This document shows, one piece after another, positions 1-64,000 of a stretch of 64,000 nt of DNA (position 1 is its first letter; each line of letters begins with the position of its first letter). Under the pieces are notes generated by a model that saw nothing but the letters and a program-made list of their open reading frames with translations, did not search any database and was not told the origin of the DNA. Source of the stretch: Bugula neritina (lineage: Eukaryota > Animalia > Bryozoa); NCBI GenBank assembly GCA_964035545.1, contig OZ037769.1:2852001-2916000 (forward strand). Direction: 5' to 3'. A program made the position numbers and the translations under genes.

Positions 1-74
1 ATGCATGCATCAGGTGACACGGCTACAGCTCATTGGCTGATTCAGTTCTCAACATTATAGTCGGGATTCGGGCA

Positions 75-80
75 TATAAA
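75..80 (+). promoter_or_regulatory. Candidate TATA box of secreted precursor 1
   Basis: TATAAA lies ~45 bp upstream of the ATG at 124, with a reverse CCAAT (ATTGG) at ~32-36. Confidence 0.45.
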
Positions 81-123
81 CTCTGCATCTTAGTTGTGAC
101 TTTGCAGTGAGTATAAACTCACC

Positions 124-1269
124 ATGAAACTTGTATTAATAGGAATTCTGGTAGTGGCAGCTGGAATAGCAAACTCTCGAAGAATTCATAATGGTAAAAT
201 ACTTATCATTCTTACAAAAAAGATTGAGTTTTACATTTCTCGAGTCAAGAACAAGTGATAGTTAATAGATAAATATAGAATGTCATATACAATCGAAAAG
301 CTTAACAATTGTTTTTATAGCTCATCAGTCTTTAAGTCTTAAAAGACAAATTAAAAATTGTATTGTATATAGTTGGGATCTAAAACAATTAGTTTTCATT
401 TTTCAAAATTTATTTTAGATGTCGAGTCATATAACATAAGAGCCCGGCGTGGGTTCTCTATGTCGCTAGACCAGTTAAAGTCATTTCTAAATGGACAAAG
501 TGGAAGCACCAATGCCAACTCTAACACCAACACCAACACCAATGCAAATCAGCAAAGCTCCAGTTCGACAAAGAACCTGAAAAACAACTTGAAAAATACT
601 GCTAGAAATTCGGTAACAAACTTGGCAACTGATTATGGCGGTCCAGTTGGTGGCGCGTTGGCGACGAGCCTGACAAGCAAAGGCACCATGAAAAAAGTTG
701 GTAATATGTTCAAAGGACTGGGAAAAAGCAGTAAGTAAATTTCTTTTCTAATAACCAAATTTACGTTTCTAAAAATGGCTGTTGTATGTTAAATAATTAT
801 AAATAGTTACTTGTGACTGTGCAGTGTCTTCTTACATTGTAGCGATTCAATGACTCAATGATGGTTCAGGCTTACTTGCACATATATGCATTGTTTTGGA
901 GATGTATGAATTTATTTGCACGCTTTTATAGAAAAGAAGAAAAAGGAAAAGAAAAAGAAGAAAAAGGCTAAAGAAGCCCAGCAAGCTCAAAACAGTAACA
1001 ATGGTTGTACTTGCAATGGAAATAATGGGAGTAATGGCAGCAATGGAAATAATGGGAATAATGGCAATGGAAATAATGGGAATAATGGAAATAATGGGAA
1101 TAATGGCAATGGAAATAATGGGAGTAATGGTAGCAATGGAAATAATGGAAATAGTAAAAATAACAATAATCGCAATGGTGGCAATGGTAACAATGGGAAA
1201 TCAGGAAACAGCAATGGAAAGCATAAAAATAAGCATAAGAAACAAAATCGTAACAACAATAACAAATAA
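124..1269 (+). CDS. Secreted precursor 1 (~239 aa): signal peptide, RARR furin-type site, cationic helical region, poly-Lys, Asn/Gly repeat tail
   Basis: Exons 124-193 (MKLVLIGILVVAAGIANSRRIHN), 419-730 and 932-1269 join in frame through GT-AG phase-1 introns. The protein reads DVESYNIRARR|GFSMSLDQLKSFL...KKVGNMFKGLGKS-KKKKKEKKKKKKAK...NGNNG repeats. TATAAA lies at 75-80 and AATAAA at ~1302. Confidence 0.85.
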
Positions 1270-2965
1270 TAGAGCTTTTGTCTATGACTTTTTTATTTTG
1301 AAATAAAGTCATGAGACGAAATCATTTAATTTTATGTGAAGTTTTGAGCATTAGTAAAGATCAATTTGCATAAACATTAGCAATATTTTTCCGCATAGAA
1401 AAGTTCTCTTATTTAATAATTTTTTCAATAAATTTTGTAAGAGTAAAAACTCAATATGTATTATAGCCATTTCTCAAATTAACATTTTCAACAAGTTTTC
1501 AAAGACTTTTCAGTCAAGTTTATAGACAACAATTTTTGATCAACATTGGGCCTTCTTTCAATTATATTCTTTAGGTAGATTTTGTGAGTTTCCTTTAGAC
1601 AGATATATCCACATTTCTATAAAGCATATCATACTAATATATTTCATGATGATTTAACACAATGAGCAAAAAGTGTATATTCTATTGAAAACTTAATTAA
1701 AATTGAAAAAACATATCAAAGCTAAATTTTGACAAAGATACAAGCCCTGTTTTTATAATTAGAGATTTAACTTTGCTGTTGACCAATCACATGACTTGAG
1801 AAAAAAAATATATGGAACCATAGGCATTCTTTGCTACATCTTGTTAAGCACAATTTATATCTACATAATATAGCTATCTTCAATTAAGTTCTATAAAAGA
1901 AATTGAGATTATAGCTTTTGTGGAGAAAACTGCAAGAAAATCAAGTTTGGTTGCAGAAGGAGCCTTTATTTAAAACTGAAAGAGTTCAGGAGGCTGCAGT
2001 GTAACAAATATTTGAGCAAACTTAATAAGCCAACATACTAATCATGTTTTATGTTAGCTAGCCTGCTTACTGCTTATATATAGTGCTTACTGCTACAAAA
2101 TGAGAATACTGTGTTAGCTTTTATAACATATATTCCAGCCTTCAAAAGATTGACTGCAGCTGACATGGAAAGATGGCGATAAACATTCTTACAGTGAATG
2201 ATGCCTAAAATATGAATAGTTAAGTGTGCTTGTATGCGATTTGTTATAGATGTGCTTATATGTGAAAAGCTGGATGTGCTTAGAAGCATTTAACTGAAGG
2301 TTATTAGCTGAGTGTGATTATATATGTGGTCAGCTTAGGCTTGCAGTAATTTATAAATAATTTATATTAATTATCAGCATTAGAAAAATTTCTTTTCAAA
2401 ATTGACTGCGGAGTCATCAAACTGTCTAAAAGGCTTGCTTAAAAAGCTGTATTGTATTATGGTCATATGTTCTATGTTTTGAACCTGCCACACAATCAAT
2501 ATTTTAATTCAGCTAAAATTTAAAAGATATTGCTATGCCTCTAACTATTATATGTAGGCTAATTTGTAATAATCTAAATGCATGCAGATATAAGACTGCA
2601 GATCTTTTCCTTAGCTTTGAAGCAGCTCTGAGTCACCCCAGACTTTACTCTTCTTATATGTGTCAGATCAACAGAGCAGAGCACTTGCTTGACATGGCAG
2701 CTCTAGTTGAGATATTTGTAACACTTTTCATTCACTGAACAAGGATGAAACTCATGGGAAGTGAGTGTAGAGATAAACTTAATGATGAAATAGAGCAAAA
2801 GCATTAGCAATGCACCAACCCAGCAGACAGTAAAAACTAAAAAAAACAACTAATAAGAAGCTCAAAAAAAACATAAAATATTGAAAAATTAATTAATTTT
2901 AAAGTTTTAGTAACTTGAAAAATATTATGCATGGTTAACATAATACCCTATAACATTCTGTTAGA

Positions 2966-3195
2966 CTGCTGCTACTTTTACTGCTGCTGCTACTACTACT
3001 GCTATTATTGCTACTACTGCTACTACTATACTACTAATGCTACTGCTACTGCTACTACTGCTGCTGCTACTACTGCTGCTGCTACTGCTACTGCTGCTAC
3101 TGCTGCTGCTACTACTGCTGCTGCTTCTACTACTGCTACTACTATAACTACAATTACTACTGCTACTGTTGCTGCTGCTGCTATTGCTGCGCTGC
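2966..3195. repeat. Imperfect (CTG/CTA)n trinucleotide microsatellite
   Basis: Runs of ctgctg/ctacta; these explain the spurious ORF 2931-3284. Confidence 0.9.
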
Positions 3196-4158
3196 TAGAA
3201 ATATTTAGAATTGTGCCACATAGTTCTTTCTGTAGCTCTACTCCAACAAACCAGCCATATATATATGACAGTTCTGTTGTATAAGTGACACTCTGTGATT
3301 ACAGAACTTGTTAAAATTTAATCACATAAAATATGGTGGTAATATTGTACACTGATTACATGGCTATATTGTAGGTGTGAATTATATTCAGTATTTTTCA
3401 ATTAAACACTAAATTATAGGAACAGCCTTTATTATATACCACTTGGATAAATTTATAAATAACTAAAATAACTATTTATTAATTAAATATATAAAAACTA
3501 TGACATTGTGATATATAGAAGCTTGTAGAGTGAGAGTTTCTCTGAGACAACAGCTTTTTAGTTGTATAAACTTTCAGTATTCAGATTGGTTGATGCCAAT
3601 TGTTTAATCTCTGATACACTTTAATATGTAAACTATAGCTGCATGGTACTGTAAAGTCCAAATTTTAATGGGGCTCACATTAGCATCAAAACCAGGTTTT
3701 CATGCAAGGTATATAAAAATTATACTATACCATATAATATAGCAACTTATTATTATAGTATATAGTATCCTACTTTAGTACCATATTATAATATAGTACA
3801 TTATAATATATAGTACATGGTACAATATAATACTATGTTATAATATATGGTACTGAAATATAGAATACTATACCATGACAGTATATAACTATACAACAAT
3901 TCATGGAAATATTCCAAGTATAGGAAAAACTTGCGGCGTTTATTTAAAACACACCAACTTATGTTTTTCCACGGAATTGCCAATGCCCTCGTCCAGCATG
4001 ATTACATCAGTGTTTATCCACAATGATGTCTATTAAAATAAATGCACAAACAGCATTGGGCTTGGCTGTGGCATTTACCCTAGCTTGGCTGTATAGCGTC
4101 TGTTTAATATAAGCAAAAGGTATCTATGGCAATTCATATTATTTCCCAGTCCATCACC

Positions 4159-7100
4159 ATGGGGTGGAAAATATTTCAGCGACTTCTTTTAACAAATCTT
4201 ATTCTACTGCTAGTGACTTACACTGCAAAAGGCTTGGCACTAGAAGCATCAGGTTTGATAATATTGTTTCTTTTGTTTAAATAAAATTTTATCTTATAGT
4301 TAATCAGAAAAGTTTAAATATGTATATAGTGTTCACAAGATTGAGAATACGAATTTCTCATGTGTTTACAATGTTTAGACTTTATAACAATAATGTAGGT
4401 TTTGTAGTTTTTACTATCATGGCAGTGTGAGTTTAAGAATAATACAGTTTAGAGTCATGAAACTCTATCAAAAGCAGACTAATAAGTAATATTTTTAAAT
4501 CTCTATAATGTATTGAAAATCAGAATTTGCTAGGCTGGTAGCAAGTTTGTAGAGCTTCTATAAAAATTTTCGAATAATTAAAACATGTGTTGCATTTTTA
4601 GATGCAACAGAAGATGTATTGGAAAAACGTGATAAAATTATGGATGAGGCAAAGAAAGCAATTTCTTCAGCTGTAGAGTCAAGTAATGGAGATCCAGTGA
4701 AGTTGAAAAAAGCGCTTGTGAAAGCAGGTGTGGATGGTGCAACAAAGTCTGGAATAAAGACTGCTACTGGTCTTGTTTCTGAATTTGTTGGGTCAAAGTT
4801 TGGAAAAATGGTAGAAGATATTATGAGCAAGGCAGAGAAAGATGTTGACAAGGTGGTTGACAAGTACACTGTGAAAGGAGCTATAAAAGTCAAGCATGCA
4901 GTAAGGAAGGTCTCTCCTCATAAAGAGAAAGGAGATAAGAAGGAATCTAAAAAGAAAATCTCAAAAAAGAAACCTAAATCCAGTGACGGTCATAGCTTAA
5001 AAAGCCATATTCAACAACGAGTTGGTAGTCTGCATGGTAAGTTAGAGAATCAAATTGACTGCAAAATTTCAAAGTATGTGATTTGAGTCTCTAGTGAAGT
5101 AGTGTGGTAATTTAGCGATATAAGTTGTTCGGTGTAGTATTCAATGCCTAAATAGCCTATAACCAACTGCAATTTTAGCACAACATTTTAGGAGGCAAAG
5201 ATAAAAAGCTCCCTGTAAAGAAGCATCATCTAAAGAAAGCTCACCCAAAAAAAGCTCATTCAAAGAAACCTCATTCAAAGAAAGACCACCCAAAGAATGC
5301 TCATCCAAAGAAAGACCACTCAAAGAAACCTCATTCAAAGAAAGATCACTCAAAGAAGGTTAAATCCAAAAAAGCTCACTTAAGGAAAACGCAACCGAAA
5401 AAAGCTTTGTTAAAAGCATCTCACCCTAAAACTGCAATTTCTCACAATCCTAAGAAATCTAATAAAAAAGAGAACCATCTTAAAAAGAAACAACCACTTA
5501 AACACCATTTAATAAAAACTGACCATATAAAACATGGAATACATCCTCCTAAAAACCCTAAGTCTGGTAAAAAGGAAAAGAACAATTTAAAAAAGCCATC
5601 AGCACCAAAGCAACAGACAAAGAAGCAAAAAGCAAAAAAGCAAAATATAAAAAAGATCAATGGTAAAAAGCAGAAGATAGAAGCAACTAAAGCTAAGAAG
5701 CAACAGAGCAGTAAAACTCACCCTAATAAGTTGAAGCAACACAAAGCCGAAAAGCATAAACTAAAAGATGCTTTACACAAAATTGAAAAACCGAAGAAAG
5801 GAAAGGTATCTAAAAAAGTGAAGCAAAAGGTAAACGATAAAAAGAAGTTGTCTGCTGCAAAGCATAAGACTGTGAAGATAGCTAATTCAAAAGCAAAAAA
5901 GTTAAAAGCTAAATCAACAAAAGTAAAAACTCCAAAACCATTGCCTCATTGCAAGCCAAAGGGTAAAAAGCCTTGCCTATTACAATCAGCCAAGAAGTCA
6001 GCAAAGCCTGCATCCAATTCAACTAAAAAAGCTCAAATTCATAAGCCCAAAGCTCCTCCAAAAGGTAAAAAGAAAAAGCCAAAAGTTGACTCAAAAAAAT
6101 CTAAAAACAAATCAGCAACCACTAAACATAAGGTGAAAATTTCCAAAAAGAAAGACCTTAAAAAGAAAACAAAGCCATTGAAGCCGTCAAAACCATCAAA
6201 ACCATCAAAACCATCAAAACCATCAAAACCATCAAAGCCATCCAAACCATCAAAGACATCAAAGACACCAAAACCATTAAAGAAATCAAAGACACCAAAA
6301 CCATTAAAGAAATCAAAGTCGCCAAAGAAATCAAAGCCATTAAAACCATCAAAAACACCAAAGCCATCAAAGACACCAAAACCATTAAAAGCTAAAAAAG
6401 TTAAGCTTCCTACACATAAAAGTCCTCTAAAGAAAAAGGCAAAGAAAAAAGAAAACTTGAAGAAAGCAAATTCTAAAGAACATAAAATCAAACTAGCTGT
6501 AACTAAAAGCAAAGCTAAGATTCACAAGAAAAAAGATCATAAAAATTTACAAGGAAAAAATTCTAAACCTTCTAAGCCTAAGGGCCCAGCAAAAAGCAAA
6601 GATAAGAAAAAAGGAAAGTCAAAGAAGAAGTCTAAACACTCTAAAGTCAAGCCAGCAGCTAATAAAAACACAGTAAAAAAGCCTAAAATTGCACCTGAAA
6701 AGCATGCAGCCCAAAACTCAGATAATAAAAGAGAAAAACGGAAATTAAAAGACATTTTGGGAAAAGTAAAGCTAAAGTTGGAAGTTAGTAAAATAAAAGT
6801 TGACCCAAAGCTTAGCCATAAGCCAGAGTTTTTGAAAGAGGTAGTTCATACTAGTCAGTCAAATAAAAAACCGGCATTAATGGTTGCCATTACAAAGCTC
6901 TTCAACAAAAAGAAACTTCGTGCATCTATGGCACACAAACTAAAGGGAGCAATAAGAAAAGCTCACATGAAGAATGCGATTAAAAATCTTAAATTAAAAC
7001 ATAAGGCTGCGAAAGGCACAAAGAAATTGACTAAGGCTTCTAGTGCTCACCACAGCACAAAGCATGTTTTGCCGAAACCTGCTCCTACTCACCAGAAAGC

Positions 7101-7755
7101 TTCACTCCAACATAAAGCAGAAAAGGTATTGAAGAAAAAACTAAAGAAGCATGATGCTAATAAGAAGGTAGTTCACACAAAAGAAGAGCACAAAGGTAAA
7201 CCAATTGTCAAAAGTCCCACAAACAAAACGAAACATGAAGCTAAGAGTCATAGCAAAGCAACTACAAAGATTACATCCGTAAAAAATGACAAGAAAAAGA
7301 AGAAAGGGAAAGAAGTGAAAGAGCAAGAAAAGTCACATGACTCAAAAAAATCGACACATAAAACTCATGCTGCAGATTCCTCAAAAAAAGCAAAAGAAAA
7401 AGATCAGCTGAAGAAAAAGCTGAAGAAAGTAGAAAAACAGCTCAAGAGGCCTTTAGAAAAAACTTTGGTCAAAGCTGGAGTAAAAGAATTAAAAGCACCT
7501 GAAAAACTCTCAGAAAAAAAGAAAGATAAACTGGAGAAGAAACTATCAACTCTAAAGAAATCACACGAGGAAACACAGAAAAAAGCTCTGAAAAAGGTTC
7601 AAGAGCTGAAGAAACAACTGAAAGATGCAATTAACAGTCCTACAATAACCATTGACAAAGTAAAGAGTCTTTTGAAAGAGATTGTTGCAGAGATCAAAGT
7701 AAAAAAAGCAAAGGCTGTTGGAAAAATAAAAAAGCTGCTTGATAATAAAGATTAA
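4159..7755 (+). CDS. Secreted precursor 2 (~1030 aa): giant Lys/His/Pro/Ser-rich polycationic protein
   Basis: Exon 4159-4252 (MGWKIFQRLLLTNLILLLVTYTAKGLALEAS, signal peptide). Exon 4602-5036 (DATEDVLEKR|DKIMDEAKK...; donor CATG|GTAAGT). Exon 5192-7755 is in frame with ORF 5407-7755, which stays open upstream to the TTTTAG acceptor. Both introns are phase 1. Confidence 0.85.
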
Positions 7756-8300
7756 CTCTGTCGTTAGTATATCCCGGCTTGAACCAAAAACCTTTTGGTC
7801 AGAATGCCTGTTATATTTAATAATGATAAGTTTTAGGAAATAGATTTATTTCCTTGAAACCTTTGTTAAACTGTTACAATATGTGCTTCTGCGCTGTACC
7901 AACTTTTTATGAGTTGTACAACATATGGATTACCAAATATTCACAAAAGTATTATAATAAATATAATATCATAATTTATGCAGCAAGCATTTTATTATAT
8001 ATGAAATAAATTAGAAGCAAATAAAATTAATGTAAACATTTATTATGTGGATGTTAATGCAATTTTTATTGGATCTACTATGTTTTTATAGACATTGGAA
8101 AAAAATAAGACACTAAAAGTGGTATTTTATCAATAAAATATATTAGCTTCACAATATTCTGTGCAGTTTTAAAATTCCAATAATATATTATTAGTAACAG
8201 ATGCTTGGGCATTCAACATAAAAAATATACATGCATTTCACACATTTCAGCAAGCAATAGTCTGTTGATGATTTAAAGTATAAAGCATTAATTAGTATAG

Positions 8301-8457
8301 CAGTAGTGGAGAAATTGAGAAAGTCTAAGTTCTTTAATTTTATTATTAAATTTTGGTTTGAGGCGTGGGTTGAAATTATCATAAGAACATATAATTTTTT
8401 CTGCTACATTTCTAATCTAGAACACAGGCTTAATTTCTCTATTTCTCCATTACTGCA
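8301..8457. mobile_element. Short copy of the TIR element family found at 35.0-35.5 kb
   Basis: GTGGAGAAATTG...AAATTTTGGTTTG...TGCTACATTTCTAATCTAGAA(C/T)ACAGGCTT is shared with 35008-35137. It ends in TTTCTCCATTACTGC, an imperfect inverted copy of its start. Confidence 0.6.
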
Positions 8458-8534
8458 CCTACCACGTATAAAGTGCATATATGTACACACGATACGCAAG
8501 CACAGAATAAGATAACCTAACCAGTTCCTCCCCC

Positions 8535-8858
<324 letters not shown>

Positions 8859-11151
8859 TATGTACTATTGATGATTCAGCTTTATTGTTCGTTCTGGCTC
8901 CTAATATACCACTATATGCAGATCTAGGATCTACTTTTTCTTGTTATAGCTGTAGCTTGAACATTTAAATCATCAATCCATATCTAATATTTGTGGTAGA
9001 GTTCTCTGGTCTCTGATAAAATTATATTAAAACTTTGAGATAGCTCTTGATTTTGACATAGCATGTAACTTGAGAAATATTCAATTAGTGGTTTAAAAGA
9101 CAATTATAGCTACAGTGCTATTGCGCCATAGGCCCTGTCATTTTGTTTATTTTTTTCTCAATTAATTTTTTCCCTACTATGACAAAATAAAAACAAACAA
9201 ACAAACAAACTGTATAGACTTTGTGTCAAGTCATAGCAAGTACATTTGTTACTAGACAACAATTCACCCAACTGATTCTATTTAGTAATTCCTGCAAAGT
9301 TTACACACACTGCCATGCTACATTTAGATAGCAGACAACTCCAGAGAAAGTAAAATCGTTTCGCATATCCTCTAATTATAGTTATTATTGGTGGTCTCAG
9401 AATTTTTCTGTCTGTTTATGAGGATGGATCAGACTTCAGTCATCATTGCAAAACCATGTCAAGATTGTATGCAGAGCTGAATGTATTTATATAAGCTATT
9501 TGGAAGTTTTCCACTGTATAAGTACTTATATCGTCATCTGCATATACCACATTTCACTTCAAATCTACTTCATTCAAGCTTTTGTATTACAGTGTAGGTA
9601 TTTGCTTCAGAGCTAGCAATATAATTCATATGACATAAAAAACATATAAAAAGCGCAATGAAAATCTAAGATTTGTTCAACAGGTTTGTTGGCATTAGAC
9701 CTAATTTTTCAGCACATCATATTTAGGGCATATGCTTATAGCAAGCTTTGTTATATGCTATAACAGCATTTTACACCATTTTATACATTCAATGAGCTGC
9801 CGCATCATGTTTGTTGCAAGTTTTGATAACTTACAAGTTATTAAGATAGACGAGTTTATATAAAAGTGAAGGCTTAAGTACCACGGAACACAAACTAGTT
9901 GAAACTTTCAACTATTCATACAAAAGGCTAATTTTTATAACTTTAGTTTGCAGTCATAGCAACCTGTTATATCTTAAAGGCAAAGCTTTACTGTGCATAC
10001 ACTTTAGAATAAGCTATTACACATAAGTTCTGATTGCAACAACAAAGCTGTTTTTACGCTGTGTGATGCAGGTTCCATTTTAATATTTATTGTTAAGCAT
10101 GTACGAATATTTCATTGTAAATTCCCAAATTCTATTAGCATGTTTCAACAGTGTACGGCATTTCTCTTTGACAAGTTTCAATTAAATTGCATTCTACTTC
10201 CTGAAGCATACCAGCTGTTCCATTTTTCTGCTAGTTTTACTAAAGCCAAGCCGAGGTAAAAATTTCTGGAAACACAAGCTGCTGTCAAGCAGCGTCATGC
10301 CTCTACAGTTAGAACTAGATGCAACAAACCATAAATTAGCCGCGTTTGTGTTTGGACCAGCCGCTTTGCCAAGCTAAGTGTATTGTAAAAGTTTCACATC
10401 GCGTAGTGGTTTGGGCATAATAAAGTATTTATAGATGTCTAATATATACCTAGTTATAAATTTACACAATCACAAAACCATAGCTCATAGTTTGTAGTAT
10501 AATATCTGTTACATTGGTGTCACTATAGGTAAATACTTTTTACTTTAATGCACTTGTTGAAAATGTTTTGCGTTAGAATTGGTAACATTTGTTTCCAAAT
10601 GCGGTTCCATAAATAATTTCACTTCTATGGTCAAATATGCAAAAAATTAGGTGGAAAAATAATGGAAGATGTTAATTTAAAAAGTTAATTTAGAATATTT
10701 AAAGTTTTAGGGTCTATATGCCACGCACGCAAATGACAACCATGCAGCCTAATTATAGTATGTCATAAACTCAGTCTAATGTAGCTATTGGGACATATAC
10801 TCTAAGTAACATCTCATTTATATGCTATTTGAACTATAGTAAACATATTATAAAAGGCTTTTTATTGCATTTTAAATAATTACCCCACAGTTTCTTATAA
10901 TTACAAAGCTTGTAGTTTGCAAAACCGTGCAAGGTGTATAAATGTGCCAACTACCTTTCTTGTAAATAGATTGAAACAAAATTGTGACATATAGCCTATT
11001 CTATATCAGTTTATAGCTAATGCGTGGGCTCTATCACCCACCCTCTACCCAGATAAATTTTCAACATTTGAAAAAGGCAAACACTTGCAGAATGATTTTT
11101 ACATTTTGAAATATTTGAACACTGTTAAAGCAAACTATAATATTCCCCATG

Positions 11152-11358
11152 CAGAGTTGGGGTCAATTACATATGAATGTAATTAATTACAATTATAATT
11201 ACATGAAAATTTGTCAATTTCAATTACAATTATAGTTACAGTTAAAATATATGTAATTAATTACAACTACAATTACATTTTATATACCAAATACAAGTTA
11301 CACTCAATTAATTGAAAAAATTTAATGAATTACAACCAATTACAATTACCCAAACCCT
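11152..11358. mobile_element. MITE-like element with internal (CAATTA)n-type repeats
   Basis: Starts CAGAGTTGGGGTCAATTAC and ends CAATTACCCAAACCCT. A related copy lies in opposite orientation at 30128-30532. Confidence 0.65.
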
Positions 11359-11524
11359 AAATTATCTTCTATAAATAATATATGCGCAATAGCTAGGAGA
11401 GAGGCAAGCGTGTAAAATTACCATCAGCTATACCCCCACAATTGTAGCGCATCTATAGGCTAGAAAGAGTTGTTATGTATTTTAATCATCAGGATCGCAG
11501 CTAATACTTGGAAGTGGTCGACCA

Positions 11525-13201
11525 ATGGAGGCCAGGGTAGCAGCTTTGCTTGCTGTTGTATTACTCATCACTTCTGCAGGTAAATTTTATTTTAGCTTAT
11601 GTGCAACTTGCATGCATATGTTTATTATTTAGATTTTATGATATGGTCATTGTTTACTGTATAGCTACATGGCATATACCAAGCAATGTCCATATGCTAT
11701 ATTATACATACATGAACCATAAACTCATTGATAATTTTTACAAATTATGTAACTGTTATGTTTTTTGCAAATTTTTTTAGTGTTGCATTCCGTATGCATC
11801 TTTATTTTGTATCAACACTACATTACAATATATATTTCAGTTACAAGTACTTCAGTTTCTAAGCTAATTAGTTCGTGCACAATGTTCATTTAAGTCACCA
11901 TTGTTTCGTGATGCTATATATTTCAAGCTCATTACAAGAGCATTCTGTATACCAATATTATTTTTTTCTATTTAAAACAAATCATATCATTACAAATAGC
12001 CATCAACTGCAAATTTCTTGGTATTTTTAATTATGTGTTGAATTGAAAATCAAATTCGAATTATTCATAGAATGAACATTGATTGTTAGACAAGCATAGA
12101 AAGAACCTGATCCTAAATTTAATTACAGTCCAAAAAGTATCATTAAATATAGAAAAGGAAAACATCCTATAAAAACTAGGTGGTAAAAAATCTTCAAACT
12201 ATAAAGAAAAGTTAAAACACCTAACAAATGTCATTTCACATTATCAGAGATGTTGCATTGATGTTATAGTGTATTATGTGTGAAAATTGTTCAAGTCAAT
12301 TTTCGAAATAAGAGTACAATACACATTTACAGCTATATACCTTTAATTTTCTCCTTGTAATATAATTGTTTTTTAAATTGATTGCTTTGATAGGCAGCAC
12401 AGAAAATAATGGCAGATTTGAAAATAAGCAGAATAGAAATAAAGAAGCTGGTAAGAAGCCACTAAAAGAGCTGATAAAAGACACGAAAGAGAAGTTGTCT
12501 TCTACTGGGCAAGGAAACGCTATAGACAAACAAAACAAGCTTCTGCAGCAAATCTTAGACCAGGCAAAAAAGCTGAACTCAAACACCGCAAACAGTAAGG
12601 TATATGTAAAACACCAAGCAGATACTGGAGCTCCATTGCTATCCATTGCTTTGTCACCTGGAAGTGGTAGAAATATACATATATCACCAAATGTCAGGCA
12701 GCATAGTAGAGGCCCAAAACATCATCAACCATCTCAACTGCCCTCTGATGAAAGTAGAAGTGTACACCCCTCACTTCCAGATCAGCATGGTGGATCCAAA
12801 GCTAACTCCAGTACAACATTTCATAAGTTAAAGGAAGCTCTAAAACACATCAACAAAACGAAACTAGCCAAAGGGGCAAAGAAAGCAATATCAGCGGGTA
12901 TATCTGCCTCTTTGGCAATGTATACTGGAGGATTGGGTAACATAGCCTATGAAATGTTGAAAGACCCGATGTCAAAGCTGGCCGACAAAGGTGCTAAGAT
13001 AGTTGCTTCTAAGGCAAAGAAAGGATGGCATTTGTTGAAAGACAAAGGAGCTAAGGCCAAGAATTTTATGAGAAAGCATTTTGGTTAGTATATTGACATT
13101 GTGGATATTGTCTTATTGATGCATTTATATTCATATTATTATAATAATACAAAACACTGAATATTATTATTTTAGGAAAGAAAAAGTCGAAGTCCAACTG
13201 A
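11525..13201 (+). CDS. Secreted precursor 3 (~256 aa) with C-terminal cationic amphipathic helices
   Basis: Exon 11525-11579 (MEARVAALLAVVLLITSA, donor CAG|GTAAAT). Possible micro-exon 11841-11870. Exon 12394-13083 (donor G|GTTAGT). Exon 13176-13201 (GKKKSKSN*). All introns are phase 1. Confidence 0.78.
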
Positions 13202-15331
13202 AACCGTTGTCAGATCCAGTTCCAGACTTCAAGATACACATTGTTACCCAATGTCCAATCGTACGTGTGGACAATAGTATAATAATATAATGAATAATTT
13301 TATTGTTGAAAATAAAATATTATATATCATAACCATCTCTTGAAACATATAATACGATGTACTTTTTATGCAAATGATAGTTCTGTATGAAATTTAAAGC
13401 TGGCTGTAACAATTAAAATTTATTTGAAAATTGTTTAAAAGTGAAAAGAATAAAACACAAGGTTTATTTTTCAAAATACCATTTCCCAAACATTGGACTG
13501 TTTGCACATGTACTTATGCTGAAGCGATACAATTGCATAGTCAACAGAGGGAATTAGCTTTAACAGCCAGCTACAGTCAGCTGTTGGTCTCCATGGATAC
13601 CTAATATACATAATTATTATGAAACTATGTAATAAGAAATGATAATAATATAACAATGACACACATTCTTTTTCAAAAGTTTCTAGGATTTGAATTAGAT
13701 AAATGCATCTGTTTTTTTATTATGTTTCACATTTTGTATTGCTGAGATAAAGACAGATTGTAGCTTTTTGCAAAAAGATCGAAACTGGAATAAATGTTAT
13801 TTTTTTTAATAAAAATCTTGGTTTTCATAGACGTTTCTTATATAAGCAAATGCTTTATGCCCTTTAGCCATTTATTTAAAAGCAATTTAATAAATGACAT
13901 TAAGATCTCATGCACCCTAATATATTATATAATATGAGAAATAGAAATACAAAAATTTTACTGAAACAAATTTTGCAGATTACAAAAATGCAAATTTTAT
14001 AGAAAATATAATATGCTATTTGCTACACAAGTAATGTCCTGAATCTCATTTTGCCATGATTCAAACAACATTTCAACTTTTACCAGCTGCATTCAATAAT
14101 CTTGCAAATTATTTTAGTTCAGATCTGCAAGGTTAAATGGAACAAGTCACTGGAAAAATCATGCAATTATTGCAATCATAATTATGTCATTATAGTTACA
14201 ATGCTATTGTAAATCTTTGATGATAAAATATTAGGCTGGGGAAAGACAACTCTGCGTTGCGATAAAGTATGATAGAAATCTACCAACATTGACAACTATT
14301 TGTATGCTTTCAAGTCTGCGATGTCATGGGTATGTACATGTAGGTATCACTTTTAGCCCAACGTGATTTTAGTTGTTTTGTTATTCATGCTTTACAAAAG
14401 AACAATTTAAAACTGCAAACATTTCAAAAGAAGAAAATGATTTTATTAAAGTTGCATAAACAGCAAGAATCTAGGAAATAACTTATACACTTCAACTTTA
14501 TTATTTTACCAGTATATATTATATGTAGAGTTTAGCATTTATTTTTGTATGAGTACAAATGCAAGTATAGCAAAAATTGTTTATAATCTTACAAAAATCC
14601 AAGCTATTCTTAAGCAACACAACTAAGTCAACACCATCTTATATAGTGTGATTTAAAACTTTGTTTAATAGGTGAGAATTTAACATAAACTTTGTTTTAA
14701 AACAATTGTCCTGGCTAATTAAGCACCAATAAAAACATATATAACTGGAAATACAGAGTTATATATAATAAATGAAATGTATGTTAACATAAATCTGTGC
14801 TGTTTTTCGTTCATTAATCTTCAAACGCATTAACTTTTTTTTTTTAAAAACTTCGAAATATTTCTGATAAAAGCTGTAAATTATTAGCATATATGGCTGT
14901 CATTTGAATTTCTTTATGATATTGTTGGATGAGACGGCACTTTTCAGTTATGTCTACTCTATCAGCATTGTAGCACCTTTAGTAATGTGCATACACTACT
15001 GGACATATATATGTTGAAATTGACATTAACCATTTCACAAACATCGATCTATTGTGGCATCATTGTATATAACGCAATCAATTCTAGTAAAGTTTTGGTA
15101 GAAAAACAATGTTTACTGAATTATATTTAAATATAATAAATAGAATGCTACTGGCAAGCAACTCAACTGCATTTCATATGAAATTTGCAAACGTGGCAAA
15201 AATGCCATCATTGTTTAGCAAAGCAGCATCGCTGTATCTAGCCAAGCACCATTATTTAGAGCTTCACAGGTGCTGTATATCAAGTTATATTACAGTCTAA
15301 AGTTTCATTTCCAATCATTACTTCAGACACA

Positions 15332-16913
15332 ATGGACTCAAACAAGTTGGTGTTTAGTGTAGTAGTGTTTGCCTGTATTTGTGCAACTCTTCATGCAGCT
15401 GCTATTGGACAATCAGGCAAGTTCTAAGTTCTTTCCTTTGTGGTTCTCATGACACAAGACATTTCAAATAGAAGTTTCTTTTTTTTAAATAGATACACAT
15501 TTTACTTAAGTCTATTGTAAAAATATCTTTTGAAAACTCTCAAGGTGACTCAGTTAATCCAAAATTTAAAATGTTATTTTAGTTCAGAAAAGATCTCTAT
15601 TTGAGAACTATTGGAATGACTATAATAAAAGAAGTCTTGAGGATGACATCCGAATAAATAACCTAGAAGAGAGAAGTTTTGAAGACAACAGCTATGCAAA
15701 TGCAGAAAGTCTAGAAGAAAGAAGTTTCGAAGATGATTATAATAATGAAGATGATTTAGAAGAGAGAAGCTTTGAAGATGATTATGATTATGAAGATGAT
15801 TTAGAAGAGAGAAGTTTTGAAGATGGTTATGAAGATGAGGATGATTTGGAAGAAAGAAGCTTTGAAGATGATTATGATTATGAAGATGATTTAGAAGAGA
15901 GAAGTTTTGAAGATGATTATGAAGATGAGAATGATTTGGAGGAAAGAAGCTTTGAAGATGATTATGAAGATGATTTAGAAGAGAGAAGTTTTGAAGATGA
16001 TTATGATTATGAAGACGATTTAGAAGAAAGAAGTTTTGAAGATGATTATGATTATGAAGATGATTTAGAAGAGAGAAGCTTTGAAGATGATTATGAAGAT
16101 GGAGATGATTTGGATGAGAGAAGCTTTGAAGATGATTATGAAGATGAGAATGATTTGGAGGAAAGAAGCTTTGAAGATGATTATGAAGATGATTTAGAAG
16201 AGAGAAGTTTTGAAGATGATTATGATTATGAAGACGATTTAGAAGAAAGAAGTTTTGAAGATGATTATGATTATGAAGATGATTTAGAAGAGAGAAGCTT
16301 TGAAGATGATTATGAAGATGGAGATGATTTGGAAGAGAGAAGTTTTGAAGATGATTATGATTATGAAGATGACTTAGAAGAGAGAAGTTTTGAAGATGAT
16401 TATGATTATGAAGATGATTTGGAAGAAAGAAGCTTTGAAGATGATTATGATTATGAAGATGATTTAGAAGAAAGAAGCTTTGAAGATAATTATGATTATG
16501 ATATGCAACAAAGAAGCTTTGAAGACAGCTTTGAAACTGAAAATAGTTTAGAAAGAAAAAGTTTTGAAGACACAGATTTTGCAAATGAACAAAACCTAGA
16601 AGTTCGCAGTCTTGAAAGCAAAGGTAGATTATTTAAAATACTGAAATTGTTTTGTGTTGGGATGACAACTTGAAATCAAATTGCTTTTGAGCTTTATTTT
16701 TTTTGAGAAGAATCTAAACTTCACTGTATAAAACCTTTGCCCCACACCCCCCCCCCCCCCGGGATTCGAACCCGAGACTTCCGGCTTGCAAGCTATAGCC
16801 ATAAAGCCACAAGGACAACTGGGTGAACTCAACACTACACACTGGAATCAAATTCAATCAGTGTATCAATTTTTTTAGATGAATCAGCATATATTGAAAG
16901 CCTATGGAAATGA
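15332..16913 (+). CDS. Secreted precursor 4 (~386 aa): hyper-acidic tandem-repeat polyprotein (SFEDDYDYEDDLEER)n
   Basis: Exon 15332-15416 (MDSNKLVFSVVVFACICATLHAAAIGQS; GC donor CAG|GCAAGT). Exon 15583-16623 (VQKR|SLFENYWNDYNKR|SLEDD...; 21 SFED units). Exon 16879-16913 (DESAYIESLWK*). The synonymous variation between repeat units keeps this frame. Confidence 0.88.
16745..16825 (-). mobile_element. tRNA-derived SINE-like fragment
   Basis: The minus strand reads ...GCTTGCAAGCCGGAAGTCTCGGGTTCGAATCCC (B box). Related copies lie at ~19240-19305 and ~18312-18350. Confidence 0.6.
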
Positions 16914-16960
16914 TCATGTGGATAAAAGGTAATTATTCTGTTGCACTTGTTTATATGAAG

Positions 16961-17267
16961 TTACCCCCTATTCACACTTACCATACCGTAGGCCGTAACG
17001 TAAAATATCAGCCATTTTTAATGTGTCCGAGCTAAAGTTCCCCAAGTTCGTTATTAGGTATGATCTATGACACTTCATTGGACAATTATATCCAATGAGT
17101 TGACGCAAAAGTTTTTCCGTCCAATAGTAGCCCACCGCAACTTATTTGAATCAAGCAGTGTTTGATTCTACCGTACCGCAACGCCGTACAGGAAGCTCAG
17201 ACATTTGCAAAAATGGCTAATATTTGCTGTTACGGCGTACGATACGGTAAGTGTGAATAGGGGGTAA
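16961..17267. mobile_element. MITE (PIF/Harbinger-like TIRs) in the probable 3'-UTR intron of precursor 4
   Basis: Perfect 22-bp inverted ends TTACCCCCTATTCACACTTACC / GGTAAGTGTGAATAGGGGGTAA, extending imperfectly to ~60 bp. No coding capacity. Confidence 0.85.
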
Positions 17268-18388
17268 GCCTTTGTTTGCAGTAAATAAAATTGTCAACCT
17301 TACATTATGTTATTTATAATATTTTGTATTGCTAAATTATGTTACACCTATTTGTAGAGTTGACACAGAAATAAGAAAATACTCAAGAGAAAACCTGAAT
17401 GATATTTAAAAGATAATTTCTTGAATTCATGACATTTTTAATAAAACCCAAATTAACCTTTTTCTATGTTGTAATAACATGCCTATCAACTATATTCATA
17501 TATAAAATTAATTTGTGTTAAAATCAGAACATTTATCACAACATTTCAATCTAGAAATGACCTAGAAAATAATAGAAACATCAAATATGTTTACATAAGT
17601 GTGAGCAATATAAGTTGTTAATTCAAGTACAAAATACAGAGATCCAAGAGCCTATAATTGGTAAACAATAAGTGAACCATTAGCTGTAACATTCATTGTG
17701 GCTTCACAGAGAAAAATATAAAAGGCGTCACATAATAATATATATGCAGAAAAATTTAAGCTAATTCCATCAATATTATATGGTGATTATTGTGTATAAG
17801 ATTGACTTCAGCCTTAAATCCATTGTCTATTACTTACTGATAACTTGTTATATTGATTGCAAAGTTATATATCATTTGGTTTGTTACATAAAATTCATTA
17901 TTAACTTTAATTAATTAATTGCATTAATTATTAGTAATACTAGTCTATTATTTATGCAGCTACAATAATAATAACACCTGCATCTGATAGGCTCAAACAT
18001 GTCATATGGCAATAAAATGATGTGGTGTCATGCGGACTCTTGTCTTCTATAACTAACAGATTTTTCAACTTATTACCAAAATTAAAAAAAAACTCTAATT
18101 TTATGTTACCAGCTAACATAGGTTTTCCTAGCACTATAATCAACAGAATAATTATAATAATATACATTATATAATAGTGATATAATAACAACTAGCATAT
18201 TGTATGGCCTAAAGTTCAAAATTAGTAGCTAATATATATAAATAATTATCAGTTGTGACATGAACGCAACTTCGTCAGACTTCATAAATAAGTTATATAA
18301 AGCTTTAGCCTCAGGCTTGCAAGCTAACCATTGCACCACAGGGGCTGCTGGGTAGTAACATCAGAAGTTACATCGTGTTTTGCTCCTG

Positions 18389-21302
18389 CTAATACTGCTG
18401 CTCTTCTAGCTGTTTGGCCAATTTCCTCGACTGTTCTTCCAAGGCTCTCCTTTGGCTGTTCATCTTCTCTGTATATTCCATGGAGAGGAGATTGGTTAAT
18501 TCAGGTCCCCGAGCCACAAGGAAGTGACATTTCCGTATTGCTTCTCCTTCCCACGAAAGCTTCAGCTCTTCTCTGTTTATTACTTGTTTCACTTTACCAT
18601 CAGACCTTGGTAGGCAGAGTTGGCTTTCTATGTCGATTTCCTATAAATAATAAAAAGATATTTAATTTTATTTAAACTTTCAAAGGCTTTTTTTAATAAT
18701 GTAAAGGACATTGCCTAATTATATTTCTCTTTTCATCTTTTACCAGCTATTATTACAAATAGTAATTTTTTAGATTAGGTAATGCATTGTTCAACGATAG
18801 AAACTGATGTTGAGGGCAGATTTGGAGTTGTTTGTTCAGTGAGCAGACAACTTTGTTAAACAGAATTCAACATTTGACCAATCAGCGTTTTTGCTTTGAG
18901 CCTCAAAGCTTGCTGAGTATTATTGCAGGCTTATATTTTAATTGTAGATGCTATGTGAAGCATAACCATGGTGTAACAAAGCACATCTTTGGTTTTATGT
19001 AATCATTGTACATATTTTTTAATTTTATTCATACAACATCTGAATTTGAGATGGCTGTTGACAACATTGCTTCACCTTTTTGAGGAATGCCACTTCTTTC
19101 CTCATTCTCTCCACTCCAAAATCTTGAACCTTCTTATGAAACAAATCTACCAAAATTTCATACATCTTCATGTCCGCTGAAACACAAAAATCTCTCATCA
19201 GTCTCACTAATTAATGTGGTGATTATAAAACTTTTGCCTCACTGGGATTCGAACCCAAGACCTCTGGCTTGCAAGCAGACATGCTAGTCATTGCACCACT
19301 ACTGGGTAATTGCAAAGTTTCCCTCAAAGATATTTATATATCTTATAAAACATGGAGGCTGTTAATTCTCGAGTTGATGCAGTTGCATGCTCTTGTTAAT
19401 GCTCATGACAGCTTGGGAGCCTTCAATATGCAATGCCAATTTTATGTAATGCTAACCCAAAACAAAAATTAACTTTTTCTTGAATTTAGTTACATTGATC
19501 TACATTATATCTGAGAGTTTACATTAGTTGCAAGCATTGTAGCTCTATTTTAGCTATAAAGTCAATGTATTAAGTAATCAAGTCATTATGAGCAGCTAAA
19601 TTCTAAGGGGCACAGCTGTAATACTATTCAAACCAACCTTCATTGTAATGAATAATGGTTCTGTTAACGTCAGCTGTTAGTTCTCTCAAGTTGTAGCTTT
19701 CCGGGTGTGGATGAGTGCCAAAAGTAACCAAATCTTTATACTTCCAGTTAAGAGAATGTTTCAGTAAGACTAAAGACTCCATCATGTACTCTTGGAACAT
19801 GACTACGTCAAAATCTTTGTCTAGATACTTTACTTTGTGTTCAACATGTTCTCTATCTTCACTCTGTCGGGGTTGTGATCCCAGCATAAACATTTGAATG
19901 TTGCGATAAGGAAGATTCTTGTCGTAATCAAACGTCAGAGCAAACCGGTTGTAGTGGTCTTCAATAAATGTTTGAAAGGAAGCGCCACGCACGTAGTCCG
20001 ACCAATCATTGTCGTAGTAAGATGCTTGGAGATACAGTACAGGGTGCCTTAACAGTAGGATCTTCCTAGAAGTATATGAATGTCTCAGTTAACAATCGGG
20101 TCTGTCATGTTAATCAGTTGTACAATCAAAAATGTTTTTTATTTGGTTGATTTGTTGGCATGCAAAATACTGTTTTCAGCAAAAAAAGTTAAAACACATT
20201 TGTGTAGCAGTTTTTATAAGCTAGTAAGGTTAACAGATTGATAACAAATTAGTGACGAATTGACTTGTCATTTTACAAAAAAAATGAAAACATGGTATTG
20301 TTTTGAACATGTTTTTAAAGAAGGAAAATTAGAGTGAAGTGCTCGTATACTAGAAGTGATAAATAATTATTGAAAAGTTAGTAATTTTAAACATTGTATT
20401 GGATGGGCAGTTATGATGATTAAATAAAGTTATCCCCCCAGAAGTGTTAGACTGACTTACTTAGGGTTTGGTTTGAGGACAGAAGTAACTGATTCCCTAG
20501 AGTATCGGATCTGGTGAATCAACATGTCATACGGATATTCATTCAGATTCATCACACATGACCTGCGAAGTATATAATCATTCTTGTTATATTTACTTTA
20601 TACAATCGTTATTGGTATATTTACTTCATATTACATTCACTTGAAAAAAATAAGGCTTTTAAACATAATTCAAAAAAACTTTATAACATTATTGATTAAA
20701 TAAATAAACAAGTTGCTATTTTCAAGTCAAAACAATGGCACTTGCAATGTCACAACATATTACGCTTGTGCAGCAGAATTTTGCTGCGCAAGGGAGTTGC
20801 CTTACCTTTCGAATATCATAGGAAAACACATGATGTCTTGGTTGGGTTGAGGCAGAGCAATTTTTAGCTTAGATTCAATAGCTTTCCTAAGCAGTATGTT
20901 TTGTATAGAAGAGGCAAGTGTGCTAGGCGTGTTCAGGAGAAAAATTGTAGTATAATTGGGTCCTGTTGTTTCATCAACAGTCATCACTTCCTGTACGTCT
21001 GCTACGACTTCATTTGGCTTTGCAATATCAGCTGAGTCAGCTTTGGCAACTGGGTCAGCGGCAGCAACAGCAGTATCAACTGGTGCTTTGACATGGACAT
21101 CTCGCACATCCGATTGCATCTTCCTGTGATTACTTTTTATTGGTTGTTCTTGCATTTGCTCTGAGTTGTCTTCCTTTTTGTTAGAGTCATTTTGTTTTGT
21201 AGCCATGCTCCACATCGCATAGAGAAAAACTGTTTGTGTCAACAGGAGAAAAATGACCAATTTGTTGTTCATTATTGTTTTTCTAAGTTTTCTTTTTGAC
21301 AT
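18389..21302 (-). CDS. Galactose-3-O-sulfotransferase (GAL3ST/cerebroside sulfotransferase)-like type II membrane protein, ~459 aa, with a degenerate 5'-PSB motif
   Basis: Exons 21302-20806, 20562-20461, 20065-19638, 19176-19076 and 18640-18389 splice in frame. It has an N-terminal TM segment and stem, and the motifs QNILLR, ILLLRHP...ASYY, FDVVMFQEYMMESLVLLKHSLNW and DMKMYE...FGVERMRKEV typical of GAL3ST. An upstream ATG|GTAAGT at 22069-22067 could add MVY. Confidence 0.85.
19238..19306 (-). mobile_element. tRNA-derived SINE head
   Basis: Minus strand AGTAGTGGTGCAATGACTAGCATGTCTGCTTGCAAGCCAGAGGTCTTGGGTTCGAATCCCAGT has A-box-like and B-box motifs but imperfect stems. Confidence 0.6.
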
Positions 21303-21324
21303 GTATACCTACAATGGGGGTGGA

Positions 21325-21430
21325 TAAGTTACTAGTAGGTGTAAGTAGGTAAGTTACTAGTAGGTGTAAGTCAATAAGCTACTAGCTAGTAGGTGTGAGT
21401 ACATAAGTTACTAGTAGGTGTAAGTAGAAG
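21325..21430. repeat. Short minisatellite (AAGTTACTAGTAGGTGTAAGT-like, ~4 copies)
   Basis: Directly visible tandem units upstream of the GAL3ST-like main coding exon. Confidence 0.75.
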
Positions 21431-24138
21431 GATTGCAGTTGTAGGTTGATGAGCTACTTGTAGATATAAATGGATAAGTTGCTAATAACTAGAGAAGTGG
21501 CAGAAAAAATAAATATTACTTTTATAATAATTGCTTTTTAAATTGCACATATAGATAGCACTAGCTGTTATAAAGTTTAAACACAGCTTAAATTAATGCA
21601 CTTTCCAACTTTACATTCTACAAAAATGTGACTACAACTGAGCATGCTCAACATGCTCTACCTAACCTTATTGGCTAACATAGTACCTATTTGCAAGCTG
21701 ATTGGCTAAACTATGAATTTGATGAAGAAACTAGGGAATAAGCTTGTAGATAAAAGAAAGGCAGTTCAAAGCCTTTGGAATAACTATGTAAATGTTGCAG
21801 TTTTATAATATTGTAATACTTTATATTTTTTTTATCTTAAGGAAAGTATGATTAATGTAGAATACTTGTTACACGATCCTCAGCCTAAAAATATGAACTA
21901 GATGATGATTACTCAAAGAAAAGTCCCATGTACTGATGTAATAGTATAGTTTATAGCATCTATTATATGCAGTAATATCTGTATACTACTGGAGTCAGCT
22001 TTCAATGGTATTTAAAGCATAGATAATGGAGATTAGTTGCTTATTATAGCTATTAGTTACACTTACCATTTTAGGTAGCACCGGCTTTCCTTTACTCACT
22101 GCACCCTTTCTACTCTTGGAATAAACTATTGCATGATTGTATTGACAAACTTATTGATTTTGATGAAAGTATTGCCATTTTCACAATAAAAAGAAATCAA
22201 ACCAACAATTGAAACAACCTGTCTTTTGTTTTCACAGTGGAACAATAAAAGCTGCAATCATAATCTGTAATAGAATGTATCCAGTATCCACTCTTATAAC
22301 ATACTAACCAATTGTTCAAGTTATCTTTTAAAATAATAACTGGCAAGAATTTTATAGCAGTTTTTTTATATTTAAAAGAATGTCATTGCGGTACATACCT
22401 ACATACTTACACACTCATACGCTCAGACACTTACATAGTTTAATACTTGCAGGCTCACGTATAACTCTCACACCTACATGTTTATTTTGGTCATACTTTT
22501 AATTTGTACATGCTACAGTGTAAATGAAGTTTATATATCACCAGAAATTGTTGTCATGCGTTGCTAGACAACTTAGAATCACAAAGATGTCTTTAAAAAC
22601 AAAATCTATTACATATGAACCATTTTAGCTTTTTTTTATGTATAATTTAGAGTTTTAATAAGAATATTCCACCTTAAATTATATAATTTAGTAAGCATAT
22701 AATTTTCAAGCGATATAAAATTTGTTCAGATGTATAAGGTGGCCTTCAAAGCTGTAACAAACTATAAACAGTTATATTGTTATATGAGCAGAGTCTTGCC
22801 TTGGTGTTGCTGAGTACAGATGATTATTATAGTAGCGCTACCTGTAGCGTTTAATCTTCAGAATCTGTCAGATATAGCTTATTAAGAGATGCAGCACAGT
22901 TTATGTGAGATGAAATCTACATAGGTCACGAAGATAACATGCGGGTATCACACATGTTTCATACATGTGTCATACAGGTATCATGCGGTTATATAGGACA
23001 GGTATTGCACAAGTATCATGCTGGTATCATACAGTTATAGAGAAGAGGCAAGTGTCTGTCAGGGTTGACAATGCATAGCATCTTCAGTGCTGTGTCTTGC
23101 ACGTCTAGCCATAAGTCTTGCTCTCTAAGTCGAATGTCTGTTGGGCATGAAGACTTTGCCTCCATTTAACACTATTGAATGTGTATACAGTTATAGAGAG
23201 ATCTACCTGCTCTACAGGCTAAACTATAGTTTACAATAAAATATAATTATATGTTGCTACGGTAAGTGTAATGTTTTAACACCCGTAACACTAAGTGCAT
23301 TGTATAAACTACATTATAAACCATATAATCATGGGTGAAATACGTATCTTGGTGCACATAGAAATCATAATAATGCTAACTCTACATAAGTACTTTATAA
23401 GTACTTGTAGTTGTTGAACTTAGACTGAATGCTGAATAACCCCTTTATTACTGTATATTCTGAGAAATACAAGACGGCATTCTGCATTCTAAGACATATA
23501 ATCAAGTAGCAGTCTATAGTCTAAAGCCCAATATTGAAATATAAATAATCAAAAGGTGGAATGCTACCAATTTCAAAACAACCATTGAATAAAAATTCTT
23601 GTAATAATATGGCACATAGTATATCTATTATCTTATGTGTCACAATATTACATATATTTTTCTATAGCTGTATTTCTATATAGTGGTAACTAGGTAAAGA
23701 TGTAACTATGTAAAGATTAGTCTATTTAGATTTGACCAAGAGATAAAATTATAGTATAAATGTATTCTATAAAATATAGTGTAGATTATATACAAGATGT
23801 TGTATGCTGCATTATACATTATATTCTGTACATTATATTGTAGTTTATGTTATTATATTATTCTGTATAATCATTATGTAATCTACTACACAGTTGGGTC
23901 GAAAATTTTATAACTGAAGTTTTGCAACTTTTTTTTTACTAACTCTGAGCTTTTCTACATGATAACACATGGAATGTATAAAATACACATTACAGATAGT
24001 AATACACATAAATCAATGTATAGAATGAACATTATAAGACACTATAGTAATGCACAGCATGCATAAAATACCAACTATAATAATAATAATAATACAATAA
24101 TACACTATAACTTCTTGTTAGCATGGCATTAGGCTTTG

Positions 24139-24151
24139 TAACCTTTGACCC
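24139..24151 (-). promoter_or_regulatory. DR1-type nuclear-receptor element upstream of SLC22 copy A
   Basis: TAACCTTTGACCC reads GGGTCAAAGGTTA on the minus strand. It is identical at 36172-36184 upstream of copy B. Confidence 0.5.
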
Positions 24152-24223
24152 TGCTATAATGAGAGACCCGTTGTCCTACTCTGTACAGCCTATCATTTGT
24201 CAACTTACAGTCCATCAGTAATC

Positions 24224-27200
24224 ATGCAGTTTGATGATATTCTAAAAACAGTGGGAGAATTTGGAAAATACCAGAAGACTAAATACTTTTTAATCTGCCT
24301 TTTTGGAATATTAGCGGCATTTTATGCTCTGATTTCAGTGTTTTCTCTTCACACACCTGGACACAGGTTAGTTGATATATGTATATTCTTAGTAATTATC
24401 ACAGCAAAACCTTTGCTATATTGATTTCATAGCATGGCTGAAGGACATTGAACGTAAATGAAGACACTATAACTACTGATTATTTAGGGTAAAAATAGCA
24501 TTGTACTACTTTGGTAACTTTTCTGCAAAGAGATTTTTCTTTTCTAATCCAAAATGGGTTAGCGATGCAATATTATCAAACAAAACACTAGTATATTATT
24601 TAAGGATGCATCTATATAATCCTAGTAGAAATCATGTGCTTTGATTAGAGAATTAATATATTATTGTCATTTATTTATTATTTAGATGTTTTCATAATTC
24701 ACTGATTGATGGCATATAATTTTAAGAATCAATTGTAACCAAAAATAAAGTAGCATCGTATACATTTATGACGTTAAATACTTTATGTACTATTAGTCAT
24801 CAGTACCTACATTATTATAGCAAATAAAATAAAATTGCAATTTATTTTGTTTTTTCCCCATTTTAGAAAAGTAACTCTACCTTATTTGTTCTAATTTTTA
24901 TTTCTTCTCTAATCCTACATGAAGCCTATATGTATTAGTGTTCAGCCATGATTAAATGACACTATCAGTATGAAGCAACAATATAATGGTTACGTTACAA
25001 TTAGTTAATTACAGTAGAACAATCATATAACTTACACCTTCTTAGTATGATTTCAGTAAAGAGAGTATTTACTAAGATCGAGCACGATTCACTCAAGCAC
25101 CGTGACTGTAACAATTGTATTATGCAGGCTCTAAAGCTATGCTTGTTAAATACAATCAAATATTTATAGCCTTAGACCCACTAATAATATATTTATAGAT
25201 GTGCATTGGCCGACTCTGTGTTCAACGGTACAGACACATGGGAATCTCAGTCTCCAGAGCATCTGCGACTCATAGAGAAGTATATTCCTACTGATGAGTC
25301 TGGAAAATTCTCAAAATGTGAGATTTTCAACTCCGAGGGGAATAAAACAGAATGTGACCGTTGGGTTTATGACGAGACGGAGCGGAAGTCAACCGTTGTA
25401 ACAGATGTAAGTTTATGTTGCTCTACTTTTAGTATTACGTGTTTCTGCTTTCTATTGTAGCTTCAAAATTAGTTTATCCTCATGTCTTTCTATTTACATG
25501 TGAAGTGGAACCTGGTGTGTGGCAACTCTTTCAGGGCTACTGCTTCTTCCTCCATGTTTATGTTTGGTAACTTGGCTGGATCTTTGCTTTCTGGTCTAGT
25601 CTCTGATTTGTAAGTAGGCCTACTCACAATAGAGAACTATACAGTAACTCTTTAGAATTTGTAAGTATTGACATTACACGGGCTATGACTCTTTATTTTG
25701 TAAGTATTAGAGAATATGATATAAATAAAAATTGTTAAAGAAATATTCAAATGAAATAAAATATTAAAGTGATAAATAAATAAGTAAATTTAAATAAATT
25801 AAATAAGACAGAAATGAATTAAAATAAAGGTAAACTCTAGTAGTTTTGCTACAATAAGGTTAGTGCAGACTATTATTTAAAAAAAAGAAATCTAGAACAA
25901 TTGTTGGCCATCTTTCATCAATCAGCTGTTATGCAAAGACTAATTATTTATTAAATTTGAACCTTCTAACTTGTTTATGTTTAGACTATAAAGCAGTATA
26001 TATAACTGGTTTTTACCAACAGATTATCAAGTGTGTCTAGAAGTCAAAGTATCTGTAGACTATATGAAGATCTGTATTACATTCGGTTACCCTGTTGTAG
26101 TCTGGGGAGAAGAAAGACCTTGCTGATAGGCATTATGGGTTCAGCAGTTACCGGCATAGCCATGAGTTTCGCTCCAGAATATTACTCCTTCACCATTCTC
26201 AGGTTCTTCTGTGGTGTATTCAGCATGGCCTTGTATCTAACCGGTTTTATTCTTGGTACAAGTTACAAATTATTTTTTTAATTATTCTCTTAAAGTCTTA
26301 AACCCTACTGAGCAATCACACCTAAAAGCAGCTACTTGTGTATGTACAAATGAAGCACTATACTTCATGTAGTTTTTGCCTTAGTTGCTAGATCAGTATA
26401 CAAGTTATAAAATTTAGAAACACCTTTTCCTTTTCATTGATAGAATTATAGTTAGCTGTATATTTTAATTTTATTTTACGCTAAGCATAATATTATATTC
26501 ACTTGTTACTTTACGGCATATTCAACATTACAATTATATCATTGCTCTGTGAAACTCAAACCTTTGATTTTCCTGAATTGGTTTGACTTGTGCTTATAGA
26601 AGCAATGATTAACTCTATAAGTCTAAACTTTGCTTTTTAAATCTAGACGGGCTCTTGAAACAGTTGCACCTGTTTGAATAGTTTTCCATTCAGTAGTTGC
26701 TATTAGCTACAGACTATAGTCACAATGCTGGGCTATATTTATCACAGCACAAACGCCATAATTACACTAATCACTGCTTACCCCCTGCCCCTCCCCCTTC
26801 TTATTCCCCTCTAAACAAATCTTTGAAACATTGAAGTTACAGGACACAATCTCAAAACAGACGGCTGAATGCACCATAAACAGAATTGATAAAATACTAA
26901 CTCATTAAATGACTATATCAACGTATAGAGTCAGAGAATTATCCAACTCTGATAAATTTTACTCAAGTTAGGCTGCCTCTCTCCCCCCACCCCCACCCAA
27001 ACATATATACCTTGGAATTAGGCCCGAAATTTAGCTTCAGGTTTAGTTTTAACTTTAGCTTTATAACTTACCAAAAACGCTACTATTATGGGTATAAAGC
27101 AGTTGTGGCTGTTGGTTTTCAAGCCTGATTGACTATAATATTATTAGCCAGAGCAATAAACCTTCATCTATGACGTGTTACAGGAATGGAGATGATAGGA

Positions 27201-30200
27201 CCGCAGCACCGACTGATAGTTGGCATCGTCATCAACTTTTTCTGGGCTGCAGGTTTCCTTCTCCTTATTGCTATTGGCTATTTCATCAGAACCTGGAAAT
27301 ATTTACAACTAGCCACTTCCTTACCAACTTTACTCTTCATCTCCTACTACTGGCAAGTATCTGATAACTGCTTATTAAGTTAGTTGAAGGTTTTCCACCT
27401 TTATTCTTATAAAGTCATCTACCATAATCACATGTGCTAAAAGGATACAATGAAATAATTTGGCATTTTTGCTAAACGTCTTAAGAAATTTAACAGCTTT
27501 GTATAAAAATTTGAAAAAAGTAATTGGGTAATTGCTGAAAAAATTAATTTAGCCAAGTTTATATTTTGTTGTAGCTGTAATACGAATGAGTTTAAAATCT
27601 TACTTTTAAAAGCTATAATTTTTGTTTGTCCAAACCATCAAAAACTGACTGACTTTTAAACTGCTTTAAAAAACATGCAACCCAGGTACAATTACAAGAC
27701 ATTAGTAAACTTGTTTTATATATTATGTAACTTTTATCATAGAAAATATATGGTCAATATCAGAGTGCAATAAGACGCTGTACTAATAATCCTAACGGCA
27801 GCTTGTCTTTTGACTAAATATAGTTTTGCATTCCTTTAATTGAATAGTAGCAATTTAGAACTTTACACATATTATGGTAGGTATAGACTATAGACAATTT
27901 TACAAGTTACTAGCCTGTTTTAAAACACTCTCTATATATGAGTTTTAAAATCGAAAGAAAATTCTGACTTTTATAACTACATATATGCATTTTATAAACA
28001 CAAAAAAAGGTATTTAAGAGACGAAAAAAATAAAATAATTGAATGGAAAAACAGAGAGCAAACCACTGCACCAAATAGGGAATGTAGAAGGTGGATTACG
28101 CTACAAATTGGAGTTGTTGTGTCACAAAAACATGTAACAAAAACTTCATACACACGCATGACCTTTAAACTTGAAATACTAATAATTATATAACAACCAG
28201 CGTAGAACATGGTCAAAGAGCTTCTCTGTTGTATTCAAGCACCTTTTGAGTTCAGCTGCTTGCAAATAGCATACGTACTTATTCCAAAATCATTTATACT
28301 ATCCACTGCAGGAATGGAAGAATTATCTTCCCTTGTCATTGCCAGGCTATACTAATATTATCCTTATTTATCACATGATATTATATCATAATGATTTAGT
28401 AATACAATGTAATATAATATCTTAGGTTGTTACCAGAATCTGCCAGGTGGTTGTTGGTAAAAGGAAGAAATGCTGAGGCAGAGCAGGTTATATTGAATGT
28501 TGCAAAAACCAATGGTAAGTAAACAGAGTAGGTGTAATGTAAGTAATAGTAAGTAAATAGAGTAGGTGTGATGTAAGTATTAATAAGTAAACAAGGTAAG
28601 AGTAATTTTTCAACAAAAATTTGAATGATGTGGTATCTACATTTTATAATAGAGGCCTCAACCTATACAATACTATTGTGCTTTGTTATTCAAGAGTTAT
28701 TCTCTCTTAGTCTGTTAGCTTTTTTGATGCCTTATATTATATAAGAATGAAAGTCAAACTTGAATTTGATAAAAACATTAGCATCTAAACTTTGTTATTA
28801 TTACAACTAATATACGTTCCTTTGTAAGTTAAAAACAATAGACCTGCAATGAGATTTTAACTCGTATATAAATAGGAGCTAGCCATTCTTAGGTTCACAA
28901 CTTGCTTCAGTACTTTTTACTATCAGGCTTATTATATATAGGTTGAAAGAATGTTACAAATTCTAACCCTGACAGCATGATTTTACTATTATTTTGTGTG
29001 AACTGTTGTAGAAATGGGTGCTACATAAAGTTCCGTGCTTGTTACACATAGTTGTGTTCAATCATAATATTATCTTTTATAAATTTTACAAGCAATATAA
29101 GTTAAAAGAAACTTGAATATCGTATAATGATTGCATTTATTGATGTATATTTTATGTTAATAATAGTTGTAAATACTTGTTATTATATTATAGATATAAG
29201 AATAAAAATTAATGTCATGGTTTTTGTCAAATATTATATTTTGACAGGCAAGGCTATTCCCACTGATATGCTATCAAAAATAGAGGAACCGAAAACAGTG
29301 GAAAAGCTAAGCACACTGAAAAAATCCCCTAGATTTCTTTGCAGGACGGTAGTTGTCTTGCTTAACTGGTGAGGAGACAACTCTATACAAATATACTTGA
29401 AAATGTATGATATAGAATGTGGAACATTTCATTTAGTTAAATCTTTATTAAACTAAATTAGTGAGTACCTTCAACAAAAAGTAAAAATATTAACACATTA
29501 ATTGATTGAATTTTAAAAGAAGATTATAAAATAGCTATATTTATTTAGATAGTGATTTTTTTGAAATGATAAAGTTAAAGCTTCTACTCTTTTAACATTT
29601 GCTAAAGTCAATATGTTCATCTAAAAGTTGCTACGGATATTATATGTTTTGTCATACCTGTTTGTGAAATCCTAGAGGAAACTATTTTCATGACTACCCG
29701 CTGTATTTTCTAGGTTTGTCATATCTATAACCTACTATGGCCTGTCATTTAACAGCGGCAACTTGCCGGGTTCCCTCTACGTCAACCTGACAATCAGCGC
29801 TGTAGCTGAAGTCATCGGGTACTCTATATGCTTTCTCTGTTTTGTGTCTGGACGTAAGGCTATGCATGTGGTGGCCATGATCATCGGTGGTTTAGCCATC
29901 ATTTCCTCTGTCCCCGTTCTCTACTTGTTCCAAGGTAAATATTGTTGCAATTAGCATTACTGCCGCTATGACTTTTGTGTTTGGACTTTACATAAGCTGG
30001 GAAAGCTTTTCCCTAATTCATTATATCTTTTCTTGTATCATCACAGCTATGCCAGCTATATTATGCTTTTCCACACTCATTATGGCTACTACACAATATC
30101 TAACCTTTTTGAGTGGTATAAAAACCCTGAATTGGGGTAATCGTAATTGTAATTGGTTGTAATTAATTGCATTTTTTCAAGTAATTAAATGTAATTTGTA

Positions 30201-32924
30201 ATTGGTGTATAAAAATGTAATTGTAATTGTAATTGCAATTGTAATTAATTACATATCTAATGTAATTGACTTTTACAATTGCTTTATAATTACTTTTAAT
30301 CTTAAAAATTTCATACTTTTCCTACTATACCTACTGTTAAATAACAAATTCAGATTAATTCAATATAGTATAATATCACTGTTGAAAACAAAGGAGGTTC
30401 ACCACTGTCAAAATTGTACCTGGTAATTGGACCCTAGAAGTGGGATTATATAACTTCTATTTATCCCTTGCAAGAACAAAAGTAATTGTAATAGTAATTA
30501 ATTTACATTTATATGTAATTGACCCTAACCCTGAATTAAAAACCCATCATTTTTACTTATCATGACACTTGCGTCTTGCAACTTGCCACTTGAAACTTGC
30601 AACTACACTTGTAACTTATGATGTAACGTTTTTTCTTTCAGTCTTACATAAAAAACTTGTACAATTTAAAACACAAAATTTTGGTTAGTTATGCTATCTT
30701 GTTTTAGTATAAATATAGAGCAACATATTAGCGACATAAACGTTGTTGAATCTAGTAGTAAAATGTTATCACGTGACAAACATCCTTTTTCACTTTTTTA
30801 GGATCAGAAGATCAAAAAAACACAATTTTCATTGTGCTGAACAACATTGGTAAAGTGGGGATAACCATCGGGTTTGCTGTCATTTATTTCTGGTCTGTTG
30901 AGATTTTCCCAACAGTTCTGAGAAACTCTTTGATGGGTATTAGTTCCACATTTGCTCGGGTTGGGTCTATATTTGCTCCCGTCATTGCAGACCTTGTAAG
31001 TTTCCACTGTAATATTTCAAACATGAAGACACAGCAAAGTTTTTAGGCATAAATGCACACTTTTATAAAAAAAATTTCACTACTAATGCAGTATGAAATA
31101 GACACTTAATGTAGGTGTAGCTATAACAACTTTTGCTCTTTCCTTACCTTATTTGATATTCTTTATATAGAAATATTTAAATAATGAAAATTAAAGGAAA
31201 CTTATGTTCTTAGATTTTAAAGTGTACATAACATAGCATAGTTACAATATAATGATGTTTGCACTTACTCCAGATTATGATTTCTAAGCGTTATATTATT
31301 TCTTAAGATATGTAAAAATTAATATATGAATTTTTAGCATATAATTTGAGTTGCAACTTTTTATTGATAGTGCATAGAGAAGTTGCAGTGATAGTCAACT
31401 GTAAATTAGGAAAGTTATGCTCTCTTCTATTATTTTTGACCATCCTATATGAAATCATCAATCATTCCCATTTAGTACTGTAGGCTATTGGGAGTTGTCT
31501 GCTATATTGCTTCTTTTCGGAAGTTTTTCGATATGATTTGAGGCCCAGCATTAGCTTCTGAAACGAGCTCCGAATGTTACATTGCGTTGCACTAAATACT
31601 AGTTACTGTCTTTAAAGTCTGTCTGACTTTAATCTAAAAGCTATAATCACATCAAAGTGCAGAGTCTGCTTTACATTAAGGTGATTGCTGACATCGCTGG
31701 CATTGCTGACAGCTTCAGTGATTCAGTTACACAGAAAGTCTGTCACAGCTGAACTTTACATGAACCAGACTATGTAGCTCTGATTTTAGTAGCAGCACGG
31801 CATTTAGATCCTGCAGTGTAAATATGATGACAACACAATAAAATCTGTGTAACAGGAGCAGCCGTCTTTAATGCAATATTTACTAGTGTTAGAATTTAAG
31901 ATTTGGCATGTATACCAGAAATTTTGGCATCTTTTAAACTCAAAGCTGTGCATATTTTTCAGTGTATTATTATGCTGCCATTTTTAATATTAAAATGTTT
32001 GTCATTACAACAAGTGGATAGAAGAAGCAAATGGCTAGCCGGGATATCAATTTCTGCTGTATTACACTTACCTTAAACTTACATGCAAACTTATAAACTA
32101 TCTTCAGGCAAAGTTAGTACCGAGTAAACACAGCAGTATGTTACCCCCCATGATATTTGGAATATTCACCATCAGTGCAGGACTTCTCTCCCTCATTCTA
32201 CCAGAAACAACAGACAAAGTACTTCCAGAAACTATTGCTGAGGCTAATGTCTTCCCAAAGTAAGTGTTGGATCATCAGATACCAACATTACATACGGCGC
32301 AGGGCGTAGGTCATTGATAAGCATCATTGAAGCAAATATTAACTATTTGATGGAGTTAAAAAGATGCTTCAAGTTAATTTTAAAATACCTATATCTTTGT
32401 TTAAAAAATCTAACTTTAGTGACATTTCAAATCATGGAACTGAACTTAGGAAGGCATGGGAATTACTTGTATGTTTTTTCCAGAATTATAAATATCTTTT
32501 TAAATTACACATAATCAATCCGTTGTTTGAATGCATTCCCTAGAATTAATTATTTATTTGAAAAATGTGGCAATTAAATGAACTGACACTAAAATTATTA
32601 TGTATATAGTATAATATAGAATGGGTAGCTATCTCATAGCATAGTTAATGGTAGCATATCATATGGTAGCATAGCATATGGTAGCATAGCATAGCACATA
32701 GCATATGGTGCCAGGGGTTAATTTCCTAACCGTGAAGCAATTTTAGGCAATTGTTTTAATTCACATACTGTAATGCAGTTGATTGTTTATTTCAAGTTAT
32801 TTATAGCTGGTAATTTATATAAATGTATTGCTAATTTATTGTTTTATTTTGTAGAAAATTAGAAAATAAAGAAAATGAGATGATAGATGAAACTAAAGAG
32901 TATTTTGAGAGTACAAAAATATGA
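24224..32924 (+). CDS. SLC22-family (MFS) organic ion transporter, copy A, 11 exons
   Basis: Approximate exons: 24224-24366, 25199-25406, 25506-25609, 26101-26255, 27184-27352, 28426-28514, 29249-29368, 29714-29934, 30802-30995, 32108-32259, 32855-32924. Motifs: MQFDDILKTVGEFGKYQK, STVVTDWNLVC, SDxLGRRK, LPESARWL, YYGLS, EIFPTVLRN, LPET. Confidence 0.93.
30128..30532. mobile_element. MITE-like element with (GTAATT)n repeats, same family as 11152-11358
   Basis: Ends TTGGGGTAAT... and ...GTAATTGACCCTAACCCTG. Confidence 0.65.
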
Positions 32925-35005
32925 CGCAATCAAAGAGACAATTTATTTCATACCTCAAGATTAGGCATCTCTCACTGTATGTTGTATACAAATAGCAATG
33001 TGCAGCTATTGACGGTTTATAATACATGATAGGCAATTTTATATATCTAACTGTACAGTTATGGTGTTAATTTTACCACAATTATCAGAATATTATTATC
33101 AAAATGAAGTTTTCCATTCAATCTGCTAAGTTTTGAACGTAATATTATGTTTGTGTCATAATCATCAATTTTCACAAAACTATAAATCATTTCAGAAAAG
33201 CCTAGTGTGTAACATTATTTGTCATGCAAAAACAGGTGATTTTAAAACAGTTGTAGCAAATTTAATTTACTTTAATTATTTTGTTGAAATTCCCTTACCA
33301 TATTCAGTATAATATGTTTATTCAGTAAGTTTTTTACTATATTCTTTTGAAAAAGCTTGAGCATTGTATGAGGCCTTTTTTCAACAGTATTTTTCTCTCC
33401 TTGTATTGAAATTAATGTCAGCTTTTTAACTCCAGCTTTACTAGTCTAAAAAGCATTGAGCCTCCACACATATTCTGAAACATAATTATAGCTTTATAAA
33501 AATGTTACTCACATACAAGTACTGATAATCATTATGATACAAGACAGACTCTGCTCTAAGTTCTTGCAATTACTAGTTAGTCATTACTGCAATAATCGAT
33601 GCTTAATAAAAAATATCTCACAGGCTATGATGAAACAACTTTCATAGCAACAGCAAATATTGTTTTGCATTCATAAATATTTCAACAGGTATAAGGCAGA
33701 AAAAATGTAAAGCTATTCCGTGTTTTCTCTTCTAAAACTAAAGCTGTTAACTCTTATGTATTACTACAATGTTATATTATACAAATTTTTGTTCTGAGAA
33801 TATATTACTTGCATGCTTTGAAAATCAGATTTGAAAGAATTTTAAGTTAAAAATGCTGTTGAATCTAAAAATTAATACTTGTCACTGTATGGAATTCTGC
33901 CAACCACAGTGACTACTAATTACTAGTTACATGAATATTCAATTTGCTATTAAAACTTTTTATTCCGTAAACATGATAGAAATGAACTGGATACTTTCAA
34001 GATTTTAATGAATGCAGGAAATTTTTATTTACAATTCAATAAACTTCCAACCATTAATTATAACTTATAAATGTAAAAAGTACCATATTATTTGGATGAT
34101 GTAATACATTGATTATATAGCAATCAGCCATGCTAATAACTATTGAACTTTGATAATGAATAATGCCCATAGTTATAGAAACACTATGACAAACAACTAT
34201 AAATGCTATACCCTGAGAAAGAGAAAGTTATGTGAAGTAATTAGTGTAGCTGCACTGCAGCTGCTTCATAACTGACATGACCAGTTTATATCTAAAACGA
34301 CAATTCTTAAGCATGTGAATCAGCAAAAGTTGCTGATCTTTAATTGCAAAGGCAATATTGTATTGAATTAAGCCTCGTCTCAGCCCCCCAACACCTCCTG
34401 ATTCACCCCCCAACTTACCCCTTTAACACACTCTTTTAACATGGCCAATAACACATCCACAATGCATTGGGCATTTAGAATATCAATGAGAAATGCATTT
34501 TACTTGCAATAAACTAAACAATTTACATATTTTTGCTGAATTGTACTAAAACAGAGCATAATAATAGCAGCTTCTACAACCCTATATATACAAAATGTGA
34601 TATTAATGACATTTCAGCACAGAAGAGAAATAAATTATTTATAGCCTGTGTAACTATCTTACAGTGTTAACTTTGCCAACAAGATTCTTAGAATTGATCA
34701 TTTATAGAATAATTTTACCTAACTCTAAGGCTATCTAATCTTGTGTAAGATTTACTGAATGATTGCAAACGTGATAAGAAGTTGTAACATTACTCCTGGT
34801 CAGCTATTTGAAAAACATCTAACAGCTATCAATATTCACTTAGTGCAATGAATTCCAGATGTTTTAGAAATTAGAAGCTGTAAAGTCTAGAAACATGAAA
34901 CACATTTCTAGTCAAAGGCAGTGACAACATAATAACATCCAGTTCATGACTCTGTGTAAAACAATGCAATATCCCTACAGGCTACATTGTCATTTAGGAG
35001 CATGA

Positions 35006-35523
35006 TAGTGGAGAAATTGGGATAGCTTAAGTTCTTCAAATTTCTTTATAAATTTTGGTTTGGTTTGGGGTGCGGCTTGAAATTCTTGCGAAAACATAAC
35101 TTCTTTTGCTACATTTCTAATCTAGAATACAGGCTTTCTCGATTACTGAACCTACCTCTACATTGTTATTTGATAGAATCGCTTTACTGTAGTATATATT
35201 ACACATATCCCAGTGGTAACTGGAGCAATCATGGCTCAGTGGTTAAAGGGCTAACTTAGTGTGCTAGATTCTCTTTAGGTCCAGTCTCATAGCATATATA
35301 ACGGTCCTTAATTTCAGTTTTTCTAGAAGCTAGCATAGTACCAAACTGGCAGCGGTAAGCTAAGAAGATGAACTTGACTTGGCAGCAAAATGGGTATTTC
35401 TAATTCTATTACAGAGAACAGTCAACCCCGCAGCTGATGGTACGGCAAAAATTTCAACCCTCCCCCCAAACCAAAATTTATAAAGAAATTTAGAGAACTT
35501 ATGCTATCTCAGTTTCTCCACTG
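35006..35523. mobile_element. Non-autonomous DNA element with ~75-bp imperfect TIRs
   Basis: AGTGGAGAAATTGGGATAGCTTAAGTTCTTCAAATTTCTTTATAAATTTTGGTTTGG is inverted against CCAAACCAAAATTTATAAAGAAATTTAGAGAACTTATGCTATCTCAGTTTCTCCACT. Confidence 0.75.
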
Positions 35524-36253
35524 CTGCACCTGAATGACAGCTATTGGGTGTAATGTGCTCAACTCTAGAATTTTATCATCAGACAGTGGAGCAACGATAA
35601 ATTGTTTACCACCTAGCATAAATAAATAACATTTATAAAATTCAAGTATGCACAAACTTTAGACAATTTTATTATAGTAATAATATACATAAAGATGGTG
35701 AAGGTTTTCTTGACCTTTGAACGACCTTATCTTATTGACATAAAGATCGGAGCCAAATGTTGGGAGCCTAAAGAGTCTGCATAGAAAATCAAGAGACAGA
35801 AACAGCATGGTTTACGGAGAAACTTTTAGATCATACAATTTCTGGGCTGTAATTTCTCATCAGACACGAAATCTTCAAAACTTTGCTTTACATTCAATAA
35901 TGATCATTTTGATGAATGTGAAATGAAACATCAACAAAAATTATAATAAGTTGGGTGACAACTTATTATAATATAATTCTTTTTATGCAAAGCTCAAGCT
36001 AATATTATTAAAATAATTTTTTTCTAATTTGCTTTAGCCCGAAGTAAATCAATGCCATACCTGTCCAGTATAATGCGATAAACTATCATGATATAATACA
36101 TATACTGCATATAATTACACTAAAGTTTGTCATAGCATGTTACTATAGCATTACAGAAGGCTTTAGTGTTGTAACCTTTGACCCTGCTATGAGAGACCCG
36201 TTGCCCTACTCTGTACAGCCTATCATTTGTCAACTCACAGTTCATCAGTAATC

Positions 36254-47907
<11,654 letters not shown>

Positions 47908-48248
47908 AGCAATCAAAGAGAGGATTTATTCTATACAATAAGAATATGCATTTCATTCTTTATAATGTACAGACAGCAGTGTGCAGATAGGAACTATTAT
48001 ATAGTATAGCATCGGATAGATTAACATATATGTGTACAATATTAAAATACCTATTTTCTCACATTCAATTGGAAAAATGTTAAGACAAAGATTACAGTTT
48101 TTTGTAATTATTGATGATTTTTTTTAGACTTTTGTAATAAATTTATAATCAAAAAGTTATAAAATATTGCATTTCAATTACATTATTGTCATCAACATAA
48201 TTCCAGCATTTCTTCAATGGCCTACTGTAGTATGCTTTATATTGATAT

Positions 48249-48554
48249 TGTGGTGGCTCGTGGAGCTACCAGCAACACAACACGCAAGGTTGCGTATTGA
48301 CCCGGAACAATGTATTAGCCAATTAGCTAAGCTGTTTGATAGGTAATAGTAGCCGCTTCGCGCTACTAGCTCAGTTGAGGATAGTGCTGTAAACTAAATA
48401 GACGTGCGTATCATTACTGTTGTACATTGGATTTTTTATTATGTATTCTTGTATTAAATATAACGATATCTACTCGACTTAACTGGTGAAGTTTCTCTAG
48501 TGTTAAATAGACTCTCTTGGTGACACATCAACCCTAAATCTGAAAACTATAACA
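48249..48554 (+). mobile_element. Solo LTR of a second, related LTR family
   Basis: 306 bp, TGT...ACA ends, flanked by ATAT on both sides (48245-48248, 48555-48558). Shares CCAATTAGC and TAAATATAA...TACTCGAC motifs with the neighbouring LTR. Confidence 0.75.
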
Positions 48555-48949
48555 ATATATATTGTAGTGAGTAGTGCAAGTACAAATACAGGAATCGCCC
48601 TCTCCCTATTCTTGGAATACTTAGACTCTTATGTAGCAACCAATTAGCAGCTCCGGAAGATATGCTTCCGAGTCACGTGACACTTCCCGGGTTAATAAGA
48701 TTATATCACGTTGTTGTAAGCGGAGGCTTGTAGTAGTAACATGTGTTAGTAGTTGACTCTTGTATAGGATAATTTGATGTGATGTTTGTTTTATGCTTTA
48801 TTGTGGATAATAAATATAATTACTCGACAGCTACCCTAGTAATTGATAACAGAATAACCAGCTAACTATACGCAAGTAAATAACTCACGCTCAGTAATTG
48901 CACAAATTACTACAGTGGTGGCAGCAGTGGGATCTTGCGTATAGCAGTC

Positions 48950-49900
48950 ATGGCAGAAGACGGCACGGAGCTACCCATTCCACTGAATGAAGGTGAGAGA
49001 GATAATGTTGATATACCTGTGGAACCAGTGGTGTTAGATGAAGAAGTGAGAATTCTTAGAGGGCATGGTGAAGATAGATACCGGCTGAAGGCGCCCACCT
49101 TCACTGGCGAAGAAGCAGTGGAGCAGTTTATTCAAGAATTCCAAGATGTGATGGAGATTGCAGAATGGCCGCCAAGGGTGGCGTTGCTAAAGCTCAGGAT
49201 GGCGCTGACGGGCAAAGCTAAGCCGTACGGAGCTGGACCTGACATAGACGGAATCTTTGCTTCCCTGCGGGCCCGTTTTGGCATCTCTCCCATAGATGCG
49301 CGGGCCCGTCTACAGAGGATGCGGCGTGATCCTCACACGTCACTAGAAGAGCACGCTGCCACGGTGTACCCATTAGCGCAGATCGCATTCCGCGATCTGC
49401 CTCCGGTACACCGTGAGAGGTATACCTATGATGCCTTCGTGCAGTCCATCAACGACTTGGGGCTCCACCATCAACTCCAAGCGAGGGGAGTCACCACAGT
49501 CGAAGATGCACTTGCGGTGGGAGAAGCCTATCTCTTGGCGACTCATATGCACCGCAACCGCGTGGCCTCCCGCCAGGTGACCACGGAGCACTCTACTGCT
49601 CACACCGAAGTAAATGCGGAACCCTCCGCGGTGGCTAATGTGAACCAGATGTCACTAGTGTCAAAAATCTCACAGATGACTGACATGCTAGATAAGCTGG
49701 TCACCACATTAGCCTCCCCAAGCCAGGTAGATACTGCCCGTGAGCCTTGCGGGCCGCAGGTACAATCACCAGACATGGGGCACCACTTCTGCTGGGAATG
49801 CGGAAGGCCAGGACATTTCCAGAGAAACTGCCCTCAACTCCCACCAGGGTTAAACTACCCCGGCCCGCAGATGTTCCCACCTCCTGCGGGCCGTCTGTAA
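48950..49900 (+). CDS. gag: Gag-like protein with CCHC zinc knuckle
   Basis: ATG at 48950 just after the PBS. Capsid-like PTFTGEEAVEQFIQEF and knuckle CWECGRPGHFQRNC. Confidence 0.9.
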   Translation: MAEDGTELPIPLNEGERDNVDIPVEPVVLDEEVRILRGHGEDRYRLKAPTFTGEEAVEQFIQEFQDVMEIAEWPPRVALLKLRMALTGKAKPYGAGPDIDGIFASLRARFGISPIDARARLQRMRRDPHTSLEEHAATVYPLAQIAFRDLPPVHRERYTYDAFVQSINDLGLHHQLQARGVTTVEDALAVGEAYLLATHMHRNRVASRQVTTEHSTAHTEVNAEPSAVANVNQMSLVSKISQMTDMLDKLVTTLASPSQVDTAREPCGPQVQSPDMGHHFCWECGRPGHFQRNCPQLPPGLNYPGPQMFPPPAGRL

Positions 49901-52107
49901 ATCACCCAGGGAGGCCCGCGCGTCTGTCGCCCCGCTGGGCGCCGCGCGGAGATGCTGTGAAGTGGCGACCCCCGCGGCAAGTAGGCTCAAGCCACTCGCC
50001 GCCTGGGTCCTCTACGCCACTCCGGCACCAACACGGAGCCGGCAGACGGTTGACCACAGAGCCTGCGAGGGAAGCGGTACAAGCGCCGCAAGGCGTACCG
50101 CCCCAACCTCGGCAGCTGGTCAATAGTCACCGCCAACCGTGGACCCCTCGACCCACAGCGAGGGAGGTGCAACCACGGCACACTCAATTGCAGCCGCACG
50201 GAAGTAGCTACTTCCTGCCAGGGAAGTTAGCCGGCAAGCCTGCCAACTTCCTCCTGGACTCCGGCTGCACCACCAACCTCCTTAGCCGTCAGTTCTTTGA
50301 CACCCTCAGCGCTAAGGTCAAGGACAGGTTGGCACCGTACGAGGGGGATCACGGCACCTTGGCAGACGGGTCGTGCATTCCCTTCTACGGCATTATTGAG
50401 CTAACTGGTTACGTCCGTAACCAGGCCATCCAAGAGACGTTTATCGTCGGGCAGCTCAACGAGGATGCTATCCTCGGGATGCCATTCTTACAACGACACG
50501 GTTGTCGCATCGATTTCAGTAAATCTGCGATAATCATGGGCGACAAGGAGCTCGCTTGTGTCGATAAGTTTGGTCGTCCTCTAGCGGGAGCAGTGCAGGT
50601 AGTACGGAGCTGTACTATACCAGGCCACTCCCGGGCTACCGTCCGCTGCAAGGTAGACGGTGGCCAAACCTCTAAGTTGGGAGTTGTCGAAAGTACGCAC
50701 TCGAGAGTCCAACTTGCCCGTAGTTTTAGCCGGCTCACGGGGCAAGGAGAGATCTCAGTGCAGTGTGTCAACCCCTTCTCAGAGACAGTAGACCTACCAC
50801 CCAGATCCATGCTGGGTCGCTTCCATCCTGTCCAGGAGGAAGCCATTGGGCCGTCGTCGGGAGCTACGACGGAAGGTCCTCAGCAGAGCCCGTCTCGAGG
50901 GCGGAGGACCGTCCCAACCCACGCCTCCCCTCCTCCAGGGACGCGTGGCTGCACAGGCAACGGGAAACGCCAGGCTATGGCTAGGTTGCCACATGGGTAC
51001 AGTGAGGCGTTCAGCCACACAGACCACGGAGCCCGCCTAAATAGAGCAGGCTGCCGTGAGGTACCGCGGGCGGCGAGGACCGCCCCTGCTCAGCCACTTC
51101 AACAGAGGGCTGACACGCCCCCGGAGGCTGCCCAGAGCCTCCGCGCCAAACCTGTATGGGCTGGTAACGTTAGGGAGCTGCCGAAGCTCCAGGAATGCCT
51201 TCCTGGGGTGGTAGCCGACGTGTACCGAGCGAAACAGGAGGGGCGACGACCCAGTAGTACACAACGGCGACAGGGATGCGCCGAGTTACGGCTGTACTGT
51301 CAACGTTGGAGCTCTCTGCGGGTCGGGCCAGATGGTCTGCTAACCATGACCTTGGCCACCAACAGTAGACAGCCAGTCAGGAAGAGGGTTGTCTGCCCAG
51401 TTGCCATCCGCCGGAAGTTGATACAAGACACTCACGAGGAGACTCACGGAGGAGTCCAAGGGGTGGTCACCAAGCTACAACTCCGGTGGTACTGGCCTAA
51501 CATGGAACGGGATATCCGACGCAGAGTGAGACGGTGCAAAGTCTGCCAGACCAACAAGCATAGCCGTCTCCCTGGTGAAGTGGGGCGGCAGACGCATTGT
51601 GTGAGAAGGTCTCGGCAGGCGGAGACTGTCAACCTGGCCGGAAACACCTCCATGACACGTCAGGAAGACTTGGCGAGGCGAGAAAGGCCACTTCCGTCCT
51701 TGAAAGTGCGCCCACCGCCCCCAACGTCAAGCCTGCCATCATCACCACTTCCGGAACCAGAAACAGGTCCGGAAGTGCAAAAACCCCCCGTGGGAGGGGC
51801 TCCGCAAGGAGATGCCAACATAGGACCAGCACCACACACTAGGCAACTTCCAGCGTGTCTCAGAGACTGTGTACGTGACCGCGGTATAAGCGGCAGTAAC
51901 AAAAGTCTAGAGAGGCCTCGCGTAGGAAAACAGGCAAAGAGCCGTGGGAGTTGTGATCACCACGAGAATCTCAACTTTTGCCTCGGCGGAATCTCACACG
52001 AGATTCATCCGCTGGAAGTGAAAAGCCCTAGTCACGTTTCACAACCACGCTGTCCGGTCTTTTCCTATGTTGATGCAGTCGAGAGTAGACGTGCCAGTAA
52101 ACAGTAA
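49747..52107 (+). CDS. pol: Internally deleted Pol: aspartic protease plus integrase H2C2 finger, no RT/RNaseH or DDE core
   Basis: Lies in the -1 frame relative to gag. Protease FLLDSGCTTN...DAILGMPFL and finger HEETHGG...YWPNM...CKVC are present. No YxDD, RNaseH or D,D35E motifs are recognisable. Confidence 0.85.
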   Translation: MRAAGTITRHGAPLLLGMRKARTFPEKLPSTPTRVKLPRPADVPTSCGPSVNHPGRPARLSPRWAPRGDAVKWRPPRQVGSSHSPPGSSTPLRHQHGAGRRLTTEPAREAVQAPQGVPPQPRQLVNSHRQPWTPRPTAREVQPRHTQLQPHGSSYFLPGKLAGKPANFLLDSGCTTNLLSRQFFDTLSAKVKDRLAPYEGDHGTLADGSCIPFYGIIELTGYVRNQAIQETFIVGQLNEDAILGMPFLQRHGCRIDFSKSAIIMGDKELACVDKFGRPLAGAVQVVRSCTIPGHSRATVRCKVDGGQTSKLGVVESTHSRVQLARSFSRLTGQGEISVQCVNPFSETVDLPPRSMLGRFHPVQEEAIGPSSGATTEGPQQSPSRGRRTVPTHASPPPGTRGCTGNGKRQAMARLPHGYSEAFSHTDHGARLNRAGCREVPRAARTAPAQPLQQRADTPPEAAQSLRAKPVWAGNVRELPKLQECLPGVVADVYRAKQEGRRPSSTQRRQGCAELRLYCQRWSSLRVGPDGLLTMTLATNSRQPVRKRVVCPVAIRRKLIQDTHEETHGGVQGVVTKLQLRWYWPNMERDIRRRVRRCKVCQTNKHSRLPGEVGRQTHCVRRSRQAETVNLAGNTSMTRQEDLARRERPLPSLKVRPPPPTSSLPSSPLPEPETGPEVQKPPVGGAPQGDANIGPAPHTRQLPACLRDCVRDRGISGSNKSLERPRVGKQAKSRGSCDHHENLNFCLGGISHEIHPLEVKSPSHVSQPRCPVFSYVDAVESRRASKQ

Positions 52108-52130
52108 TCAGATACCACTTTCATTCCAAA

Positions 52131-53178
52131 ATGTCTTACTATTCTGGATCGAAGGGTGAGTTAATTATGTTTTTGGTACGATAACTAGACTGCATCAGTC
52201 AGCTACACTAGCTAGCTGGAGATTCGATAATGATAAACAGTGGTGGGAATACACGTCGACTTTGATTTTAAGTAATCTATCATAGCGAGTGTGTTCTCCA
52301 TCAACTATTCATTAGCCTGAATCTCACGAGTGTAACTGAACAGAGTACCGGTCAGGCTGTACACGCCGACGGTGTCTCAGTGTATAATCTTTAACACTGC
52401 TACTCTTTCAGATCACACTCGAGTGACCACCTCCCGGTCACGAAACCAGCCAACCTCTCTGTCTATGGAAGAAGAGCCTGTAATGGAGAATGGCATACCA
52501 GTAGTACTCCGCCGACGACACCGTTGGGTGTCACCCACGACAGAGAGGAGAATTGAAGAAGCCTGGGGACCCAGTGGACCACACCGAACCTGCCAGGTCT
52601 GCTTTGAGGAGTGCCCGTCGCACCGCTCCTTGCGTTTACATGTGGATGCCCATTTCCTACTCCACTTCTGTCCCTGCGGCTTCCACGACGTCTACCCGTA
52701 TCCCGTGACAGTACATAAGCTAAGCTGCTTCGCCGGAGAGAACCACACTGTTGATGAAGACAGTTTCCCCCTATACCTGGATGCCATCAAACCAGTCATC
52801 AGGAAGGCTATTACCCTGGCCGCACTAACGTCAGGGTTTCACATACTGATACTATCTGCCCGCCATAAGTCCCCTATGGTTCAGGGCCCACCTCCCACCC
52901 CCGTCAACCCTAGCGACACCCCAGAAGTAGAAGAAACAACCATATCCCGTATCACGGAGACCCCCGTAACCCCACCAAGACCTAGCCAGCTGGCTAACGT
53001 AGAAGAGCGGCTTCTAAGACTGCAAGCCGAATTCACACAACTTGCCCCTGACTTGCTGGATACGACGACAGGTCTATACCAGTTGAAAGACTCAGTGGGA
53101 CGACTGAAGAGGCGGCTACGGGCCCGACAGGCTCGACACCGAGCACGGTCGCTACAAGAAGCAGAGTCCAACCAATGA
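52131..53178 (+). CDS. Accessory ORF3 of the LTR element: C2H2-like zinc finger plus C-terminal coiled coil, probably spliced (~263 aa)
   Basis: AAAATG TCT TAC TAT TCT GGA TCG AAG G|GTGAGT (52131-52155) joins in phase 1 to CTCTTTCAG|AT CAC (52412-53178). Contains CQVCFEECPSHRSLRLHVDAH and a heptad-rich LANVEERLLRLQAEFTQL...LKRRL. Confidence 0.7.
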
Positions 53179-55839
53179 GAATGCCTGGGGTAGGCACCTT
53201 CGTTGAGCTATAGCTCGTTTAGGATATGACGAGCGCTCCGACATTGGCCCGCGTGCTGGTAAGCACCCTCTCTCTTAATAGCTGACTAGATGTGTGTGAT
53301 CGATCACCCTGTTGTCTTCTAATGTAAACGTTGTCGTGTTTAACTATTTCTTTTCTTACTCTTTGTGGGTTTACTTATGAATATTTCCTTTTTGGATTAT
53401 TGTATGGTTTTTCATTATGTTTTTTATTATTGTGTTATCAGAAAGTAGGGCTTTCTGCTGGGGGGGACGGTGTAGTGAGTAGTGCAAGTACAAATACAGG
53501 AATCGCCCTCTCCCTATTCTTGGAATACTTAGACTCTTATGTAGCAACCAATTAGCAGCTCCGGAAGATATGCTTCCGAGTCACGTGACACTTCCCGGGT
53601 TAATAAGATTATATCACGTTGTTGTAAGCGGAGGCTTGTAGTAGTAACATGTGTTAGTAGTTGACTCTTGTATAGGATAATTTGATGTGATGTTTGTTTT
53701 ATGCTTTATTGTGGATAATAAATATAATTACTCGACAGCTACCCTAGTAATTGATAACAGAATAACCAGCTAACTATACGCAAGTAAATAACTCACGCTC
53801 AGTAATTGCACAAATTACTACAATATGTTATATTGATATTGCATGGCTTCTGCATTATATCCATATTATATTACCTGTATTCATATATATATTGCATTAT
53901 TGTAATATTTTGTATATCTAAAAACATTGAAATATATATATTTGTTGAACAAGTTTAGCTATTTAATTTATTGCATTGTGGCTAAGTACATGTCTATGTT
54001 TTCACAATGTTTGTGATGTAAGGTCAGAGCTTCTGTAAAGTTATTTATAAGACTAAAAATAAAAAGCGGTGTCATTACAAATTATATACTAAAATATGTC
54101 TACTTGAGTTAATACTCCATTTTGATATAATATTATAAATCAAGATTAAATATGACAATAGACAACAGTGTAATTATAAACTTGATTAATTTTTTATTAC
54201 GGAGTTGTCTGTCTTAAGCTACAGTTGTCAAATTACGGTGCAAGATCTTTGACTAATAAACTATAAACCTTTGCTAACTAGTTAACCAATAGTATACGCA
54301 TACTCAAGGTTTGAACCAATTATCTGTTGGGCTCCAGTTTAAGATATGGAAGGTCATGGTCAACAGAGCCAAAACAATAACAAATTGTAAACTTGATGAT
54401 GTTAATTATTTTCATTAATATAATATCCAACATGTAAGTTGTAAAATACCAATGCTTCAATTTACAGCTGATTATAATTTTATGTCATTATTTTACTAAA
54501 AAGTTTATGAATTTTAAAGTTAAAATTTTACCTTGTCATAGTGCAAAATAAACACATAGACACCACAGGCACAAGCAAAAATCAAAATGAGCAAACTGCA
54601 AACAAATGATAATGATTTAATCTTTATAATTATTGATATTGATAATCATTATCAATATCATTATGATTATCATTATCTTTTAACTGTGACTGTATAATTA
54701 TGATCATGATTATTTTAATCACAATGATGAATGATAATCATATTCAATATTTATGACATAATCATAACGGTTATGAGTTTTGCTAATATTCATATTGTAT
54801 ACAAATGTTGAGGAATTAATTTTAAATTTAATTTGATCACCATCATGTCACTCATTCCGATTCTAATTCTTAGTCTAAGTTTTAGTCAGTTAGTGAGTGA
54901 AATTAAACTTAAAACGTATCCCAAAGGCAAATGCTGTTGTAATATTGACTATTAATTATAATTACAAGTTTACTGTTTAGAGTTTACTTAGTTTTAGTAT
55001 AAGTGTTTCTTTTAGACTTGGAGTTAGTTGCAATTGCAATTACAACTTTCAAAATAAGTTACTGGTAATAGTAATACTAATAGTATTACTATTGGTATTA
55101 GTAATACCAATACCAAAGTATCAGTATCAGTGTGACTATATGACAGTATGAGTGTATACTTTCTACTATCATTGTATCAGTATAAGTTGGATATATAAAT
55201 ATATTAAATAGTTAAAAAAATTGAAAGTTGTTATTACCACTTCAGTTCTACTTATCAATTATCAATATATCTGATAAGAATATTCATAGCACGTCTAAGC
55301 TTACCAGAGTAAAGATGTATAGTTGCTCAAGCCAATGCAAGTTTTTTCACTCAGCGTTACATTAAGCTGTTGTACACAGTTTGCGTAGTTCCCCACTAAA
55401 TACACTCTCACTTAATCTAATCAAGGAAATACAACTTACATCACTAGTCTACAAATATGTTTATATTTGTTGCTGTAGAATTATGGCTTAAATGATTTGA
55501 TCACATTCTTTGGTTTAGGTGAATTATTTGTTCAATTATAAAAGTAATTAATTAACTATATTTTTTATAACAACAATCGGTGTTTAACAAAAATAGCTCA
55601 ATAACTGTAGTACTTAAAACTTGCAGTATTGTATAATTCTTAAACTTTACCAAGTGTTTTATAATTTTAACTTAGTCTAGATGAAAAAAAGAAAGTTTTG
55701 CAAGTATTGGAGGGGTTTACTTTAGTTGGTGTTACCGCAGTTTAAATTTTATTTTCCAATCTTTAATTTTCAGCTCAAGAAAACACTGTAAGTTCAAAGC
55801 TGTCGTTGACCGTGTAATAAATTTGTAGTACTCGGCAAT

Positions 55840-58800
55840 ATGATGTCAAAGAGTTGGCCTGTTGTCTTACTGGTGGCTATGATACATATTTCTGCGACAA
55901 ATGCTACTACCAAACCTAACGTTATCATCGTTGTGGCAGATGATCTGGTAAGCACACAGTTCACTTTAATGGCGTCTAAACATTTGAAACGCAATGAAAA
56001 TTATATTAGTTTAAAATAAGTAGGATACAAATTGGTTTATTGTTAAATATTAGATGGAAAGGTCCTGTTTAGTTCGAAGATTTTGCTAATTTATTTAACA
56101 TGACAACTAAAAATATAATTTTGAAAAATTGTTAATATCCATTCCTGATTAGCATGGTGATGATGAGTAATTTGAAATGGTGTCTTAGGGTTACACGGAT
56201 GTTGGGTTTCATGGCGGGGATCAGATTCCAACTCCTAACATAGACTGGCTGGCTAAGAATGGTATTATATTAGATAGATACTACACAGCCAAGATATGTA
56301 CTCCATCTAGGGCTTCTCTACTCACTGGACGTCATCCTATGCAACTAGGTCTGCAGTCGTCTGTAATATTTCCTTCATTGCCATACGGTTTGGGGCTAAA
56401 TGAGACGCTCCTTCCTCAGTACCTCAAGAAATCTGGCTATTCTACTCACATGGTGGGAAAGGTAAGTGCCACCATAGAGCTACAGAGCTATGCCTTGTGA
56501 ATAATCTGAATTTACTGTAGTGGTAATAAGTTAGAGGCCTGCAGTGTTTAAATAAAACAGGCTTGACGATGTGGGTTGGTCCAATTTATTGAAATCAACT
56601 TTGAAAATTCAAAATATTTGTTATAAAATTTAAATAACAGATTGCTAATGTATATTATACTTTTTGACCTAGGAAAAGTAAAAAGTCATAGAAATAGTCA
56701 ATCTGGTAATGTTAAATCCTAATGCTTTTGGTATAATATTAACATAGAATATTTGCATTTACAGTTTGGTTACAATATTGCACATTATTATATTATATGA
56801 TATAATGAAATATTTAGGAAATGTATAATATATAATATAATTATATCTTCTATTTTCAAGTGGCATTTGGGTATGTTCACTCGGAACTACACGCCCACGT
56901 ATCGAGGATTTGATTCACATTTTGGATTCTGGAGTGATAAGACTGATTATTTCTCTCATGAAAACTCTGGCTCCTTGGTACGTACTCTCTACTTACTCTG
57001 CGGTACGTACTCTCTACTAACACTGTGGTACGTACTATCTACTTACTTACTTTGTGGTAAGTGTGATAAGCACATGTATTGACTTTGCAGTAGTTGCACC
57101 TTTACACGTTATGCACGTAATGGGTGTAGCCAAGTTATCATTGTAGTATATGATGGGTAGCGTTGTAGAATAGGTTCTACACTCTGTTATGTTTTGAATA
57201 GGCCTCTATTGCCAACCAGCCTTACATCTTTATTAGTGTAGTTGGTTCTTAGCCATTCTCTGCTTGCTATTTTCAGACAGCATCTTCCGACGCCATTGGG
57301 TTAGATCTGTGGGAGAATATGACCGTAGCAAGTCAGTACAACGGATCTTACGGCACAGAGCTCTTTGGTAAACGGGCTGTTGACCTCATTCTGAAGCACG
57401 ACCAATCAAAAGTTAGTTTACTAATGAATGGAGTAAGATATTTTAGTTTATGCTTCCCCCTTTCTTGATTTATACTAAAGTTGTGATTCCTTCAGCCATT
57501 CTTCCTGTATCTGGCGCACCAAGCTGTACACAACGGGATTAGTCCACAACCACTCAAAGCTCCTCAGGAATATTTGGATAAATTTAGTTTTATAACTCAT
57601 GATGGTAGAAGGAGATATGCAGGTTAGCTATGCTATGATATGTTATACAAACTATTATTAGTTATATGTCACGTAACAGTTAGTTTAATGTCAGATCTTC
57701 AGTATTTTATCAGCTCAAGGACAAACAGCATCAGGTTTTGTTAGTGTTCAGATAATTTATATTTTTTACTTAGTTTTACTAGTAATATTATTTTTGAAAA
57801 CAATTTTCTTGACAAAAAAAGTAAAGTAAATTTTCTCAATTGTTGCAAAACTTTGTTCTTACACAATCTGCTTTGAATCAGTTTCAAAGTTCCACTATTC
57901 CTCGTGACTTGATGTGTTGTTATCTGCTGCTTCAGCCATGCTGTCAGTTCTGGACGACACTATTGGTAACTTGACGTCTGCTCTGATATCCTCCGGGATG
58001 TATGAGAACACCTTACTAATATTTACAACTGACAATGGTGGGCCAGTAGATGGGTTCAGTATGAACTACGCCTCTAATTGGCCACTCAGGTAGAGTGCTA
58101 TTCTCAGTGTTAGCTCTTGAAGATTACAATATCAGCCTAAAGAGACTGCAATATTAGTCTAAAGAGACATTAATATCAGTCTAAATAGACTTTAATATCA
58201 CTTTAACGAGACTGTTATACCAGTCTAAAGAGACTGTAATATTAGTCTAAAAATACTGTAATCTCAGTTTAAAGAGACTGTGATGTGTTTATGATTTCTT
58301 TTGCTAATATTGAGTTACAAAATGCAAAGCTGGTGGTAGTCAATACAAAGTAATATTTTTGTTATGGACAACACACCTGCATGAGAAAAGTTGAATATCA
58401 CAACTTCCTATTCTATAACTTCACTGGTTAAGATATGATTACTTGTAGAGGCTGCAAAGCTACAAACTGGGAAGGGGGTGTCAGAGGTGCAGCCTTTATT
58501 CACAGCAGACTTCTAAAGAACCCACGCACTACTTCTCATCACTTAATGCACATTTCTGATTGGTTGCCTACGATAATGTCTGCCATAGGTGAGCTTCCTG
58601 CTATTGTTTTATCGAAACTACTTTTTTGTGTTGATTGTCTTTGGGATTAAGAAGGTATGATTATATTCTCTATGTGTTGTAGACTAGTATTAGGTTGGGT
58701 ATACGATAGTGCATATAGTGGATGTAATTTTGGTCTTGGTTATGCTATAAAGTCTTGTTGTTGCTTTAATCGAGTATGTAGGACCTTGTTATTAGTATAA

Positions 58801-59866
58801 TTGATATTGTTAGAGCAATAAATATTATTGATGGTGCAATAGTTAGTGTTAATGGTGCAATAGCTAGTATTGATGCTGCAATAATTGGCGTTGATGGCGC
58901 AAGAATAGGTATTGCGATAATTTATAGCAATACTTTTGTAGCTGACTTAGAGTCTTAGTTGATAGACTCGAGCATCCAGTAAGGATATTCTCAGAGTGTT
59001 ATCATAGCTAAGTGGCAGGAATGCCTAGCCTGCTGTCGCAGTTTGTTAAGTTCTTTATCCCAGACAAGTAATGCATATTAATGATTGCATATAAAGTAGG
59101 TGATGCAATGCTTTACCTGTACTACAGGTGAGAAGTTACCCACTGATATAGACTACTATGGTGTAGACCAATGGCCAACCATACAGTATGACATTGCGTC
59201 ACCACGTAAAGAAATCATACACAATTACTATGGTGGTTTAGGAGCCATTCAATATGGCGACTATAAACTAATAGTAAGTCGGCAAAGTAGTTAGTGGCTT
59301 GCCTACACCAATATAATATATGCAGTATATGATGTGAGATTCCTACTTCAGTTGTTTGACACTAGATGCGAACAGCTAAAGTATAAATAAAATTTTGAAA
59401 TGTTAATCAGTGAGGAGACAACCCTGCAAATACTCAATACTGAAAAAAAAATAGTTATGCAATGTTTAAATGAAACTTGATTTTTTTCAAAAATAGAAAC
59501 AGCAAATTTATTTTTATTCTATTTTTTATCTAGAAATGTTGCATGACGTCTATGAATGGGTGGTACCCCGAGCAGAAGTATGTTCCAACCAATCAGAATC
59601 CATACATCTCGTGTGGAGAGCGTAACTCCTCATTACCAGCATGCACCAAGGACAAACCCTGTCTGTTTGATATTCAGTCTGACCCTTGTGAATACAACAA
59701 CATTGCCTCTCTCAAGCCTCAGCTCTCTAAATGGCTGCTGGAGAAGTTGGAGACGTTTGCAGATGCTGCCCAACCACCTAGAAACAAGCCCAGTGACCCC
59801 GCTGCCTTCCCCTCGCTACACCACAACCACTGGACTGACTGGCTGGATCCAGAGCCGGTTGAGTGA
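55840..59866 (+). CDS. Arylsulfatase (ARSB/ARSI/ARSJ-like, formylglycine-dependent), copy A
   Basis: Signal peptide followed by KPNVIIVVADDLGY, CTPSRASLLTGR, VGKWHLG, RGFDSHFG, PFFLYLAHQAVH, FTTDNGG, NWPLRGCKATNWEGGVR and LFDIQSDPCE. Nine exons splice in frame, with the stop at 59864-59866. Confidence 0.94.
58125..58282. repeat. ~21-bp degenerate intronic minisatellite
   Basis: AATAT(C/T)AGTCTAAAGAGACTG-like units, ~7 copies. Confidence 0.75.
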
Positions 59867-62028
59867 CAGTTCAGCAGTTACTGTATCATATTTTGTTTCA
59901 AATGAAAATTTTTTTAATCATAAGGATTTGCATAAATATTTCTTCTCTTTGCACATGTGTCAAAAGTTGTATTTGTACAGTTTTTTAATTGCTTGAATTA
60001 TTCTTTCTGTTTGAAATTCATTTGAAAAGATCGCTTTCATTCCATTAGTTTTGTTATTACTTTGGAACATGATCTTATAGCAACAAAAAGATCTTAATTT
60101 ACACTAATAATTTATTTTTTACTTGTATCTACAAATGTTGTAGTCTTATATTTTGATGCAATATTTCTTATTTATATTTCCGTTTATTATATTTTTTGTC
60201 TACCATTCAGTAATATATTTTATTGACTGATTGCTGTACTTGTATCTGGTATCAATTCATCCGTCATATTTTATGAAATGCTAATTCTATACTATTGCAA
60301 GAGCTTTAGTTGTATCAGACTATCAAGAAAAACACACTTTGGATATATTTCTAAGTGCACTGTATTTTATCCTAATTTCCTTGTTCAACTAACAAGTTTT
60401 ATTGACTTTAAGGTAAATTTAAATGCTAGCGTTTCTTTCTGTACAACATTATAATCAGAGTGCATTTGGTTTAGATAGTTTAACACACTAGACTGCAGTC
60501 TATGTAGAGATTGTAGTATGCAGAATTACTATTGGGGAGCACGCAAAGCCTGTTCGATGCAATTTGTTGGTTATTACTCAGATACTCCTCATTTCGATAT
60601 TTTGTAAGGTAAAATTGAGTAGATATTTTCAAACTCATTAGAGTCAAGTGTTAAGAAATAGAATATATCAGACTACCATTTCATCACAATAATAACATTT
60701 CGATGAATATATTTCAAGTGTAAAATTGTTGGGCAGCTTAGAATATACGACTTGCGAGAGTGGTAACTCTACTGCTACACTTGTGATATTAATACTAATA
60801 GTCTCCAGGCTATGAAGAGTCTGGTTTATTTTCATGCACCTCTACATAGGAGGAGGCCACTAGAACCTGTAACAAGTTGTAGGTGACTGAATACAGACAG
60901 TATTTATAATAATATGTGCACTGTTGTGCAAAGCCGAGACCCCAACGTACTAAACTCATGATGTCACCCTCAACTTGGTGCTGCTTCAAGCGATCTTTTA
61001 CGCTGCGTAAAGTTAAAACCTAAAACGCGAGAAAAAAGGGTATTCCTAATATAATATTTATATATAGTTGATTTTCAACTGCTAAGGTCAAGATCGTTTG
61101 TGTTTTCATTCAATGTTTTCATTGTGTTTTTAGTTCTACAATTATTGTTTGATTAAACAACATGAATGTGTGATTAAAATTGCTAAAATAATTATCATCA
61201 TTGATGTTAGTATTTGTATATACAATATACTTTGTAAATTTTTATACTATTTTATGACCATTAAATTTAACTAGTTTCATCACTATGACTACGTCTAGTA
61301 CTACTACTACTAGTACTTGTACTTGTAGTACTAGTACCACCACAAGTAGAGTGAAGTACACTGTACAGTGTACAGTACTGAGTACAGGTACTACTACTAG
61401 TAGTAGTTCTACTGCCATTTTAATGTCTATTAATCTGAGTATGAGTATAAGATTGACTTTAATTACAATAGCAATTATAATGATAATCAATAATCATGAA
61501 TGATAACAATAATGAGTATGTTAATTATGTTTATAATTATAGTATTAATTTTTTACAATTATGTTGCAGGCACTCTTTGTAAATGCTAGTAATAGTATTA
61601 CTACTCTATTACTATTACTAACTGTTAGTCAAATTTTACAAGACTTTACTATGAAGTTGAATTTTACTTTGTAAATTTAAGTTGAAACATAACTTCATGT
61701 AGCAAATCAAAGTTTTATAGTAATTTAGGAGTAAATTTAGAATATCTTTTGCATTTTTTAAAATTGTTTTTACAATTTTTAGCTGTTGACAGTTTGCTGT
61801 TTGGATCTGTGCTCATAGTAAAGATAATCATAATGTAACCAATAATTTTCATGTTCATAGTCATATAATCACCATGGTCATAATTTGATTGTTGCTGTTA
61901 ATATTGCATTTTCTTACACATATAAACTGAAATTTATAATTTCTTTTTATCAGATAATTTGGGAAACAACCATATTTGACAGCCTCCAGCATCATTCTTA
62001 GTTTCAGTGTAAATTTGCTTCTGCCAGT

Positions 62029-64000
62029 ATGTTTCTGCTCTTGTTGTCATCTCTGGTTTTTGTGAAAGAAGCAGCCACAGCTTTAGCTACAAAACCAAAC
62101 ATTGTGATTGTTGTGGCTGATGATTTGGTGAGTCATTTTTATACTTTATTTCTGTTTACTCATTCTTTATTAGAAAGTTTTTAAATGTACTTGAAATTAT
62201 ATTTTTTTCAATATTGATTTTAAAGCAAAATAACTGACTATTTCCATATGTAGGGTTACACAGATGTGGGGTTTAATGGTGGAGATCAGATTCCAACTCC
62301 TAATATAGATTGGCTAGCAAAGAGAGGCGTCATACTAAGTAACTATTACACTGCTAAGATTTGTACCCCATCAAGAGGCTCTCTACTTACTGGAAGACAT
62401 CAAATGCAACTCGGTTTACAGAGATCAGTAATATTTCCATCTGCACCATACGGTTTGGGGCTAAATGAGACGCTCCTTCCTCAGTACCTCAAGAAATATG
62501 GCTATTCTACTCACATGGTTGGAAAGGTAAGTGCTAAATTCATTGAACTTGTATACTTATTACTTGTTATTTAGTTTAGTCATTTTATTGAGATACACTA
62601 ACTGCAAAATATGGGTTTCAACAATTTTAGAAAATGATTAATGCAATTTAATTAGTAATTCAATGTTCAACTCAACTTGTTTTTTAATAAAGACATTTTG
62701 GCAAAGTAGTTTGCCAACATCATGATATTAACATCAAAAAAAGTTTATTAATCTTGTATGCTTGCTGTTATTTTCAATAGCATTTAAAAAGAAATTTGTT
62801 GTTAAAAAGACCATTACGAAATTATTTCTTTGTACTTGCAGTGGCACCTGGGATATTATAAGCTAGACTACACCCCTACCAGGCGTGGGTTTGATACCCA
62901 CTTTGGTGTATGGAATGGGAAATCTGATTACTTCTCACACTATGATACTGACTGGGGTGTAAATATCTTTACTTTATGTTTTGCTGAATCATACTATTTC
63001 ATATAATCAAAAATGACTAGCTATCGTTACTCTGGTCAATGTTCACTTGCAGAGTGGTTTGTTATAGTTCTTTGATGTTTATGTTTTCAACTGTGCTTGA
63101 TGCCTGTTCCAAGCATTAGTCCATTTGCGCAAAAATTGAGAAGGCACTAGAAAATTTATCTGTGAACCCAGGCTATACTTTTGTTACGGTTTAGGGCTAT
63201 GGTTTACTAATCCCCTGCCTTCTTTGTTGTAGGAGGTAGAAAAGCAGTTAAATACTCATCTTTTAGTATTTCTTCATTGTTTTATCAGGCATTAATCGTA
63301 GATAAACTTAATTTGATTTCAATTGAGACTAGTTTGTCAATTATTGCATTTCTCTGATTGTAGGTTCATTCGAACGAGTCTGGTATAGACTTATGGGACA
63401 ATCTTCGAGTAGCTAGTGAGTACAATGGCTCTTACATCACTCAGCTTTATGGCCAAAAGGCAGTGGAGATTATTAAAAATCATAACCAATCAAATGTGAG
63501 AAATACTACAGGGCAACTGATTTTGTATTTCATAGCATAGAAGTTTGCTCAAAAGTTGTCCATATGATATACAAATGATATAAAACATATTTAATTAAAA
63601 AAAATAATACTATATAAAATTGAAATATTCTGTTATTTCAATAATTTGTTGGATGATATTTATTTTGTGTTTATATGTTTTTTATTTAATGCGTTCTAGA
63701 AAAATGTGCATATTTCAGCCATTCTTCCTGTATCTGGCGCACCAAGCTGTACACAACGGGATTAGTCCACAACCACTCAAAGCTCCTCAGGAATATTTGG
63801 ATAAATTTAGTTTTATAACTCATGATGGTAGAAGGAGATATGCAGGTTAGATATGCTGTGATGTAGTATACAGGATTTTATTAGTTGTGTTGCATAACAG
63901 TTAGTTGCATGTCATGTCTTCAGTGTTTCATGGAAGTAAATGGTGGACAGTGTTAGTTGTTTTATATTTTACCTTTCCTGATTTTTTTTCATTATTCAGG
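62029..64000 (+). CDS. Arylsulfatase copy B (tandem paralog, 3' end beyond window)
   Basis: MFLLLLSSLVFVKEAATALATKPNIVIVVADDL|GYTDVG...CTPSRGSLLTGR...GK|WHLG...RRGFDTHFG. Exons start near 62029, 62254, 62842, 63364 and 63719. Confidence 0.92.

Follow-up and report, generated by a model that had tools for sequence, protein, structure and literature searches.

Within the window analysed here, i.e. the whole stretch of 64,000 nucleotides of Bugula neritina DNA, the locus at 15332-16913 (+) encodes a hyper-acidic repeat protein with a basic residue at every boundary between its units. This organization raises the question whether the product is a polyprotein that is cut into peptides, or a polyanion that acts in one piece. 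The locus is a real, single-copy gene of the host animal, and it is apparently restricted to its lineage. By its sequence, it is a variant of a multi-copy precursor or of an acidic repeat secreted protein.

Gene structure and transcription

The gene consists of three exons, whose coding parts together make up a frame of 1161 nt or 386 codons. The coding part of exon 1 (15332..15416; this and all following features of the gene lie on the + strand) comprises ATG, 28 codons in total and one additional base, and ends in phase 1. Judged by eye, its 28 residues form a signal-peptide-like segment with a short polar start, a hydrophobic core and the sequence HAAAIGQS. Core promoter and 5' UTR occupy 15274..15331, where a TATA-like sequence, TGTATATCA, is found at ~15274-15284. 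The longest RNA-labelled contig (record 5 of run X2, spanning 15295-15414) begins at 15295; since contig ends cannot fix the start of transcription, this position is approximate only.

Intron 1 (15417..15582, 166 nt) is of GC..AG type with donor AG/GCAAGT. It is defined by RNA-labelled contigs, which also fix the start of exon 2 (15583..16623, 1041 nt). The in-frame part of exon 2 (15585-16622) codes for 346 amino acids, a short pro-segment ending in VQKR and then 24 units, 17 of which are near-identical and form the core array at 15723..16475. The end of exon 2 is predicted solely from the donor AAAG/GTAGAT. Intron 2 (16624..16878, 255 nt, GT..AG) is likewise predicted from sequence only. Within it are a tract of poly-C and, at ~16745-16800, a fragment resembling a tRNA; scans of intron 2 and its flanks with ARAGORN and Rfam revealed no tRNA above threshold. 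If the intron were retained, the frame would stop at 16673 and the protein would end in another tail of 16 residues. By frame arithmetic, the predicted coding part of exon 3 (16879..16913) adds 11 residues, DESAYIESLWK, and the stop codon TGA at 16911-16913. The probable 3' UTR (16914..17289) is taken to extend to the first AATAAA (17284), and an element of 307 bp, whose inverted ends are 59 nt long, interrupts it at 16961-17267.

The gene is transcribed and intron 1 is spliced. In one contig of each of the runs X1 and X2, exon 1 is directly followed by exon 2, with precisely the GC-AG intron removed, so that the transcript whose lack the preliminary description had named as an argument against its peptides does exist. 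The joint from 15414 to 15581 can be shifted by 2 to 15416 and 15583, and it omits 166 nt. Depth of both runs is zero within intron 1 and zero upstream of 15295, while the whole region including intron 1 is covered by X3, a DNA-type run from which the assembly was probably made. X1 and X2 are two runs of one sample from one study, labelled as metagenomic RNA-Seq and filed as symbiont metagenome; we infer their RNA nature from this label and from the coverage pattern. Because the genome has one locus only, the intron-less contigs represent RNA and not a retrocopy. This RNA support covers exon 1, the joint at intron 1 and the start of exon 2; what lies beyond, i.e. intron 2 with the C-terminal residues and the 3' end of the gene, is predicted. 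Animals of the RNA runs show three coding differences from the window, all synonymous. In their contigs, 15 additional letters follow position 15739, a hint of unit polymorphism among individuals.

Repeat units and composition

When exon 2 is cut after every basic residue that precedes Ser, 24 boundaries result. They define exactly 21 units starting with SFED and three S-L variants, 24 units in all. Two of the variants are N-terminal and start with SLFE and SLED, each after KR, and the third, which starts with SLES after VR, is the last unit. Both the number of SFED units and the bracketing variants had thus been given correctly in the preliminary description.

The core array is composed of 15 units of 15 amino acids and 2 units of 13 amino acids. 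Their consensus is S-F-E-D-D-Y-(D-Y/E-D)-E-D-D-L-E-E-R, and nine units are identical in the form S-F-E-D-D-Y-D-Y-E-D-D-L-E-E-R. Variant units have the central D-Y replaced by E-D, E replaced by G or D by N, or two residues missing. Tandem Repeats Finder detects a 45-nt period in 17.8 copies (15712-16501, 86% matches, score 1139), together with a higher-order period of 219 nt, equal to five units, in 3.4 copies with 92% matches.

Asp (26%) and Glu (25%) make up 51% of exon 2, Tyr contributes 9%, and Ser, Arg, Leu and Phe 7-8% each. Net charge of exon 2 is -148 and its pI ~4.05. There is no Cys in the mature part, i.e. outside the signal peptide, and no N-glycosylation sequon in the product. Gly occurs three times in exon 2, always inside units and never before a basic site, which bears out the earlier remark that Gly-Lys-Arg amidation signals are absent.

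The secreted pro-protein of 386 residues is predicted to be intrinsically disordered. With a mean net charge of 0.42 and a scaled hydropathy of 0.28, it lies well within the range of disordered proteins. The single-sequence AlphaFold2 model, a weak indication on its own, has pLDDT of 40 and shows the repeats without secondary structure.

Selection on the repeat units

The array is protein-coding, since splicing joins a signal-peptide exon to it in frame, the other two + frames over it are closed, being full of stops, and the 15 full-length core units display pN/pS of ~0.11 (pS 0.46, pN 0.049), a ratio that is indicative and not a formal test because unit pairs are not independent. Amino-acid changes among these units are confined to unit positions 7-10. 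S, F, E, D and Y at the unit start and L, E and R at its end are invariant despite synonymous variation, and the codons for Ser, Phe, Asp, Leu and both Glu vary synonymously across core units. This pattern of substitution indicates that the repeat units are under purifying selection.

High identity of core units is partly a result of recent duplication and not of independent conservation. The six or seven diverged units at the two ends of the array are the sole semi-independent witnesses, and the argument about the junction rests on them. These units keep the S-F/L-E-D start and the L-E-x-R (or KR, RK) end, whereas different residues stand where the core units have their Tyr cluster. Judged from such comparison, the selected element is the junction itself, composed of hydrophobic P4, Glu-rich P3/P2 and basic P1, followed by Ser, Phe/Leu, Glu and Asp.

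Junctions and their possible cleavage

A basic residue precedes Ser at 24 of 24 junctions, and all 24 boundaries conform to one pattern, in which a hydrophobic residue (P4), E/Q/N, any residue and R/K are followed by S-F/L-E-D. Boundaries account for 27 of the 31 basic residues of the whole protein; by a rough count, three of the six "extra" basic residues adjoin a junction (p ~0.04). The tetrads at the junctions are LEER (18 times), LDER and LEVR (once each), and VQKR, YNKR, MQQR and LERK in the remaining four cases. Dibasic junctions (KR, KR and RK) represent 3 of 24 overall and 3 of 7 outside the core array, and the first one is located 4 residues past the predicted end of the signal peptide. 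The monobasic junctions (21 of 24) have acidic P2 and P3 and no basic residue at P4, P6 or P8.

As a rule, classical proprotein convertases (furin, PC1/2) act on a single Arg when a further basic residue stands upstream of it, at P4, P6 or P8. None of the 21 monobasic sites follows this rule, which counts against a polyprotein that is cut. Processing is nevertheless favoured by the fact that the junction is the best-kept part of the units and that three of the diverged junctions are dibasic.

The preliminary description likened xEER to the processing quadruplet motif (PQM) of spider venom precursors. This motif is defined by Arg at -1 and Glu at -2, -3 or -4, and it ends a propeptide or linker; spider linkers start with an inverted PQM (iPQM, Arg at +1) and alternate with cationic linear or cysteine-rich peptides (PMC8290080). 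Twenty of the 24 junctions fit the formal definition, and the bryozoan protein resembles spider PQM precursors in that a long series of short anionic segments with x-E-E-R ends comes after the signal peptide. In contrast to them, bryozoan units start with Ser and are consecutive, with neither iPQM nor cationic peptides; the phylum is different and there is no sequence homology. The similarity of the motif therefore stands, whereas assignment to the spider family does not: the bryozoan protein works like a spider PQM precursor at most and is not a member. To our knowledge, the enzyme of the spider venom gland is the sole protease known to cleave at xEER, and we know of no PQM protease outside spiders. 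The protein also differs from most bioactive multi-copy precursors, as its units have no spacer between them and no Gly for amidation.

Modification sites and proposed processing

The reading of S-x-E as Fam20C consensus and of Tyr embedded in Asp/Glu as TPST sulfation context proved right at the level of motifs. The product contains 26 S-x-E sites, and 28 of its 32 Tyr are in acidic context according to a simple rule, which asks for Asp/Glu next to the Tyr and, over +/-5 positions, for no fewer than 3 acidic residues and no more than 1 basic one. The genome of the animal encodes TPST (G000:C1:8328616-8329993), one exon of which matches human TPST1 (5e-32), as well as a Fam20 locus (G000:C1:17002323-17004352) with Fam20C as its best PDB match (4.9e-19); a second Fam20 locus is closest to the xylose kinase Fam20B. 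At sequence level, the features of a Fam20C substrate (S-x-E sites, kinase gene in the genome) and those of a TPST substrate (context of Tyr, no sequon or Cys nearby, enzyme gene) are thus all found. Since both TPST and a Fam20C-like kinase are encoded, conditions for the proposed modifications are present.

We tentatively prefer, with a confidence that stops a little short of even, the reading in which the protein would be cut serially at 24 junctions into ~24 pieces, among them 21 acidic SFED peptides that are likely phosphorylated and sulfated. The pro-protein would enter the secretory pathway, where Ser of each S-F-E would be phosphorylated by the Fam20C-like kinase and Asp/Glu-flanked Tyr would be sulfated by TPST. 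An endoprotease specific to Arg/Lys would then cut the 24 in-register sites, three of them canonical (KR, KR and RK) and 20 of xE(E)R type. Out of the ~24 pieces released, the 21 SFED peptides would be 13-16 residues long including the basic end. Nine of them would be identical, SFEDDYDYEDDLEE, once this basic end is removed. Each core peptide would carry a charge of ~-9 before modification. The likeliest role of such peptides would be that of soluble polyanions serving as counter-ions, either to Ca2+ or to the secreted Lys-rich products of the genes just upstream; a role as receptor ligands would be less likely.

Searches for relatives

All homology searches were performed with exon 2 alone. 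No Pfam family matched it. An exhaustive HMMER search among 1.84 billion representatives returned 24 matches, unrelated low-complexity repeat proteins with the exception of one analogue, P0020 (see below). P0001 and P0002, which were among the matches listed in a word-indexed protein search, were rejected as low-complexity, unrelated repeats. The ESM Atlas yielded no usable match to exon 2, and the single match of a 30-nt degenerate pattern in JGI metagenomes, on a bacterial contig, was due to chance. In the genome of the animal itself, protein search gave three other matches, all of them frames of minisatellites and not paralogues. No paralogue was found there, and the back-translated junction pattern gave 18 matches, all in this gene. 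In the literature, we found no paper containing the unit sequence and no study of bryozoan skeletal-matrix or adhesive proteins.

The product of the gene itself was absent from the matches in both protein libraries. Bryozoans are thus apparently poorly covered, and absence of relatives represents weak evidence. On the basis of these searches, the gene is provisionally regarded as an orphan.

Comparison with known systems

P0020 combines a signal peptide with four acidic units of 15 residues, the majority of which end in LEKR or LDKR; GC content of its source is 48%. It aligns to exon 2 with 44% identity over 82 residues (E = 2.3e-4). Both P0020 and Kex2/convertase-processed precursors of the fungal KEP type resemble the bryozoan protein in their tandem acidic, aromatic 15-residue units with L-E-(K/E)-R followed by Ser. 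P0020 differs from it by true dibasic KR and by having only 4 units, and the similarity in sequence is of low complexity and may be convergent. P0020 nevertheless shows that such an architecture also occurs in combination with canonical dibasic sites.

In precursors of the progastrin, cholecystokinin and FGF23 type, the basic cleavage site abuts an S-x-E phosphoserine, and sulfated Tyr is found nearby in an acidic run. The same succession of basic site and S-x-E beside Asp/Glu-flanked Tyr is seen in the bryozoan units. These precursors, however, contain one such site each and an amidated core, whereas the bryozoan protein contains 21-24 repeats and no other peptide.

Comparable properties are also displayed by acidic secreted proteins that are not peptide precursors. 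Aspein, Asprich, coral acid-rich proteins and granins have a signal peptide, ~50% of acidic residues, disorder and likely low-affinity, high-capacity binding of Ca2+; granins, in addition, have dibasic sites, sulfated Tyr and phosphoserine. The bryozoan protein agrees with them in signal peptide, ~50% of acidic residues and predicted disorder, and probably in this mode of Ca2+ binding, and it differs in having no poly-Asp runs, Ser-Gly blocks, granin motif or disulfide loop. As regards the granin family, exon 2 has no Pfam match to it and the mature part has no Cys.

In sabellariid tubeworms, packing of the cement relies on coacervation between proteins of opposite charge, and FAM20C kinases have been proposed to act on the polyanion of this cement (PMC12621633). 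The sabellariid proteins Pc-3/Sa-3 and the bryozoan protein are alike as secreted polyanions with Fam20C-type sites, and strongly cationic genes of secreted type adjoin the bryozoan gene. There is no homology between them: Pc-3 is poly-Ser without a periodic basic residue, whereas the bryozoan protein is rich in Asp, Glu and Tyr.

Genomic surroundings

The 15 kb upstream of the gene contain several strongly basic ORFs. One of them has 782 residues and a net charge of +223, and pI of the others ranges from 9.7 to 10.9. One upstream basic ORF has a signal-peptide-like first exon and a RARR site. In another neighbouring gene, EDVLEKR is followed by a cationic module, and this L-E-K-R context is similar to the repeat junctions. 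No similarity to neighbouring genes was found in the promoter, exon 1 with the signal peptide, or intron 1. Downstream, on the opposite strand, a gene of the Gal-3-O-sulfotransferase family is located.

Alternative explanations

The protein might instead be secreted uncut, or trimmed at a few dibasic sites, and act as a macromolecular polyanion, which we consider quite possible although not probable. With the same reserve, it could be a Ca-binding matrix protein of skeleton or cuticle, a coacervate adhesive partner of Lys-rich proteins, or a granin-/serglycin-like condenser of granules. The best precedent is the coacervation of sabellariid cement (PMC12621633). An acidic content of 51% and a net charge of -148, to which 26 Ser and 28 Tyr could add, are consistent with such function, and so are the predicted disorder of the repeat protein, the strongly basic ORFs within 15 kb upstream (including the one of net +223) and the departure of core junctions from canonical convertase sites. 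Cation-pi or hydrophobic stickers could moreover be provided by the Phe, Tyr and Leu that recur periodically. An intact polyanion leaves unexplained, however, why exactly one basic residue is present per boundary and why diverged units keep the junction and not the acidic centre. It also has to face the results of searches, since neither similarity of promoter or signal peptide to neighbouring genes, nor homology to known matrix proteins in Pfam and protein libraries was found. Because conservation is centred on the junction and dibasic variants occur in it, we prefer the cut polyprotein to the intact polyanion.

Three further explanations carry much less weight. A signal peptide, numerous copies of the same unit and basic sites in register with them are what a classical precursor of signalling peptides would have, its units being receptor ligands comparable to the non-amidated multi-copy family pedal peptide/orcokinin or to sulfated peptides like sulfakinin. 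FDSIG-like peptides of Bugula even share the S-F-D start and L-K-R end with the units (PMC4990251). The gene was not found, however, among the neuropeptide precursors described in Bugula neritina (PMC4990251), amidation signal and Pfam family match are both lacking, and the unit centre, expected to be the ligand core, is the least conserved part. A charge of ~-9 per 14 residues is also unlike known ligands. We therefore regard this explanation as very unlikely, in agreement with the earlier judgement that the gene is not a typical neuropeptide precursor; the link to pedal peptide/orcokinin was set aside, as the shared features are limited to the S-F-D/E start and L..R end. Acidic sulfated tails that bind exosites are known from hirudin and tick peptides, and F-E-D-D-Y-D-Y-E-D-D-L resembles them. 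That the units are sulfotyrosine inhibitors of proteases, of hirudin-tail or madanin type, is nonetheless highly improbable: the host is a filter-feeding colonial animal and not a blood feeder, Pfam and HMMER searches gave no homology to such families, and no target is known. Finally, the array could be an inconsequential GAA/GAT-rich minisatellite, open and transcribed by chance, given that the minus strand also holds an open frame of 336 codons and that other minisatellites of the genome gave spurious protein matches. This is hardly credible in view of the in-frame signal-peptide exon spliced onto the array, pN/pS of 0.11 and closure of the other two + frames; orientation of the splice sites fixes the + strand as the coding one.

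Implications for bryozoan secreted materials

One further step concerns the Lys-rich amphipathic secreted proteins encoded in the neighbourhood, and we consider it unlikely: the gene, as a free-standing array of anionic pro-pieces, may supply their trans-encoded, multiply phosphorylated and sulfated counter-ion in a charge-matched, two-component secretion. If this were true, the complex could be a coacervate adhesive of larvae or rhizoids, or a neutralised store of cationic cytolytic peptides, and cutting at the in-register sites would, once the secretion has been released, dissolve or activate the complex in the manner of a switch.

In the literature, we found almost no molecular description of bryozoan secreted materials (skeleton, cuticle, larval glue, defence), and no adhesive, matrix or venom-like protein system described in Bryozoa. 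Each of the 21 near-identical units of the gene reported here brings together sulfotyrosine contexts, a site for a Golgi kinase and a probable site of cleavage, and strongly cationic genes of secreted type adjoin the gene. If its units are released and modified, they would supply phospho- and sulfo-peptides at a density that is unusual for a natural source, and their release would be an example of serial processing of Glu-Glu-Arg type outside spiders. If the protein stays intact, it would be a candidate polyanion for control of mineral or for coacervate adhesion. As an expressed orphan gene, it offers a concrete handle on the secreted materials of bryozoans.

Resemblance to a library protein

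Protein P0020 (L022:1273-1791, on a Logan contig of 48% GC), matched in the HMMER search with exon 2 of the acidic gene, begins with a signal peptide and contains four acidic units of 15 residues in tandem, most of which end in LEKR or LDKR. It shares its architecture with the bryozoan units, from which it differs in that its sites are canonical dibasic ones.

Genes in the neighbourhood

On the forward strand, window positions 124-13100 hold several ORFs in succession that are rich in Lys and strongly basic. The ORF at 5407-7755 (+) encodes 782 residues with PSK repeats, 35% Lys+Arg and net charge of +223. One gene of this series combines an RARR site with an exon near 124 that resembles a signal peptide, and in a second gene ..EDVLEKR is followed by a cationic module.

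Downstream of the acidic gene, at a distance of 2.7 kb and on the reverse strand, lie two exons (19624-21302) of a gene of the Gal-3-O-sulfotransferase family, identified by two matches to Pfam PF06990 (E = 1.8e-10 and 2.2e-7) and provided with an N-terminal membrane anchor. Since its product is a carbohydrate sulfotransferase, its presence lends no support to Tyr sulfation of the acidic protein.

Repeats and repeat-like elements

A MITE-like element of 307 bp (16961-17267) is delimited by 59-nt inverted ends, 88% complementary to each other. It probably resides inside the 3' UTR of the acidic gene, as it starts 48 nt past the stop codon; the first AATAAA beyond the stop is found at 17284, 3' of the element. 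Further, intron 2 contains a tRNA-like stretch (16745-16800), recognised by its sequence, in which 12 C are followed by GGGATTCGAACCC..., resembling the 3' half of a tRNA in reverse complement. This stretch is probably a fragment of a tRNA-derived SINE; neither ARAGORN nor Rfam called it.

Elsewhere in the window, a long (CT)n-type microsatellite of 324 nt (8535-8858) and a 30-nt tandem repeat (44781-45015; 7.8 copies, 91% matches) were observed.

Possible variation between animals

RNA-labelled contigs of X1 and X2, two runs from one sample, carry 15 additional letters past position 15739, after which 15710-15740 recurs. The pattern suggests that the animals concerned possess another unit or unit number, i.e. 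that the array is polymorphic. A contig of run X4 (organism A, separate sample) matches promoter and exon 1 of the acidic gene and diverges within intron 1. Compared with window 15003-15419, it displays 20 substitutions and 10 gap positions in 417 nt, and represents a divergent haplotype or sibling lineage.
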